DNA from: an uncultured delta proteobacterium
Lineage (GTDB): Bacteria > Myxococcota_A > Polyangia > Polyangiales > Polyangiaceae
DNA: 64,000 nucleotides
Assembly: GCA_963716725.1 (NCBI GenBank)
Contig: CAVQUB010000001.1
Location: forward strand, 192,001 to 256,000
Reading direction: 5' to 3'
Made by a program: the position numbers and the translations under genes
Shown here: positions 1 through 64,000 of the stretch, in pieces
Layout: each line of letters starts with the position of its first letter
Numbering within the stretch: position 1 is the first letter of the stretch
The notes under the pieces: generated by a model
Database searches by the model: none
The model's input: only the letters and a program-made list of their open reading frames with translations
Told to the model about the DNA's origin: nothing

Positions 1-202
1 ACAAGACCTCCGCCGGAGCCCGGCCGATCACCAACGGACGCACGATCTTGCTTGGTAGGACCGCGGCTTTCGCGTCGGTCCGCGCCGGTCGAGGCTCGGG
101 GACCTCCACGGTGGCGGGCGGCGCCGCGCTCGCGCAGGGCGAAGGCGGGCTGCCGCAGGCGACTGCGGCGATCGCAAACGCCAGTTTTGGGACGGGACCC
201 AT
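1..202 (-). CDS. Partial lipoprotein-like hypothetical protein (runs off the left window edge)
   Basis: Manual translation MGPVPKLAFAIAAVACGSPP... with a lipobox-like VAC and no stop before position 1. Alternative ATG at 220. Confidence 0.45.
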   Translation of the reverse strand, partial: MGPVPKLAFAIAAVACGSPPSPCASAAPPATVEVPEPRPARTDAKAAVLPSKIVRPLVIGRAPAEVL

Positions 203-247
203 GCTGCCGGGTCTCAGCATAGTCCGAGCTCGGCGCTGCGGGCCACC

Positions 248-1807
248 TCACCAGGGCGCGGGCTTGTAGTCCTTGAGGAACTGACCCCACATGTGCTCGC
301 CGGTGTTGATGCCGTCCAAGATGGGATCGACGATGCGCGCGGCGCCGTCCACGATGTCGAGGGGCGGGTGGAAGCCCTGCTCGACGGTCTTGCGCTGGGC
401 GATGTGCGCGGGGTCTTCGTCGGTCACCCAGCCCGTGTCGACGCTGTTCATGTGGATGCCGTCCTTGACGTAATCGTCGGCGGAAGTGCGCGTCATCATG
501 TTCAGGGCGGCCTTGGCCATGTTGGTGTGGGGGTGTTTGTCGGTCTTGAAGCGCCGATAGAACTGGCCCTCCATGGCCGACACGTTGACGATGTGTTTGT
601 CGTCGGACGCTTGGCGCAGCATCAGCGGCTTGAGCCGGGCGTTCAGCACGAAGGGCGCGATGGCGTTGACGAGCTGCACTTCGAGGAGCTCGACAGTGCT
701 GACCTCGTGCAGCGCGAGGCGCCAACTGTTGACCTCGCGCAGGTCGACCTGCTGCAGATCCGCGTCGAGCTTGCCGCTGGGAAAGAGCTGGATGCCCGCG
801 TCCAGATCCTCGTCCACCAGGGGGATCTGAGACAGATTTGAGGATTGGTGCAGCCCGACTCGCGCGCCGGCGTCTGCCGAGGTCTGGTGGACACTGGTCA
901 TCGATTCGGCGCCCGAAAGCGCGCTGTGCCGTTCGAGCAGGCGCTGCGCTGGTGGCGGCAACGCGGCCAGGGGCTCGCGCTCGGCCTGCATCAAGTGAGC
1001 GTAGAAGCCCGGCGGCCGGCGCACGGTCTGGCAGGCGTTGTGCAAGACGAAGTCCAGGCGAGACTCCGTGTCGTTCAAGTGGCGTGCGAAGACCTCGACG
1101 CTGGGCGTGTGCCTCAAGTCGAGGCCGTAGATTTGCAGCCGGTCGCTCCACTTGGGCGCGTCCGCTTCTTGGGCGAAGCGCAGGGAAGCGTCGTGGGGAA
1201 AGCGCGTAGTGACGATGACCCGTGCCCCTGCGCGCAAGAGCAAGATGGCCGCCTGATATCCGATCTTCACGCGGGCGCCGGTGATCAGCGCGACGCGGCC
1301 GCCGAGTTCGGCGATCTGCGATCGCTTCATGTGATTGAAGTCACCGCAGGTCTGGCACATCTGGTCGTAGAAGAAGTGCACCTTCGCGAAGAGCTGCTTG
1401 CAGACGTAGCAGACTCTGGGCTTCTTCAGCTCCGAGCCCGCGAGCGCCAGGTCCATCTCGGGCGCTTCGTCGGCAGCTTCGGCCGCCAGCGCGTCGCGCT
1501 TTGGCGTGATGAACACCGGTTGCTCGCGCTTCTTGCGGATCGAAGCCCGCTCTAGCACGGCCTCGTCGGCCTGGCGCAGCGCCTTCTTGTTGTGTTTGCG
1601 CAGGGCGCGGGCGAGCAGCTTCTGCTCGAGGCGATGCGGCCGCGATACGCGACCGGCGGCGGCCAGCAGGCGGTTCCGATCGTCGAGGGGCAGCTTCGCG
1701 AGGTGCGCGCGCGTGTCGATCAGCTCCTCGAGCACGCGGATGCACTGCTCGAGATCCGCGGCGGTCAGGTCGAGCTTGGGGCCGGGCTTTTCGGGGGGCG
1801 AGTTCAC
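248..1807 (-). CDS. SDR family oxidoreductase with N-terminal extension and Cys-pair (Zn-finger-like) motif
   Basis: ALITGARVKIG Rossmann motif, NVSAMEG, HTNMAKAALNMMT, MNSVDTGW; CYVC...CQTC upstream. Start placed at GTG 1807 because the ORF-track extension to 2185 is antisense to the next gene. Confidence 0.85.
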   Translation of the reverse strand: MNSPPEKPGPKLDLTAADLEQCIRVLEELIDTRAHLAKLPLDDRNRLLAAAGRVSRPHRLEQKLLARALRKHNKKALRQADEAVLERASIRKKREQPVFITPKRDALAAEAADEAPEMDLALAGSELKKPRVCYVCKQLFAKVHFFYDQMCQTCGDFNHMKRSQIAELGGRVALITGARVKIGYQAAILLLRAGARVIVTTRFPHDASLRFAQEADAPKWSDRLQIYGLDLRHTPSVEVFARHLNDTESRLDFVLHNACQTVRRPPGFYAHLMQAEREPLAALPPPAQRLLERHSALSGAESMTSVHQTSADAGARVGLHQSSNLSQIPLVDEDLDAGIQLFPSGKLDADLQQVDLREVNSWRLALHEVSTVELLEVQLVNAIAPFVLNARLKPLMLRQASDDKHIVNVSAMEGQFYRRFKTDKHPHTNMAKAALNMMTRTSADDYVKDGIHMNSVDTGWVTDEDPAHIAQRKTVEQGFHPPLDIVDGAARIVDPILDGINTGEHMWGQFLKDYKPAPW

Positions 1808-1874
1808 GTGGGTGCGGCGTCTAGCGCTGATCGTGCATCGACGCCAGGGGTCGAGTTGAGCTAGCGTCTTCTCG

Positions 1875-2477
1875 ATGAGCCGACTTGCGCTGGTGACTGC
1901 GGCGCTCGTGCTGCTGGGGTGCTCGACTGACGAGGGGAGCGGCGGCAGCGGGGGTGCCTCGGGCAGCGGCGGCGCGTCGGGCAGCGGCGGCGCGTCGGGC
2001 GGCGGTGGCGCGGCAGGCAGCGGCGGCGCGGCAGGTAGCGGCGGTGCATCCGGGAGCGGCGGCGTATCCGGGAGCGGCGGCACCTCGACCGGTGGCGCCG
2101 GGGGGACCGGGGGCTCGTCCGCTTGGATCGATCCGCTCGCGGGCGTGGGCAGTGTCGAGAAGGTCGCCGGCGGCTTCACCTTCACGGAGGGGCCGGTTTG
2201 GTTTGCGAAGACCGGAAAGCTCTACTTCAGCGACATCCCGAACACGCGCATCCACGAGCTCTCGCCGCCGAGCAGCGTGAGCGTGTATCGAGAACCGAGC
2301 GGTCAGGCCAACGGGCTCGGCATCGACCAGAATGGCTTGCTCGTTGCGTGTGAACACCAAGGCCGCCGGGTCAGCCGCACCCAGAGCGGCGGCACGGTGG
2401 TCTCGGTCGCCAGCACGTATCAAGGCAAGAAGCTCAACTCCCCGAACGACGTGATCGTGAAGAAGGACGGCAATTAA
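1875..2477 (+). pseudogene. SMP-30/gluconolactonase family lipoprotein, 5' part, truncated by the inserted element
   Basis: Lipobox LLGC, Gly/Ser linker, FTFTEGPVW, LYFSDIP, ANGL, LNSPNDV. The stop TAA (2475-2477) is supplied by the element's left inverted repeat. Confidence 0.9.
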
Positions 2478-2487
2478 CCGGCCAATC
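2475..2487 (+). repeat. Left terminal inverted repeat (13 bp)
   Basis: TAACCGGCCAATC, the exact reverse complement of 6131-6143. Confidence 0.93.
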
Positions 2488-2499
2488 GTGCCGCGCTCC

Positions 2500-3882
2500 T
2501 CAGCGCGGAGATTTGCGAAGCAGTCTGCGGAGATCGGCTTGCAGTCGGCGGACACGTCGGACGAGCATGCGTGCGGAGTCGCGATCGAGCCCATCGTCTT
2601 GGGTGCGCTTCTGCACGTATCTAGCGAGGTCGGCCAGCAACTTGAGGGGCTCCGGAGCGGGGGGTGAGGCGGTAGCAGCCGTGGGAGTGATCATGGGGTA
2701 GCGCTCGGCAATTCGCTCGAGTGCCGCGGCGAATTCGGCGAACACGGTGGTGCCGGTGATCTCCGCGTATCGCAGGGTCATGCGGTAGTCGGTGTGGCCG
2801 AGCAATCGCATGACCGAGGGAAGGCTCATTCCTGCGGCCAGGAGCGATGTCGCGTAGGTGTGACGGAGGCGATGCGTCGTCATCGGTTCGGCGAACTGAA
2901 TGCCACGGCAGGCCTCGCGAAGTGCTTCTCTATAGGACCCGTAAAGGGTCTTGCGACCGGCGGCAGTTGCGAGCAGCAGGGTGCGCTTACGCGGGCCTGT
3001 CCGCCGCAATCTGGAAACGAGCGTGACGGTGCGCGGATCGAGCGGGACCAGCCGCTCGGTGGCGAGCTTGCCGAGCGGGACCTTGAGCAGGGTGTTGCCG
3101 CTGTGGTCGGTGCGGATGCAGTGGTACGGTAATGCGATGAGCTCGCCGATGCGAAGTCCGGTGCGTCGCATCAGGAGCAAACCGAGCTGATACATGCACC
3201 CGGACTTCTTGAACCGGCGCTGAAGGAGGAGGTCGGTGTCAGGAGGAACCGGGCGAGGCAGGTACTTGGGGAGCTTCGGCAGGTCGCTGCCACGGATCAA
3301 TGTGTCGGCGGGCACAGAGAGCACGCGCTGCTCTTCGAGCGACTCGAGGTACGCGCGGATGTTCTGGATGGCGTGAACTCGGGTGCAGGCAGCGAGGTGG
3401 CGAGCGTGGAGCCAGGCGAGCCAGGACTCGATGTGTGAACGCTCCAGGCCGACGAGAGACACATGGTTGGCGTTGAGCCAGATGTGAAACTGTCGGAGAT
3501 GGGTTTGATAGGCGCGTACGGTCTGCAGCGAGTGCGTGGGTTTGAGCAATTCGAGGAAGCGGCTGGCATGTGGTGGCAGCGGGAAATTCGAACGCGGCCA
3601 AGCGCAACGCGGGTCGAAGCCGAGGAGACCACGTGCATGAAGCCACTCGAAATACATCAGGGCGAGGCGGCGTTGGCGGGCGCGCACATGCTCGGGCACC
3701 GGCGCCTTGGATGGCTGCTGAAGGAAGCGATCGATTTCCGAGCTCTCGAGCTGCAGGATCGGCCGGCAGCTGGCCTTCAACCAAAGGTGAAATTGGCTCA
3801 GAACGCCGCGCGCTCTCGGCTCGCGCTGCAAGAATTCGAGCGCGAAAGGGGGCAGATGGGCGAGGGGGTCGCGGCGCGCCAT
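2500..3882 (-). CDS. Tyrosine recombinase B (larger, Tn554 TnpB-like)
   Basis: TGLRIGE, PLGKLATERLVPL, HRLRHTYAT, LLGH, TLRY: complete R-K-H-R-H-Y set, with N- and C-terminal extensions. Confidence 0.93.
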   Translation of the reverse strand: MARRDPLAHLPPFALEFLQREPRARGVLSQFHLWLKASCRPILQLESSEIDRFLQQPSKAPVPEHVRARQRRLALMYFEWLHARGLLGFDPRCAWPRSNFPLPPHASRFLELLKPTHSLQTVRAYQTHLRQFHIWLNANHVSLVGLERSHIESWLAWLHARHLAACTRVHAIQNIRAYLESLEEQRVLSVPADTLIRGSDLPKLPKYLPRPVPPDTDLLLQRRFKKSGCMYQLGLLLMRRTGLRIGELIALPYHCIRTDHSGNTLLKVPLGKLATERLVPLDPRTVTLVSRLRRTGPRKRTLLLATAAGRKTLYGSYREALREACRGIQFAEPMTTHRLRHTYATSLLAAGMSLPSVMRLLGHTDYRMTLRYAEITGTTVFAEFAAALERIAERYPMITPTAATASPPAPEPLKLLADLARYVQKRTQDDGLDRDSARMLVRRVRRLQADLRRLLRKSPR

Positions 3883-3891
3883 GATGCAATC

Positions 3892-4941
3892 TCATTGCCG
3901 ATAGCGGGCGGCGATTTTCTTGAGCGCGCGCCGGAACTCGTCGGCCACGTCGGCCATGGACAACCGTACGTACTGCAGTGTTGTCTTCAGATCGGCATGG
4001 CCCATCATCTGTTGCAGAACGGGCAAGCGCACACCAGCGCGCGCCATGTCGGCCCCGAACGTGTGTCGAAACCGGTGGGGGTTGGCGATCGCGAGCACGC
4101 GCCGGCGACGACGATGCCGGAACAAGCTCCTCAGTCCAGCCGGCGTCATGGGCTGGCCGCGGCGCTTACCCTGTAAGACGACGAACAGACTCGGCTTGCT
4201 ACACTGCCTGGGCCTCTCGAGCTCGAGGTACCGCCGCAACGTGCGTGAGAGCACGAGCGGCAAGGGCAGTGCGCGGTCGCGCTGCCCTTTGCCGCAGACG
4301 CGAACACGGCCGTCGCTGAAAACGACGTCGGCAAGCTCGAGCCCGAGAACTTCAGCCGAGCGAAGGCCGCACAGGAGCATGAAATGGGTGATGGCGAGAT
4401 CCCTGTAGCGGGTGAGACTGCGAAGGAACGCTCGCACCTGCTCGGGCGTGAGCGGCTCGACGAGCTTGCGCGGCTCTTGGACACGGAGCTTGAGCACGCC
4501 GCGTCGTCGGAGCCGGTGAATGCCGAGGTAGTGATCACGACCGGGCCCCTTGTAGTGCGCAGCGGGCAAGCTCACGCGAGAGCCGACGCCGAGCTCTCGA
4601 TTCATCCAGAAGCGATACAGAAGGCGGGCTGTGGTCAACCGGCGATTGATTGAGCGTGGCTCTGCGCCGGCCTTGCGTTGCGCTGCGATGAACCCCAACA
4701 AGTCGCGTGCCTCGAGCTGCCGAAGCGAGCGCCCCTCAGCACGCATCCATCGATAGAGCAGCAGCAGATCATATGCGTACGCCCGGACCGTACGCCGGGA
4801 TAATCCGCGGACCCCGAGTGCCGAGAGAAACTCATGAACCTCGGCGACCACGCCATTGGCATCCACGAGCGAATGGCCAATCTCCGAGTGCGCGACCACG
4901 CGCAAGGCGGTACCGAGGTCGCATTGCAGGCTGCTGCTCAT
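3892..4941 (-). CDS. Tyrosine recombinase A (Tn554 TnpA-like)
   Basis: SRRTVRAYAYDL N-terminal motif, CGLRSAE, GKGQRDR, HRFRHTFG, MMGH, TLQY. Confidence 0.93.
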   Translation of the reverse strand: MSSSLQCDLGTALRVVAHSEIGHSLVDANGVVAEVHEFLSALGVRGLSRRTVRAYAYDLLLLYRWMRAEGRSLRQLEARDLLGFIAAQRKAGAEPRSINRRLTTARLLYRFWMNRELGVGSRVSLPAAHYKGPGRDHYLGIHRLRRRGVLKLRVQEPRKLVEPLTPEQVRAFLRSLTRYRDLAITHFMLLCGLRSAEVLGLELADVVFSDGRVRVCGKGQRDRALPLPLVLSRTLRRYLELERPRQCSKPSLFVVLQGKRRGQPMTPAGLRSLFRHRRRRRVLAIANPHRFRHTFGADMARAGVRLPVLQQMMGHADLKTTLQYVRLSMADVADEFRRALKKIAARYRQ

Positions 4942-5237
4942 GGCACTGCACGTCGCTGGTGCGCTCGGATGCCGTGGTGCACGGTGGCGTGATCGCGACG
5001 GAACAGCGATGCAATCTCCAGGAGGCTGTAATGGCGATCGGACTGATTACGAATCAGCCACCAGAGCTCCTGGCGTGCACGTGACACGCTCGAGGTCCGA
5101 GCTCGGCCGCAGAGCTCTTCCCGAACCACGCCACGACGACGGCAGACGTCCTCGAGCAAGGGCGTGAGATTGCGCACCTCGAGCGCTGCGAGGACGGCCG
5201 TGGCGCTGCTCGCGCCGTCGGGGCTGGGCGCGGTCAT
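4938..5237 (-). CDS. Stand-alone DnaA C-terminal (domain IV)-like helix-turn-helix protein
   Basis: VSRARQELWWL...SLLEIASLFRRDHATVHHG resembles the DnaA signature (R-Q...SLxEIG..F.RDHTTV). ATGA-coupled to both neighbours. Confidence 0.8.
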   Translation of the reverse strand: MTAPSPDGASSATAVLAALEVRNLTPLLEDVCRRRGVVREELCGRARTSSVSRARQELWWLIRNQSDRHYSLLEIASLFRRDHATVHHGIRAHQRRAVP

Positions 5238-5608
5238 CGAGGCACTCCGAAGAGCAGCATCTGCCTCAAATCGCAGAATTCACCGACGCCCACGAGGTCG
5301 CGATGACGGCGACGAACGCGAGCGGGCGGTGGTACCCAGTCCACGGTGTACAGCGGCGCCCCGTTGTCGATTGGGATCCCATCGTAGGCTGACAAGTCCG
5401 CTTCGACGCCCCGCTCTTCCGCAGCGAGCGCAACGCGGACCGGTTGCCCCTGCCACAGCGCCAGCGCCTCGAGCAGAAGCGGCAACGCCCGAGGGTGCGT
5501 CGGCGGGCGCAGCAACCGGGCCTTTAGAATCGTCTCGCTCGGGCCGGCCATTGCGAGCACGCGCATCTCCTGGGGCCCAGGTGCAACGCCCATCCAAATC
5601 GAGCTCAT
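5234..5608 (-). CDS. Element-encoded hypothetical protein (124 aa)
   Basis: ATG at 5608 with GGGAG RBS. LKARL..P.HPRAL..LLEALALWQG motif. The stop overlaps the ATG of the DnaA-like ORF. Confidence 0.7.
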   Translation of the reverse strand: MSSIWMGVAPGPQEMRVLAMAGPSETILKARLLRPPTHPRALPLLLEALALWQGQPVRVALAAEERGVEADLSAYDGIPIDNGAPLYTVDWVPPPARVRRRHRDLVGVGEFCDLRQMLLFGVPR

Positions 5609-5924
5609 GGGTCGACTCCCGCTCCGAGCTCGATGCCGCCCCAACGACGGCCTCGGCTACGAACGGGACGACCATCTCACGATGGCCAAGTTTTTCGGCT
5701 GTGCTGTGCGTTACATTTTTCTGCTGCTCACGCCAGCGAGCCACTCGCGCCGCCGTCGTCGTGTGCCCCAGCTTGCTGCGGCGGTACCGGCGCACGGACG
5801 CTTCGCGCGACAAGCGTCGGCACTCCGGGTCGCAGAACAGCCTGCCGTAGTTGCACGCCGGGCAAACGTCGAGCACGTTGTGGCATCCAACGCGAGAACA
5901 CTTCGCCTGCTGAAAAACGACCAC
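5280..5924 (-). CDS. Cys-rich putative Zn-binding, basic protein (element accessory)
   Basis: CSRVGC, CPAC, CDPEC, an Arg-rich helix and a C-terminal RCARCGR. First ORF of the element operon; overlaps the next ORF by 329 nt. Confidence 0.6.
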   Translation of the reverse strand: MVVFQQAKCSRVGCHNVLDVCPACNYGRLFCDPECRRLSREASVRRYRRSKLGHTTTAARVARWREQQKNVTHSTAEKLGHREMVVPFVAEAVVGAASSSERESTHELDLDGRCTWAPGDARARNGRPERDDSKGPVAAPADAPSGVAASARGAGAVAGATGPRCARCGRAGRRSGLVSLRWDPNRQRGAAVHRGLGTTARSRSSPSSRPRGRR

Positions 5925-6130
5925 CGCTGCGAATGCAGAAAGCTGGCCGCAGCACGGGGTGGCATGCGAGGGTAGCGCCGTCGACCGCGACCACCGCGAC
6001 GACCTGAGGGCTCGGAAGTGACCATCCGGGCCCTCTCACTTTCTTCCGCCGTGATCATGGCTGATTCGACACGGCACGGGCCAACTCGGGGCAGAGGGAA
6101 CAGAACGAATCGCCCATATCGGCGACCCGA

Positions 6131-6143
6131 GATTGGCCGGTTA
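6131..6143 (-). repeat. Right terminal inverted repeat (13 bp)
   Basis: GATTGGCCGGTTA, followed by GATCT-CAAT and then the resumed host gene. Confidence 0.93.
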
Positions 6144-6152
6144 GATCTCAAT

Positions 6153-6620
6153 CTCTATTTCACCGATCCGCCCTACGGAGGGAACCCGAACGAGCTGGGG
6201 TTCCAGGGCGTATTCCGCGTCGATCCGAGCGGCGCGCTCTCGCTGGTCGCGAGCGACATGTTTCGCCCCAACGGCATCGCGCTCGCGAGCGACGAGAAGA
6301 CGCTCTACGTGACGGACTCGGAGCAGAACTTCATTCGGACCTACGTCGTTGCCAGCGATGGTGCCACGTCGAGCCCGAAGAAGTTCCTCGACACTGCGGC
6401 GACCCCGGACGGCATGGCGGTGAACTTGCAAGGCGATCTGTTCATCAGCACCCAAGCGGGCGTCGAGGCGTACAAGGCCGACGGCACCAAGCTCGGCACC
6501 ATCCCCGTGCCCGAGCAGCCGTCCAATTGCACCTTCGGCGGCACGGACGGCAAGACGCTGTACATCACGGCGCGCAAATCGCTCTACCGGGTCGCGCTCG
6601 GCGTGGCGGGGTTGCCTTGA
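6153..6620 (+). pseudogene. SMP-30/gluconolactonase, 3' part
   Basis: LYFTDPPYG, PNGIAL, LYVTDS, PDGMAV, PSNCTFGG, LYITARKSLYR. Joins in frame to 1875-2474 to give 355 aa. Confidence 0.9.
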
Positions 6621-6628
6621 GGGTCCAC

Positions 6629-7195
6629 TCAAATGCACGCCCCGGGCTTGTCCTCGCTCTCGCACATCGCAAGGCACGGACACACGCTCGCCCCGGCGCA
6701 TGACTTTCCTTTAGGGCACTCCGCGTCGCTCCAGCACGCATCGAGCACCGGGACCTTGCATACGCCGTTCACGCATGGCGTGTACGACTCGTCTCCGCAG
6801 TCGAAGTCCTGCTGGCAGCAGCCGTCCGTCGGCGCCATGCACCAACCGAGCTTGTCCTCTTGGTGGCAGTCGAGGCCGCAGGCGCACACGCTCGCGCCGG
6901 TGCAGAGCCCGAATTGGCAATCGGAGTCGATCCAGCAGCGGTCGGTGGGCGGCATCGCGAGGCAGACTCCCGAGACACAATTTATCGGCTGGGGCGGGCC
7001 GTCGTCGGGGCCGCCGGGCTCGTAACAATCGTACTTCGTCGAGCAGCAAAGCGTGTTGCCCCCGGCACCGGAGCTGCCGCCGGATCCCGAGCTGCCGCCT
7101 GCGCCGCCTGCGCCGCCTGCGCCGTCCTTCGAGACTGAACCACCGCAGGCGGCGACCGAGAGCGCAGCGCCGAGCAAGAACCATCGCGTCATCAT
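6629..7195 (-). CDS. Cys-rich lipoprotein with Gly linker
   Basis: Lipobox VAAC, Gly/Ser linker, two repeated Cys-rich modules (CW.D..C...C.GASVC.C...C..EDK.G.C). Confidence 0.8.
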   Translation of the reverse strand: MMTRWFLLGAALSVAACGGSVSKDGAGGAGGAGGSSGSGGSSGAGGNTLCCSTKYDCYEPGGPDDGPPQPINCVSGVCLAMPPTDRCWIDSDCQFGLCTGASVCACGLDCHQEDKLGWCMAPTDGCCQQDFDCGDESYTPCVNGVCKVPVLDACWSDAECPKGKSCAGASVCPCLAMCESEDKPGACI

Positions 7196-7538
7196 CGAGT
7201 GGGGTGAGTGCACCGGGCGTGCCACGCACGCGGGCGGGTTTGGGTGCGTGTTGGACCACTAGTGACACACGCTGGCACAGCAAACGGGCCGGAGTGTCAG
7301 GGGGCGGGCCGCGCGCTGAGATCTCGTCGTTCGCTCGAAGCAGGCGGCTCGGGCGAAGCGGCGCCACGAGGGAGGCGCATCAGCGTGTGTCCGAGGAGCG
7401 GCAGAGCTTCGGGACCGTTGGCGGCGACGTCACCGGCCGCCGCGCCTCCACCCGCTCCCGCCGAGGCCGCCCCTGCAATGAAGCCGTCGACGAAGAAGCC
7501 GGCCTACAGCCCTGAAGCGCCTTGATCGCGCCCCTCCC

Positions 7539-7865
7539 TCAGTCGCACCCGACCGCGATGGCGAGCGCGCGGCAGATGTCGCTCATCTTGTCCGGGCGGA
7601 CGGTGCCGACGAGCCGCGACAGATCTCGTTGTCGCACCGTTTGCACGTTGGCGAGATTGGCGCATGACGGCGCCTTCAGTCCGTCTTCGACACCGAGCTC
7701 GACTTCAGTGGGCGAGCCGTGCGTCGTGGTGGTGATTGGCACGACCGTGGCCGTCTGCAGAACATCGAGCAAGACCTGTCGACTCAGCACCAGGACCGGT
7801 CGCCGCTTGTCGGGCGGCCGGAACGCGTAGAGGCGGATCTCGCCGCGGCTCACTTCTCGGGCCAT
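7539..7865 (-). CDS. mazF: PemK/MazF family toxin
   Basis: RGEI..Y.F..PDKRRPVLVLSR, VVPITT, 108 aa; overlaps the upstream antitoxin. Confidence 0.88.
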   Translation of the reverse strand: MAREVSRGEIRLYAFRPPDKRRPVLVLSRQVLLDVLQTATVVPITTTTHGSPTEVELGVEDGLKAPSCANLANVQTVRQRDLSRLVGTVRPDKMSDICRALAIAVGCD

Positions 7866-8093
7866 GCTTGCCCCTCGAGCATGGCTTCGACATCTGCCAG
7901 GAGCTCGTCGTGCTTGCCCGCGAATGCGCTGCGGATGCTCTGGTCGATGTCACGCCGGCGCTTCGCGTCGAGGTACAGCAAGACCGCATCGCGGATGAAG
8001 GCCGAGCGGCCCTCCTTCTTGGTCTTGGGATCGCGGTCGATGCGCGCGAGCAACTCGCGGTCGACCGAGATTCTGAACGGGCTTGGCGCTCAT
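7850..8093 (-). CDS. Ribbon-helix-helix antitoxin (apparent +1 frameshift at 8071-8072)
   Basis: Removing one base gives MSAKPVQISVDRELLARID...RSAFIRDAV, an 80-aa RHH-type protein. Confidence 0.78.
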
Positions 8094-8197
8094 GTTGGGA
8101 ATATCACACATGAACCATGTTGCGTCGAGCCACCATGCGAGGCCATGCGTGCGAAACCGAGCTTTACGCTGCTCATCCCCCCGACTACGAGCGGGCC

Positions 8198-8890
8198 ATG
8201 GCACGGGCTGTCGCATGCGCTCTCGCAGCGGCGTGTTGCGTGTTCTGCTTCAGCAGTCCCGCTGTAGCCCAGGACCGCACCGAGCAGCGCTATCAGTTCA
8301 TCTTGCGAGAGCTGGCGGCGGGGGAGGGCGCCTCGAGCCTTTGGTGGAACGGCTGGGTCGGCGGTTTCGCCGTGGCGACCGCAGGACAGACTGTGCTGGC
8401 GCTCACGCTCAACGATCGGGGGTGGCGCATCGACAACGCGGTGGGTGCCGCGAGCTCGGGGCTCGGCTTGATCGGGACCTTGCTCGAGCCGCGCACGCCC
8501 GTCACCGCCGCCGCCGACCTCAGAGTCATGGAGGCGAGCACTCCGAAGGAGCGAGCGCTGCGCTTGCAACGGGCCGAAGCGCTCCTGTTGCAGTCTGCGC
8601 AGGAAGAGATCGACGGCCGCTCCTGGTTTCCCCACGTCGCCGGCGCCGCGACGACCGTCGCCGCGTCGGCGGTGCTCTGGTACGGATACGATCGCTACGA
8701 GTCGGGCTGGATCAACATCATCGGCGGAGTGCTGGTGACCGAGCTCCAGATCGCGACGCGACCGACCGCCGCGATAGGTTCGTACCGGGCGTACTACGAT
8801 CGGTACGGGACACGCCGGCAGAGCCTCGCGCCGCGGCGCTGGTGGATCACGGCGCAAGGGCTCGGGCTCGGCGTGGCCGGCGAGCTCTGA
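8198..8890 (+). CDS. Exported/membrane hypothetical protein
   Basis: Signal peptide-like N-terminus, several hydrophobic segments, host-like codon usage. Confidence 0.7.
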   Translation: MARAVACALAAACCVFCFSSPAVAQDRTEQRYQFILRELAAGEGASSLWWNGWVGGFAVATAGQTVLALTLNDRGWRIDNAVGAASSGLGLIGTLLEPRTPVTAAADLRVMEASTPKERALRLQRAEALLLQSAQEEIDGRSWFPHVAGAATTVAASAVLWYGYDRYESGWINIIGGVLVTELQIATRPTAAIGSYRAYYDRYGTRRQSLAPRRWWITAQGLGLGVAGEL

Positions 8891-8896
8891 GCGCCG

Positions 8897-10966
8897 TCAA
8901 GCCTCTGCGCGGGGAAGTCGGACCTCGAAGACCGCGCCGCTCTCGCTGGGGAGCAGCTGCAGCTCGCCGCCGCAGCGTGTCACGATTTCGTGGGAGACCG
9001 AGAGACCAAGGCCGGTGCCTTCGCCCGGCTCGCGCGTCGTGAAGAAGGGCTCGAAGATCCGCTCGCGAAGCTCAGGTGGCACGCCGGGACCGGTGTCTGC
9101 GAAGCGGATCCACACGCTCGCTGTATCCGAGCCGGTCGACACGGTCAGCGTGCCTCCGCCGTCGTGCATGGCTCGGCACGCGTTGACGACCAAGTTGAGG
9201 AAGACCTGCCCGAGCTCGCCGGGACGACTGACGCAGGGTGGGATCGGATCGATCGTCTCGACGAGCTGCACCCGAGATCGCTCGAACTCGTCGGTCGCGA
9301 GGACGAGAACCGCTCGCAGCTCCCGAGTGAGGTCGGTGGCGGCTGGCTCGGACAGCCCGGACTTCACGAACGACTGCAGGTTCGAGACGATGGACCCGAT
9401 GCGCTGGGTTCCAGCGTCGACCAGATCAAGGGCGGTCGATGCGGTGGCGCAGGCTTGGCTTGCGCGAGCGACCTCGTCGCAAGACGGCGCGTCGCAATTG
9501 TCACGCAGGGAAGCTACGAAGCGCGACACCGTGCCCAGCTCGTCGCGGAGCTTTGCGGCGCCGCCAGCGCTGAAATTCAGGGGGTTATTGACCTCGTGGG
9601 CGACCCCTGCGACCAGCCGGCCGAGGGAGGCCAGGCGTTCCTTCCGGGCGAGCTCGATCTGTGCGGACTCGAGCTCGTCGAGCGCGACGCTCAGCTCTTC
9701 CGTGCGCTCGGCGACGCGTTGCTCCAACGTTTCGCTGTAGGCCCTTCGGCTCTCCGCCAGCGCGGCGGTGGCGCGCTCTTTGTCGCGCTGAGCGACGTTG
9801 ATGCGATTGGCGAGCGCAAAGGCCAGCAGCAACGCCTCGGCGCCGGAGCCGATGCGCAGGTGGAGAGTCTGGAGTTCCGGACGATCGAGCACCCCGGCGG
9901 TGGTCAGCGTGTCGAGCACCGTGAATACGCCCATGAACACGAAAGCAATCGCGAGGAAACGAGCGTTGGGGATCGCCCGGACCCAGCCGATGACCCCCGT
10001 ACCGATGGTGGCCATCAGCGACACCATGGCGAGGTAGAGGGTCGCTTGCTGCACCCACGTGTGTGAGGTCAGGGCGCCCAGGGGCAGCAGCACGGCGCCC
10101 GTCGCCATCAGCCCCACCAGCAGCCGGTCCAGGCGGGGGAAGTGGCGCGGCACCTCGAGAAACGAACGCGCGAACCAGACGCCGGCAGTGACGGCCGCGG
10201 AGCCGAACACCAGCTCACTCCGAGCGGACCACACCGGACTGTTGGGCCACAGATACTGAAAGGCGTGGCGTTCGAAGATCGCGAGGAGCGCCGCGTAGGA
10301 GATCTGGAAGACGAGGTAGGGCCCGTAGGCGGGCGCACGCGTCGCTATGAAGACGAACGTGTTGTAGAGAATCAGGGCGAGCATCAGGCCGAAGTAGAGG
10401 CCGTCGGCCAGTGCCCCGGTGCGCACGTGCGCGTGAAACGCCGGCTCGGTCCAGAGTTGCGGGCTCAGGTCGAGCGTGTCCGAGGATTGAAGGCGCGCGT
10501 AGTAGACGACCCGCTGCCCCGCTTCGAGCGGCGTTCGGAAGACGAAGTCGGCATCGATCACCTCGCGCGAGCCGAAGGGACTGCGGCTGCCCGTGGAAAC
10601 GTGCCGCACGTTGCCGTTGCGGATTTCGTACAGGTCCAGATGGTCGATGGTTCTGCGCAACTCCACGAGCAGCGCCCGCTTCTCGGTGCCGCGGTTCTCG
10701 GCGCCGAAACGGATCCAGAAGGTGATGGGCGTGTACCCGATGTTCAGTCCGCTGGCGCGTGGCGCGAACCGACTCGGATCTGCCGAGACGTCCTCGAAGC
10801 GCAGGCTGCCCGCAGGATCTTCGAGAACCTCTACCTCCGGGACCAGGCCGGCGACCTCGCCGTCGGGCGGCACGACTGCGGGCGCGGAGGTTGCCGGGGG
10901 CGTGAGCAGCGTCAGGGCGGCGAAGGCGAGGGCGCCGAGCAGAGCGCGAGTGTGAGCCGCGCGCAT
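8897..10966 (-). CDS. 7TM-DISM sensor histidine kinase
   Basis: Periplasmic DISM-like domain (LEDP..L, LNIGYT..FW), about 7 TM segments, GVAHEVNNPL H-box, NLVVNA, DTGPG, FFTT, GTGLGL. Confidence 0.92.
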   Translation of the reverse strand: MRAAHTRALLGALAFAALTLLTPPATSAPAVVPPDGEVAGLVPEVEVLEDPAGSLRFEDVSADPSRFAPRASGLNIGYTPITFWIRFGAENRGTEKRALLVELRRTIDHLDLYEIRNGNVRHVSTGSRSPFGSREVIDADFVFRTPLEAGQRVVYYARLQSSDTLDLSPQLWTEPAFHAHVRTGALADGLYFGLMLALILYNTFVFIATRAPAYGPYLVFQISYAALLAIFERHAFQYLWPNSPVWSARSELVFGSAAVTAGVWFARSFLEVPRHFPRLDRLLVGLMATGAVLLPLGALTSHTWVQQATLYLAMVSLMATIGTGVIGWVRAIPNARFLAIAFVFMGVFTVLDTLTTAGVLDRPELQTLHLRIGSGAEALLLAFALANRINVAQRDKERATAALAESRRAYSETLEQRVAERTEELSVALDELESAQIELARKERLASLGRLVAGVAHEVNNPLNFSAGGAAKLRDELGTVSRFVASLRDNCDAPSCDEVARASQACATASTALDLVDAGTQRIGSIVSNLQSFVKSGLSEPAATDLTRELRAVLVLATDEFERSRVQLVETIDPIPPCVSRPGELGQVFLNLVVNACRAMHDGGGTLTVSTGSDTASVWIRFADTGPGVPPELRERIFEPFFTTREPGEGTGLGLSVSHEIVTRCGGELQLLPSESGAVFEVRLPRAEA

Positions 10967-10970
10967 CGGA

Positions 10971-12347
<1,377 letters not shown>

Positions 12348-12479
12348 CCCCGATGGCCGCGGCGACCGTATCAGGTCGCAACCGGACTAGCCGACGACAT
12401 CCGTCATTTCCCGTCGGTCACCTCTCGACGGATCTCGCCGGTCGGTGCCGGATCGCCGGGATTGCTACCGGCTCTCGGC

Positions 12480-12495
12480 CGGCACGGCGGTTGCC
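12480..12495 (+). promoter_or_regulatory. Putative sigma-54 (-24/-12) promoter
   Basis: CGGCACG-GCGG-TTGC with exact GG-N10-GC spacing, upstream of the LuxR gene and divergent from the sigma-54 activator. Confidence 0.65.
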
Positions 12496-12508
12496 ATGAC
12501 GGGGCAGA

Positions 12509-13102
12509 ATGGAACCTCAGGAAGTCGAGCTTTCGGCCCTCGGGACCCGACTGGTGAGCGGAGAGGTCCGGGTGGTTAAGCGGTCGGAGCGCGCGGACGG
12601 GTCGTGCGCGCTGCAGCTCACCTCGCCCGGGATGGCTCCCTCGCTGCGGCAGGAGTTGGCGCTGCGCCTCGCTGCCCACGGCCGCAGCTCGAAGCAGATT
12701 GCGGCCGACCTCCGGGTGTGCCTCTCGACGGTGTTCGCCGATCTGGGCGCGGGCCTCGATCGAATGGGGCTGATGCGGCACGAGATCGCTCTGCTCCACG
12801 AGGCCGACCGCTGCGACGGGTGTTCGGACGGTGGCGCGACCGTGTATTGGATGCCATTGGCAGCCCGGCTTCCGGAGGGACTGTCCCCAACGGAACGCGA
12901 GATCGCCAAGGCGATCCTGGAGGGCCTCTCCAACCGGGAGATCTCCGAGGCCCGGGGGCGCTCCCTCAACACAGTGGCCAATCAGGTCGCGTCGGTGTTC
13001 CGTCGGCTGGGGATCAGCTCTCGCGCCGAGTTGTTCGCCGGAGTTTGGCTGAGTGCGGTTGCGCCGCCGCCCTGCAACGGCCAAATCTCGCTCGCGTCCT
13101 GA
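12509..13102 (+). CDS. LuxR-type regulator with two HTH-like segments
   Basis: GRSSKQIAADL..TV and LSPTEREIAKAILEGLSNREISEARGRSLNTVANQVASVFRRLG. Confidence 0.8.
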   Translation: MEPQEVELSALGTRLVSGEVRVVKRSERADGSCALQLTSPGMAPSLRQELALRLAAHGRSSKQIAADLRVCLSTVFADLGAGLDRMGLMRHEIALLHEADRCDGCSDGGATVYWMPLAARLPEGLSPTEREIAKAILEGLSNREISEARGRSLNTVANQVASVFRRLGISSRAELFAGVWLSAVAPPPCNGQISLAS

Positions 13103-13186
13103 GGATGCCGGCTCCGCCCCTTGACCCCGGCCGACCTCCGATCAAATGCTTCGCACGCGAAGTAATTCGCGACGGAGCCAAGACCG

Positions 13187-13669
13187 GTGCGTGCCGCCCC
13201 GAAATCCCCTGCCGCCGAGCAGCCCGAGCTCGACTCCATCGTCGAGGCCATCCTCTACCTCTACACAGAGAGCCGGCGCATCACCAAGGACCTCGCGGCG
13301 CGGCATGGCGTCACCGGACCGCAGCTCGCGGTGGTGAAGATGCTCGAGCCGGTCGGCAAGCTCTCGCTCTCGGAGCTGTCGTGGAGGATCCGCGCCCGCA
13401 ACAGCACCGTGACCGGCATCATCGACCGCATGGAGCGCGAGGGGCTGGTCGAACGCAAGCGCTCCGATGACGACCGGCGCGTGATCCACATCACGCTGAC
13501 CAAGAAAGGGCAGCGTCTCGCCGGCGAGATCCCGGTCGAACCGGTGCAGATCTTCCGGCAGATATTGGGTGAGCTCAGCCCCCGCGACGCCTCCGAGCTC
13601 AGCCGCATCCTGAACCGTCTGGCTCGCCGCGTGCGCGAGCTGGTGCAAGAGAAAGGTGAAGCCGAATGA
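13187..13669 (+). CDS. MarR family transcriptional regulator
   Basis: GVTGPQL, STVTGIIDRMEREGLVER..DDRR...LT.KG. Confidence 0.92.
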   Translation: MRAAPKSPAAEQPELDSIVEAILYLYTESRRITKDLAARHGVTGPQLAVVKMLEPVGKLSLSELSWRIRARNSTVTGIIDRMEREGLVERKRSDDDRRVIHITLTKKGQRLAGEIPVEPVQIFRQILGELSPRDASELSRILNRLARRVRELVQEKGEAE

Positions 13670-14550
13670 TCAGCGACTCCAAGCCCACTCGTGATCCCGA
13701 CGTCTGCGTGGTGACCTGCGCGCTGACCGGCGTGCTCGCGAACCGCAAGCAGTGCCCCGGCATCCCCTACACGCCCGCCGAGATCGGCGAGGAGGCCCGA
13801 CGGGCCCACGAGGCCGGGGCGTCGGTGGTGCACATCCACGCGCGCAACGATGACGGCTCGCCGACCTTCAGCCCGGCGGTCTTCGCCAAGATCCGCGAGG
13901 AGGTGCGGGCTCGCAGCCCCGTCATCCTCAACTACTCGACGGGGACCATGAGCGACGACGTGACCGAGCAGAGCACGTACATCCGGGAGACTCGGCCCGA
14001 GATCGCCGCGCTCAACATGGGCACCATGAACTACTCGAAGTACTCCGGAAAGCGGAAGGAGTTCGTGTTCGACATGGTGTTTCCGAACACGTACGCCAAG
14101 ATCATCAGCCTGCTTTCGGCGATGAACGAAGCCGGCGTCAAGCCCGAGCTCGAGTGTTTCGACAGCGGGCACACCCACGGCGTTTGGCCGTTGGTGGACA
14201 TGGGCGTCTTGAAGCCGCCGCTCCAGTATTCGTTCATCGTGAACGTGCTGGGCGGGATCCCTCCACGGGTCGAGTCGCTGCAGCTGCAGGCGCAGCTGGC
14301 GGTGCCCGGCAGTGAATGGGAGGTGATCGGTATCAGCCACGGCCACTGGAAGATGCTGGCGGCGGCGTTGGTTTTGGGCGGCAACATCCGCACGGGACTC
14401 GAGGATCACCTGTACCTGCCCAGCGGCGAGATGGCGAAGTCGAACGGCGAGATGGTCGAGACCGCCGTCGGGCTCGTGCGCACCGTCGGCCGACGCCCGG
14501 CGACGGTGGAAGAAGCGCGACAGATCCTGAGCCTGTCCCGGGTGTCGTGA
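13666..14550 (+). CDS. Beta-keto acid cleavage enzyme (BKACE/Kce, DUF849) family
   Basis: TCALTG, PYTPAEI, VHIHAR, GVKPELECFD, GGNIRTGLED. Confidence 0.9.
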   Translation: MISDSKPTRDPDVCVVTCALTGVLANRKQCPGIPYTPAEIGEEARRAHEAGASVVHIHARNDDGSPTFSPAVFAKIREEVRARSPVILNYSTGTMSDDVTEQSTYIRETRPEIAALNMGTMNYSKYSGKRKEFVFDMVFPNTYAKIISLLSAMNEAGVKPELECFDSGHTHGVWPLVDMGVLKPPLQYSFIVNVLGGIPPRVESLQLQAQLAVPGSEWEVIGISHGHWKMLAAALVLGGNIRTGLEDHLYLPSGEMAKSNGEMVETAVGLVRTVGRRPATVEEARQILSLSRVS

Positions 14551-15335
14551 TGCAGGTGCGCGAGTACCGGACGTTGATCGTCGAGTCTGAGGCCGGCGTG
14601 GTTCGGATCACGCTGAACCGTCCGGAGCGGCGCAATGCCATCGGAACTCAGATGGTGAACGAGCTGCTGTGGGCTCTGGACGACGCGCGTGACGACGAGT
14701 CCGTGCGCAGCGTGGTGATCACCGGCGCCGGCAACTCGTTCTGCGCCGGCGGCGACTTTCAGCAAATGACCGCTGGCACCGATGCGAACGAACTGCCGTT
14801 CAAAGGCGACTACAAGGATCTGCTATTGCGGCTCTGGCGCGGCGAGAAACCCGTGATCGCTCGGGTCAACGGTCACGCCATGGGGGGCGGACTCGGGTTG
14901 GTCGCGGCCTGCACCTTCGCCGTCGCGGCCGACGACGCCAAGCTGGGCACGCCGGAGATCAAGGTCGGCCTCTTCCCCTTCATGATCATGGCGCTGCTCG
15001 AGCGTCTGATGGGGCGGCGTGCGCTGGTGGAGATGATGCTGAGCGGGCGGCACCTCAGTGGCGAGGAGGCCGCGCGGCTGGGCTTGGTGAACAAGGCCGT
15101 GCCTGCGGAGTCCCTCGATGCCGCGGTGGGTGAGTACACCACGATGATCGCTGGCAAGAGCCCGAGCACCGTGCGACTCGGCCTTCAGGCGCTGCGGGAC
15201 ACGGAAGAGCTCGGGCTCGACGAGAAGCTGCCGATCCTCGAGCAGCGCCTGCACCAGTGTCTGGCCACCGACGACGCGCGCGAAGGCCTGATGGCGTTCT
15301 TGGAGAAGCGCGACCCGAGGTGGATCGGGACCTGA
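14550..15335 (+). CDS. Enoyl-CoA hydratase/isomerase
   Basis: TLNRPERRNA, FCAGGD, GHAMGGGLGL, TPEIKVGLFP, EGLMAFLEKRDP. ATG overlaps the previous stop. Confidence 0.92.
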   Translation: MQVREYRTLIVESEAGVVRITLNRPERRNAIGTQMVNELLWALDDARDDESVRSVVITGAGNSFCAGGDFQQMTAGTDANELPFKGDYKDLLLRLWRGEKPVIARVNGHAMGGGLGLVAACTFAVAADDAKLGTPEIKVGLFPFMIMALLERLMGRRALVEMMLSGRHLSGEEAARLGLVNKAVPAESLDAAVGEYTTMIAGKSPSTVRLGLQALRDTEELGLDEKLPILEQRLHQCLATDDAREGLMAFLEKRDPRWIGT

Positions 15336-15342
15336 TCGTGGT

Positions 15343-16683
15343 ATGGGGCGGACCATGTCGAGACTCGGCGCCACCCCTGCCGCCCTCTTGGTTGTGTTCG
15401 TTGGCTGCGGGCCTGGGACCCGTCCGACGGCGCGCGCTCCCGAGTTTGCTCCGGCCGATCAAGCCAAGTGTCGGGTGAACAAGAGCTCCGACCGACCGCT
15501 GATCATCGAGTGGCCGTCGTCGGATCGCGCCGCCCTCGAGTCGACGGCCAAGCGCGGGCTGGTGGTCGTGCGCTACTCGGGCTGCGAGATGGAAGTGCTG
15601 CCTCGCTGTCAGCTCGGCGGGTCGTATCGCTACACCGCGACCACGCACAAGCTCGAGAAGGTGTCGATCCGCGACGCGGACGAGCTCTACGCTCAGGTCC
15701 CGGTGGGCGCGGCCAAGCTCGAGGGCAAGCTCGAGAAGGCGGGTGAGCTCAACGTCGCGATGCATGTGGTCGGCCGCTACGACGCCATCGAGCCGGAGAA
15801 ACCCGAGCTGCAAGGCGCCTGCGATGGCGCCACCCACCTGGTCACCGCCATGACCTCCGGCGCCTTCGAGTTCTTCGCTGGGGCAGAAGCGGCGGCGGGC
15901 GGCGGTGCGTCGGTGTTCGGAGCCGGAGCAGGTGCGAGGAGCGCTACCAAGAGCGAGCTGTTGAGCAAAGACGGCGATGTCGAGGCGTGTGCGGGTTCCT
16001 CTCCCAGCACGGAGTCACCGCCGGCTGGCTGCGGAGCGATCCTCCGGCTCGAGGTGTCGGATCTGGCGAGCCTGGCAAAGCTCGCGAAATCAGCGCCGAT
16101 GCCAGAAACCGAGAAGGTCGGCGGCCTGGGCGTGGCGGGGACTTCGGGCGCGTTGATCAAGACCGGGCCGGGCGTGGTGCGCATGCGCATCGAGAGCCCC
16201 GAGCCCAACCTGGAGCTGCACGGCCTGGGCGCGCAGCGACTGGACAAGGTCCCCGGCGGCTACGTCGGACAAGGCCCGAGCACGCTGCTCTGTCGCGCGC
16301 CCTGCGACACCGTCATCGACGCGCGGCTGGGTCAGCCGCTCAAGATCTCGGGGGCGGACATCCCCGACTCGGCGCCGTTTCAGGTCTTCGACAAGGAGGG
16401 CGAGGTGACGGCGCGGGTTCGCCCTGGCAGTCAGGGCAAGCTGACCTGGTCGGCCATCACCGGTTCGATCGGGATCCTGGGAGCGATCACCGGCGGCAGC
16501 CTGCTGCTCACCGGCGTCTTGGTCAACTCCGGGGACTCGGAGTCGACGACCGGCGACAGCCTCACCAAGTGGGGCGGCATCACCCTGGGCGTGGGCGTGG
16601 CGCTGACCGTCACCGGCGTCGTGCTCTACAACTCGGGCACCACCGACGTCACGCTCGAGGGCGGCGGCGGGCGCCAGCGCTGA
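15343..16683 (+). CDS. Hypothetical lipoprotein with C-terminal hydrophobic helices
   Basis: Lipobox FVGC, Cys-containing N-terminal domain, two C-terminal TM-like segments. Confidence 0.75.
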   Translation: MGRTMSRLGATPAALLVVFVGCGPGTRPTARAPEFAPADQAKCRVNKSSDRPLIIEWPSSDRAALESTAKRGLVVVRYSGCEMEVLPRCQLGGSYRYTATTHKLEKVSIRDADELYAQVPVGAAKLEGKLEKAGELNVAMHVVGRYDAIEPEKPELQGACDGATHLVTAMTSGAFEFFAGAEAAAGGGASVFGAGAGARSATKSELLSKDGDVEACAGSSPSTESPPAGCGAILRLEVSDLASLAKLAKSAPMPETEKVGGLGVAGTSGALIKTGPGVVRMRIESPEPNLELHGLGAQRLDKVPGGYVGQGPSTLLCRAPCDTVIDARLGQPLKISGADIPDSAPFQVFDKEGEVTARVRPGSQGKLTWSAITGSIGILGAITGGSLLLTGVLVNSGDSESTTGDSLTKWGGITLGVGVALTVTGVVLYNSGTTDVTLEGGGGRQR

Positions 16684-16726
16684 GAACGAGCTTTTCGCCG
16701 GCAGCGCCCGGCGCGACACTCGCCCC

Positions 16727-18290
16727 ATGAACATGAGAGACCGGGTCGCCGAGCTGGAGGCGCGTCGCGCGAAGATCCGCGAGATGGGCGGCGTCGAGCG
16801 CATCGCTCGGCAGCACGAGCGCGGCAAGCTCACGGCTCGCGAACGCATGAGCGCGCTGTTCGACGAGGGGCAGTGGTTCGAGGTCGGCATGCACGGCCGT
16901 CAGATGGGCGCCGCGGGCGAACGCGGCGACACGCCGGCGGACGGCGTGATCTGTGGCTTCGGCAAGGTCGATGGCCGCATGGTCTGCGCGGCGGCCTACG
17001 ACTTCACGGTGAAGGGCGGCAGCATTGGGCAGACCGGCGAAGAGAAGGTGACGCGGTTGCGAAAGATGGCGCTCACCGGACGCTGGCCCATGGTCTGGCT
17101 GATCGACTCGGCAGGCGCCCGCATCGATCCCGGCAGCGGGCATCATCCCGACGAGCTGAGCACCTTCGCCGGATCGGGGCACTTGTTCCGTGAGCAGGTG
17201 ATCATGAGCGGTGTCGTGCCTCAGATCGCCGCCATGGTCGGGCCCGGCGCCGCGGGCACGGCCTACATTCCAGGCCTGGCGGACTTCGTGCCGATGGTGA
17301 AGGGCGTGGGCACGCTGGCGCTCGCCGGGCCGCCGCTGGTCAAGGCCGTCACCGGGCAAGACATCGACGAGCAGTCGTTGGGCGGCAGCAAGGTGCACTG
17401 CGAGCTGAGCGGGGTGGGCGACGCCGAGGTCGCCGATGACGCTGCCTGCATCGCCATGGTGAAGCAGTACCTGTCGTACATGCCCTCGAGCGCCGACGGG
17501 TCTCCGCCTCGGATTTCCTGTGACGATCCGATCGATCGCCGGGATGAGAGCCTACTGGATCTGCTGCCCGAGAACCCGCGGCAAGCCTGGGACATGTACG
17601 CGCTTGATCAAGAGCCTGGTCGACCACGGCGAGTTCCTCGACATCAAGCCGAAGTTCGGGCGAAGCATCATCACCTGCCTTGGCCGCATCGACGGGCGGA
17701 GCGTGGGCATCGTGGCCAATCAACCGAAACACCTGGGCGGCATCCTCGAGAACGACAGCGCCGACAAGGCCGCGCGCTTCATCCAGATCTGCGACGCCTT
17801 CAAGATCCCGCTCGTGTTCTTGCAAGACGTGCCCGGGTTCATGGTCGGCTCGAAGGTCGAGCACGCCGGCATCATCCGACACGGCGCCAAGATGCTGCAC
17901 GCCATGAGCGCGGCGACGGTGCCGAAGATCACCGTCATCGTGCGCAAGGCCTACGGCGCGGGCTACTACGTGATGTGCGGCCGCGCCTACGAGCCCGATC
18001 TGATCGTCGCCTGGCCGACGGGTGAAGTGAGCGTGATGGGTGCTGAGGGCATGGTCGGCATCGCGGGCAAGAAGCTCTTCGGTGGCGGCGAGCCGGACCC
18101 CGAAGTGAAGGCGCAGTTGGTCGAACTCATCCAAAAGAACATCGACATCTACAAGGTGGCGGGCTGGGCCTTCGTCGACGACGTGATCGATCCGCGCGAC
18201 ACGCGCCGCGCCGTGGCCTGGGGCCTCGAGCTCTCGGAGCACAAGCGCGTGGAGCGACCGGCGAAGAAGCGGAGCATCCTGCCGGTGTAG
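16727..18290 (+). CDS. Acyl-CoA carboxylase carboxyltransferase subunit (apparent +1 frameshift at about 17604)
   Basis: GKLTARER, ADGVICG, DFTVKGGS, DSAGARI in one frame; DKAARF, QDVPGF, GIIRHGAK, RKAYGAG, DDVIDP in the other. About 520 aa when joined. Confidence 0.9.
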
Positions 18291-18292
18291 TG

Positions 18293-18871
18293 CTAGCAGC
18301 GCGTGCCCGCCCAGCGCTCGAGCTCGCCGAAGGGATCGAAGACGCCCGTCAGCACTCCGCGCCAGGTCCGATCGCCAATGCTGTGGGCGAGCGTCCAGCC
18401 CAGATAGCGTGCCTCGCCCAGCACGAGGCCAGCTGCCGGCGTGTACCAGAGGTCGAGGCCGCTCGGGCGCACCCCGTTGGCCTCGAAGCCGTACTCCCAG
18501 ACCGTACTGCTGATGGCGGTGAAGGCCAGCGCGGGCAGGATCGAGTTCTTGCAAGTCCGCGCGCGCAAGTAGAGTTCGCTTCCGAAGAGCGCGTGTCCGA
18601 TGCCGTTGACCCACCAGGGATCGCCGTCCCACTCGAACGCCGGCTTCGACGAGTCCCATTTTGGCGGCCTGGTGAAGGCGGCCTCGTAGCTTCGTCCCAT
18701 GCGCGACAGATCCGTGTCGGCGAAGGGATCAGGCCAGATCACCGCCTCGGTGAGCCGCATCGTGGTCATCAGGCCGAGCGCGTGCAGCGAAGGGATGCTC
18801 CAGGACGGATCGTCTTCGGGCGGAAGCGCGGCGCTGCCCGTGAGCAGGAGCACCGTCAGCGCTGGGCTCAC
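18293..18871 (-). CDS. DUF3943-like membrane protein
   Basis: WDGDPWWVNGIGH..GSELY..AR, STVWEYGFE, PS..DL..TP..G.VLGE. The GTG start lies within the 65-bp repeat. Confidence 0.72.
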   Translation of the reverse strand: MSPALTVLLLTGSAALPPEDDPSWSIPSLHALGLMTTMRLTEAVIWPDPFADTDLSRMGRSYEAAFTRPPKWDSSKPAFEWDGDPWWVNGIGHALFGSELYLRARTCKNSILPALAFTAISSTVWEYGFEANGVRPSGLDLWYTPAAGLVLGEARYLGWTLAHSIGDRTWRGVLTGVFDPFGELERWAGTRC

Positions 18872-18894
18872 GCGCTCACCGCCACCAGTTCGGC
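18830..18894 (+). repeat. 65-bp direct repeat, copy 1
   Basis: GGCGCTGCCCGTGAGCAGGAGCACC...CACCAGTTCGGC, identical to 20498-20562. Confidence 0.93.
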
Positions 18895-19019
18895 CCGGCA
18901 CCGACCAGCGGCGGTCGCGAAGCGGGCTGTCAGCAGCGCACGCTGTGCGCGGAGGAAGTCCATCGCGCCAATTCTGCGAGATCGCGCTGGGAGGGCGAGC
19001 ACAAACCAAGGCGTTTGTT

Positions 19020-19035
19020 TGGCGCGCCGCGTGCA
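19020..19035 (+). promoter_or_regulatory. Putative sigma-54 promoter overlapped by a 10-bp inverted repeat
   Basis: TGGCGCG-CCGC-GTGCA (GG-N10-GC). IR GTTTGGCGCG/CGCGCCAAAC at 19017-19026 and 19041-19050. Confidence 0.5.
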
Positions 19036-19099
19036 TTCTGCGCGCCAAACCCCGAACCCACAGGTTCGAAACTCAATCGGGGGAGAAGGACACACGAAT

Positions 19100-20425
19100 A
19101 TGTTTAGAGTATCTTCATTGTCCACGCTCGGCGTGGCGATCTTGGTTGCGACGGTCGCGGGAATGACAGGTTGCGGCAGCGACGACGACGAGGACCCCAA
19201 GAAGAACACCGGGGGCACCGGCGCAAGTGGTGGCAGCGGCGGCAGCGGCGGCAGTACCGGTGGCACTGGCGGAACCGCCGGCAGCGGCGGCACCGCGGGT
19301 AGCGGCGGCGCATCGGGTGGGATGGCCGGTAGCGGCGGCGCAACGGGCGGCACCGGAGGCATGGCCGGTTCCGGTGGCACCGGTGGCACGGCCTGCACCG
19401 AACCCACCTCGACGACGGCGCTCGAGTCCGTGAAGGTCGCGACGGCTCCGACGCTCGATGGCGACGCGGCGGACTGGGGCTGCTTGCCGGTGTTCGAGAA
19501 GGACTTGTCCGCCAACTTGGTGTACACGCCAGCTGGCGCGCCGACCTCGCCCTCGTATCCCGGCCTGACGAAGACCAAGGTCTCGATGCGGTCGGTCTAC
19601 ACCGCGACGGACGTCTACTTCGTCGCCACCTGGGCGGACCCCACAAAATCGTTGGCTCGCGTCCCCTGGACCAAGCAGGCCGACAACAGCTGGAAGCAGC
19701 TGGCGAACAAGGACTCGTCGGGTCACGAAAACACGTACTACGAAGACAAGCTCAGCATCCAATGGGACATCAACAGCAGCGACTTCGCCACCGCTGGCTG
19801 CTTCGCGAGCTGCCATCTCGACGGCACGCCCAGCTCGTCCACATTCCCCGGCAAGAAGTACAACAACAAGGCCGGCGAAACCACGGACCTGTGGCACTGG
19901 AAGGGCGTCCGCACTGAACCCAACGGCCAACTCGACGACACACACGTCGTGTACAAGGCGAGCATGGCCAATGGGCGCGTCAGCGACACCAACACCAGCG
20001 GCGGCTACAAAGACAACACCTTCGGCGGCTTCGCAGCAGCGTGTGCGGGTGACCCGGCCGGAACGCTGGGGTTGCCCTGTTTCATGGGCCCAGCGGGCAA
20101 GGAGCTAGTGGCCAACGACACCTTCTGGATCTTCGACAACGAAAAGCAGACCTTCGCGGACACCTTCGCTGCCACCAACCAGGTCGCCGCCATGATCACC
20201 GCTCCCTTCGTGGGCGGGCGCGCCGATGTCGCCACCAAGGCCAAGTACGCCAACGGCATGTGGACGCTCGAAATGAAACGAGCGCTCACCACGGCCCACG
20301 CCACCGAAGACGTGCAGTTCAGCGATCTGAAGAAGAAGTACCTCTTCGGTGTCGCCGTCTTCGACAACACTCAGATCAACCATGCCGTCCACGGCGGGAC
20401 CCCTGAGTTCACCTTCCGACCCTAG
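19100..20425 (+). CDS. Lipoprotein with ethylbenzene-dehydrogenase-gamma-like (EB_dh) heme-binding domain
   Basis: GGAGAAGGA RBS, lipobox MTGC, Gly linker, YYEDKLSIQW, GCFASCH, DLWHWK, WTLEMKRAL, FGVAVFDN..H. Confidence 0.78.
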   Translation: MFRVSSLSTLGVAILVATVAGMTGCGSDDDEDPKKNTGGTGASGGSGGSGGSTGGTGGTAGSGGTAGSGGASGGMAGSGGATGGTGGMAGSGGTGGTACTEPTSTTALESVKVATAPTLDGDAADWGCLPVFEKDLSANLVYTPAGAPTSPSYPGLTKTKVSMRSVYTATDVYFVATWADPTKSLARVPWTKQADNSWKQLANKDSSGHENTYYEDKLSIQWDINSSDFATAGCFASCHLDGTPSSSTFPGKKYNNKAGETTDLWHWKGVRTEPNGQLDDTHVVYKASMANGRVSDTNTSGGYKDNTFGGFAAACAGDPAGTLGLPCFMGPAGKELVANDTFWIFDNEKQTFADTFAATNQVAAMITAPFVGGRADVATKAKYANGMWTLEMKRALTTAHATEDVQFSDLKKKYLFGVAVFDNTQINHAVHGGTPEFTFRP

Positions 20426-20446
20426 CCAGCCCAATCAGAAAATGGG

Positions 20447-20476
20447 GACGAGGCGAGACGTGTGTCTCGCCTCGTC
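20447..20476 (+). terminator. Hairpin, likely terminator between convergent genes
   Basis: Perfect 13-bp stem GACGAGGCGAGAC / GTCTCGCCTCGTC with a 4-nt loop. Confidence 0.7.
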
Positions 20477-20497
20477 TTCGTTGGTGCGCCCGGAATG

Positions 20498-20562
20498 GGC
20501 GCTGCCCGTGAGCAGGAGCACCGTCAGCGCTGGGCTCACGCGCTCACCGCCACCAGTTCGGC
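20498..20562 (+). repeat. 65-bp direct repeat, copy 2
   Basis: Identical to 18830-18894; contains the stop codon of the metallophosphoesterase. Confidence 0.93.
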
Positions 20563-21402
20563 TCGCGCGCGCTCGCCGTCGGTTTCGAGGCAAACGTGGT
20601 AGCGCTGACCGCTCTTCTCGATGCGGGGCACGCGAGCGGCGTTGACGTACAGGACGCCGTCGGTCTCGACGAGCCACTTGCGCTCGCCGCCGCCCTTCAG
20701 CCGATGGTGCATGTGCCCGGCGACGACCGCCAGCACGCGCTTGCCAACCTGCTTGGCGTGATCGATGGCGGTCCGAAGGTCCGCGTCGCCGAAGTCGCCC
20801 TCGACCTTGCGAAAGTCGCACCCCCAGATGTCGTGTCTTCGCGCTCCCAGTCCGTTCGGGCCGTTGTGCCCCAGGAACACCACGCGATCGTGAGGCGCGT
20901 CGTCCACGAGCTGGCACAAACGCTCCGCCGACTCCGCCAGAGAGCGCACGCCGTATTTGGCCTCGAGATGCCGGGAGAACGCGAAGAACCCGCCGCCCTG
21001 GGAGTGAGGTCGCGCTGCGATCAGGCTCAGCCGCAGCTCGGCGCGCCGCACTTCGTGCAGGCTGTACCCCGCGAGCGGAACCGGGCCGAGCATGGCCGCG
21101 AGATCACGGCAACGGCGGTCCTGTCCGCGCCCCATCCATCGTGCGAGCGACCGACGCTCCAGGGTCTCGGCGGCGAGGTGCGGCAGGCTCACGCCGTCGT
21201 GGTTGCCCGGGATGACGAGCGCCGGAGTGATCAGGCGCGCGATGCTCGAAGCCACGGCGAGCGCGTCCCGGCGATAGCCCGCGAGATCGCCGACGAAGGC
21301 CACCAGGTCGTAGCGCGCGCGATCGATGAGCTCGACGTCCTGGTCGTCCCAATGCAGGTGCACGTCGCCGACGACGCCGATGCGTATCGCCGTGCGATCC
21401 AT
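20536..21402 (-). CDS. Metallophosphoesterase (calcineurin-like)
   Basis: GDVH, FVGDL, GNHD, GHNGP, GHMH motifs. Confidence 0.88.
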   Translation of the reverse strand: MDRTAIRIGVVGDVHLHWDDQDVELIDRARYDLVAFVGDLAGYRRDALAVASSIARLITPALVIPGNHDGVSLPHLAAETLERRSLARWMGRGQDRRCRDLAAMLGPVPLAGYSLHEVRRAELRLSLIAARPHSQGGGFFAFSRHLEAKYGVRSLAESAERLCQLVDDAPHDRVVFLGHNGPNGLGARRHDIWGCDFRKVEGDFGDADLRTAIDHAKQVGKRVLAVVAGHMHHRLKGGGERKWLVETDGVLYVNAARVPRIEKSGQRYHVCLETDGERARAELVAVSA

Positions 21403-21899
21403 CAGTCCACGGGCGGGGTTCCGGAGACGGGGTGCTTCAGCTTTCCGTTGCACAGCCACTCGCAGCCGCAGACGATGAACTTGTGACCGCTCTCGGTGCA
21501 GGCGTCCTGGAACGCCGCGCTGGTGTCGGGGGGTGAGCAGTCTTTCTGCTCGGGCGGGCAGGGCTTCTCGCGGCTGTCGGCGTCGTAGCCTGACTTGGAG
21601 CCCTTGCGCCTGCCAGTGCATACGTTCGAACAGCCGCACTGCATGATGCGGAAGCCGGCGAGTCGACACTCGTCCTTGAACGCGAGCGGGACGTCGCCCG
21701 GCGTGCAGGACCGATCCGGTGGCGCGCAAATCAGCTCTTTGCCGCCGGCGTCGTAGACCTTCTGACCGGCCATGCGGTCCTTTGGCAGCTCCACGGGCGC
21801 AGGGTCAGCGGTCGGAGGGTTTGCTGGCGGCGAGCCGCCCGCGCAGCCGGCGAGTCCCAGTATCAGCCCGAGGTAGATCGGTGAGTTGGCCAGCGCCAT
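21402..21899 (-). CDS. Cys-rich lipoprotein with an internal two-fold repeat
   Basis: Lipobox LAGC; twice YDA...C.PP...C.P......F.D.C...G....CGC...C.G. Confidence 0.78.
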   Translation of the reverse strand: MALANSPIYLGLILGLAGCAGGSPPANPPTADPAPVELPKDRMAGQKVYDAGGKELICAPPDRSCTPGDVPLAFKDECRLAGFRIMQCGCSNVCTGRRKGSKSGYDADSREKPCPPEQKDCSPPDTSAAFQDACTESGHKFIVCGCEWLCNGKLKHPVSGTPPVD

Positions 21900-21995
21900 G
21901 ACGGAGGTTTCTATCGTGGAGATTGTGCGCCGTCACCCCCCTCTCGGCGCTGCGCGTGAGGGAGCCGCGCTTTTGCGTCAGCGCCGCACAGAGGA

Positions 21996-22529
21996 CTAGA
22001 AGCGGTACTTCAGGTGGCAGCTCGTGCAACCCTCGAGCACCACGCCGAGCTGCTTGGTCGCTGCGGGCAGATCGTTGGCCTTGGAGGCCTTCAGGAGCTT
22101 CACGAGCTCGTCGTGGAAGGCCTCGTCCTGCTTCTTGAACTCGGCAACGCTGGCGCCGGCCTTCGGCGGCTTGTACTCGCCCTTCTCCAACGCCTTCTCG
22201 GTGACCATGCGCGCGCCGTGCACCTTGGAGATCCCTGGCGGAATGCTGGCGAGATCGTTCTGGGCGATGGCGGTCACCCAATCGCGGGTGGCCTCGTGGA
22301 GCGCGCGCATCTCCGCTTGAACCGGGTTGAGCTGCGGGGTGGGGGCCGGCGTGCTGGTGGGTGGCGCCGGCTGTGCATGATCGGCGTGCGCGTGCGGATC
22401 GGGTTTGGCCGCGGGAGCCGTCGCGCTGGGCGCCTCGGCAGTTGGGTGCAGATCTGCTGCCTTCTTGTCGCAGCCGGCAGCGAGGGCGATCAGCGAAACG
22501 ATTCCGATGGTGAGCGTCGATGGTCTCAT
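21996..22529 (-). CDS. Lipoprotein c-type cytochrome (cytochrome c'-like)
   Basis: Lipobox AAGC, helical body, C-terminal CTSCH..YR. Confidence 0.82.
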   Translation of the reverse strand: MRPSTLTIGIVSLIALAAGCDKKAADLHPTAEAPSATAPAAKPDPHAHADHAQPAPPTSTPAPTPQLNPVQAEMRALHEATRDWVTAIAQNDLASIPPGISKVHGARMVTEKALEKGEYKPPKAGASVAEFKKQDEAFHDELVKLLKASKANDLPAATKQLGVVLEGCTSCHLKYRF

Positions 22530-22942
22530 GCGCGAGCCTTTCTACAGCCGATATGTTTGCATCCGAGCCACGCGATGGCGGTCCACAGCCCGGTCCGGAA
22601 GGTCATTGCGAGCACCGTGCGGAGTTCGTGGGCGGTTCCGAGCACGACGTGAACGCCAAAGGCCAGATAAACCAGCGCGGTGAAAGCTGCAATGGCCACC
22701 GATAGCCGCGCGGCGCCTGGGCTGCCACGCCACAGGCCGATGCCGGCCACGACATAGGCGAACCCGGCGACGAAGTTGAACCACAGCACGAAGGGCACGA
22801 TTTCGCCGGCGGCGATGCGAGCGCTCTCCGGCCCGAACAATACGCGGCCACCCGAGAAGACGGTAGCGATGCCGAAGAGCACGGCCACGACCGCCGCTAA
22901 GCGCAACGCGAGGGGTTTAGGGGTTGCTCGGATCGTTTCCAT
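22526..22942 (-). CDS. Small four-TM membrane protein
   Basis: Hydrophobic segments; VPFVLWFNF.AGFAY and MTFRT motifs; overlaps both neighbours. Confidence 0.78.
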   Translation of the reverse strand: METIRATPKPLALRLAAVVAVLFGIATVFSGGRVLFGPESARIAAGEIVPFVLWFNFVAGFAYVVAGIGLWRGSPGAARLSVAIAAFTALVYLAFGVHVVLGTAHELRTVLAMTFRTGLWTAIAWLGCKHIGCRKARA

Positions 22943-23540
22943 GGTCCTTGGTGGTCAACAGTCGTCGTAGCGACCGCCACGCGCTGGTCGGATCGAGCCG
23001 TCCGGAGCGTCGTCGCGAGTTCGGCGCGGGGCTCGACCCGGCGGCGCCGTGCAGCACCCCGGTGAACGTCCACACGAGCACCTCGATGGGCACGTCGTCG
23101 CGAACGACCTGTTGCTGACGCGCGCGCGTCAGGTGCTCGCGGATGAACTCGATGGAGCGTTTCACCACGGCGCGCACTCGAGCGGCGCCCTCTCTGCCCG
23201 CGACTTCGGTCAAGCGGTCGCTCAGGGCCAAGCGCAGAAACTCCGGCCGCTGTCGCGCCAGGACCAGTCGGCGATGAAAGAACTCGGACAGAGTCTCGAG
23301 GGGATCCGAGCCGGGTTCGGGGAACGTCCCGGCCATCTGCAACTCGAAGGCATCGATGGCCGCGTCCACGATCGCTTCTTTGCTGGCGAAGTGCCGGAAC
23401 AGCGAGCCGTCTCGCACGCCCACGCGGGCCGCGATGGCGCGGGAGGTCAGGCCGCCGACCCCCTGAGTGGCGAGGATTTCCAGGGCCGATGCCGCGATTT
23501 GCAGGCGCCGCTCGGCCGCGGGGAGGCGTTTAGCTAGCAA
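22917..23540 (-). CDS. TetR family regulator
   Basis: ERRLQIA..ALE, IAARVGV..GSLFRHFASKEAI. Confidence 0.88.
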   Translation of the reverse strand: MLAKRLPAAERRLQIAASALEILATQGVGGLTSRAIAARVGVRDGSLFRHFASKEAIVDAAIDAFELQMAGTFPEPGSDPLETLSEFFHRRLVLARQRPEFLRLALSDRLTEVAGREGAARVRAVVKRSIEFIREHLTRARQQQVVRDDVPIEVLVWTFTGVLHGAAGSSPAPNSRRRSGRLDPTSAWRSLRRLLTTKDHGNDPSNP

Positions 23541-23553
23541 GTGCTCGCTAGCT
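23532..23553. promoter_or_regulatory. Palindromic operator over the TetR start
   Basis: AGCTAGC-AAGTGCTC-GCTAGCT. Confidence 0.6.
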
Positions 23554-23644
23554 TATGGCTTCGGGTTGCGGCGTCAACCGGCAGCGAGTGGTAGATTCTC
23601 GGGGTGATGGGCCCGCGGGTGCTTTGGGGCGGGGGACGCGCGCG

Positions 23645-24418
23645 ATGATGCGGGCGCTGGCTGCATTGGCGGCGCTGGTGCTGGTCGCCTGTGGCACCAC
23701 CGCCTCCGACGAGGACGACAGCATCCCGACGGGCGGTGGTGGGAGTGGCGGCAGCTCCGGCGACGGCGGCATCATCCCGTCGGCGGGCTTTCCCGGATAC
23801 GACGGGGGTGGCGGATCACCGAGCGGCGGCGGCGGGTGGCCGAGCGGTGGCGGATCACCGAGCGGTGGCGGCTCGCCGAGCGGCGGCGGCTCGCCGAGCG
23901 GTGGCGGATCACCGAGCGGCGGCGGGTCATCGAGCGGCGGCGGCGGATCACCGAGCGGTGGCGGCGGGCCATCGAGCGGCGGCGGCGGATCACCGAGCGG
24001 TGGCGGCGGATCACCGAGCGGTGGCGGCGGATCACCGAGCGGTGGCGGCGGATCACCGAGCGGTGGCGGCGGGTCGAGTCAGTGTGGTGTGCTCCTGCCC
24101 GGCCAGTCCTTGTCCGCCGGTCAGAGCAAGAAGTCCTGCGACAAGCGCTTCGAGCTCGCGATGCAGACCGACAACAACCTCGTGCTCTACGGTCCTCCGG
24201 GCGCGCTCTGGTCGACCAACAGCGTCGGCACCGGTGCGAACGCCGCCGTCATGCAGAGTGACGGAAACTTCGTCCTATACGCGCCCGGCGGCGCTCCGAA
24301 GTGGGACTCGAAGACCGGCGGCAAAGCCGGGGCGTACCTGGCGATTCAGGATGACGGCAACATGGTCGTCTACCTGGGCGGGGCGGCGCTCTGGAATTCG
24401 AAGACCTGCTGCTATTGA
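23645..24418 (+). CDS. Lipoprotein with GGGSPS linker and bulb-type (mannose-binding) lectin domain
   Basis: Lipobox LVAC; three QxDxNxVxY motifs (QTDNNLVLY, QSDGNFVLY, QDDGNMVVY). Confidence 0.88.
   Translation: MMRALAALAALVLVACGTTASDEDDSIPTGGGGSGGSSGDGGIIPSAGFPGYDGGGGSPSGGGGWPSGGGSPSGGGSPSGGGSPSGGGSPSGGGSSSGGGGSPSGGGGPSSGGGGSPSGGGGSPSGGGGSPSGGGGSPSGGGGSSQCGVLLPGQSLSAGQSKKSCDKRFELAMQTDNNLVLYGPPGALWSTNSVGTGANAAVMQSDGNFVLYAPGGAPKWDSKTGGKAGAYLAIQDDGNMVVYLGGAALWNSKTCCY
23808..24072 (+). repeat. Coding tandem repeat (18/21-nt units, GGATCACCGAGCGGTGGC) encoding (G)GGGSPS
   Basis: Visible tandem units with no unique spacers; boundaries approximate. Confidence 0.85.
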
Positions 24419-24533
24419 GGGCGCAGTTGCGCCCACCTGTCGTCGCCTCTGGGGAATTGATATAGGGGGCGCCGTCGGCGGTGCCTCGCACCGACCGATC
24501 CGAACGCGTGCGTTCGGTGCACGGGAGGCATGC

Positions 24534-27500
24534 ATGTCGAAGAACTTCCTGCGGCGGTCCATCGCCGCGCTCTCCATCATCGGTTGCTCTCTGCTCGCGG
24601 GTTGCGCCGAAGAGCGCGACCCCATCAACCAGGTCCAGGCCAATGCCTTGGCAAAGAGCTTCTTCGTCGGTGAGCTGGCGAAGCCCGAGGACGATCCCGA
24701 GTTCTACATGCGCGTCACCGTGGTGGACGTGGACTCCGGCGCGGGCTCGGACGGCCTGTTCACCAACAGCGACGCCCAGCCCACCATGCGTGTGCGCTGG
24801 GAAATCACCGAGAACCTGCTGCTCGCGCGCCTGACCTACGAACGCATCGACAACACCGACGGCAAGGGCGTACGCCGCACTCCCGACGGTCAAGCCGTCG
24901 CGGCCTACACCATCGAGAGTCACTTCGACATCAAGCGCTCGTACAACGAGAGCACCGGCGAAGAGCTGAACGTGATCGTCGAGAACGACACGGATCGGCC
25001 GTGGTTCCGTCGAGAGCACTTTCGCGTCGATTGGTCGAAGAACCTGATCACCACGGCCTACGAGCTCGACACGCTCTCGCAGCTCGGCATCTACTACGGC
25101 GTCGAGGTCGAACCGGTCGCGTACTACGTGAACGACCCGGCCCACGCCGACACGCCGGTTTTCGACCGGAAGCGCGGCTACTTCGATGTGACCCACAAGG
25201 TCTGGGCGAAACCCCAGGTCATCAAGGACGAGATCTGGGGGGACTTTCCCGCGTGCTGGCTGTACGGCAGCTTCCCGAGCACGAACTGCAACCCCAGCGA
25301 GGTCACGCTGCGGCAGTCGTATCTGAAGATCGAGGACACCGACTACGAGCCGCTCGAGTACGACGGCACGAAGATGGACATGTTTGGCCTCTTCACCGTC
25401 GATCGCTTCGGCTACGACCGGAGCTACGGCGTGGTCGATGATCGCTGGCACCGCTTCGGCGCCCGCTGGAACCTCTGGCAGCGCTCCCACGCCGAACCCG
25501 TGGTGGCCTGCAACACGCCCGAGTCGACCCCGATCGGAGCTGACCCGCATCGCGACGACGACCAGAGCGGAACCGAGGACGAGTGCGAGAGCGTGGGACG
25601 CGGCAGCCGCTGCGACAAAGTCGTCGGCGAGTGCACGATCCCGCTCCGGGACCGCCAGAGCCGCACCATTGCCTGGCACGTGAATCCGGGTTTCCCCGGC
25701 GATCTCTTCGCGTCGACGAACGAGCAACTCTCGGCATGGAACGACGCCGTGCGCGTCGCCGTGCTCGCGGGTCGACTCGCCGAGTGCCGCCGCACCGGTG
25801 AACAGGGCTGCGAGGCCACGCACGGTTGGCCGGCGCGTTGGTCAGACGATTTCGTGCCGCCCGTGGGCAAGGCCATGGGCGCCGAGGTGCCGAACATCTT
25901 CGTGCTCTGTCACAACCCCGTGTCGAGCGCGGAGGGTGACGATCCGGCCTGTGGCAAAGACGGGACTGCGCCCCGGATTGGCGACCTGCGCTACAACATT
26001 CTGGCGGTGATTCAGGACCCGCAGATCATGGCTCCGTGGGGCATCATGATGGACGCAGAGGATCCGCTGACCGGCGAGAAGATCGCGGGCTCGGTGGCCG
26101 AGTGGGGCTCGGTGCTCGATCGCGCCGCAGCGACGCTGGCGGATCTGGTCGGCCTCATCAATGGTCAGATCGAGCCCGACCAGTACATCAAGGGGCAGAA
26201 CGTGAGCGACTGGGTCGCCGCCAATCAGCCCAAGGGCTCCGCGCAGAAGCTCCCGGGTCTCTCGAAGGAAGAGCTCTCGTCCCGCCGCGGGGCCTTCGAT
26301 CCGAAGGTGCTCACCAAGTACCTGGAGGGCGCTCCGACCGGCAAGCCGCACCGCCATCCGCTGGCCAAACGCGCGGCGCGCGCGAAGTTCCTGCTCGACT
26401 CGGGCAAGCTGGGTCCGGGCAACGCCGCGCTCTCGGCGCGCATGTCCGCCCTTCGGGGCAGCGCTGTCGAGGCGAGCCTGGTCACGCCGGAGATGGTTCA
26501 GGCCTCCGGGGCCGATCCCAGCGTGGCCCCCAGCGCCGAGGCGATCCGTCGATCGTCGCCCTTCGACCGACGCATGAACCCGACCCTGCGGGCCTCCGAT
26601 CGGCGCGCGCGAATGCTCGGGAACGCCAAGCGCCACGCCTGTCGCTACGACGCCATTGAGCCCGACAACCTGCTCGGCATCGCGCGGCGGGTGGCCAACA
26701 GCTTCCCGGCGCCCGATCCGAAGGACAAGGCGGCCGTGAACGCCTACAAGAAGCAGGTTGTCGACTGGGCACGCGCCGAGCTCAACCGCGGCGTCATGGC
26801 CCACGAGATCGGCCACTCGATGGGGCTCCGACACAACTTCGGAGCCTCCTTCGACTCGCTCAACTACGAGCCGGAGTACTGGCAGCTGCGCACCGGCGAC
26901 GGCAAGATCACCGCCGCCTGCGCCGATGGCACCACCGATGGCTCCGGCTGCGTCGGTCCCCGCTGGCGTGACCCGATCGGCAACGCCGAGATCGACGGCG
27001 AGATCCAGCGCTACTCGACCTCGAGCGTGATGGACTACCCGGGTGAGCACAGTCAAGACATGGTCTTGCCTGGCAAGTACGATCGCGCGGGCGTGCGTTT
27101 CACCTACGGTGGGGTGGTCGACGTATGGGCGAAGCAGGGCGTGAGCGTGAGCGGTGCTGGCGCGGCCAAGGCCCAGGCTTACAAGCTGACCGCGTTCACC
27201 AACAGCCCGGGTCTGTTCGGCGTCCACTACTTCCCGCCGGTCGACATCAACGATCCCTACGAATTCATCCACTACAGCCAGTACCAGAAGGAGTTCGGGC
27301 TGATCAGCGGCTGCGCCGTGGACTCGGCCGCGGCCCTCGGCACGCGCTGTGAGCAGGCGGAGATGGACGTGGTGGACTACCGGGACATGGAGGACTTCGC
27401 GTCCGACCCGGACTACGCGTCCTTCTCGTGGGCAGTGCAGGCTCGGGCCGTCGATCCCGGCGGACGCGTTCGCCGGGGGTATTTGTTCTCCAGTGACGAG

Positions 27501-28844
27501 TACGCGGACACCGGCAACGTGCCGTCGTTCAGCATGGACTCCGGCGCCGACGCCTACGAACAGGTGCGCTTCCTCGAGCAGGGCTTCGAGAACCGCTACG
27601 TCTTGGACTCGTTCCGGCGCAATCGGGTGGAGTTCAACTCCTTCGACGTGACCTCGCGCATCCAGTACCGGTACCTGGACAAGATCCAGCAGATCAGCAA
27701 GGCCTTCGCCTTCGGCGCCGTGCTCGAGGGTGACCCCACAGCGCCGCCGACCGCGCTGCTCGCTGACGGCAACTTTGGTCCACTGGCCCTCGCAGCCAGC
27801 CACGGCCTCGATCTCTTCGCCCGCATCCTGACCCGCCCGGAGCCTGGCTACTATTGTCCGGCCTCCATCTGCGGCGGGGGGCAGCCAGTCGGCGTGCAGA
27901 CCGAGCTGTTCGCAGCGGACTCGGCGCCTCTGCCGGACGTGTTTGCGTACGACTTCCGCGTCGCGCTCGGCGACGGGCGCTATCTGCACAACGAGTTCGA
28001 CTACTCGCAGGGTTACTTCTGGGGCGACTACCAGACCCAGGTCGGCGCGTATTACGAGAAGATCTGGGCGACCTACTACCTGGCCGAGGCCTTCGACTCC
28101 TTCGTGTCCAACTCGAAGGAGGACTTCTACGACTCGCGCTACAAGAACGTGAGTTTCGCCACCGTCTACCCGGAGCAAGTCCGGCGCCTGTACTCGTCGC
28201 TCTTGACCGGTGATCTCGACACCTTTGCGCCTTGGGTCGCGGTCAAGACCAACCCGAACGACACGCCGCTCGGAACCCTGACCTACCCCAAGTGGCATGA
28301 CGCGACGGATCTCGGCACGCGCCCCGCGAGCGCATGCCTCGCCGATCCGAACTACGGCTTCAACCCCCAGCTCTACGCCATGGTTTGGGGCAGCATCTAC
28401 TTTCCCACCAACTGGTCGAGCTCGTGGGTCCACGACGCGCGCATCGCGGTCTTGCCCAACGAACTTCCCGACTGGCCGGCGGACGAGGTCATCAAGTTCA
28501 GCTACCCGCCGAGCGGGCTCACTTACCGGGCGCACCGCACGGGCACCGAGACCTTGTTCGGTCAGGTGCGGGACAAGAGCGTGGGCGCCCGCATGCTCGG
28601 GTGGGCCAACCACCTGCTGGCGCTCGTCTACAAGGTTCAGCTCGACACCAACGGCAAGCCTGTCTTCAACGCCGACGGGACGCCGGCCTTGGAGCTCGAC
28701 GTCAACGGCAAGCCCCAGAAGAGCGGCGCCAACCCCGGAGCCGAGGCGGCGCTACAGAAATACGTCGATCAGATCGACCTGTTTCGGCAGCTCACCGCGA
28801 AGTTCGTGATGCCGCTCGACGGCGACAGCTTGCCAGCGCCCTGA
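24534..28844 (+). CDS. Very large zinc-dependent metalloprotease-like lipoprotein
   Basis: GGGAGG RBS, lipobox LAGC, HEIGHSMGLRHNF (HExxHxxGxxH) and SSVMDY Met-turn. Confidence 0.88.
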   Translation: MSKNFLRRSIAALSIIGCSLLAGCAEERDPINQVQANALAKSFFVGELAKPEDDPEFYMRVTVVDVDSGAGSDGLFTNSDAQPTMRVRWEITENLLLARLTYERIDNTDGKGVRRTPDGQAVAAYTIESHFDIKRSYNESTGEELNVIVENDTDRPWFRREHFRVDWSKNLITTAYELDTLSQLGIYYGVEVEPVAYYVNDPAHADTPVFDRKRGYFDVTHKVWAKPQVIKDEIWGDFPACWLYGSFPSTNCNPSEVTLRQSYLKIEDTDYEPLEYDGTKMDMFGLFTVDRFGYDRSYGVVDDRWHRFGARWNLWQRSHAEPVVACNTPESTPIGADPHRDDDQSGTEDECESVGRGSRCDKVVGECTIPLRDRQSRTIAWHVNPGFPGDLFASTNEQLSAWNDAVRVAVLAGRLAECRRTGEQGCEATHGWPARWSDDFVPPVGKAMGAEVPNIFVLCHNPVSSAEGDDPACGKDGTAPRIGDLRYNILAVIQDPQIMAPWGIMMDAEDPLTGEKIAGSVAEWGSVLDRAAATLADLVGLINGQIEPDQYIKGQNVSDWVAANQPKGSAQKLPGLSKEELSSRRGAFDPKVLTKYLEGAPTGKPHRHPLAKRAARAKFLLDSGKLGPGNAALSARMSALRGSAVEASLVTPEMVQASGADPSVAPSAEAIRRSSPFDRRMNPTLRASDRRARMLGNAKRHACRYDAIEPDNLLGIARRVANSFPAPDPKDKAAVNAYKKQVVDWARAELNRGVMAHEIGHSMGLRHNFGASFDSLNYEPEYWQLRTGDGKITAACADGTTDGSGCVGPRWRDPIGNAEIDGEIQRYSTSSVMDYPGEHSQDMVLPGKYDRAGVRFTYGGVVDVWAKQGVSVSGAGAAKAQAYKLTAFTNSPGLFGVHYFPPVDINDPYEFIHYSQYQKEFGLISGCAVDSAAALGTRCEQAEMDVVDYRDMEDFASDPDYASFSWAVQARAVDPGGRVRRGYLFSSDEYADTGNVPSFSMDSGADAYEQVRFLEQGFENRYVLDSFRRNRVEFNSFDVTSRIQYRYLDKIQQISKAFAFGAVLEGDPTAPPTALLADGNFGPLALAASHGLDLFARILTRPEPGYYCPASICGGGQPVGVQTELFAADSAPLPDVFAYDFRVALGDGRYLHNEFDYSQGYFWGDYQTQVGAYYEKIWATYYLAEAFDSFVSNSKEDFYDSRYKNVSFATVYPEQVRRLYSSLLTGDLDTFAPWVAVKTNPNDTPLGTLTYPKWHDATDLGTRPASACLADPNYGFNPQLYAMVWGSIYFPTNWSSSWVHDARIAVLPNELPDWPADEVIKFSYPPSGLTYRAHRTGTETLFGQVRDKSVGARMLGWANHLLALVYKVQLDTNGKPVFNADGTPALELDVNGKPQKSGANPGAEAALQKYVDQIDLFRQLTAKFVMPLDGDSLPAP

Positions 28845-28859
28845 AGCAGCGCGACCGCG

Positions 28860-29582
28860 CTAGCAAGTCGGGCAACCGCAGGTCACGCCCTTGACCCCAG
28901 ACAGGTCATTGCACGTGTTGAAGTTCCCCGTGCAGACGCTCGGACCGAAGCAGGAGCAGCTGGCGTTGCCGCCGCAGGCCAGCGGCACGTCGACGCAGTG
29001 GTGCTTCGGTCCGGGTTTCGCGATGTAGGTCACGCAAGCTGATTGGGAGTCGCAGTCCGCGCAACCCGTGACGTCTTTGCACTCGGTGGTCGGCACGCAC
29101 GCACCAGTCCAGCAGCTGCCCTTCACCTGCGGAACCTCGCCGGCGGGGCATTTGGGCGGCATGCCCAAGCACACCACGCCGGTGGTGTTGCAGTCGAAGC
29201 CGACCACGCAGCGTCCGGCGATGCAGGAGACCTCGGTGGACGAGACGCCGAGCACGCCGCACTTCTTGGTGGTGCAACCCAGTTTGCAGATGCCCGGGTT
29301 CGCGGACTTGGGAATGCCCTCGCAGGAGCAGCAATCTTCGAAGACCTTGCAGTCGCTGGCTTCCTTGCACTCGGGCAGAGCCGCCACTCCGCCTCCTGTG
29401 CCTCCTGTGCCCCCAGTGCCTCCGGTGGTCGTGCCGCCTGTGCCTCCGGTAGTCGTGCCGCCAGTGCCTCCGGTGACGGAGCCTCCGGTGCTCGAGCCCC
29501 CGGTTCCGGTCCCGTCCTCGGATTCGCCCCCGCACGAAACCGCCAGCGTCGAAGCTACGATCAAGACAGCAAAGCCACGCAT
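28860..29582 (-). CDS. Cys-rich lipoprotein with Gly/Thr linker
   Basis: Lipobox AVSC, TGGT repeats, many Cys. Confidence 0.8.
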   Translation of the reverse strand: MRGFAVLIVASTLAVSCGGESEDGTGTGGSSTGGSVTGGTGGTTTGGTGGTTTGGTGGTGGTGGGVAALPECKEASDCKVFEDCCSCEGIPKSANPGICKLGCTTKKCGVLGVSSTEVSCIAGRCVVGFDCNTTGVVCLGMPPKCPAGEVPQVKGSCWTGACVPTTECKDVTGCADCDSQSACVTYIAKPGPKHHCVDVPLACGGNASCSCFGPSVCTGNFNTCNDLSGVKGVTCGCPTC

Positions 29583-29740
29583 CTCTGACCTCCCAATCCC
29601 TGAGCAATACGGGGAGCGCGCTCCGCCGGCAAGCGGAGCCCACGCAAACTGTCGGCGCGACGCGACCCGGAGCCCGCCTGACGCCGAGCGCCGAAGGGGC
29701 TACTATCGAGCTGTCCCGCGCGCTCGATGAGGAATGGACG

Positions 29741-31600
29741 TTGGCGGACGCCGATAACGACACAGTGGTCGCGGTCCCGTCGCCGAATGACTCGGCCGAC
29801 GACGCGCCGACCACGCTCTCGGGTCCATCTGTTTCGGCCTCCGGCGTCCGGGGCACCCAGGGCAGCGCGGTGCAAGAGCGCTCTGCCTCCGCTGCGTCCG
29901 TCGAGCTGGCCACCCGGGGCAGCGCCGTCATTCTGAGGCGCGAAGAGGCCGAGCGCATCATCGCGATGATGAAGGTCATCGGGCTGGTCGCCGCGCTGGC
30001 CGGCGTGACCCAGTGGATCCCGCGGGACCTGCCCTACCGAGGGGCCTGCAGCGTCGTCTACGCCTTCACGGTGGCCGTGACGCTGGGGCTCTTGTCGCGT
30101 TTTCGGGACCGCTCGCGCTACGATCACCGACTCGCGATGTTCCACGCGGGCTGCGCCGTCGCCAGCGTGCTCGCTGCCGCCGCGTCGGTCGGCGTCTTCT
30201 CCGGCACCATCGTCTCCGCCGCCCTGGGCATCTTCTTCTACGGATCGGGCGACGACAAGCGGCTCGGTTGGTTCGTCTACGCGACCGGCACGCTGGGCTA
30301 TGCCGCGCTCTTCGCGCTGACCATCGGCGGCGTCATGCCGCTCGACCGTGGCCTAGTCGCCATCGCCGAGCCCGACGTGTTGGGACTCGTGGTGCTCTCC
30401 CTCGAGCTTCAGGCCTTCTTGGCGTTCACGTTCTGGAGCGCACGTCGGGTCCGATCGGCCACCCGCGAGGCGTTTCTGCGACTCGAAGGCGCGGCCCGAC
30501 GCATCGAGCAGCGAGAGGCCCTGCTCGACGAGGCTCGCGCCGATTTGGATCGGGAGCAGGCGGCGCGCCTCGGGCGCTACACCGGGCAGTCCGTCGGCGA
30601 ATACATGGTCGACGAGGTGATCGGACGGGGCGCCATGGGCGACGTGTACGCGGCTCGGGCCGCAGACGGCTCGCCCGCCGCGCTCAAGTTCTTGAATCCG
30701 AATCAGTTGACGGAGCCGGGCGCGCTCCAGCGCTTTCTGCGCGAAGCGGAGATCGCTGGGACGCTGAAGTCACCGCACGTGACCCGCCTCTTTGGGACGG
30801 GCGAGGCCAGCGACGGCGCGCCCTATCTGGCCATGGAGCTCTTGGTCGGTGAAGACTTGGGCAAGCGCCTGCGCAAGAAGAAGCGAATGAGCGCCCGTGA
30901 CGCCGCGAAATTGGTCAGAGAGGTCGCCGAAGCCTTGGAGGTGGCTCGGGAGCGCGGCGTGGTGCACCGAGACATCAAGCCGCAGAATCTGTTCCTGGCC
31001 AGCGAGGGCGGGCGCAGGCGCTGGAAGGTCTTGGACTTCGGGGTGTCCAAGATCCGTGAGAGCCACGCCACCCTGACGCAGGGCGCGGCGATCGGCACCC
31101 CGAGCTACATGTCGCCGGAGCAGGCCCGGGGCAAGGACCTCGACCATCGCTCCGATGTCTTCGCGCTGGGCGTGGTCGCGTACCGCATGCTCACTGGACG
31201 TCCCGCGTTCACCGGAGCGGACAGCGCGATCACGCTCTACAACGTGATCTACAAACAGCCCGAGCGCCCCTCGGAGGTGGTGAGGCTCGGGCCGGACGTC
31301 GAGCGGGTGCTCGCGCTCACTTTGGCCAAGGACCGGGAGCAACGGCCGGCGACCGCGCGGCTGTTCGCCAGAGCGCTCGCCGACGCGCTTGGTGGCAACT
31401 TGGAGCCCAAGCTGCGCGAGGCCGCGGATCGGTTGATCGCCAAGCAGCCCTGGGGCGAGGAGATCCGACACCCGAAGCGCCCGAGTCGAGGCGTCGCCGG
31501 CTCAGCGCTTCCCGTGGGCGACCTTCACGACCCGCAGCGTGCGCTTCTGGAGGAAAGGCTGCTCTCCGGTGCGGATGCGCACGGTGGCCGGCGTCCGTGA
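29741..31600 (+). CDS. Membrane-anchored Ser/Thr protein kinase
   Basis: N-terminal TM bundle; IGRGAMGDVY, ALK, HRDIKPQN, DFG, GTPSYMSPEQ. Start uncertain. Confidence 0.92.
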   Translation: MADADNDTVVAVPSPNDSADDAPTTLSGPSVSASGVRGTQGSAVQERSASAASVELATRGSAVILRREEAERIIAMMKVIGLVAALAGVTQWIPRDLPYRGACSVVYAFTVAVTLGLLSRFRDRSRYDHRLAMFHAGCAVASVLAAAASVGVFSGTIVSAALGIFFYGSGDDKRLGWFVYATGTLGYAALFALTIGGVMPLDRGLVAIAEPDVLGLVVLSLELQAFLAFTFWSARRVRSATREAFLRLEGAARRIEQREALLDEARADLDREQAARLGRYTGQSVGEYMVDEVIGRGAMGDVYAARAADGSPAALKFLNPNQLTEPGALQRFLREAEIAGTLKSPHVTRLFGTGEASDGAPYLAMELLVGEDLGKRLRKKKRMSARDAAKLVREVAEALEVARERGVVHRDIKPQNLFLASEGGRRRWKVLDFGVSKIRESHATLTQGAAIGTPSYMSPEQARGKDLDHRSDVFALGVVAYRMLTGRPAFTGADSAITLYNVIYKQPERPSEVVRLGPDVERVLALTLAKDREQRPATARLFARALADALGGNLEPKLREAADRLIAKQPWGEEIRHPKRPSRGVAGSALPVGDLHDPQRALLEERLLSGADAHGGRRP

Positions 31601-32620
31601 GACCGCCCGCCCCACGAAAGCGTCGAGATCCCACTCTTCACCGGCCTCGGTGGCGTCGTAGCGGGCGTGCACCAGGTACAGGCCCGGGCTGCCGAAGGTG
31701 CCCGTCGGGCAGAGCTCGATCAACCGGCTCACGACCGAGATCGAGCCGCCGGGACGGAGCCGGGTGAAGGCTTGTCGATCTGGGGCCCGGGTGTCCGGCT
31801 GGGGGTCGCAGGTCATCAGGCCATCCGGGCGCATCACCTCGAACTTCACCAGCTCGCGGCGAAAGTAGACGGTCTCGGTGCGTTTGCCGCGGTTCTGAAG
31901 GGTGAGCTTCACCGTGGCGGTCCGCTCCGCGTGGGCGTCGGAGCCTTGCACCATGCGCAAGACGAGGGGGCTCTCGTCGCTCGCCTTCCGGTCGGCGGCG
32001 ATGCGGGTTCGCGACCACTCTTGGTAGTCGCTCTTGAGCGCGAAGGTCTCGCCCTGGAGCTCTTTGATTCCTCCCTCGTCGCTGGGCTTCCGAGCGCCCT
32101 TTTCGGGAGCCCGGAGCACGGCAAAGGGAGGCTCTTGCGCGTTGGTTTGCTCAACGCGCTTGCCGGCGCGCCACACCGTCTTCTTCTTCTCGGGCCAGCC
32201 AAAGTGCGGGGTCACCAGCGCGCCCGGCACGAGTTGCCACTGACCTCCGGCCGCGAAGCAGTAGAGCCTCGGATCGAAGTGTTGTTCGACGCCCTCTCCC
32301 GGTTCGAGCACGAGCAGCGTGCGCTTGTCGGCGCGCTTCGGGAAGAGCTCGCCGGGCAGGCTGCAGGTCTCGGCCTTCTTCTTGCTGGGAGCGAGGACCT
32401 CCAGCCGCAAGAGGCGAGGATCGGCGCTCAGGACGGCGGGCACGCTGCCGGTGTTCACGATGCTGAGCGACCACGGCCGGCTCGGTCCCCGCTCGCTGAC
32501 CCTGAGCGTGAGCCCCGGCGAAGCTGGAGCGCCATCGGTGGTTTTTGCCTGCTCTTCGGCCGCAGCGACGCTGGCAACGAAGAGCGAAGCCAGGCACAGC
32601 AGCGAGACGCGACGGGACAT
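31502..32620 (-). CDS. Exported hypothetical protein
   Basis: Signal peptide (..VASVAAA-EE); two similar beta-rich halves. Confidence 0.75.
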   Translation of the reverse strand: MSRRVSLLCLASLFVASVAAAEEQAKTTDGAPASPGLTLRVSERGPSRPWSLSIVNTGSVPAVLSADPRLLRLEVLAPSKKKAETCSLPGELFPKRADKRTLLVLEPGEGVEQHFDPRLYCFAAGGQWQLVPGALVTPHFGWPEKKKTVWRAGKRVEQTNAQEPPFAVLRAPEKGARKPSDEGGIKELQGETFALKSDYQEWSRTRIAADRKASDESPLVLRMVQGSDAHAERTATVKLTLQNRGKRTETVYFRRELVKFEVMRPDGLMTCDPQPDTRAPDRQAFTRLRPGGSISVVSRLIELCPTGTFGSPGLYLVHARYDATEAGEEWDLDAFVGRAVSRTPATVRIRTGEQPFLQKRTLRVVKVAHGKR

Positions 32621-32680
32621 CGATCCTGGGTTACCAAAGCCGGGCCGCGCCGCCAACCCGGAGCTATGCTGCCGCCGGTC

Positions 32681-33325
32681 ATGCGCGGGCTTTACGCCAT
32701 CATCGACACCGACGGCAGCGGGCGGCGCGGCATCGAGGTCGTGGATTTCGCCCGAGCCGTGATCCGGGCCCGACCGGCGCTAGTGCAGCTTCGGGCCAAG
32801 CACCTGCGTGCCCGTGACACCCTGGAGCTGCTGCGGTCGCTGCGCGTCGTGTGCAGCGAGGTCGGCGTTCCGCTCTTCGCCAACGATAGACCGGATCTCG
32901 CGCTGCTCGCCGGATGCGACGGCGTGCACGTCGGTCAAAGCGATCTCGAGGTCGCCGACCTGCGCTCGGCGTTTCCGTCGCTGAAGGTCGGCGTCTCGTC
33001 GCACAACCTCGAAGAGGTCGAGGCCGCGCTGGCGTCGCGCCCGGACTACGTGGCCTTCGGTCCGGTGTTTGCCACCGGCTCGAAGCAAGATCCCGATCCC
33101 GTGGTCGGGCTCGAGGCACTCGCCTGGGTGGCTGCGCGAGTGCACGGCGCCGGCTTGCCGCTGGTGGCCATTGGGGGGATCGACTTGGAGCGCGCGGCGC
33201 TGGTGGCGAACCACGCCGAGCTCGGTGCGGTCATCGGCGCGCTCTTGCCGAACGCCGGCGAGTCGCTCGGAGACGTGACCGACCGCGTGCGCGCGTTGCA
33301 CAGCCGGCTTGGAGGAACGACGTGA
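32681..33325 (+). CDS. thiE: Thiamine-phosphate synthase
   Basis: LYAIID, VQLRAK, NDRPDLA, GVHVGQSD, GVSSH, DYVAFGPVFATGSK, VAIGGI. Confidence 0.93.
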   Translation: MRGLYAIIDTDGSGRRGIEVVDFARAVIRARPALVQLRAKHLRARDTLELLRSLRVVCSEVGVPLFANDRPDLALLAGCDGVHVGQSDLEVADLRSAFPSLKVGVSSHNLEEVEAALASRPDYVAFGPVFATGSKQDPDPVVGLEALAWVAARVHGAGLPLVAIGGIDLERAALVANHAELGAVIGALLPNAGESLGDVTDRVRALHSRLGGTT

Positions 33326-33912
33326 GCTTGATTGTCGCCGCGCTCGCCATCGGAGGTAGCGCGCTGATCGCCGGCCTGGCCACGCGCTACGCCGTGAAAC
33401 GGAGGGTGCAACCCGTGGCCCCACCACCGGTGCTGCCGAGTCCTCCGTCGCCGCTCGCACGCGCCGGTTTCGAGATCGAGCTCGGAGACGTGATCGAAGT
33501 GCTCGGTCGCGAGCTGTGGCTCGAAGAGGCCTGGCTGCTCACCGAGGGCCGAGAGCCCGTGGCGGCGCTGTTTGGCGCCCGGGAGGCGAGCCTGCTGGTG
33601 CTGCCTCCGCCCGCCGGCACGCTCTACCTGCTCGACGTGGTGGAGATCGACTTGCCCGAGGAGCCGCCGAGCAGCATCGAATCGCGCGGCGTCCGCTTCG
33701 AGCGGGTGCGGCGCTTGCCCGTCGAGGTCGCTGCCGTCGGCAAGTCGGCGCCCCTGCCGTGGACCGACGGGCTGCTCTCGGAGTACCGCGGGCTCGAGAG
33801 CGAGGCGCTCTGGGTCCTTGGGCGGGGAGCGCGATGCCGGATCTGGCAAGGTCGGATCGCCCAAGGTTCCGACGTGGTGCGCTGGGGCGGCGGACAGAAG
33901 ACCCTGGAGTAG
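33322..33912 (+). CDS. Hypothetical protein with N-terminal TM segment
   Basis: GTGA overlap with thiE and GGAGG RBS. Confidence 0.7.
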   Translation: MSLIVAALAIGGSALIAGLATRYAVKRRVQPVAPPPVLPSPPSPLARAGFEIELGDVIEVLGRELWLEEAWLLTEGREPVAALFGAREASLLVLPPPAGTLYLLDVVEIDLPEEPPSSIESRGVRFERVRRLPVEVAAVGKSAPLPWTDGLLSEYRGLESEALWVLGRGARCRIWQGRIAQGSDVVRWGGGQKTLE

Positions 33913-33913
33913 C

Positions 33914-34888
33914 TCAGGCTCTGCGCAACCTCGCCACCATCGCTTCGAGGGCCAGCGCCGGCTGCACGTTGCGCTCGATCTCCGCGAGCGTGCGCAGCAC
34001 GACGGCGTGACGATGGGCCGCGCGTTCGGCGCGCGGAGGGTCGGAGGTGATGGCCCCGCGGGCGTCGTCCGCCAGAGCTTGGGCGAAGAAGCCGAGTTGC
34101 TCGCGGATCCCGTCGCGACCCTCGGCCCGAAACTGTCCGAGCGCGATGGCCTCTGCCAGATCGGGCGCTTCGAGGGCGGCGCGCGCGGCGCTGACGAACT
34201 CGTCGCGCTCGCGCATCGCCTCGGGATCTGCCAGCTCGAAGGCGAGCTCCGCGCTGCCGTGCGCCAGCGGAGCGACGTCCGTCGCCAACCCGCGGGCCTC
34301 GAGCAACTGGTTCACGATCGCGTCGGAGAGCGGCGCAAAACGCACGGCCAGCGTTCGCGAACGCACGGTGTCGAGCAGGCGCCGCGGTCGGCTCGTGAGC
34401 AGCACGAAGTGGGTGCGGTCGGCGGGCTCTTCCAGGGTCTTGAGCAGGGCGTTTGCGGCTTGCTGCGTCAACTCGTCGGCGTTTCGCACGATGAAGACCA
34501 GACCGCGACCCTCGTGGGCCCGATAGCCGGCGCGACTCAGCACCAGCTTCCGGATCTGCTCCACGCTGATGCCGGTGGCCTCGCTCACCCCGCTGCCGAG
34601 CAGCGAACCGTACAGCCCGCGGCCCAAGAGCACGACGTCAGGGTGGGACGGAACGCGGGGATCTTCCGCTGCCAAGGTGACGGCCCGCTGACAAGCCGAG
34701 CACTTTTCGCAGCCGACCGGCGTCGGCGCCTCGCACACCAAGGCCTGCGCCAGAGCGAAGGCCGCGAGCTCTTTGCCGACGCCCGGCGGTCCCTCGAAGC
34801 GATACGCGTGGTGGAGCTTTCCGGCCGCGAGGGCCCGCGTCAGGGTCTCGACCGCGGTCGGCTGTCCGAGGATGGAAGAGAAACCCAT
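33914..34888 (-). CDS. holB: DNA polymerase III delta' subunit
   Basis: HAYRFEGPPGVGK, C..C..C Zn site, HPD, AANALLKTLEEP, TVRSR. Confidence 0.92.
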   Translation of the reverse strand: MGFSSILGQPTAVETLTRALAAGKLHHAYRFEGPPGVGKELAAFALAQALVCEAPTPVGCEKCSACQRAVTLAAEDPRVPSHPDVVLLGRGLYGSLLGSGVSEATGISVEQIRKLVLSRAGYRAHEGRGLVFIVRNADELTQQAANALLKTLEEPADRTHFVLLTSRPRRLLDTVRSRTLAVRFAPLSDAIVNQLLEARGLATDVAPLAHGSAELAFELADPEAMRERDEFVSAARAALEAPDLAEAIALGQFRAEGRDGIREQLGFFAQALADDARGAITSDPPRAERAAHRHAVVLRTLAEIERNVQPALALEAMVARLRRA

Positions 34889-34937
34889 GCCAGGTGCGGC
34901 AGCTAAGCAGGCTCGGGGCGCGGCGACAACGCAGCGC

Positions 34938-35996
34938 TCACTCGCCGTTTCCCCACGAGAGAGCGCCGCTTTCGACGATCCCGGGCCAGCTGTCGACGTA
35001 GCGCGACGGCGTTCCGGGTTCCGAAACGTCGATCCAGACGGCGTGGCCCGTGCCCGGAGGTCGGACGTCCACGTGGACGAATTTGTTGTTGGGGTAGAAG
35101 CCGCATCCGACGTCCTTCAACGTGCGGCAGACCCGCACCAGCGCGTCGTTCGAGACCCCCATCACGAACAGGTCGAGGGCGCGTCCCTTGCGGTGAAAAC
35201 TCTCGTGGCCGTCGCGCCGGTAGCCGCTGATCAGGTAGATGGCGCGGCCGGGGAAGGCCTCCGAGATGCGCGCGACGACCCAGAGCAGCCGCGGGTCCAG
35301 CAGGCGCACGTTGGGCACCCACTCTCCAATCAGCTCGCTCTCGGGGAGGGGCTCGAGGGGCAGCGGCAACTCCGGGCGGTCGGCTCCCGCCGGGCGGGCG
35401 ACCACGCTGAGACGGTCGAGGGCATCGATTGCGACGGAGCCATCACACTCGAGCACGCGGAACGAGTCGCGCTCGCCTCCGTAGCGCGCGAGCGTGACGG
35501 TGTACGGTCGCTCCCAAGCCTTGCAGCGCGGCGTGCGCGTCGCGCTCACGAAGGAAGCGTCCACCCGCGGCGGCGCTCCGAGCAGCCACGAGGGCAACAG
35601 CTCCGCGGTGCCGAGTTCGGGTCGGACCATCTCCCGGGGCGGCGTCATCACCAGCTCGAGCTCGGTGGGCGCGCTGCGGCTGGGCTGCCACGCGCTCAGC
35701 GTCCACTCGAGACGTGGCGGCGTGGTCCAGCTCGCGGGTCCGAAGCGACCTCCATAGAAGCTACGCCACTCACCCTGGCGCTCGACCCACGGCTCGTCGA
35801 AACGGCGGAGCAAGGCCAGGTCGCCCTGGGACGACAGCCGAACGTCGCCGAGGTTGCCCCACGGTCCATCGCCCAGCGCCGCCAGCGGCGTCGACTTGGC
35901 TGGCCGCTGGGGGATCGGAAATGCCCCTGCGGTCGCTGCGCACGTCAGCGCGACGACCGAGCTCCGGAGCAGCGACAGCTTCACTCCCACGAACAT
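34938..35996 (-). CDS. YcbK/DUF882 (peptidase M15-like) protein
   Basis: LISGYR, SFHRKGRALDL, GFYPNNKFVHVDVR. Confidence 0.82.
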   Translation of the reverse strand: MFVGVKLSLLRSSVVALTCAATAGAFPIPQRPAKSTPLAALGDGPWGNLGDVRLSSQGDLALLRRFDEPWVERQGEWRSFYGGRFGPASWTTPPRLEWTLSAWQPSRSAPTELELVMTPPREMVRPELGTAELLPSWLLGAPPRVDASFVSATRTPRCKAWERPYTVTLARYGGERDSFRVLECDGSVAIDALDRLSVVARPAGADRPELPLPLEPLPESELIGEWVPNVRLLDPRLLWVVARISEAFPGRAIYLISGYRRDGHESFHRKGRALDLFVMGVSNDALVRVCRTLKDVGCGFYPNNKFVHVDVRPPGTGHAVWIDVSEPGTPSRYVDSWPGIVESGALSWGNGE

Positions 35997-36033
35997 GCCT
36001 CGGTCCGGGGCGGTTTTCAAATTAGGTGACGCC

Positions 36034-36717
36034 TCAGCTCTTCAGGGCCTGGGTCTCCATCGCCTTCATGCCCAGCCGTAGGAGATAGAGGAAGGTCTGG
36101 AAGGCCTCCTCGGTCTTGGCGTTGTCTTCGCCCTCGAGCTCCTGGGCCACGACCAGCCCGTTGAGAACTCCCAGGATCAGCACCGAGAGCGCTTCCATGG
36201 GTGGGAAGTCCTTGGCCTTGATCCCCAGCACGTCGGCGACTCCGTCGCTGATCAGGTCGCGGGCGTCGCGTTGGAGCGTCGCGGCGCGCTTCTTGAGCTC
36301 CGGATCCCGGCGCGCGGCAGCCCAGACCTCGATGTTGAGGCCGACGATGGTCCGGTTCTCCTGCATCGAGCCCCACAGCGACGTCAGCGCGCTGATCATT
36401 CGCTGTTTCGAGCCCTCTTCGCCGGCACTGAGCGAGCCCCGCACCTTCTCGAGGTAGCGCTTCTGCGTGAAGCTCTGGACCTCGTGGATCAAGGCGTTCT
36501 TGCTCGCAAAATAGTAGTGGACGATGCTCTTCCGGAGGCCAAGCTCCCGGCCGATCTCGGCCAGGGTCGTCGAGCTGAACCCCTTTCGGGCGAAGCAGGT
36601 GGCAGCGGCGGCCAGGATGGCCGCGACGCGCGGGTTCTCCCAATCGACGGGGCGGGTCGCGGCGCCATTGCCGCCGTTGGTGGACTCGGAATGCGTCAGG
36701 GTTTCTGCGGAAGTCAT
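36034..36717 (-). CDS. TetR family regulator
   Basis: ILAAAATCFARKGF..TTLAEIG.ELG....VHYYFASK. Confidence 0.9.
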   Translation of the reverse strand: MTSAETLTHSESTNGGNGAATRPVDWENPRVAAILAAAATCFARKGFSSTTLAEIGRELGLRKSIVHYYFASKNALIHEVQSFTQKRYLEKVRGSLSAGEEGSKQRMISALTSLWGSMQENRTIVGLNIEVWAAARRDPELKKRAATLQRDARDLISDGVADVLGIKAKDFPPMEALSVLILGVLNGLVVAQELEGEDNAKTEEAFQTFLYLLRLGMKAMETQALKS

Positions 36718-36838
36718 ATTCGTCGTGAGGTCCGTTTCTAAACGGAACCTCGCCCTCCGGTCCGGCTTATTGGCCAAAGGCGCCACCCGAGTCAAGGCCC
36801 GCCGGCCGAATCGGCGGAGCCTCTGAAATGTCCGGCGT

Positions 36839-37423
36839 TTAGCCCCGGGCCCCGTAGCGCCGGCGCAGCGCGGCGCGGAACTCCCAAGCCGGGGCGATCA
36901 GCAGATCGGGCGGGTAGCCCAGGTGGGCCACCGCCAGGGCCTTGGCTCCGGCGACGTGCTCGAAGGCGGCGTCCACGCTGCTGCCGAGCTCGCACAGGTG
37001 GGCGGCGATGACGCTCACGCTGCGGCTCATGCCCGCGGCGCAGTGTACCAAGACGTTCCCGTGCAGCATCCGGCGCTGGATGAAGGGCAGGGTGACGCCG
37101 AGGGCGCCTTCGAACTCCGTCTCGCCGTGGCCGCCGTCCATGATGGGCAAATGCAGCCACTCGGTCTCGGCGCGCTTCGGGCCGGAGAACTCGACGCTCG
37201 GGTACAAGGGCATGGGGCAGAGGGAGACGACGCCCGAGAAGGGCGCGCAGCTGCCCTCGGGATCGGTCGGGTGCTCGGCGCCGTTCAAGGCGGTCAGGCC
37301 AGACTCGTGATCACCCAGGAACAATCGATGCTCGATGCGCCACACGACCGGCAAGGGTGCCACGGAAACGCCTGGCGCGACAGCTCGGCCCGGAGCCGGC
37401 GTGATCGCCCGCGCCGAGCTCAC
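36839..37423 (-). CDS. Dual-specificity protein phosphatase
   Basis: VLVHCAAGMSRS (CX5R). Confidence 0.85.
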   Translation of the reverse strand: MSSARAITPAPGRAVAPGVSVAPLPVVWRIEHRLFLGDHESGLTALNGAEHPTDPEGSCAPFSGVVSLCPMPLYPSVEFSGPKRAETEWLHLPIMDGGHGETEFEGALGVTLPFIQRRMLHGNVLVHCAAGMSRSVSVIAAHLCELGSSVDAAFEHVAGAKALAVAHLGYPPDLLIAPAWEFRAALRRRYGARG

Positions 37424-37839
37424 TTCTTGGGCGCAGCCGGCGGCGGCGGAGCGGCGGGCTTGGCCACCGGAGGCTTGGCCAACGGAGGCTTGGCCAACGG
37501 TGGTTTCGCTGGAGGAACGGGCGCGGCGCCGGGCTTTGCAGGAGCTGCGGCGCCGGGCTTCGCAGGAGTCGCGCCGGGCTTCGTGGGAGCGGGTGCGGGC
37601 GCAGGGTCGACCTTGGGTTCTTCGGCTGAAGGCTTGTCCTCGGCGTCGCCGCCCTCGTCACCTTTCGCGTCAGTCGCAGCCGCCGGCGTGCTCTTGGTGT
37701 CCTCTTCCTCTTGGTGAAATCCCTCCTCGGGCACCGGCTTGAACACCGGCGCGACGGGGGGAACGCTCGCGACTTCTGGACCGCCGCACGCAGCGACGAC
37801 GAGGAGGACCGGCAACGACGACCAACTGAGATGGCGCAT
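37420..37839 (-). CDS. Pro/Ala/Lys-rich lipoprotein
   Basis: Lipobox VAAC; AKPG and AKPP repeats. Confidence 0.7.
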   Translation of the reverse strand: MRHLSWSSLPVLLVVAACGGPEVASVPPVAPVFKPVPEEGFHQEEEDTKSTPAAATDAKGDEGGDAEDKPSAEEPKVDPAPAPAPTKPGATPAKPGAAAPAKPGAAPVPPAKPPLAKPPLAKPPVAKPAAPPPPAAPKK

Positions 37840-37884
37840 GCCGGGGAGCCTAGAGCATTTCGTTTGCGGGATCACGGGGTCGCG

Positions 37885-39522
37885 TCACCCCTTGGGACGC
37901 TTCTTCTTGTCGGGCTTGTCGGGCTTGTCGGGCTTCTTGCCGGGCCGGTCGTCGGCCTCCTCGGCCTTCCGCGACGCTTCGTCGAACCAGGGCATTCCCG
38001 CCTTCTGGGTCCAGCGGGCCTCACCGAACTGTCCGGGCTCGCGGCTCTCGGACATGTCGCGCCCCGTCGACTCGCCGTCGTTCGCGCCGACGTCCACGCC
38101 CTGGGTCATCACCAGGAGCTCGTCGGCCAGGTACTCCGGGTGCCCGTCGTGGGTGAGCTTCACGCTGTCCGCCGCCATGGCACCCCGCCCCACCTTCACG
38201 ATCTGCGTCGTGGGCGGGTACACGTCGTTCCATCGCTCGCGCACGGCGTGCTCGCCGTCGCGTACGATGCGGTATCGGTGCAGCTTGAAGCCAGCGACGC
38301 CGCGCTGCGACAGCACGCGCACGCCGTCTGGGAGGTTCGGATCGTCGCGCTCGACCTCGTCGTAGGGGATGGCGCTGTCCACGCGCCGGATCAGCGTCAC
38401 CGTTCGCACGCGGGCGGGCCCGAGCACCTCCGCGCGCACCACTCCGTTTTTCACCGTCTGGTGGAGCACGACCGGGAAATCGAAGCCGTTCCTCACGCGG
38501 AAGTTGATGGTCGGGTACACCACCGTCGCGTCGAGTCCCATCTTGATGTACGAGCTCGGTCGCGTGTGGGGATAACGCTCGACGATCTCGAGGCCGGCGA
38601 AGAAAGCAGCGCCGTGCAGCGTGCCCGAGATCTGGCAGGTGCCGCCGCCGATGCCGTCGACCAACTCGCCCTCGGCGATCACGGGCGCGACCTTGTAGCC
38701 GTTGGCTTCGTCGCGCGCCCCCACGACCTCGTTGAAGTCGAAGGTCTCGCCGGGCAAGAGCACCGTGCCGTCGAGCTTGCTGGCCGCGAGGCGCAGGTTG
38801 AAGGTGCGGGCCTGGTAGCGGTCCCCGCGGTTGTACTTGGTGTCGAACCAGCCGATCACGGCGTCGAATTTCACGCCGCCAAGCTCCGCCGCCAAGCGCC
38901 TGGGTGGGCGTGCTTCGAACACCGCCTCCGCCGTGGTCTGCCCCGAACTCGCGGCCGCGCGCAGCGCTGCCAGCGTCGCGTCGACGTCCAGGAGGCGACC
39001 GCTGACCTCGGGCACCAGCGAGCGCTTCTCGAGATCGAGGCGCGCGTCCACGGGCAGCCGGTCGAGCTCGTCCTTGAGGCGTAGCAAGACAGCGACCGTT
39101 GCGTCGGTGTCGAGCGCCAAGGGCACGGGCAGCACCACGTCGCCCTTCGAGCCGCGTCGCGCCATGCGCAGGGGGCTGGTGGCGTCGCGGCAGTCCCGGA
39201 CCAGCTGCGAGAGCCGAACCTTGTCGATCTCGGCGCCCAGACGGCCGAGCTGGAGCTCGCGCTTCTGCCCGCCCCCCACGTCGAGCACGAGCTTCTGGGC
39301 GGCGAAGCGGCGTACCCGATCCAGGGCGCGTTTGGGCGCGTCGTCGTCCAAGCTCAGCGCTTCGCCGAGCAGCAGCACCTTGGGCGGCGGCTCTTTCGGA
39401 TCTCCCGGGGTCGGGGCCCGGGGCACCAGCAGAAGCCCGATGCCGAGGCCCGCCACGACCGCCACCGCGAGCATCAGCGCGCCGCGCGACCGATTGAGCG
39501 AGACCGGGTGCACCAACCGCAT
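37885..39522 (-). CDS. VanW family protein
   Basis: PGETFDFNEVVG.R, GIGGGTCQISGTL, ERYPH, GLDATV. Confidence 0.9.
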   Translation of the reverse strand: MRLVHPVSLNRSRGALMLAVAVVAGLGIGLLLVPRAPTPGDPKEPPPKVLLLGEALSLDDDAPKRALDRVRRFAAQKLVLDVGGGQKRELQLGRLGAEIDKVRLSQLVRDCRDATSPLRMARRGSKGDVVLPVPLALDTDATVAVLLRLKDELDRLPVDARLDLEKRSLVPEVSGRLLDVDATLAALRAAASSGQTTAEAVFEARPPRRLAAELGGVKFDAVIGWFDTKYNRGDRYQARTFNLRLAASKLDGTVLLPGETFDFNEVVGARDEANGYKVAPVIAEGELVDGIGGGTCQISGTLHGAAFFAGLEIVERYPHTRPSSYIKMGLDATVVYPTINFRVRNGFDFPVVLHQTVKNGVVRAEVLGPARVRTVTLIRRVDSAIPYDEVERDDPNLPDGVRVLSQRGVAGFKLHRYRIVRDGEHAVRERWNDVYPPTTQIVKVGRGAMAADSVKLTHDGHPEYLADELLVMTQGVDVGANDGESTGRDMSESREPGQFGEARWTQKAGMPWFDEASRKAEEADDRPGKKPDKPDKPDKKKRPKG

Positions 39523-39563
39523 GCCGCGGCGCTAATATCACGAGCGAGCCAGTCCGGCACGCC

Positions 39564-41468
39564 GTGAACCCGTCCCCAGACCTCGAAGCGAAGCTGAAGG
39601 CGCTGCCCGCGCGCCCAGGCTGCTACGTATTTCGCGACGCCGCTGGCGCCGCGCTCTACATCGGCAAGGCCAAGAGCCTGCGCTCGCGCGTGCGCAGCTA
39701 CTTTCAAGAAGGGCAGGTCGACGCGCGAGGCTTCATTCCTCTCTTGCAGAAGCACCTGGCGGACTTCGACACGCTGGTGACGAGCACCGAGAAGGAAGCG
39801 GCCATCCTCGAGAACAACCTGATCAAGGAGAGCCGCCCTCGATACAACGTCAAGCTCCGCGACGACAAAGAGTTCCTGACGCTTCGGCTATCGCTCGATC
39901 ACGCCTGGCCGCGCCTCGAGCTGGTGCGGAGGCCAGCGGCGGACAAGGCGCGCTACTTCGGGCCCTATCACTCGGCTACCGCCGCGCGGCGCACGCTGAA
40001 CCTGATCGAAAAGCACTTTCAGCTTCGCACCTGCACCGACCGTGAGCTCGTGCGCCGATCGCGCCCTTGCTTGCAATATCAAATCAAACGCTGCCTCGCG
40101 CCCTGCGTCTACGAGGTCGACGGGGCGCGCTACGGAGAGCAAGTGCGAGCGGTCAGCCTGTTCCTCGACGCACGGCACGACGAGCTGACTCGAGAGCTCG
40201 AGGCGCGCATGGCCGAAGCCGCCGAGGGCATGGAGTACGAGCTGGCGGCGCTCTATCGCGATCAGATCCGCGCCGTCGGGCTGGTGCGAGAAGCGCAGCG
40301 CGTGGTGGCCGTGAGCGATCGCGATCAAGACGTGCTGGGCGTGTATCGGGAAGGAGATCTGGTCGAGCTGTCGCTGCTCAGTGTCCGCCGCGGGCGCGTG
40401 ATCGACGCCTCCAGCTTCAGCCACAAGAAGGTCGGGCTCCCCGACGATGAGCTGGTGGGCTCGTTCTTGCGCGAGCACTACGGCGCCGAGGGGCTGTCCG
40501 CGGGGCTGATCCCCGACGAAGTGCTGGTGCCGCTGTTGCCGGAAGGCGCGGCCGGAGTCGCCGAGTGGCTGACCGACCGACGTCAAGCCATTGCCAGCGA
40601 AGACGGCTCGCGGGCGCGCAAGGTCGAGATCGTGGCCCCCGAGCGCGGCCCCAGGCGCCAGCTCCTCGAGCTGGCGGTCGACAACGCTCGGCACACGTTC
40701 GAGGAGAAGCGGCGTTCGGCGGAGGACATGGATGCGAGGCTCGAGCAGCTCCAGGAGCGGTTGCGCCTACCCGTCGTGCCGCGCCGCATCGAGTGCGTCG
40801 ATATTTCGCATCTCGGTGGGCAAGACACGGTGGGCGCCATCGTCGCGCTCAGGGACGGCGTGCCCGACAAGAAGCGTTACCGCACTTATCACGTGAAGGG
40901 CGTCAGTGACGGGGACGACTACGGAGCGATGTACGAGGTACTGGCGCGCCGCTTCCGGCGGGGTCGCGCGGCCGAAGACGCCGACGAGAAGACCGAGTGG
41001 GGCTTGCCCGACCTGATGGTGGTGGATGGTGGGCGCGGTCAACTGGCGGTCGCGCTGGCGGCGGCCGGTGATCTTGGGCTGCACGAGCTCGCGGTGGTCG
41101 GCCTGGCCAAGGAGCGCGAGAACCCCCTCGGCGACAAGATCGTCGATCGCGTTTACCTGCCCGGTCAGAAGAACCCCATCGCGCTCCGGCCCCAGAGCCC
41201 CGAGCTGTTCTTGCTCGCGCGTGCCCGCGACGAGGCGCACCGTTTTTCGAATCGCGGGCGCAAGAAGCAGGGCAAGAAGCGCAGCTTCGAGAGCGAGCTC
41301 GACGCGGTCCGTGGCGTCGGGCCGAAGACCCGGCGCGCGCTGCTCGAAGCGCTCGGCACGGTGCAGGGCGTGCGCGCGGCCAGCGACGAGGCGCTCTTGG
41401 CCGTGCCTGGGATCAACCGGCGGACGCTGGCGGCGCTGAGGGCCCACCTGGATCGCGGGAACTGCTGA
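39564..41468 (+). CDS. uvrC: Excinuclease ABC subunit C
   Basis: GIY-YIG (PGCY...YIGKAKSLRSRV), RIECVDISH, PDLMVVDGGRGQ, RDEAHRF, HhH. Confidence 0.97.
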   Translation: MNPSPDLEAKLKALPARPGCYVFRDAAGAALYIGKAKSLRSRVRSYFQEGQVDARGFIPLLQKHLADFDTLVTSTEKEAAILENNLIKESRPRYNVKLRDDKEFLTLRLSLDHAWPRLELVRRPAADKARYFGPYHSATAARRTLNLIEKHFQLRTCTDRELVRRSRPCLQYQIKRCLAPCVYEVDGARYGEQVRAVSLFLDARHDELTRELEARMAEAAEGMEYELAALYRDQIRAVGLVREAQRVVAVSDRDQDVLGVYREGDLVELSLLSVRRGRVIDASSFSHKKVGLPDDELVGSFLREHYGAEGLSAGLIPDEVLVPLLPEGAAGVAEWLTDRRQAIASEDGSRARKVEIVAPERGPRRQLLELAVDNARHTFEEKRRSAEDMDARLEQLQERLRLPVVPRRIECVDISHLGGQDTVGAIVALRDGVPDKKRYRTYHVKGVSDGDDYGAMYEVLARRFRRGRAAEDADEKTEWGLPDLMVVDGGRGQLAVALAAAGDLGLHELAVVGLAKERENPLGDKIVDRVYLPGQKNPIALRPQSPELFLLARARDEAHRFSNRGRKKQGKKRSFESELDAVRGVGPKTRRALLEALGTVQGVRAASDEALLAVPGINRRTLAALRAHLDRGNC

Positions 41469-41539
41469 TCGGTTGGCGCCCTGCCAACCGGGTTGACGCT
41501 CGCGGTCCCAGGACTTCGGGAATTTGGCCGCGTATTGCG

Positions 41540-41555
41540 CGGTACGGGCCTTGCT
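41540..41555 (+). promoter_or_regulatory. Possible sigma-54 promoter
   Basis: CGGTACG-GGCC-TTGCT (GG-N10-GC) in the intergenic region upstream of the large lipoprotein. Confidence 0.4.
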
Positions 41556-41732
41556 CTAATGATGCTCGGCGATGGTCTGGGCTCGACCCGAAACCGCGAT
41601 TGACAGCAATCCTCCCGCGCACTTACGCTGCGAGCGCTGGCCATTTTCGGCTGGCTGGCGGTCAGTCCCTTCCCTGGGACTACCCACCGGGCTGTTTGGA
41701 TCTCGCCGGTCCGGTCCTGAAGGAGCAATTCG

Positions 41733-44150
41733 ATGAGTCTCGATATCAAAAAGGATGACTCGCTGGTCACGCGCTGGGTGCGCATGGGCCTGGCAGGCCT
41801 CGGCCTGGTCTCAGCCGTCGCGGCTTCTGCCGTGGGCTGCCTCGATCGGCCGGTGTCGCCCGCCTCGCCGAACACGACCAACGTGTTCGTGCAGGACATC
41901 CGCCAGACCACCATCGACAAGATCGATCTGCTCTTCATGATCGACAACTCGATCTCGATGGCAGACAAGCAGCTGATCCTCGCGGACGCAGTGCCGCAGC
42001 TGCTCAACCGCTTGATCACTCCGCAGATCGTGGACGGCAAGCCCGAATTCAAGGCCGTCGTCGACATCCACATCGGCATCGTGTCTTCGAGCTTGGGCGG
42101 TCACGGCGGTGACCAGTGCTCCGAGGGCGGGCCGAACTCGAACCCGACCCAGTACGACAACGGGCGGCTGATCGGCAGCGTGCGTCCGACCGCGAGCCTG
42201 CAGAGCTACAACAACTTGGGCTTCCTCTGGTGGGACGCGGCCACCCCGCAGAAGGGCAGCCCTCCGGGTGAGAACAACCCCGGCAGCATGGAGGCCAACT
42301 TCACCGCCCACGTGAAGGCCACCGGCGAGAACGGCTGCGGCTACGAGGCCTCCCTCGAGTCCTGGTACCGCTTCCTGGTCGATCCGGCGCCTCCGGCCAA
42401 GATGGTCGTCGAGAACAACAACGCCGTGTCGACGGGCGTGGACGACGTGGTGCTCCAGCAGCGCCGAGACTTCCTCCGGCCGGACTCCCTGGTCGCGGTC
42501 ATCATGCTCACCGACGAGAACGACTGCTCGATCATCGACGGCGGCTTCAACTGGTACGCCGCCCAGACCAGCAACCCGAACAACACGCCCTTCTTGCTGC
42601 CGCGCGCCACCTCGACCTGCGCCACCGATCCGAACAGCCCCTGCTGCCGCTCGTGTGCGACCCAAGAGGGAGCTCCGCCGTCGGGCTGCCAGGCCCTGGG
42701 CAGCGACTCCGAGTGCACGCAGAACAGCGGCTTCTGGACCGACGTCGACGATCACCCGAACCTGCGCTGCTTCGAGCAAAAGAAGCGCTTCGGCATCGAC
42801 TTCCTCTACCCGACCCGGCGCTACGTCGAGGCCCTCACCCAGCCGCGCATCTGCCCGTACTGGGACGCCAACGGCCCGGTGAACTGCCAGTTCGACGACC
42901 CGAACCAGGGCAACTACCGCGCCTGCAACCCGCTCTACGTCAAAGATCTCAACAACCCGACCGAGTGCGAGACGGGCACGCGCGATCCCGCGCTGGTCTA
43001 CCTGGCGGGCATCGTCGGAGTGCCGTGGCAGGACATCGCGACGGACGAGACGCTCAACGACCCCACCAAGCTCGACTACCTCTCGTCCACCGAGCTCGCC
43101 GAGAAGAACCGCTGGGACTGGCTGGTGCCCAAGTGCGAGAAGCAGGCCACCGACAAGATGCCCCGGCCGATCTCCGTCTGCGACAAGTGGGACCTGAAGG
43201 ATCAGCCCGACGACGCCCTCATGATCGAGTCGAGCGATCCGCGGACCGGCAACAACCCGGCCCTCAACATCGCCCTGGCGGACCCAGCGGCGGGCCCCCT
43301 GGCCAACGCCATCAACGGCCACGAGTGGCTGACTTCGAAGGGCGATCTCCAGTACGCCTGTATCTTCAAGCTGCCGCAGGCCAAGGACTGCGCCACGGCC
43401 AGCGGCGGCTGCGACTGCGACGACGTGGCCTCGGGCTACACCGCCAATAACCCCCTGTGCCAGGGCGGCGGCGGCTACACCAAGCTCCAAGAGTACGCCA
43501 AGGCCTTCCCGGGCACCCGTATGCTGCAGGTGCTCAAGGACTACGGCGACAACAGCATCGTCGCCAGCATCTGCCCCAAGGTCACGGACTCGAAGGCCAA
43601 CCCGAGCTACGGCTACAACCCGGCAGTCTCCGCCATCATCGAGCGCCTGAAAGAGGTGCTCAGCGGCCAGTGCGTCAACCGTCCCATCGCGTTCCCGCCC
43701 GGGCCCGACGGCAAGCCGGATCCCAACGCCATCCCGCAGTGCGCGGTGGTGGAGGTTCAGGCGAACTCGGGCGGCTGCCAGGCCTGCGACCCGACGCTCA
43801 ACCGCTCGGAGGTCGATCCCGATCTGATCAAGCCGGTGATCAACCGCCTGAAGGAGACGGGTCAGTGCACGGGCGCCGGCTGCACCGCGGCCAGCTACTG
43901 CATGTGCGAGATCAACTTCGTGGCGGACGCCGCGAAGGACGACTGCCTGAACAATGACCCGACTCAGGCCTCGACCGTGGGCTGGTGCTACATCGACCCG
44001 GCCCAGGGCATTGGCAACCCGAAGCTGGTCGAGAGCTGCAATCCCGCGCGGCAGCTGCGCTTCGTGGGCGCGAACACGCCGACCTCTGGGTCCACGGTGT
44101 TCATCGCCTGCCTGGGTGCGCCCATCGCGGCGGCTGCCCCGACGCCCTGA
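41733..44150 (+). CDS. Large Cys-rich VWA-like lipoprotein (myxobacterial surface protein, CglB-like architecture)
   Basis: Lipobox AVGC, IDLLFMIDNSISM (DxSxS MIDAS), GCGYEASLE, FLRPDS, LTDENDCS. Confidence 0.8.
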   Translation: MSLDIKKDDSLVTRWVRMGLAGLGLVSAVAASAVGCLDRPVSPASPNTTNVFVQDIRQTTIDKIDLLFMIDNSISMADKQLILADAVPQLLNRLITPQIVDGKPEFKAVVDIHIGIVSSSLGGHGGDQCSEGGPNSNPTQYDNGRLIGSVRPTASLQSYNNLGFLWWDAATPQKGSPPGENNPGSMEANFTAHVKATGENGCGYEASLESWYRFLVDPAPPAKMVVENNNAVSTGVDDVVLQQRRDFLRPDSLVAVIMLTDENDCSIIDGGFNWYAAQTSNPNNTPFLLPRATSTCATDPNSPCCRSCATQEGAPPSGCQALGSDSECTQNSGFWTDVDDHPNLRCFEQKKRFGIDFLYPTRRYVEALTQPRICPYWDANGPVNCQFDDPNQGNYRACNPLYVKDLNNPTECETGTRDPALVYLAGIVGVPWQDIATDETLNDPTKLDYLSSTELAEKNRWDWLVPKCEKQATDKMPRPISVCDKWDLKDQPDDALMIESSDPRTGNNPALNIALADPAAGPLANAINGHEWLTSKGDLQYACIFKLPQAKDCATASGGCDCDDVASGYTANNPLCQGGGGYTKLQEYAKAFPGTRMLQVLKDYGDNSIVASICPKVTDSKANPSYGYNPAVSAIIERLKEVLSGQCVNRPIAFPPGPDGKPDPNAIPQCAVVEVQANSGGCQACDPTLNRSEVDPDLIKPVINRLKETGQCTGAGCTAASYCMCEINFVADAAKDDCLNNDPTQASTVGWCYIDPAQGIGNPKLVESCNPARQLRFVGANTPTSGSTVFIACLGAPIAAAAPTP

Positions 44151-44165
44151 ACCACCGAACAGTGC

Positions 44166-44194
44166 GCCGCGCGGGGAGTCGTTCCTCGCGCGGC
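44166..44194 (+). terminator. GC-rich hairpin after the lipoprotein gene
   Basis: GCCGCGCGGGGA / TCCTCGCGCGGC stem (one G-U pair); no U tract. Confidence 0.5.
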
Positions 44195-44245
44195 ACGTCG
44201 GTGGGTTGAGTCTCCGCGCCCGCCGACTACGATGGCCCGAGACGG

Positions 44246-44938
44246 ATGGAGGCCAAGAAGACCATCCTCGTCATCGACGACGAGCCGCACATCCTGCTCG
44301 GGCTGCGCGACGCGCTTACCTTCGAGGGCTATCGGGTGGTCACGGCGACCAACGGCAAAGAAGGCCTAGCGCTCTCCCGCGCCGAGCGACCCAACGTGGT
44401 GCTGCTCGATCTGATGCTGCCGGACATGAACGGCTATCAGATCTGCGAAGAGCTGCGGCGCCAGGACGCCTTCGTCCCGGTCATCATGCTCACGGCCAAG
44501 AGCCAGGAGGCCGACAAGATCCGCGGCCTCGACGCCGGCGCGGACGACTACGTCACCAAGCCCTTCAGCGTGGGTGAGCTGGTGGCCCGCATTCGGGCCT
44601 TGTTCCGGCGCACGGCGCGGCCCATCGAGAACAACAGCTTCACGATCGGCGACGTGACGGTCAGCGTCTCGGCCCACACCGTGCAGCGCACGGGCAAGAA
44701 GGCCGCTGAGGCCCTCAGCTTCTACGAGGTCGAGCTGCTCAGGCTGCTGCACGAGCGGGCCGGCACGCCGGTGAGCCGCGAGGAGATCTTGAACAAGATC
44801 TGGGGCGTCGACGCGAACCCGACCAACCGCACCATCGACAACTTTATCGTGAAGCTGCGCCGCAAGGTCGAGAAGCGCCCGGACCGGCCCGAGCACATCC
44901 TCACGGTCTACGGCTTCGGCTACAAACTGGTGCCCTGA
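44246..44938 (+). CDS. OmpR/PhoB family response regulator
   Basis: IDDE, LDLMLP, GADDYVTKPF, RTIDNFIVKLRRK, TVYGFGY. Confidence 0.95.
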   Translation: MEAKKTILVIDDEPHILLGLRDALTFEGYRVVTATNGKEGLALSRAERPNVVLLDLMLPDMNGYQICEELRRQDAFVPVIMLTAKSQEADKIRGLDAGADDYVTKPFSVGELVARIRALFRRTARPIENNSFTIGDVTVSVSAHTVQRTGKKAAEALSFYEVELLRLLHERAGTPVSREEILNKIWGVDANPTNRTIDNFIVKLRRKVEKRPDRPEHILTVYGFGYKLVP

Positions 44939-44954
44939 GCCCCGGCCGCGTCGA

Positions 44955-45255
44955 AGAGGCGCGGGGGACGCGGGGAACGCGGGGAACGCAGGAAGAGATA
45001 TTTTGGGTTCGGAAGGAGAGGGGCGAGTCGGGCCGGATCCGAACCCGAAAATCTCTGTGTGCTCTGCGTGCTCTGCGTACGCCGCGCCTTTGGCCGGGGG
45101 CGTTCACGAGGGAGAGGCGCGGGGGACGCGGGGAACGCGGGGAACGCAGGAAGAGATATTTTGGGTTCGGAAGGAGAGGGGCGAGTCGGGCCGGATCCGA
45201 ACCCGAAAATCTCTGTGTGCTCTGCGTGCTCTGCGTACGCCGCGCCTTTGGCCGG
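44955..45255 (+). repeat. Two identical 143-bp long-hairpin elements (44955-45097, 45113-45255) with a 15-bp spacer
   Basis: Exact direct repeat, each unit self-complementary; intergenic between convergent genes. Confidence 0.92.
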
Positions 45256-45264
45256 ATCGCGCGC

Positions 45265-46117
45265 TCAGGGGTGGGCGGAGAGTGGCATCACGTTGCGCGG
45301 ATCGCAGGCAACCGTGCGCGCGTTCTTGGTCAGCTCGCCCGACGCCAACGAGGCGAGGTTGATCCCGTCGCGCACGCGCCGCACCTCGAGGTGAAGGTGC
45401 ACGTCGCCCGGGCTCCCGCTGTCGCCGACGAAGCCGAGCAGGGCGCCCTCGCGCACGTTCATGCCGCGGCTCAGTCCCGGCGCGGGTCCCTGCAGGTGTC
45501 CATAGAGGACAACGTATTCGCGGAGGCGGTCGCCCTCGCGCACCGTGTGGCGAGTCACCACCGAGTTGCCGAACACCTCGCCGACGAAGAGCACCTCGGC
45601 CTCCGCGGTCTGATGCTCCAGGTCCACCAGGCGCACCTCGGCTCCGCGACGCTGACCCAGGTCGAGGCCGCCGTGACCCACGGCCTTGATGTGCGCGCCG
45701 CGGCGCTGTTGCACGTCGGGACGATCCGAGATCGTAGCCGCTCACGACCAGGTTCTGCCCCGGCAGCGGCGGCACGGGCCAGCGGTAGCGTCGGTAGTCG
45801 CTGGGCCGCTCGGGGCGCCGGGGGATCTGATCGTAGAGCCGCCACGCGCCGCTGCGGTCACGGTGCAGGTTCTGCTCCTGAGTCAGTTCGGCGCCGCCGG
45901 TCGGGTCTCGCGGAACGGGGATGCAGACCCCCTGGTCGGGCAAGGTGCCCGGTGGGCAGGCGCTCGACAGCGCAGGCGACCCGGCGGGCGCGCTAGCCGC
46001 GCCAGCCGCAGTGACTCCGAAGGCCGGCGCGCTGACCAGAGGACGCCCACCTTCGGCCGCGTGGGAGAGGGCGGCGACGGCGGCGAGCAGGGCCGTCGCC
46101 TGGGTCAGCGGCTGCAT
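45265..46117 (-). CDS. M23 family peptidase (apparent +1 frameshift at 45726-45727)
   Basis: HGGLDL, YGHL, GFVGDSG, HLHLEVR; joined reading ...SGYDL-DRPDVQQRRGAH. Confidence 0.8.
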
Positions 46118-46216
46118 GTCGGGAGCATAACCGAGGAAGGCTCAGGGCCATTCCGTCCCGATTTCCGCCCCGCCGTGCTGGAACGTTTGCCTTCAGTCCC
46201 CCGGGTTTGATAGCGG

Positions 46217-47042
46217 ATGGGCGTGACGTTCCCTTCGGGTGAGCTCAGCCCGGCCGACTCGGCGGTGATGGAAGACCTTCGTGGTCCCGCGCTATCTGTC
46301 CTTCTACGGCGAGCTGGCCCTGGAGCTCGTGCTGGCCGGCGAGGGTGCGCGCATCGTGCACATTGGCTGCCGCACCGGCTACCCCGATCGCCAGCTCTGC
46401 GAGCTGGCAGCGCAGGCCGAGATTGTCAGCCTCGACGCGTCGCCGGCGGCCCTCGACCTCGCCAAGGGCAAGCTGGGTCCAGATGCGAGCCTGCCCATCG
46501 AGTACCTGCTGGCCAACGAGCTGCCCACCGGTCTCGATGCGGGCAGCTTCAGCCACGCTCTGTGTCTGCACCCGCTGGGATCGACACAGGAGCGGGCCGC
46601 GCTCTACCGGGAGATGTACCGCCTCTTGTGCGACGAAGGGCAGGCGTTGATCGCGTTGCCGCTGCGCGGGTCATTTCAAGAGGTCGGTGATCTGTTCCGC
46701 GAGTACGCGCTCAAGCACGACGACGGCGATCTCGGCAAGACCGTCGAAGAAGCCATGGCCACTCGCCACAGCATCGAGACCCTCTCGGAGGAAATCGAAG
46801 CGAGCGGTCTCGACGACGTGGACATCGAGGTGCGCTCCGTCACGCTCACCTTCGACAGTGGCCGCGCCTTCGTGGATGATCCCGTGACACGCCTCCTCAT
46901 CTTGCCCGAGCTCGCCGCCGCGCTGGGCGGCGTCGACCTGGAAAAGCCCCTGGCCTACTGCCGCGACGCCATCGACAAATACTGGTCCGAGGGCCAGTTC
47001 GAGCTGACGGTCAACGTCGGCTGCGCTAGTGCCCGGAAGTGA
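46217..47042 (+). CDS. Class I SAM-dependent methyltransferase-like protein (apparent +1 frameshift at about 46272)
   Basis: IVHIGCRTG, SLDAS; joined reading ...DSAVMETFVVPRYL. Confidence 0.72.
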
Positions 47043-47119
47043 GCTCGATCGAGATCTCGCCGGGGCGCACTCGGCGACGAGACTGCACGCGACGACGACG
47101 CGTGGATGCGCCTCTGACC

Positions 47120-50100
47120 TCAGTAGCGATACTGCCAGAGCAGATCCAGCCCCGTGCCCACAGTGCCGACCTCGGTGCGCAGGGACCAATTGCGCTGAAA
47201 CCGCCAATCGACCGTTCCGCTGACGTCGACCGGGTCGGTGGTCGTGTTGTTCTGCTGCTGCTCGAGCCGGTTCCGATAGGTACCCTCGAACCACACGCTC
47301 TCGCTGAGGCGGACCGCCGCCGTGTAGCTGGCCTTGTTCTCGTCGGTGCCCGTGCGAAGCTCGACGCTGCCGACCAGAGCGTCGGCGAAGAGCGTGTTGA
47401 ACGCAGTCGCGATGCCACCCGCCGCGGCCGTCTCCCGCGTCCGGGCGCCGGAGGCTTCGTCGCCGCCGCCGCTGGACGCACCCCCAAAGAGCAGGGCCAT
47501 GATCTCGGGCTCGGACCGGGCCGGATCGCTCGACAGCCTGAGCTTGGCGTCTCCCAGCGAGCCGCCGACATCCACGGACACGACGGTTCCGTCCGGCGCG
47601 CGCCAGCTCGCGGTGGCGAACAAGTGGGGGTTGCCCGGATCGGGCGTGTCGAACACCACACGCCCGGCCTCGATCACCCAGGTCTTGCCCCACGATTGAA
47701 AGCGCCCGCCGGGCTTGAGCTCGATGAAGCCGCTGACGGCAGCCTTCTGATCCAGGTCGATCACGGGTTGACCGACCAGCGGCAGATCGAGATCCGATCG
47801 AGTGACCCGCACCCCACGCTTCAAGTTCACTACGAAGCGCCACGGGAGAATGGTCGCGGTGCGCTCCACGGCGGGTTCCTTCAAGGGTTGAACCACGTGA
47901 ATGGCGGGGTTGTCGCTGACGTCCACGACCTCGCGTCCGCTGGCCTGGGGCAGCCGCGCCGTCAGGTTGGGGATGTCCACGGTGACGAGCATGCGCTCCT
48001 CCACGCGCTCGAGCTTCAGCGTGGCGGCGCCGCTCGCGGTGGCTTGCGAGACGCCTTGGAACATCACCGGCACGTCGCTCATGCTGAGCGAGGCGTCCCC
48101 ACGCGTCATGCGCGCGCCGTCGAAGTAGAGGTTCGCGAGGGCCCGGACGTTGACCTTCTCCGAGCGCGCCTTGGCCTCCACGTCGTGGATGTTCACCCGG
48201 GTGAAGCCCCCGGCCTTCTTGGCCGTCGCCCCGAAGCTGACGTCTCGGAATTCGATGCCAAGCGGCGCGATGTGCAGCACGCCCTTCTGCACCGTGGCCT
48301 GTCCGTCCACGTCGGTCTCGAACTCCCCGCTGGGCTTCCCGTCGGCCTTCAACCGAGGCTCGAGGGTGGCGACTATGCGTCCGTCGACCTTGCCGGTCAT
48401 CCGCGAGAATATGTCTCGCAAGAACGGAGAGAGTACGACCGCGTCGTAGCCATGCGCTTCGGCCGAGAGCAGCACGCGACGGGCACGGTCGAGGCGTGGC
48501 CAAGCACCGGACCAGTCGAGTCCCATGCGAGCTTCCGCGGTCAGGCGTCCGCGTCCGTCGTCCAGCGTCGCGTCTGCACGCAGCTGGCGTCCGTCCGAGC
48601 GGATCGAGACGTTGCCGCGCCCCACGCCGACGCCGTCCACGCTGGCGCCGGTCAGGTCGACGTTGGCGGACAGCTGCGGCGGAGCGTCGGCGCTGGTGCG
48701 CTGTAGCGCGATGCTGCCCTGAAGCGCGCCCGCCACTTTGGCGTCCGCCAGCGTGCCCACCATGGTGAGCGGAGCGCTCTCGAGCGCCAGGTGCGCTCCG
48801 CCAGTCCAGGAGCCGTCCGCGATGTTGGCGTTGCCCTTCGCCGTCAGCTGCGCGATGCGCCTTCCAGCTCCGCGGACCTCTGCGTTTCCGCCAAAGCGTC
48901 CGCTCGCGAACTCGTACTGACCGTTGGCCTTCAGGTCCATCGGCAGTGCGCGGTAGCCCGAAGACCACTGAACTTGGCGCGCCTCCAGGTTGGCCGAGAG
49001 CTTGGGATCGCTGGCTGAACCAGAGAACCCCAGGCGTGCGGTGGCCGAACCCCGCAGCCCTTCCACCAAAAGCGGCTTCGGGTATTGGGAAAAGGGGCGC
49101 TCGTGCAGGGTGACCACCGCCATCAGCGGCGCGTCGAGCACCTGGCTCAGCCAGTCGTCGGGTGCAGCCAGAATTTCCTTCCAGTTGATCCTCGCGCCAC
49201 CACTGGTCGTGATGAACCAGCCTGTCTCATCGACCAAGCGCGTGGTGCCACCGATGTCGCCGCGCTCGCCGTTGACGCTGCCCGCGAGCTCGACGTCGAT
49301 CCCGGTGACCTGCAGCGGCTTGTCGCCCTTGGTGGCTGGCCCCTGCACGACCTCCAGCTTGCGCGTGCCAGCCACCATGATCTCGGCGTTCGGTAGCTGG
49401 GTCGGCGCGAGGCGCTCGACCCGGATCCGAGCGAAGGCCGTGCCCGCGACCTTCTCGATGCGGGCGGACTTCGGCAGCAGGTGCTTCAGGAGCGAGAGCT
49501 GAACGTCGCTGAGCTGAATTTCACCGTCTCCGGTCATGCCGAGCCACGACGCGGGCTCTGCTGGATTGCCGTTGACCTCGGTCTGCCAGGTGGCGCCGAA
49601 GGCGCCGATGTCCTCCACGATGCCCGAGGCCTTGCCCTCGATGTGCTCACCGTCGAGCCTTGCGTCGAGGGACAGCGAGACCCCGCCCACCGAGGCGATG
49701 GATCCCTTGCCGAGCCCGAGGCGGACGTGGCCGGTCGACTGCTCTTTGCTCGCGATGATGTCGGCATCGAGGTTGAGGATGCCGCCCAAGACTCCGCGTT
49801 TGAGCCCGATGGCGCGTGACACCACGTCGAGGTCGAGTCCGACGCCCTTGGCCTGCACCTCGACGCGATCCTTGGAGAGCCGGATCTTTCCTCCGAGCTC
49901 ACCGCCGGCGCCGGTCAACTTCACGCTGTCCACCACCACGTCGCGCGAATCGAGATCGAGGTGCGCGATGCGTCCGGTCAGAACGACGGCGTCGCGCTTG
50001 ATCTTGAGGTCGAGGTTCTTGACCGCGGGCTTGGCCTTGGCCTCGAGAATCGCGCTGGCGCGGACCTCGGAGCCGTGCTCGTCGGAGAGCGTGGCGGTGA

Positions 50101-51766
50101 CGGTCGGGCGGGTCACGGGGCCCTTCGCGGTCGCGGTCACTTTTCCGAAGCTCCGACCCTGGGCGGTGAGGTTGGAGCCGGTCACTCGGGCGTCGATGGC
50201 GAGCTTCTCGAGCTCGCTCAGCTTGCCTTTGACGCTACCCGTGACGCGTCCCCGCGCGAGCTTCACCTCCGCGAGGGAGAAGCCGGACACGTCCGCGGCG
50301 AGGGAGGCGTCGATCAGGTTCTTCGCGACGTGAGCCTTGACCTGAGCGTCGGCGTGGCCTCTTGCCGGCGTGAGCTTCTTCACGCGGGGGGCTTTCTCGA
50401 GCTGAAAGGAGCGTGCGTGCGCGTCGAGATCCACTGCGCCGTCGGGGTGCACGGTGAACGCCACCTTCAGCGGCATGCCAACCTCGTGGACAGTCGCCTT
50501 GCCCACGAACCCCTTGGGGTTCCAGGTCCCAGACAGGTCAATGGGCGGCACCGTCTGGCCCACGAAGGTCGTCTCGGCGGTGGTGCCGTTGACCTCCACC
50601 GAGACCTGGCCACGGCGTTGCCATATGGATAGTGCGGTGTCGACGTTCACGTCGGTCTTGGGCGCCGTCGGCCAGAGCGCGCGAATGTCCACGCCCCGGC
50701 CCTGAACGTCGAGGTCGATGTCGAGCTCCGGTGCAAAGCGGATGTGACCGCTGCTCGCCAATCGAGCATCTCCGACCTCGAAGCTCGCCTGGGTCTGGAG
50801 CTTCGGCAGCACGCCGCTGGCCTCGATTCGAGCGACGACCGGCTCGACCAGGGGCCAGTCCGCCAGCAGTGCGCGCACGTCTTCGGGCAGTGCCCGGGGT
50901 ATGTCGAGGGAGGCCTTGACCGTCTTTCCCTTGACGAAGACCGAGCTCGAGACTGGGAGATTGCCGAAGTAGCCGTTGAAGGAGGTCCACACGGTCTCCG
51001 GGGTCCGGATGTGAACCTCGCCGGTGCCCGTGGCGTCCGTGCCGCCGAGGCCCCGCACCGTCATGCCGTAGCGGTGCACGTCGACGGCCGCTCCCTTGGG
51101 CGTCGCCAGCACCGAGCCGCGCACCCCGCCGATCCTCACCTCCAAGGTGGGCAGGCCGGCGACGGTGCCACGGGCGTCGATACGACCGATCTCGATCTGA
51201 GGCAGCCACACGCGCAGCGGCTTCGACGGCGCGCTGGGCGTGGCAGCGGTGCTCGGGGCACCGGGCACGGGGGTCAGCGCCCGCGCCAGGGTGGGAATGC
51301 CGGCGTGGTCGGGGATGACGAGCACGTCGGCCCGACCCGCGCGGATGTGGCGAATGATGACCGTGATGCGTTCCTCGGCCGTGATCACGTCGCGCACCAG
51401 CGTCACCACGTCGGTCCGCACGCGCAGGTCGTTCAGCGTGATCACCGTGTTGCCGGATTCGTCTTTGACGGTGACCTCGCTCAGAGTCGCGCCGCGCAGG
51501 CCCAGTTCTTGGATTTCACCCGTGCGGAGCTCGCCGTAGAAGACCCCGGTGAGCGAGCGCGAGAGCAGGTCCGCCGCGACCCGCCGCGAAGCTGGCAAGT
51601 TCACGTGCAGCACGACGCCGACGCCCAGCGAAACGACGAAGGTCGCCGCGAGCCCCAGCGTCGCCAGCGTCCGCCCCGCGATGCTCAGCGCGCGCGCTCG
51701 TCGGCGCCTGGGAGCGGGCCCGCGATCGGGGACCGTGGGTGGTGGGCGGAGGGTGGACTTCCGCAT
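47120..51766 (-). CDS. tamB: Translocation and assembly module TamB
   Basis: About 1550 aa, N-terminal TM anchor, beta-rich body, C-terminal GLDLLWQYRY; coupled to the Omp85 gene. Confidence 0.85.
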   Translation of the reverse strand: MRKSTLRPPPTVPDRGPAPRRRRARALSIAGRTLATLGLAATFVVSLGVGVVLHVNLPASRRVAADLLSRSLTGVFYGELRTGEIQELGLRGATLSEVTVKDESGNTVITLNDLRVRTDVVTLVRDVITAEERITVIIRHIRAGRADVLVIPDHAGIPTLARALTPVPGAPSTAATPSAPSKPLRVWLPQIEIGRIDARGTVAGLPTLEVRIGGVRGSVLATPKGAAVDVHRYGMTVRGLGGTDATGTGEVHIRTPETVWTSFNGYFGNLPVSSSVFVKGKTVKASLDIPRALPEDVRALLADWPLVEPVVARIEASGVLPKLQTQASFEVGDARLASSGHIRFAPELDIDLDVQGRGVDIRALWPTAPKTDVNVDTALSIWQRRGQVSVEVNGTTAETTFVGQTVPPIDLSGTWNPKGFVGKATVHEVGMPLKVAFTVHPDGAVDLDAHARSFQLEKAPRVKKLTPARGHADAQVKAHVAKNLIDASLAADVSGFSLAEVKLARGRVTGSVKGKLSELEKLAIDARVTGSNLTAQGRSFGKVTATAKGPVTRPTVTATLSDEHGSEVRASAILEAKAKPAVKNLDLKIKRDAVVLTGRIAHLDLDSRDVVVDSVKLTGAGGELGGKIRLSKDRVEVQAKGVGLDLDVVSRAIGLKRGVLGGILNLDADIIASKEQSTGHVRLGLGKGSIASVGGVSLSLDARLDGEHIEGKASGIVEDIGAFGATWQTEVNGNPAEPASWLGMTGDGEIQLSDVQLSLLKHLLPKSARIEKVAGTAFARIRVERLAPTQLPNAEIMVAGTRKLEVVQGPATKGDKPLQVTGIDVELAGSVNGERGDIGGTTRLVDETGWFITTSGGARINWKEILAAPDDWLSQVLDAPLMAVVTLHERPFSQYPKPLLVEGLRGSATARLGFSGSASDPKLSANLEARQVQWSSGYRALPMDLKANGQYEFASGRFGGNAEVRGAGRRIAQLTAKGNANIADGSWTGGAHLALESAPLTMVGTLADAKVAGALQGSIALQRTSADAPPQLSANVDLTGASVDGVGVGRGNVSIRSDGRQLRADATLDDGRGRLTAEARMGLDWSGAWPRLDRARRVLLSAEAHGYDAVVLSPFLRDIFSRMTGKVDGRIVATLEPRLKADGKPSGEFETDVDGQATVQKGVLHIAPLGIEFRDVSFGATAKKAGGFTRVNIHDVEAKARSEKVNVRALANLYFDGARMTRGDASLSMSDVPVMFQGVSQATASGAATLKLERVEERMLVTVDIPNLTARLPQASGREVVDVSDNPAIHVVQPLKEPAVERTATILPWRFVVNLKRGVRVTRSDLDLPLVGQPVIDLDQKAAVSGFIELKPGGRFQSWGKTWVIEAGRVVFDTPDPGNPHLFATASWRAPDGTVVSVDVGGSLGDAKLRLSSDPARSEPEIMALLFGGASSGGGDEASGARTRETAAAGGIATAFNTLFADALVGSVELRTGTDENKASYTAAVRLSESVWFEGTYRNRLEQQQNNTTTDPVDVSGTVDWRFQRNWSLRTEVGTVGTGLDLLWQYRY

Positions 51767-53865
51767 CAGAAGGACTCTCCGAGCGCGATGTGGATCGCCA
51801 TCGGCAGGCCAAAGACGGTGCCGGGATTGCCTTCCTGCCGCTCGAGATCTTGTTCGCCGATCTGTTGCAGCCACGGCGTGCGGTAGCCCGCGTCGATCCG
51901 CAGCGGACCCACCGGGGTTCGATACCTGAGCCCGAGCCCAGGCGAGACGTGAGGCACGTTGAAGCGGATTTCTCCCACTGTACGTGTGACGTCGCTCGCG
52001 TCCAGGAAAGTCGCCGCGTAGAGCGGCCCGATCAGCGGGAATCGGACTTCGAGCGAGGCTTCCCAGAGCGTGAGACCGCCCAGCGGACGAATGCAGGCGG
52101 CGGGCAGCTGGTCGAGGGGCCGACCGCAGTCTTCGCCCGTGGGCACCAGGAACCCGACGGGCCCGTGGGGTCCGACGCCGCGGTAAGCGTAGCCGCGGTT
52201 CGAGTTGGGGCCGCCGGAGTAGAAGGCGCGGAACAGGAGTTTGTGCTGATCGCGGATGACCGCTGGGTTGGTGGGATCGTTCGCCGCCTGGGCGCTGGTG
52301 AGCGTGTCGCCGTAGTTCGACGGAAACAGAAACCCCGCGGTCAGCCGTGTTGCCAGCGTGACGTGCTTCGACAGGGGCAAGAAGCCACGGAACTCCGGCC
52401 TCAGTCGGAGATCGCTCACCGTGCCGCCGAACAGGTAGCCCGCGACTTGCAGCGAGTTGGAGACGTAGAAGCCCTCCTTGGGTTCGATGCGATCGTCCCG
52501 GAAGTCCAGGATCGCGTACAGCTCCGGGAAGGACACGCGCACCGCGTCGAGGCCATCGGGCTTGTTGCCCTGATAGGTGAAGGGGAAGTTGGCTTGCCAG
52601 TTGAACGACGGCGTGACGAACAGGCGGTGGCCAAAGAAGGGGCGCTCGAGGCCGGTCGTCGCCCTGATCTCGTGATAGCCGATCACGCGTTCTCGTTCGG
52701 GATCGGCTCCGTCGGGGAGGGGGTAGAGCAGCGGGTAGATGCTGTAGTCGCCGGCGATGAAGCCAGTCGTTCGACCCTCGACGAAGGAGGGTTGCCGCAG
52801 CTCGGCGTGCACGCGGTTCTCCGGCAGCAACCGTGTCGGTGAGTCGAGACGCCCGATGCGCGTTGGAAAGTAGGTGACGCCGGGCCGCGCCTCGATGTTG
52901 AAGCGGCGCATGCCCCCGATGAAGTTGCGATGCTCCCAGCCCACGCGCGCGTGGGTCGACAGGCGAAGCACGTCGAAGCGCGCGCCGCCGCCGAGCCGCA
53001 GGGTGCGCAGAGATGATTCGCGCAGGACGACGGTGATGGGAACCTCGCCGCCGTCAGGGCTCGCCTTGTCCTGCCCGACCTCCACCGATGCGAAGACGCC
53101 GAGGCTCTGCAGCGCCTCTTGGGCGTCGAGCAGGTCTTTGCGCGAGTAGACCTCGCCCTCTTCGATGCCGAGCACCGCGCGAACCGGAGCTTCGGGGATC
53201 GACTCGAGCCCGACGATCCGCACTCGGCCGTAGCGCGCGACCTGGCCCGGTACGGCCTCGAAGGTCACGTCGGCGGTGTGCGTCGTGAGATCGACCTTGG
53301 CGCGATGCTTGACCTGCGCGAAGGCGTAACCGGCGTCGCCGAGCACGTGCGTGATGGCCTTGGCGCTCGCTTCGAAGGCGTCTTCGTCGAAGCGGTCCCC
53401 CGGATCCACGGTGATGGCGGCGACCGCCTTGGCCGCGACGTCGAAGGGCAGGTGGGCGAGGCCGTTGACGTCCGCGCGTCGGATTTCGACGACCGGGCCC
53501 TCGTCGACGGAAATTTCGACGCGAACGTGACGTTCATCGACGCGCAGGATGCGCGCTGCGCGGACCTTCGCCTCGTAGAAGCCTTTGCGCCGGTAGTAAC
53601 GCTCGACCCGCTCCAAATCCCGGGTGAGCACCGTGTCGTTGAACACCTCGTAGTCGTAGAGCAGCCCTTCGAGCGAACGCGGCCAGGGCGGGGGCCGTGT
53701 CGCGAGGCTGTCTTCCACGGCGCTCGCGTCGATGGCGCTGCCGCCCACTACGTCCACGTCCGCCACGAGGTCTCGGCCTGCCGGGACCCCTCTCTTGATG
53801 CAGCCGACGAGCGCGACCGAGAGCACGGCCGCCCCGGCCAGCGCTCTCGCGGGCGACGCCGTCAT
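51766..53865 (-). CDS. tamA: Omp85 family (TamA/BamA-like) outer membrane protein
   Basis: POTRA-like repeats (YYRRKGFY, GYAFA), FYSGGPNSNRGY, GLGLRYRTPVGPLRIDAG, C-terminal GESF. Confidence 0.88.
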   Translation of the reverse strand: MTASPARALAGAAVLSVALVGCIKRGVPAGRDLVADVDVVGGSAIDASAVEDSLATRPPPWPRSLEGLLYDYEVFNDTVLTRDLERVERYYRRKGFYEAKVRAARILRVDERHVRVEISVDEGPVVEIRRADVNGLAHLPFDVAAKAVAAITVDPGDRFDEDAFEASAKAITHVLGDAGYAFAQVKHRAKVDLTTHTADVTFEAVPGQVARYGRVRIVGLESIPEAPVRAVLGIEEGEVYSRKDLLDAQEALQSLGVFASVEVGQDKASPDGGEVPITVVLRESSLRTLRLGGGARFDVLRLSTHARVGWEHRNFIGGMRRFNIEARPGVTYFPTRIGRLDSPTRLLPENRVHAELRQPSFVEGRTTGFIAGDYSIYPLLYPLPDGADPERERVIGYHEIRATTGLERPFFGHRLFVTPSFNWQANFPFTYQGNKPDGLDAVRVSFPELYAILDFRDDRIEPKEGFYVSNSLQVAGYLFGGTVSDLRLRPEFRGFLPLSKHVTLATRLTAGFLFPSNYGDTLTSAQAANDPTNPAVIRDQHKLLFRAFYSGGPNSNRGYAYRGVGPHGPVGFLVPTGEDCGRPLDQLPAACIRPLGGLTLWEASLEVRFPLIGPLYAATFLDASDVTRTVGEIRFNVPHVSPGLGLRYRTPVGPLRIDAGYRTPWLQQIGEQDLERQEGNPGTVFGLPMAIHIALGESF

Positions 53866-53871
53866 CCGACG

Positions 53872-54588
53872 TCACTTCTTCTTCGGGGCTTCCTTCGGCG
53901 GATCCATGCCCGGCAGGAAGGCCAGCTCCGCCGGCTTCTCGTGATACGTCATGTCCTCGTAGGTGAGGATGCCCATGATGGGGTCGGCCTCGGTGCCCGT
54001 CGTGGCGCGAACGAAGGTGGTCGAGTAGTCGCCCTTCACGGTGACCTTCGCTCCCTTGTTCGGGATCGGATTCGGCATCTTGACGCCCCAGAAGGTGTCG
54101 CTCTTCTCGGCGTCTTCCTTCTTCTCGAACTCCATCACGGCGTCGTAGATGCCCGCGAAGTTCGAGGACCACCCCATGACCTTGATGCACTCGTTCTCGG
54201 GAGCGTCCTTGGTGTCGCAGACCCAGAACGCCGGCACCGGCGCGTTGCAGCCGTCCGGATCGGCTTTGCCGCCCTTGTGTACGGCGCAGGCCGGTGCGTC
54301 CGGCAGGTTGGTCTTGCCGATGTAGCCGGTGATGCTGAGCTTCTTGCCCGCCACATCTTTGCGGTGGGTGCGGCTGCGCAGGGAGTAGCTTGCACCCCAC
54401 ACCGTGTAGGCGTCCCCGGCTTTGATGGGCTTCTGCGGGACGTTCGGCACCGCCGGCAAGGACGCCTTCGGACCGCTCGAAGCGGCGCGCGGCTGGTACT
54501 TGTCCTCGTCTTTGCCTCCGCAGCTCACCATGGAGGCGGAAAGCACGACGACGGCGAGCGAGGAGTAGATTCGGCGGGCTGACTGCAT
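53872..54588 (-). CDS. Hypothetical lipoprotein
   Basis: GGAGG RBS, lipobox MVSC, strong codon bias. Confidence 0.8.
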   Translation of the reverse strand: MQSARRIYSSLAVVVLSASMVSCGGKDEDKYQPRAASSGPKASLPAVPNVPQKPIKAGDAYTVWGASYSLRSRTHRKDVAGKKLSITGYIGKTNLPDAPACAVHKGGKADPDGCNAPVPAFWVCDTKDAPENECIKVMGWSSNFAGIYDAVMEFEKKEDAEKSDTFWGVKMPNPIPNKGAKVTVKGDYSTTFVRATTGTEADPIMGILTYEDMTYHEKPAELAFLPGMDPPKEAPKKK

Positions 54589-54749
54589 GGGACCTCCCTG
54601 AACGGAACGATTTCGCATGGCTATCACGCGCTTGGGCGCTGCCACAAGGCTCTGGTGGCCCGGCGGGGCGTCGGCGGCTCGCGGCGCCCCGGGCGCCGGC
54701 CTGATTCAGGCATTTGACAAGGCTTTTCAGGGTCCTAGCCTCCCCGTCC

Positions 54750-55457
54750 GTGGGCCGAATCATTCTCATCGGGGACGTCCACGGCTGCCGTCCCGAGCTC
54801 GACCAGCTCCTGGACCGAGTGGCGCTTGCGGCCGGCGACGGCCTTTGCTTCGTGGGGGACTTGGTGGCTCGCGGCCCCGACTCGACCGGCGTCCTGGATT
54901 TGGCCAGCGAGCTTGGCGCGTCGATGGTCCGTGGCAACCACGAATGGCGATTGCTCGAGGCCCGGGCGGCGCGCGCGCGAGGGGACACGCCACCGCGTCT
55001 CGGGCCGTCCCACCGGACCCTGATGGACGAGCTCGAAGATCGGCATTGGGCGGCCCTCGAAGCCATGACCTCTTGGGTCGACTACCCGGACCACGAGCTT
55101 CGCGTCGTGCACGCGGGAGTGGTGCCCGGCATCCCCATCGAACAGCAAGACAAGTGGGTGCTCGCCCACCTGCGCACCCTCCGCGCCGACGGCTCACCCA
55201 GCGACAAGCGCGACTTCACCCTGTGGGCAGAGCGCTATCGCGAAGCGCCCCACGTCGTGTTCGGCCACAACGCGGTGGACGGACTGCAGCTCCACTCCCA
55301 CGCGACCGGTATCGACACGGGCTGCGTCTACGGGGGACGCCTGACGGCCATGGTGCTGGGACCCGGACAAAGAGTGCCGCCCGAGAAGCACCGCCGGGAC
55401 GTGCTCGTCTCGGTTCGGGCGCGCAAGGCCTATGTGGAGCTGAAGCCGGGGGTGTGA
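54750..55457 (+). CDS. Metallophosphoesterase (ApaH/PPP-like)
   Basis: GDVHG, GDLVARGPDS, RGNHE, VHAG, FGH, GIDTGCVYGGRLTA. Confidence 0.9.
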   Translation: MGRIILIGDVHGCRPELDQLLDRVALAAGDGLCFVGDLVARGPDSTGVLDLASELGASMVRGNHEWRLLEARAARARGDTPPRLGPSHRTLMDELEDRHWAALEAMTSWVDYPDHELRVVHAGVVPGIPIEQQDKWVLAHLRTLRADGSPSDKRDFTLWAERYREAPHVVFGHNAVDGLQLHSHATGIDTGCVYGGRLTAMVLGPGQRVPPEKHRRDVLVSVRARKAYVELKPGV

Positions 55458-55500
55458 CCACGCCCATCGACTTGCGTCGCGCCCGCTGTTAGGAGAGGCA

Positions 55501-55998
55501 ATGGAACCCGAAGAGCACGACGACCCTCGGAAGTCCCCAGGGGGAGACGAAGATCAGGCCGCGCCCGTGCGCTCCAAGCGCCGGAGGGCGAATCGCCCAT
55601 CAGTGGGCGAAGACCTCGCGCCTCAGCGCGAAGTCACGACCAGCAGCGGCTACACGACGGGGCAACTGCTCGTGGTGCTGATCGTCGGCCTCGGCCTCGG
55701 CGCCTTCGTCGGTTACAGCGTGCGCGGAGGCGCTCGCGCCCCGAAGGCCGAGCCCATCGCGGCCGAGTCGGATGGACCGCAGCTTGGACCGCTGGCGTCG
55801 GCGGTCGGTCCGGTCGCGCCGGCCGCGGCGCCGGGCGCGGACAAATTCGGTCGCCAGCCGGGCGACGAGCACTTCGGGCACGACCACCCACCCGAAGGTG
55901 CAGCCGCGCCGGCCGCTCCAGCTGCGCCGGCGGGTACCGGTCCGGACTCCTTCGGTCGCGCACCGGGCAGCGAGCACTACGGGCACACTCACGAGTGA
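55501..55998 (+). CDS. Single-TM protein with a duplicated His-rich motif
   Basis: GGAGAGG RBS; DKFGRQPGDEHFGHDH and DSFGRAPGSEHYGHTH. Confidence 0.75.
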   Translation: MEPEEHDDPRKSPGGDEDQAAPVRSKRRRANRPSVGEDLAPQREVTTSSGYTTGQLLVVLIVGLGLGAFVGYSVRGGARAPKAEPIAAESDGPQLGPLASAVGPVAPAAAPGADKFGRQPGDEHFGHDHPPEGAAAPAAPAAPAGTGPDSFGRAPGSEHYGHTHE

Positions 55999-56071
55999 GC
56001 GGTCATCGTCGGTGAGCGGCCCGACCCCGGGCGCGCTGGGATCCCACGCCGCGTTGGGCGAGACTCGGAGC

Positions 56072-56482
56072 ATGAGAACCAAGCTCGTGCTCGGCGCAGC
56101 CTGCCTGCTGGTGGCGTGCAACGGTCCAGAGGCGCGCGTAGCCCCAGTGGAGACCAGCGCGCGACAAGAGCCTGCCCCGCCCGCGGCGACGACGCCGGCA
56201 GGGCCGACTCCGGATCCGATCACCCACCCCTGTGTGGTCGAGGCTGCTCAGTACGACATCGCCATCGAGAAGGGCAGCGATGCGTGCCAGAGCGACGCGG
56301 ACTGCGGTTGCTATCAAGGGGGCATCGGCAAGAGCGGATGCGGCGGGGTGCTGAACCAAGAGAGCGTGCGAAAGCTCGCGGAGATTGCCAAGCGCTTCCA
56401 CGACATGAAGTGTAGGCGCTCCGTCAACTGCGCGGCGTGGGCCTGCCAACCCCGGTGCGAGGGCGGTCACTGCCGGCGCTGA
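56072..56482 (+). CDS. Small Cys-rich lipoprotein
   Basis: GGAG RBS, lipobox LVAC, CQSDADC..C. Confidence 0.75.
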   Translation: MRTKLVLGAACLLVACNGPEARVAPVETSARQEPAPPAATTPAGPTPDPITHPCVVEAAQYDIAIEKGSDACQSDADCGCYQGGIGKSGCGGVLNQESVRKLAEIAKRFHDMKCRRSVNCAAWACQPRCEGGHCRR

Positions 56483-56504
56483 GGGCCTGGGAAGCCGGGG
56501 AAAC

Positions 56505-57740
56505 TCACAAGAGCTCCACCGCCCGCCCCAGCCCGCGCAGGGCGTGGCAACCGTCTCCGATCAGATCCAGATAGGTCTGTTCGCGGTCCTTGCGGACGGC
56601 GTCGAGGCGGTCGTAGACGCCGCCGTCGAGCAGCTCCTTGGACACGTCGACCAGATCGCCGGTGGCGTAGCGGATGGTCTGATCGATGCGCTTGCCGCCC
56701 TCGGTTTCGGGGGCGGTCAGCCCGAGGCTCTTGGCCAGCGTCAGGGTCTCGACCAGGTGACCGAAGAACTTCTGCTGCTGCAGCCGAATCAGCAGGCCCT
56801 GACCCGGATGACGCAAGAGCAGCGCGGCGTAGGCGGGACGCTCGAGCTCGTAGCGATAGAGCAGCACGCCGAGCTGCTTGCGGAACCGGCGCTCGTCTTC
56901 GTCTCGACGAGCGGCCGCGATGGCGCTCGCCACGGCCTGCACCAGGTGCATGCCGCCGCAGCTGTGCCCGTAGATGCCCTTCTTTTCGCGCTTCGCCGCG
57001 TTGAGCGGGCTGCCGTCGTCGAAGGCCTTCTCCGGCGGTCCGCCATAGCCCTCGACCACCTTCTGATCGGCTTCGAGCCGAGCGAGTGCGTCGGCGATCA
57101 GCTCGGGCAGCTTCGGCTCTTGGCCTGCCGCGGCCGGCACCCGCCTCACGTGCTCCGCCAACGCAGAGATCTGCCACGCGACGTGGTGGTAGTCCGAGTC
57201 GGTCTTGGGCGCCGCGGCCGCCGTGCGCAGATCTGCGACCAGTCGCGCCAACGTGACCTTCTCTCCCGACGAGGTCGCGAAGCTCTGGTCGAGCGGCACG
57301 TTCATCTCGAGCAACGTCTTGACCAAGATGAAGCGGTGCGGCTCGACGGGTGAGCCTTGCTTCGATTCTGGGAACAACCAGACCTTCTTGGCGCCCGCAG
57401 TGCGCGGCTCGGCGAAGGATACGATCACGTCCCGGGCAGCTCGCCCGTCCGACGCCGCGAAGTCGGGGCCAAAGGCCACCATCCCGTGGGCCAGCGCCCA
57501 GGGGCTCTTCGGATCGCCGGCGTCGGCCCGCACGGCTTGCCCAAGGCGCTTGCTCAGGGCCTCCGCCTCCGCCCGCGTTGGCACGCGCGGCGCGCGGATC
57601 GACGGCGCCTCGGCTGACTGCGACGGCCCGGGCGGAGCGCTGCCCCCGGCCGCGGGGTCCTTGCGGGCGAGACCCAAGTAGATGCCGGCCACTGCCGCAG
57701 CGGCGAACAACACGATCAAACCGCGGCCACGTTCCGACAC
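56505..57740 (-). CDS. Hypothetical helical protein with several His/Cys motifs
   Basis: N-terminal TM; PWALAHG, HSCGGMHL, FFGHLVE, CHALRGL. Start uncertain. Confidence 0.75.
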   Translation of the reverse strand: MSERGRGLIVLFAAAAVAGIYLGLARKDPAAGGSAPPGPSQSAEAPSIRAPRVPTRAEAEALSKRLGQAVRADAGDPKSPWALAHGMVAFGPDFAASDGRAARDVIVSFAEPRTAGAKKVWLFPESKQGSPVEPHRFILVKTLLEMNVPLDQSFATSSGEKVTLARLVADLRTAAAAPKTDSDYHHVAWQISALAEHVRRVPAAAGQEPKLPELIADALARLEADQKVVEGYGGPPEKAFDDGSPLNAAKREKKGIYGHSCGGMHLVQAVASAIAAARRDEDERRFRKQLGVLLYRYELERPAYAALLLRHPGQGLLIRLQQQKFFGHLVETLTLAKSLGLTAPETEGGKRIDQTIRYATGDLVDVSKELLDGGVYDRLDAVRKDREQTYLDLIGDGCHALRGLGRAVELL

Positions 57741-57871
57741 GGCGAGGAGGATATGCGCGGTCTTCTGCGACGCGTCAGGACTTTTCGTCCAGTGAGGCTG
57801 CAAGCCCCGGGACGGTGTCGTGTCGTGTGTGTGAGTGGAGACACGAACCCCACTCGAAATTGGAGGCTTCG

Positions 57872-58936
57872 ATGCTGCGGACGATCGGATTCATCTCGCT
57901 GACTCTGGTGCTCGGTGGCTGTGGGGGAGGGGACGACGCCGGGCCCGAGGGCAGCTCCGGCGCGGGCGGTGGCCAAAACTCGGGCGGCGGCGGCGGCGTC
58001 GGCGCTGAAGGCGGCGGCGGCGGCAGCGGTGCCACCAGCAGCGGCGGCGGCAGCGCCTCGGGCGGTAGCAGCAGCGGCGGCGGCGGCGGCGCTTCGGGCT
58101 CACCCGGCACCGGGGGCGCGAGCAACGGCTGCGGCAACAACACCAAGCACGCCAACATCGGGAATCTGATCGTGGCCGACGTGAGCTGGCCCGCCGCGAC
58201 TGGGATCGCTGCTGGCACCGGGAAGCTCCAGATCTGGACGCGCACCGTGCTCGACTTTGGCGAGGCCGACGCGAAGGGCGAGATCCCCGCGACCGGTGAA
58301 GTGTCACCCTGTGGCAGCACCATCCCCGCGCTCACCAAGACCTCCATCGCGGGCGGCGGTCAGGTTCAGACGGTGATCCCCGACGCGGTCTGGGACAAGC
58401 CGGGAATGCCGAAGTTCAAGGCCACAGGCAAGCTCTCTGGCTTCGATGTGGGCGCGACGATCACGATGGAGCCGGTGGTGAGTCTGGTGGGGCTCAGCAT
58501 GTCCGATCCGAACGGCTCGTGGCCGGCGTCGGCGAAGCAGATCACGGGCGTCGATCACGACGGGGACGGGCAGCTGGGCATCTTGGCGGTGCCGCGCACG
58601 GATCCGCCCTTCTCGGCGCCGCCGACCGGCTTGCTCGAGGCGCTCAACGCCAACGGCAAGCGCGCGGTAGAGGTCTACGTCTCGACGCGTACCGCGGTGC
58701 AGATCACGGGCAAGCGTGACACCTGCAACAGCGCGTCGGGCGAGGCCGTCGTGAAGCTCTTCGACAGCCACGTGGTCGGCTGCAAACGCAACGACGGCCA
58801 GCTCTGCAAATCCGGCGAGGCCGACTTCATCGACCAGAATCAGCCAAAGTTCAAGGTGGCGAGCGCGAGCTACAAGATGGTGCAACTCAAAGAGGGAGCC
58901 ACCTGCGCAGACGTGCGCGCGGCGCTGCCACTGTGA
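57872..58936 (+). CDS. Lipoprotein with Gly linker
   Basis: GGAGG RBS, lipobox LGGC, DHDGDGQLG Ca-loop-like motif. Confidence 0.8.
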   Translation: MLRTIGFISLTLVLGGCGGGDDAGPEGSSGAGGGQNSGGGGGVGAEGGGGGSGATSSGGGSASGGSSSGGGGGASGSPGTGGASNGCGNNTKHANIGNLIVADVSWPAATGIAAGTGKLQIWTRTVLDFGEADAKGEIPATGEVSPCGSTIPALTKTSIAGGGQVQTVIPDAVWDKPGMPKFKATGKLSGFDVGATITMEPVVSLVGLSMSDPNGSWPASAKQITGVDHDGDGQLGILAVPRTDPPFSAPPTGLLEALNANGKRAVEVYVSTRTAVQITGKRDTCNSASGEAVVKLFDSHVVGCKRNDGQLCKSGEADFIDQNQPKFKVASASYKMVQLKEGATCADVRAALPL

Positions 58937-61470
58937 GTCGGCGCCTCGGTCTCGGTCTCGTCGTCGCGCTCTCGGTCTCGGGCTGTGCCGGGGATCCTAC
59001 GAGCGACGGCGAGGCCGCTCCGCCCGTCGAGATCATCGTCGACGATATGGGCGTACCGCACGTCTACGCCGCCACCGACGAGGACCTGTTCTTCGGGTAC
59101 GGCTACCAACTGGCCACCGACCGCCTGCTGCAACTCGAGATGTGGCGGCGCTTCGCTCACGGGCGTCGCGCTGAGGTCCTGGGCGCCGACTTCAAGGGCT
59201 CGTTCGGCGCCACCGCGCTGCACGACGACAAGCTCGTGCGCCTGTTCGACCTGCCACGCTGGGGCAAGCTCGACGCCGAGCTGATGCGGAGCGAGCATCC
59301 GGATCGCTGGAAGCTCCTTCAGGCCTGGCGCAGCGGGATCAACCGCCGCGTCGAAGAGGTCCGCAGCGGCGCGGTGCCCCGGCCCTTTGGTTTTGGCGCT
59401 GATCAGCTCGACTTCTTGCCCGAGGCCTGGAGCGAGGACGACCCACTGATCGTTCAGAAGATGATCCAGCTCGGCCTGGATCAGAGCCTGCTCTACGAGA
59501 TCCTGATCACGCTCTTGGGTCAGCTCGCGCCAAATACGCTGGAGGCGGCGAAGATCTTCCAGCCCGCGCACCCCACCTGGACCGTGGCCCCGGAGGATCT
59601 TCCGGCCGGAGCCAAGGCCGGCGGTAGCACCACTGCGCAGCCAGGGGCTGCGCAGCAAGGCGCCGAGCTGCCGGAGCCAGCGAAGAGTCCCGCGGCGTGG
59701 CGACACCTGATCGCCGTGCCCAAAGCCGGCAGCAACAACTGGGCGGTGGACGGTCGCTTTACGGACAACGGCCGACCGATGTTGGCGGGCGATCCGCACC
59801 TGGTGTTCACGCTCATGGGCGCGATGTACGCCTTGCACCTGAACAGCGCGGATCGCGGCGGGAGCTTCGACGTCGCGGGCTTCGCCTTCGTGGCGGCCCC
59901 GGGCATCTTCGCCGGTCAGACCCAGGGCGCGATGTGGGCGCCCACATCGGCCTTCGGTGACGTGATGGATCTCTGGTCCGTGGAGGTCACCGACGCCGGC
60001 GCGAAGATCGGCGACCAAGTGCTGCCCATCAGCACGCGCGAGGAGGTGATTCAGATCCGCGGAGGTCAGAGCGAGAGCATCGTGGTCCGCGACGTGCCCG
60101 GCCAAGGCGTGATCTTCACACCTTCCTTCGCCGGCGTTCCCATCCCGCTCACCGAAGAGGGCCGCGAGGTCGTGCTCGGGTGGACGGGCTTCGCGGCGAG
60201 GAGCTCGCTCTACTTCTTGGAGCTCAATCGCGCACAGAACGTGGCGGAGCTCGACGCTGCCGTGCAGCGTGCTCCCGAGCTCAGCTACAACTGGGTGGGC
60301 GCTGACTCGAAGGAGATTTTTTATCGCGTCAGCCTGGAGGTCCCGAAGCGAAACCCGGTGGTCCCAGGACGCGAGCCCTGGCGCCTGATGAACGGAGACG
60401 ATCCGCTGGCGTTTTGGCCGGGAGGCAAGCTGCCGCTCGAGCAGCTGCCCAACGGCCGGGCCGCGACGCGCGGCTTCATCGCTACGGCCAACAACGACCC
60501 CTTCGGCTTCACGGCGGACGGCGATCCGGCGAATGACCCCTGGTACTACGGTGCGTTCTTCGATCCCGGCTACCGCGCTCGACGCATCGAATCCGAGCTC
60601 GAACGCCTGACGAAGCGTGGGAGCATCGGCCTAGAGGACATGCAGGCGCTCCAGATGGACTCGCGGTGTCTGATGGCCGACACTTTCCTGAAGTTGCTCG
60701 ACGACGCTTGGTCGGGGCGCAACGACGACCCGGTGCTGGCCGAGCTCGCGGCGCGCCCAGGGACCGAGAGGGTGTACAAGCTGCTGAGCGCGGAGTGGAA
60801 CCGGGAGATGACGCGCGATTCACCCGGCGCCGTGGCGTTTCACGCGTTTGCCCACTTCACGACGGCGCACGCCATCGAAGACGACATGATCCCGCTCCTC
60901 TACGAGCGTGTGCTGGAGGCCGCCCCGTTCTACGTGCTCAAGGTGGCTGCCCTCGCGCTCAGCGGACAGTACCCGAAGGGTGACGAGGTGCTCCAAGAGG
61001 GCAGACATCGCATCGTGCTCGAGGGACTCGCGCAGACCGTGGAGTTCTTGGCCGAGCGCTTCGGTGGCGTCGAGCCCTCGCTTTACCAGTGGGGCGACGT
61101 GCACGTCAGCAGCTTCGACAACGCGTTCGGTCTGGGCGTGTCGCTGCCGTCGATCCCGACCGACGGCGGGGAAAACACAGTGAACGTCGCTCACAGCGTG
61201 TTCCGGCGGGACTTCGAGGTTCCGAAGCAATGGGTCAGCGACTACGGGCCGGTGGAGCGCTTGGTCGGTCGCGTCGGCGACGGTGGGACTCCGGAGTTGT
61301 GGGTGAACTTCCCCCTGGGCAACGTTGCCGATCCGGCCAGTCCCCACTTTGACGACATGCTGGAAGACTGGGTCGAAGGTCGTTATCGGAAGCTCGCCTT
61401 CGATCGCGGCGAGGTCGAAGCGCGGGCCGAGCACCGACGCGTGCTCGGATCTGATATGACCGCCCGGTGA
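58933..61470 (+). CDS. Penicillin acylase family Ntn-hydrolase (lipoprotein)
   Basis: DDMGVPHVYA, DRLLQLE, GSNNWAV, LAGDPHL, TANND. Confidence 0.92.
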   Translation: MSRRLGLGLVVALSVSGCAGDPTSDGEAAPPVEIIVDDMGVPHVYAATDEDLFFGYGYQLATDRLLQLEMWRRFAHGRRAEVLGADFKGSFGATALHDDKLVRLFDLPRWGKLDAELMRSEHPDRWKLLQAWRSGINRRVEEVRSGAVPRPFGFGADQLDFLPEAWSEDDPLIVQKMIQLGLDQSLLYEILITLLGQLAPNTLEAAKIFQPAHPTWTVAPEDLPAGAKAGGSTTAQPGAAQQGAELPEPAKSPAAWRHLIAVPKAGSNNWAVDGRFTDNGRPMLAGDPHLVFTLMGAMYALHLNSADRGGSFDVAGFAFVAAPGIFAGQTQGAMWAPTSAFGDVMDLWSVEVTDAGAKIGDQVLPISTREEVIQIRGGQSESIVVRDVPGQGVIFTPSFAGVPIPLTEEGREVVLGWTGFAARSSLYFLELNRAQNVAELDAAVQRAPELSYNWVGADSKEIFYRVSLEVPKRNPVVPGREPWRLMNGDDPLAFWPGGKLPLEQLPNGRAATRGFIATANNDPFGFTADGDPANDPWYYGAFFDPGYRARRIESELERLTKRGSIGLEDMQALQMDSRCLMADTFLKLLDDAWSGRNDDPVLAELAARPGTERVYKLLSAEWNREMTRDSPGAVAFHAFAHFTTAHAIEDDMIPLLYERVLEAAPFYVLKVAALALSGQYPKGDEVLQEGRHRIVLEGLAQTVEFLAERFGGVEPSLYQWGDVHVSSFDNAFGLGVSLPSIPTDGGENTVNVAHSVFRRDFEVPKQWVSDYGPVERLVGRVGDGGTPELWVNFPLGNVADPASPHFDDMLEDWVEGRYRKLAFDRGEVEARAEHRRVLGSDMTAR

Positions 61471-62198
61471 CCCTGCGTGCCCCGGTCGATGCGCTCGGCC
61501 CCGGTGAACGAGACCTCGATCCGGCGACCTCGCGCTACCTGGTGCGTGTGCATCGCTTGCGGGTGGGAGATGCGTTCGTCGCCTTCGACGTCGCGGCAGG
61601 GCTCGAGGCCGACGCCGAGATCCTCCAGGCCGATCCGAGGCGAGCCCGCGCGCGGGTCGGCCCGCCGCGCCCCGCAGCGGTGACCTCACCGCTGCCGGTG
61701 ACCCTGCTCTGGGCCGTTGGCAAAGCCGACAAGCCCGAGTCCGTGATCCGTGACGCCACCGCGCTGGGCGTCGTGCGCATCGTGCTCCTCACCACGGAGC
61801 GGACCATCGTACAGCTTTCGGACCGCGCCGACGTACGCCGCGAGCGCTGGCAGAACGTGGCACGGAACGCCGCTCGCCAGTGCGGGCGCGGGGACGTGCC
61901 CGAGCTGATTGGTCCGCTGCACCTCGCGGACGCGCTCGAGATCGACGCGGGCGTTTCGGGCGTGGTGCTCGACCCCAGGGCCGAGTCGACCCTCGTGCAG
62001 GCGCTGTCGGCGTTGGCGCCACGGGCGAGGCTGCGTGTGTTGATTGGTCCGGAAGGGGGGCTGGGAGTGGGTGAGCTCGCCGCCGCACGGAGCGCGGGTT
62101 TTTCCTCGGCGCGCTTCGGCCGGCTGGCGCTGCGGACCGAGACTGCGGTGGTGGCGGTTCTCGGCGCGCTTCTCGCGCGATCTGACGGGCAGACCTGA
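61467..62198 (+). CDS. rsmE: 16S rRNA m3U1498 methyltransferase
   Basis: RVHRL, AARQCGR, IGPEGG, LRTETA. Confidence 0.9.
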   Translation: MTLRAPVDALGPGERDLDPATSRYLVRVHRLRVGDAFVAFDVAAGLEADAEILQADPRRARARVGPPRPAAVTSPLPVTLLWAVGKADKPESVIRDATALGVVRIVLLTTERTIVQLSDRADVRRERWQNVARNAARQCGRGDVPELIGPLHLADALEIDAGVSGVVLDPRAESTLVQALSALAPRARLRVLIGPEGGLGVGELAAARSAGFSSARFGRLALRTETAVVAVLGALLARSDGQT

Positions 62199-62215
62199 GG
62201 TAGGCTTCGGCCGCC

Positions 62216-64000
62216 ATGCGAACACGTGAGGGAGCATCACGGCCGGGACTCGGCCGTAGGTTGGGTTGGGCGGCGCTGACCGCGGCGCTGGTCGCCGCCG
62301 CGCCGGCCCGTGCGGCCTTGACGGATTCGGAGAAGGCCCAGGTCCAGGGCTTCGTGCGGTCGGGCGAGCTGCGCAACGCCGCCCGCATCCGAGCGCTGGT
62401 GGCGCGCCCGGATCTCACCGTGGACGAGGCCTCCGAACCGCTGAGTGCCGGTTTCGGAGCCGTCGCCTTCGACGACGCGCACGAGAAGCTCGCCCGGGAG
62501 ATCCTGCTGGGACCTGGCTCGGCGGCCGCGCGCAGTGCCCTCGCTCCGGCGCTCGTCCGAGCGCTCTTGGCCCGAGCCTCGAACGCCTATGCCGCGATGC
62601 CCATCAACGAGTCGGGCACCGACGCGTCGAAGGCAGATCGGCTCGCGGCCGAGAGCGTCGAGATCCATCGCTTCGTCACCGAGGTGATCGCGAACGCCGG
62701 ACAACCTCCCGTGGACGGGCACGATGCCGCCGCGGGCATCCGTGATGACGCGCTCAAGCTCTGCGTCGAGGCCTACCGCGCACACTTCGATCGCCACTCG
62801 GCGACCTTGAAGCCCGGCACCAAGCTCAGCCCGTCCTTGGTACAGGTCCGGGCGCAAGCCGCGCTTGCCGTCGTCGACTTGTCGCGTGGGCTCTATCAAC
62901 GTCACCAGGTCGCCGCGCTGCTCGGCCTCGCAGGGCCGCGCAAACAGGTCTTCGAGCGTCATGGAACGCTGCTCGAAGATGGCGGAACCGCCGGCGACGA
63001 GCGCCTGAGTGAGGTGTCCCGCTTCCTCGACAGCGCGCCGCGCGCGGCGTCAGAACTCAGCCTCTGGCTGATCAGCAAGGCGCCAGTGCGCGGGCTCTCG
63101 TCGCGGGGCGCACGCGCCAGCGCCCGGGTGTCGCTCAGTGCTGCGTCCGGCGCGCCGACCGCGGCCGCGCTCTGGCCCGAAGACGTGGTCGCCTCGCGGC
63201 CCGACCGCGAAATGATGGAGGTGGCGTATTCCGCCGCGTGGCTCGTCACCCGGGCTGCCTTCAAGGCCCAGCCGGCGCTCTCGAAGAGGGCGGCGCTGGT
63301 CGCGACTCGAGCCGCGCGCGCTGGCGCCGCCGGCCAACTCGCGCCGGATCTCGAGGCATCGGTGCTGCGGGCACCGGGCGCCATTGGTCCAGGCGCCCAG
63401 GCTGCGTCCGCCGAGCAGTTCGCCGCCCACGCCTTGCGTTTGGTGCTCCTCGACGCGCCCCGGGCGCTCGATCTCGCGCTCTCGCGTGCCGTGCAGGGAC
63501 GGGACGAGCCCTTGGCGGCCTTCGTGCTCGGCGCCAGCTTGCTGCACGCCGTTGGGGGCAGCGCCGACGAGATCGCCGTCGGGCGCACCGGCGAAGGCGG
63601 CGCGCTCGTCGCCGACAAGCTCACCCGCGTCACGCTGGCGAACGGACTCGTCTCCTCCTTCGAGCTCGACGGCAAGAAGGTGCAGGTCAACCTTGGCTCG
63701 GACGGCCAGGTCGACAAGGTGCTGGTCGATGGCGCTGCGCCACGCCTGTCGCAGCTCAGCCGCGTCCGCTTCGTGCCCAAGGCGGCGGAGAGCTGGCTGG
63801 CCGGATCCCAGCGCTGGGAAAAGCTCGGTGGCGCGCCACGCGGTCTGGCCATCGACGACGGCCGCTTCGTCCTGGGGGCCGCCGAGACGAGCGACGGCTT
63901 CGATGCGGTGGTCACCGGTGAGGCCTCGAGCGACTCCACCATCCACGCCTACCTCGCGGTCACGGGCCGCGGGGGAGGGCTCATCCTTCGGGGACAGCCG
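62216..64000 (+). CDS. Large exported hypothetical protein, partial (runs off the right window edge)
   Basis: Manual translation of the 5' part MRTREGASRPGLGRRLGWAALTAALVAAAPARA-ALTDSEKAQV... with a signal peptide. Probably absent from the ORF track because there is no stop in the window. Confidence 0.75.
   Translation, partial: MRTREGASRPGLGRRLGWAALTAALVAAAPARAALTDSEKAQVQGFVRSGELRNAARIRALVARPDLTVDEASEPLSAGFGAVAFDDAHEKLAREILLGPGSAAARSALAPALVRALLARASNAYAAMPINESGTDASKADRLAAESVEIHRFVTEVIANAGQPPVDGHDAAAGIRDDALKLCVEAYRAHFDRHSATLKPGTKLSPSLVQVRAQAALAVVDLSRGLYQRHQVAALLGLAGPRKQVFERHGTLLEDGGTAGDERLSEVSRFLDSAPRAASELSLWLISKAPVRGLSSRGARASARVSLSAASGAPTAAALWPEDVVASRPDREMMEVAYSAAWLVTRAAFKAQPALSKRAALVATRAARAGAAGQLAPDLEASVLRAPGAIGPGAQAASAEQFAAHALRLVLLDAPRALDLALSRAVQGRDEPLAAFVLGASLLHAVGGSADEIAVGRTGEGGALVADKLTRVTLANGLVSSFELDGKKVQVNLGSDGQVDKVLVDGAAPRLSQLSRVRFVPKAAESWLAGSQRWEKLGGAPRGLAIDDGRFVLGAAETSDGFDAVVTGEASSDSTIHAYLAVTGRGGGLILRGQP

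Follow-up and report, generated by a model that had tools for sequence, protein, structure and literature searches.

What has split the gluconolactonase gene in this 64,000-nucleotide stretch of DNA (the window), and does it belong to a known class of mobile element? An earlier note had described the inserted segment as a minus-strand operon with two tyrosine recombinases that fits neither the RIT nor the Tn554 elements. We find that it is a genuine, compact, multicopy and recently active element with sharp common ends, and we consider it likely to be an autonomous, cargo-free, IS-like site-specific transposon that forms a divergent branch of the Tn554 (TnpA/TnpB) superfamily.

Limits, copies and insertion site

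The insertion is 3,678 bp long and is bounded by perfect 13-bp inverted repeats, which confirms the 3.7-kb segment of the earlier note (Table 1). The limits given there, 2471 and 6152, are the outer edges of the two flanking CAAT copies (2471-2474 and 6149-6152). A 5-nt GATCT (6144-6148) separates IRR from the right CAAT, so the ends of the element are not fully symmetrical. The exact 13-mer occurs seven times in the whole 7.9-Mb assembly, where ~0.24 chance occurrences are expected, and all seven are element ends; contig C10 holds one further site with one mismatch. The search for further copies with these repeats, as the note had proposed, yielded three full copies and one cut copy in the source genome (G000) that are 97.5-100% identical: the full window copy (C1), C33 (99.6% identical to it), C31 (99.6%, both recombinase frames disrupted by indels) and C15 (97.5%, cut by a contig end). 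In the other copies CAAT stands on the left, CAAC on the right. In assembly unitigs from four runs, breaks fall at 2471 and 6151, with three different flanks. C33 and C31, whose flanks are 96-98% alike, could be one locus in two strains instead of separate insertions. Neither a joined-end circle nor an empty-site joint was found in contigs covering the region; contigs drop rare forms, so the absence of a transposition intermediate is weak counter-evidence. The ORFs and Pfam matches within the element include no cargo, conjugation or phage genes, as the note had stated.

The element splits the SGL/gluconolactonase gene at one Asn codon, and the SGL profile is divided at position 98, in agreement with the proposed insertion into this gene. 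The relative with an empty allele is a same-genus genome (G001), in which the SGL gene is uninterrupted and the site, with a single Asn codon, reads GACGGTAAC/CTCTAC. Five of the six copies in two genomes (G000 and G003) sit in mutually homologous flanks that are more diverged than the elements themselves: in G003 the elements are 96% identical versus 82% and 75% for the flanks, and C15 and C33 of G000 share 96.8% identity in the element versus 78-92% in the flanks. The flanks of unrelated metagenomic members look alike, with GAAA..CGTC on both sides. We infer from these flanking sequences that a preferred target exists and that the gluconolactonase gene is a secondary site; the primary target was observed only in its occupied state.

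Table 1. Features of the element and its insertion site (window positions).
Feature	Position	Strand	Description
SGL gene, 5' part	1875..2474	+	PF08450 profile positions 1-98
Left CAAT core copy	2471..2474		Target/element crossover region; CAAT here in all copies
IRL	2475..2487	+	TAACCGGCCAATC; motif kept at ends of distant family members
recB	2500..3882	-	460 aa, TnpB-like tyrosine recombinase; PF00589 (5.6e-22), PF02899
recA	3892..4941	-	349 aa, TnpA-like tyrosine recombinase; PF00589 (1.4e-28), PF02899 (2.6e-14)
DnaA_C HTH	4938..5237	-	99 aa, DnaA domain-IV-like; PF08299 (8.4e-13)
Nested gene	5234..5644	-	136-aa ORF; probable start 5608, giving 124 aa; predicted RuvC/RNase H-like fold
Cys-rich ORF	5280..5924	-	214 aa; N-terminal Cys cluster and helical hairpin, disordered linker, C-terminal CxxC (AlphaFold2)
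Hairpin	6006..6035	+	Between Cys gene and IRR; 11-pair stem, then TCACTTTCTT
IRR	6131..6143	+	GATTGGCCGGTTA
Spacer GATCT and right core CAA(T)	6144..6152		GATCT is element-borne; GATCTCAA common to all G000 and G003 copies
SGL gene, 3' part	6149..6620	+	PF08450 profile positions 98-244; 87% identical to intact G001 orthologue

The recombinase pair and its relation to Tn554

All five element genes lie on the minus strand. Alignment bears out that both recombinases keep the full R-K-H-R-H-Y set (R194-K218-H289-R292-H315-Y324 in recA and R244-K267/K272-H337-R340-H363-Y372 in recB), and the recB residues are invariant in 11 homologues. recB has an extra N-terminal region ahead of its SAM-like and catalytic domains. 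No third recombinase-fold gene was detected among the ORFs and Pfam matches of the element.

recA and recB each have their own counterpart in the Tn554 family, TnpA and TnpB respectively, and the gene order agrees. The best cellular matches of the two, at 34-35% identity, are actinobacterial Tn554-related elements, the class described in PMC3414803. Rhodococcus opacus pR1CP1 carries genes for proteins of 360, 637 and 101 aa in a row; recA aligns with the short recombinase (35% identity over 335 aa, E = 1e-49) and recB with the long one (34% over 323 aa, E = 1e-38), whereas crosswise comparison gives no better than E = 9e-12 and 4e-13. The same pairing is seen with an Enterococcus faecium plasmid-borne Tn554-family unit that carries optrA (tnpA 361 aa, tnpB 630 aa, tnpC 125 aa), where recA matches TnpA (26% over 340 aa, E = 3e-26), recB matches TnpB (24% over 339 aa, E = 5e-19) and E values for the cross pairs are 1e-6 and 1e-9. 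With Tn554-family proteins proper, identity is thus just 24-26%, which is a point against the placement.

Because each member of the pair is homologous to its counterpart, TnpA or TnpB, and the order is preserved, we regard the element as a divergent variant rather than a separate kind. The suggestion that neither known family accommodates it is therefore not upheld, and of the distinct family of minimal transposons that had been suggested, what survives is a compact two-recombinase element with an unusual accessory module. Like the Tn554 family, it has two adjacent co-oriented recombinase genes, a short TnpA-like followed by a longer TnpB-like one, both predicted from their residues to be catalytically complete; it lacks Xis and conjugation genes, shows a strong site preference with occasional secondary sites (its preferred target and the gluconolactonase site mirror the primary and secondary sites of Tn554), leaves no clear-cut target duplication and has a short element-borne sequence at one junction. 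It departs from three descriptive Tn554 traits, which also counts against the placement: recB is only 460 aa long, compared with 611-828 aa for the long recombinases described from Tn554-related elements, the downstream TnpC is absent, and the 13-bp terminal repeats are perfect. Unlike Tn554, it also lacks cargo and has an upstream Cys-rich protein, to which a nested RuvC-like gene and a DnaA_C HTH may or may not be added, and the hosts of its branch are Myxococcota and Bdellovibrionota. The TnpC-like protein of the Rhodococcus element has no Cys and is unrelated in sequence.

Members of this branch are spread widely across Myxococcota and Bdellovibrionota: of 57 loci collected from genome contigs, 50 have a strong recB match, and a terminal repeat of the TAACCGGCC type is conserved in the branch. 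A recA-like gene adjoins the recB-like gene in 44 of the 45 loci with room for it, and a profile recognized the Cys ORF in 32 of 40; on visual inspection, at least five of the eight profile-negative loci have a related basic, Cys-rich ORF. The terminal motif, TAACCGGCC(AA) or, in Bdellovibrionota-type members, TTAGCGGCCC, flanks units of 2.9-3.7 kb (8 loci), and the core triplet beside IRL, CAA or GTC depending on the subfamily, is repeated 5 nt outside IRR. Bdellovibrionota-type members lack the RuvC-like gene and keep the repeats and the recombinase pair. These loci show that the recombinase pair, the TAACCGGCC-type repeats and the upstream Cys-rich gene travel together at dozens of loci in two phyla, as the earlier note had anticipated for the recombinases, repeats and accessory ORFs. 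The five-gene order of the window is not a family trait, since the DnaA_C gene is confined to the window lineage and the 136-aa gene turned up in nine of 40 loci.

Other multi-recombinase systems share single traits with the element. RIT elements are likewise compact and cargo-poor, with tyrosine recombinases and terminal inverted repeats, and RitA is described with two core-binding domains, recalling the extended N-terminal part of recB; by description they are set apart by three recombinase genes with short overlaps, where the element has two. SEs and GInts are also non-conjugative integrative elements with several recombinases, short terminal motifs, target preference and a deterministic asymmetric junction (theirs a 6-bp footprint), and the small accessory protein that they require for attL x attR recombination may be likened to the accessory part of the element. 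SEs, however, have four core genes (intA, tfp, intB and srap) and cargo, GInts have three integrase-like genes and ginD, and both are reported only from Gamma- and Betaproteobacteria.

Accessory genes and their IS21-type counterparts

The minus-strand operon of the earlier note stands as to its strand and genes, but the Cys ORF, rather than being a short gene upstream, shares 365 nt with the 136-aa ORF in a different frame. The long Cys frame is open in all nine loci first examined. An alignment of 40 Cys proteins shows C14, C19, C36 and C173 unchanged in every sequence, and C26 and C170 in almost every one; all retain the C-terminal CxxC, including short forms without the nested ORF. The stop of the nested gene overlaps the start of the next gene, and the nested gene is conserved in 14 of 61 related genomes. 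At both Cys-codon sites its third codon position, a synonymous one, is T in 46 of 46 cases, compared with 326 of 3,071 (10.6%) overall. The 124-aa ORF that the note had left unassigned is a genuine gene that lies within the Cys gene in another frame.

The AlphaFold2 model of the nested protein (pLDDT 75.7) has the topology b1-b2-b3-a-b4-a-b5-a. Its best structural matches are RuvC-type domains, namely those of Cas12i (Z 9.3), poxvirus resolvase (Z 9.3), ISCro4 (Z 7.9) and RuvC (Z 7.7), with Z scores that barely exceed the range the tool calls common. The predicted RuvC/RNase H-like fold lacks the first catalytic Asp. Profile-profile comparison with IS110 N-terminal domains was negative. On the strand opposite to the genes, the hairpin has the form of an intrinsic terminator followed by a T-rich tail; it is kept in tyrosine recombinase and IS21-type elements, with compensatory changes in four of six predicted pairs.

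The two-gene cassette and its conserved hairpin also head genuine IS21-family (DDE) elements. Homologues of the nested gene are followed by IstA-like genes at 11 loci in eight genomes (six checked by Pfam/NCBIfam), and in one of these elements TGT-type inverted repeats occur together with an 8-bp direct repeat. An IS21 subgroup from the same bacterial order shares with our element the leader hairpin and an overlapping Cys/RuvC-like pair that is translationally coupled to the first transposase gene. The element nevertheless lacks IstA (the DDE transposase), IstB (the AAA+ helper), TGT-type ends and a 4-8-bp duplication of the IS21 type, and DDE and tyrosine chemistries are unrelated. The note had proposed that the accessory proteins control directionality, targeting or timing; their presence in IS21-family and other DDE transposons argues for a general rather than a recombinase-specific role. 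The DnaA_C gene occurs only in the source genome, two G003 copies and two metagenome contigs, and its homologues also close DDE/AAA+ transposon operons; we infer a lineage-specific late addition borrowed from such operons.

Proposed mechanism and alternative explanations

We propose that the recombinase pair binds the terminal 13-bp repeats and brings the two ends into synapsis. The joined-end intermediate would read IRR-GATCT-CAA-T-IRL, a 13-9-13 core-type site, and would recombine with a target that shares little beyond the CAA triplet, the crossover points being approximate; because so little need be in common, no true target duplication would be made. The element-type GATCT lies on the Cys side at every junction seen. 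This constancy would fit either a strand-biased exchange of the kind reported for Tn554 and SEs or one that is limited to a single overlap edge. CTnDOT/Tn916-type integrases, which are single, arm-binding enzymes of conjugative elements, tolerate overlap heterology (PMC2817482); in the element, identity between junction and target is just ~3-4 nt at one overlap edge, and the likeness may reflect a possible working mode, not membership.

The Cys-rich zinc-type protein would fill the place of TnpC in Tn554. In the window subfamily, the part of the Cys gene that specifies the disordered linker would also encode, in another frame, a presumably catalytically dead RuvC-like protein, and both genes with the upstream hairpin, a putative antisense-strand terminator, would form a portable cassette. 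It would most likely control expression or timing of the downstream transposase, or bind branched or terminal DNA generally. Since bona fide IS21 elements carry the cassette before istA-istB, a regulatory or general DNA-binding job is most likely, and the cassette probably has no recombinase-specific catalytic role.

Could the cassette instead choose the target, steering the downstream recombinase pair or IstAB to a safe repeated site? The strong site preference of the tyrosine recombinase element, the homologous flanks of five of six copies, the similar flanks of unrelated metagenomic members and portability between transposon classes would all suit such a module, and a dead RuvC-like fold might recognize DNA structure. 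We think this rather unlikely: Bdellovibrionota-type members without the RuvC-like gene keep repeats and pair, the IS21-type element examined occupies a different sequence and is flanked by an ordinary 8-bp duplication, and the window copy entered an unrelated site.

The homology of the cassette and ~190 nt upstream of it to IS21-type elements, a resident IS21-type element at C1:287 kb whose nested gene is 60% identical, and CAAT on both sides of the window copy might also suggest a non-autonomous chimera, an IS21-derived left part with foreign recombinases moved in trans by IstA/IstB, CAAT being a 4-bp duplication. This is hardly credible, as the ends are not IS21-like (IS21-type relatives begin TGTGG...), the other copies have unequal CAAT and CAAC and an unpaired GATCT, the recombinase pair occurs with the same terminal motif at loci without IS21 genes, even in another phylum, and all catalytic residues of both recombinases are kept under evident constraint. 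That the copies are an assembly artefact, reflecting strain variants or misjoined repeats rather than transposition within one genome, has next to no likelihood. The source is a metagenome-assembled bin (84.5% complete, 3.9% contamination), and both the similar C33/C31 flanks and the indels in C31 might be read in this way; but C1, C15 and C33/C31 have three unrelated flank sets, a relative has the split gene intact, family members are present on contigs of their own in G003 and numerous further genomes and metagenomes, and runs X5 and X6 from independent studies hold the element with the same right junction.

We therefore return to a divergent Tn554-type transposon as the likely identity of the element. 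What it adds to that superfamily is a member without TnpC that has a Cys-rich, zinc-type protein upstream instead, a gene nested within the Cys gene, a cassette held in common with IS21 elements, and the apparent addition of DnaA_C.

Ends, copies and insertion sites of the element

The earlier note had described a 3.7-kb segment bounded by perfect 13-bp inverted repeats, carrying a compact minus-strand operon of five genes and no cargo, conjugation or phage gene. The left and right repeats (IRL and IRR) are indeed exact reverse complements, and ORF and profile scans of the element found nothing resembling cargo, conjugation or phage genes. The ends are nevertheless asymmetric, with GATCT present only outside IRR. 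All five genes are present, although the Cys-rich gene and the supposed 124-aa ORF, here the nested gene, overlap rather than follow one another. Below, recA and recB denote the short TnpA-like and the longer TnpB-like tyrosine recombinases of the element, not the RecA repair protein.

Features of the element and its boundaries (window coordinates)
Feature	Position	Strand	Description
Left CAAT	2471–2474		outside IRL
IRL	2475–2487		TAACCGGCCAATC; IRR is its exact reverse complement
recB	2500–3882	minus	460 aa
recA	3892–4941	minus	349 aa
DnaA domain-IV-like HTH gene	4938–5237	minus	
Nested gene	5234–5644	minus	136 aa
Cys-rich gene	5280–5924	minus	214 aa
IRR	6131–6143		exact reverse complement of IRL TAACCGGCCAATC
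GATCT	6144–6148		directly outside IRR
Right CAAT	6149–6152		outside GATCT

The limits first assigned to the element, 2471 and 6152, run from CAAT to CAAT because copies of this tetranucleotide sit outside both ends; when one CAAT is assigned to the target, the inserted DNA is 3,678 bp long. The nested gene and the HTH gene, and the HTH gene and recA, overlap by 4 nt each, and recA and recB are separated by 9 nt. The 12 nt between the recB stop codon (2500–2502) and IRL are too short for any ORF, and we did not detect a sigma-70-like promoter in window positions 2400–6250. About 45 nt inward of IRR, the terminal repeat recurs in part (GGGCCAACTCGG, 6078–6090; AGTTGGCC on the gene strand), perhaps as a promoter element or as a site bound by the Cys-rich protein.

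A search for further copies with the same repeats, as the earlier note had proposed, found the exact 13-mer seven times in the 7.9-Mb assembly, each time terminating a copy of the element, and one further site with a single mismatch. Besides the window copy, the source genome holds full copies on contigs C33 and C31 (each 99.6% identical) and a partial copy on C15 that ends at the contig edge (97.5% identity over ~1.7 kb); indels disrupt the frames of both recombinases in the C31 copy. These copy numbers are only approximate because the genome was binned (completeness 84.5%, contamination 3.9%), and the C33 and C31 copies, whose flanks are 96–98% alike, could be strain variants of one locus. 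All copies have common ends, with CAAT followed by TAACCGG at one end and CCGGTTA followed by GATCTCAA at the opposite one; directly after GATCTCAA, the window copy has T and the remaining copies have C. Unitigs of four public sequencing runs stop exactly at 2471 and 6151 and continue into three different sets of flanks, and the same right junction was present in two runs from other studies. Neither a circular (joined-end) junction nor an empty site was found among the assembly contigs of public runs that match the region. The element is mobile and has moved recently.

In the window, the insertion interrupts a gluconolactonase-family (SGL) gene. Positions 1–98 of the SGL Pfam profile match to the left of the element and positions 98–244 to the right, and the empty allele that had been suggested as a check exists in a genome of the same genus (G001), where the SGL gene is uninterrupted, 87% identical downstream, and reads GAC GGT AAC / CTC TAC at the insertion site (slash). 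The insertion therefore lies at a single Asn codon and leaves the two halves of the gene otherwise intact. The start of the SGL gene (1926–2121) contains eight tandem 18-nt repeats encoding a Gly/Ser-rich (GSGGAS) linker behind a lipoprotein-like signal peptide. Downstream of the SGL locus, a small overlapping pair of minus-strand genes (7539–8053; 108 and 67 aa) looks, by its layout, like a toxin–antitoxin pair.

The C33, C31 and C15 copies have flanks homologous to one another, as do two copies in another genome of the genus, G003. The two G003 elements are 96% identical whereas their flanks are 82% (left) and 75% (right) identical, and the C15 and C33 elements are 96.8% identical as against 78–92% for the right flank. 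This greater divergence of the flanks fits a history in which the element inserted repeatedly at the same position within a family of diverged repeats. In that case the window copy would occupy a secondary site, with CAA(T) as its sole shared sequence. Left flanks read GAAA-N3-4-GT immediately before CAAT, and those of unrelated metagenomic members are similar. An unoccupied preferred target was not found in the source genome, where a 26-mer search allowing up to five mismatches returned only three occupied sites. Insertion at tRNA genes was ruled out, as tRNA and Rfam scans of the loci of the other copies were empty.

The surroundings of the preferred target have features of their own. The left-flank ORF of the C33 copy has no Pfam match and may resemble HNH endonucleases at their N-terminal end. 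A fragment of a multicopy gene (locus L002, ~1200–1330) with no Pfam match lies some 190 bp away from the C33/C31 insertion; this ~130-nt segment, which also holds a (GAGGGC)n run encoding Pro-Arg repeats, recurs at ~72% identity on many contigs, in at least 12 other places in the source genome. A full-length paralogue (locus L157, 1850–3319) gives a borderline HNH match (21.1 bits, cut-off 21.4), the sole support for the HNH resemblance, and has a RuvA_C-like tail. Within the first ~90 nt past GATCTCAA in the right flanks of C33, C31 and C15, the repeat core occurs several times in degenerate form (AAGCCGGCCACA, AAACCGGACCGGCCACA and AAGCCGGACCGAC); these sequences may be where recombinases bind the target, or may be left from an older related element.

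When joined, the ends read IRR-GATCT-CAA-T-IRL, with GATCTCAAT between the two repeats. This arrangement of two 13-bp arms and a 9-nt spacer is that of a simple tyrosine-recombinase core site. The recA and recB proteins would bind the arms, bring the ends into synapse and form a joined-end intermediate, which would then recombine with a target having little beyond CAA in common. Every junction seen has the element-type GATCT on the side of the Cys-rich gene and target-type bases on the recB side. Symmetric exchange over a heterologous 6–8-nt overlap followed by replication should produce both arrangements. The constant GATCT side instead suggests either a strand-biased route, which has been described for SEs and proposed for Tn554 (PMC10214605), or homology-dependent exchange at one edge, as set out for IntDOT (PMC2817482).

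Relationship of the recombinases to TnpA and TnpB of Tn554

Library scans labeled the two recombinases merely "Xer-like", with scores under all curated cut-offs. Among plasmid proteins, recB is matched best by long recombinases from actinobacterial elements. On Rhodococcus opacus pR1CP1, the matching 637-aa recombinase stands between a 360-aa recombinase and a 101-aa gene, the layout given for "Tn554-related actinobacterial transposons" in PMC3414803. recA is 35% identical to the short pR1CP1 recombinase over 335 aa (E 1e-49) and recB 34% identical to the long one over 323 aa (E 1e-38), whereas the cross pairs reach at best E 9e-12 and 4e-13 and cover the catalytic domain alone. A Tn554-family unit beside optrA on an Enterococcus faecium plasmid (tnpA, 361 aa; tnpB, 630 aa; tnpC, 125 aa) gave E 3e-26 for recA with TnpA (26% identity, 340 aa) and E 5e-19 for recB with TnpB (24%, 339 aa), against 1e-6 and 1e-9 for the cross pairs. 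The only part that recA and recB share is the C-terminal catalytic motifs, and alignments confirmed the full R-K-H-R-H-Y set that the earlier note had read in both. Because A-to-A and B-to-B matches are better than the cross pairs, these pairwise comparisons argue that recA/recB and TnpA/TnpB derive from one ancestral pair kept in the same order. The claim that the element fits neither of the known families was thus not upheld. The group is a coherent and apparently undescribed one of minimal tyrosine-recombinase transposons, as had been proposed, but it lies within the Tn554 superfamily and not apart from it.

Members of the Tn554 superfamily carry a short TnpA and a longer TnpB gene, adjacent, co-oriented and in that order, as does the window element. 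Described TnpB proteins have about 611–828 aa with a large N-terminal extension, whereas recB has 460 aa (431–485 aa in its family). The tnpC gene downstream of tnpB is missing from the window element, as it is from some Tn554-related elements according to PMC3414803. Perfect inverted-repeat ends and the lack of cargo also set the window element apart from described Tn554 elements. Tn554 is site-specific, makes no target duplication and leaves a one-junction footprint; the preferred target, asymmetric GATCT and shared CAA of the window element are compatible with such behaviour, but neither an unoccupied primary site nor an intermediate turned up. RIT elements have three adjacent tyrosine recombinase genes (ritA, ritB and ritC), while only two PF00589 ORFs lie between the repeats here. 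SE and GInt elements have a four-gene core that includes a non-catalytic recombinase-fold protein (tfp/ginC), and the window element contains no third recombinase-like ORF, its two small proteins being predicted to have a RuvC-like fold and a Cys-rich domain with a helical hairpin; its separation from RIT, SE and GInt is one of gene content rather than of protein comparison.

A large protein collection contains more than 1,100 relatives of recB at E ≤ 1e-10. The best 120 of these are 53–100% identical, are named no further than XerD or integrase, and lie mostly on contigs of ~3.3–5 kb, a length to be expected where a repeat assembles separately. A pattern-based scan with one genome per species yielded 57 loci, 50 of them with a strong recB match, and was far more productive than a phylum-wide sample in which four candidates were scored per genome and recB-like genes were found in 2 of 401 genomes. 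The hosts are Myxococcota (Polyangia, Archangium, Haliangiales and Kofleriaceae) and Bdellovibrionota (Pseudobdellovibrionaceae and Oligoflexales); some loci are on a few small contigs binned to other groups. A recA-like gene lies beside recB in 44 of the 45 loci whose upstream DNA is long enough to show it. The Cys-rich ORF was recognized by profile in 32 of 40 loci, and at least five of the other eight have a related Cys-rich basic ORF by eye. The nested gene is present in 9 of 40 loci and a DnaA_C gene in none of 50. Outside the source genome, the five-gene order was found only in the two G003 copies and two metagenome contigs, and is a local variant rather than a trait of the family.

Units between terminal motifs are 2.9–3.7 kb long. 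The motif is conserved: Polyangia-type members have TAACCGGCC(AA), a Pseudobdellovibrio bin has TTAACCGGCCTT, and bins of Oligoflexia/Bdellovibrionales have TTAGCGGCCC. The triplet adjacent to IRL reappears five bases outside IRR, and subfamilies differ in it at both ends together, having either CAA (window, G003 and loci L115 and L048) or GTC (loci L049, L050 and L051). A co-varying triplet would be the expected appearance of a crossover core shared by attL and attR.

The overlapping Cys-rich and nested genes

The Cys-rich frame is open for 233–253 codons, with a conserved CxxCG at its end, in all nine homologous loci first inspected. In an alignment of 40 sequences that includes Bdellovibrionota-type forms of 120–145 aa without a second ORF, C14, C19, C36 and C173 never vary, and C26, Y35, R70 and C170 hardly do. 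This conservation, which extends to the short forms, indicates that the long Cys ORF is ancestral. The linker is ~90 aa longer in the long forms, and the nested gene occupies the +1 frame of this linker with an overlap of 329–377 nt. The nested gene, too, is real: it is 24–87% identical across 25 sequences, and the downstream gene is coupled to its frame. Two Cys codons of the other frame each start at the third position of a nested-gene codon; this base is T in 46 of 46 cases, while the residue that the nested gene encodes there varies among V, A, C, S and Y. The count is not a formal probability, as the sites were chosen for CxxC and the sequences are related. Overall, T occupies 326 of 3,071 third positions in the nested gene. 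A rare synonymous base kept while the residue changes is the signature one would expect of selection on both frames.

The Cys-rich protein was predicted by AlphaFold2 to have an N-terminal Cys cluster and a helical hairpin (residues 8–83, block means 93–97), a low-confidence linker that spans the overlap, and a CxxC hairpin of moderate confidence. Foldseek found no match among solved structures (best E 2.3). A word-based protein search with the Cys alignment returned 13 proteins, all unnamed and at most 189 aa long compared with 214 aa in the window; gene callers skipping the overlapped frame is one possible reason. Pfam, NCBIfam and a feature-based atlas contain no family for either protein.

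The predicted structure of the nested protein (pLDDT 75.7) has the order b1-b2-b3-a-b4-a-b5-a of an RNase H-like fold. Exhaustive structural alignment placed RuvC-type proteins at the top, with Z scores of 9.3 for Cas12i RuvC, 7.7 for RuvC, 9.3 for canarypox resolvase (116 residues, rmsd 3.4), 8.3–8.8 for the YqgF-like domains of Spt6/Tex and 7.9 for the IS110-family recombinase ISCro4, values barely above the range that the tool calls common. Foldseek against the PDB gave nothing at E ≤ 0.001, only weak RNase H-like rows. A structural match to IS621 (TMq 0.50) and a weak feature-based pointer to the IS110 DEDD domain (0.89) would fit the IS110 family, but hhalign against nine IS110 N-terminal domains gave a probability of 0.4% and there was no Pfam hit (PF01548). 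The position of the first catalytic Asp (b1) is A, Q, R or S instead, and so the nested protein is probably not a nuclease.

A leader cassette common to tyrosine-recombinase and IS21 elements

Homologues of the nested gene are present in 14 of 61 related genomes, with recombinases downstream in the G003 copies only. In 11 loci of eight genomes the coupled next gene is IstA-like, usually followed by IstB. Profile matches verified six of these loci (NCBIfam IS21 transposase, 7.7e-74; IstB helper, 2.3e-67; Pfam rve, Mu-transposase_C and IstB_IS21). One IS21-type element headed by the cassette, i.e., leader hairpin, Cys-rich gene and nested gene, has TGT-type imperfect repeats and an 8-bp direct repeat at its bounds, and two copies in another genome are 99.6% identical starting 264 nt upstream of the Cys domain. 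As these repeats and copies enclose the cassette, it lies inside bona fide IS21-family elements. IS21 encodes IstA (HTH-rve-Mu_C) and IstB (AAA+), has TGT...ACA ends and generates a 4–8-bp duplication, whereas the window element lacks these genes and has different ends; the leader cassette is the sole part they share.

Homology between the two types of element extends upstream of the Cys-rich gene and includes the AGTTGGCC motif and a hairpin in which four of six predicted pairs show compensatory changes. In the window (6006–6035) the hairpin is followed by a T-rich tail on the plus strand, so it is predicted to act as an intrinsic terminator of transcription antisense to the operon; in the alignment, an A-rich run ahead of it on the sense strand is also conserved. 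It may serve an antisense RNA over the Cys start or block outward transcription.

Some cassette-bearing elements are adjacent to, or interrupted by, other mobile DNA. The source genome contains an IS21-family element with a diverged cassette (C1, 286790–289033; 6790–9033 of locus L036) whose nested gene is 60–62% identical, and just upstream (L036, 4663–6228) there is a group II intron reverse transcriptase (TIGR04416, 1.5e-117). On contig C7 of genome G058 (locus L039, 5030–7565), a nested-gene copy is cut at ~90 aa by an IS66-family insertion with TnpA-like, TnpB and IS66 transposase genes. Cassette-bearing elements are in turn hit by other insertion sequences.

The HTH protein matches DnaA domain IV (PF08299, 48.6 bits; cut-off 31.5). 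Close homologues (83–84% identical) are those of the two five-gene metagenome contigs; distant ones (52–59%) stand last in operons of an rve-type transposase with AAA_22 and AAA_25 ATPases, or after IstB. These contexts indicate an accessory common to transposon classes that was acquired late here. Searches for the DnaA-box consensus TTATCCACA with up to one mismatch gave two hits in the 64-kb window, a number expected by chance, and none in the element. Metagenome contigs L119, L121 and L125 share a conserved operon for a 190-aa CxxC protein, an rve-type transposase (~525 aa), AAA_22 and AAA_25 ATPases and a small DnaA_C-like protein, which resembles a transposition module of the Tn7/Tn552 kind and has an unusual gene at its tail.

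What the cassette does has two main readings. It could be a targeting module, which is the main alternative; because it serves both DDE and tyrosine-recombinase engines, we favor control of expression or timing, or a general role in DNA structure. We consider it plausible, though slightly short of probable, that a cassette comprising an antisense-terminator hairpin and a zinc-type Cys protein, with a dead RuvC-like protein encoded in the other frame of its disordered linker, has been exchanged between Tn554-like and IS21 elements, where it would act as a self-contained unit that controls transposition or senses DNA structure for it. With the same reserve, bacteria would have in the nested gene a clear example of lengthy dual coding (about 330–380 nt) maintained throughout an order, and the tyrosine-recombinase elements would be the first in the Tn554 superfamily to form an insertion-sequence-like branch devoid of cargo. 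Their conserved 13-9-13 joined-end site could then serve as a simple integration system run by two recombinases. No description of the element family, the nested gene or the IS21 leader cassette was found in the open full-text literature, a scope that leaves out subscription journals and ISfinder.

Known members of the Tn554 group come mainly from Firmicutes and Actinobacteria, and most carry resistance genes. Only five groups of prokaryotic tyrosine-recombinase transposons were counted in a review-type statement from 2023 (PMC10214605). The two-recombinase engine of Tn554 appears also to drive a minimal insertion-sequence-like element with clean, conserved ends, which soil and freshwater Myxococcota and Bdellovibrionota commonly carry and which, being minimal, would be a simpler system for the division of the reaction between TnpA and TnpB. 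Gene callers and family libraries have missed a long overlapping gene pair that seems to be selected in both frames, as well as the Cys/RuvC-like cassette and the DnaA domain-IV-like protein, modules that appear to move between tyrosine-recombinase and DDE transposons. Such module exchange would bear on how transposons regulate themselves regardless of their chemistry.
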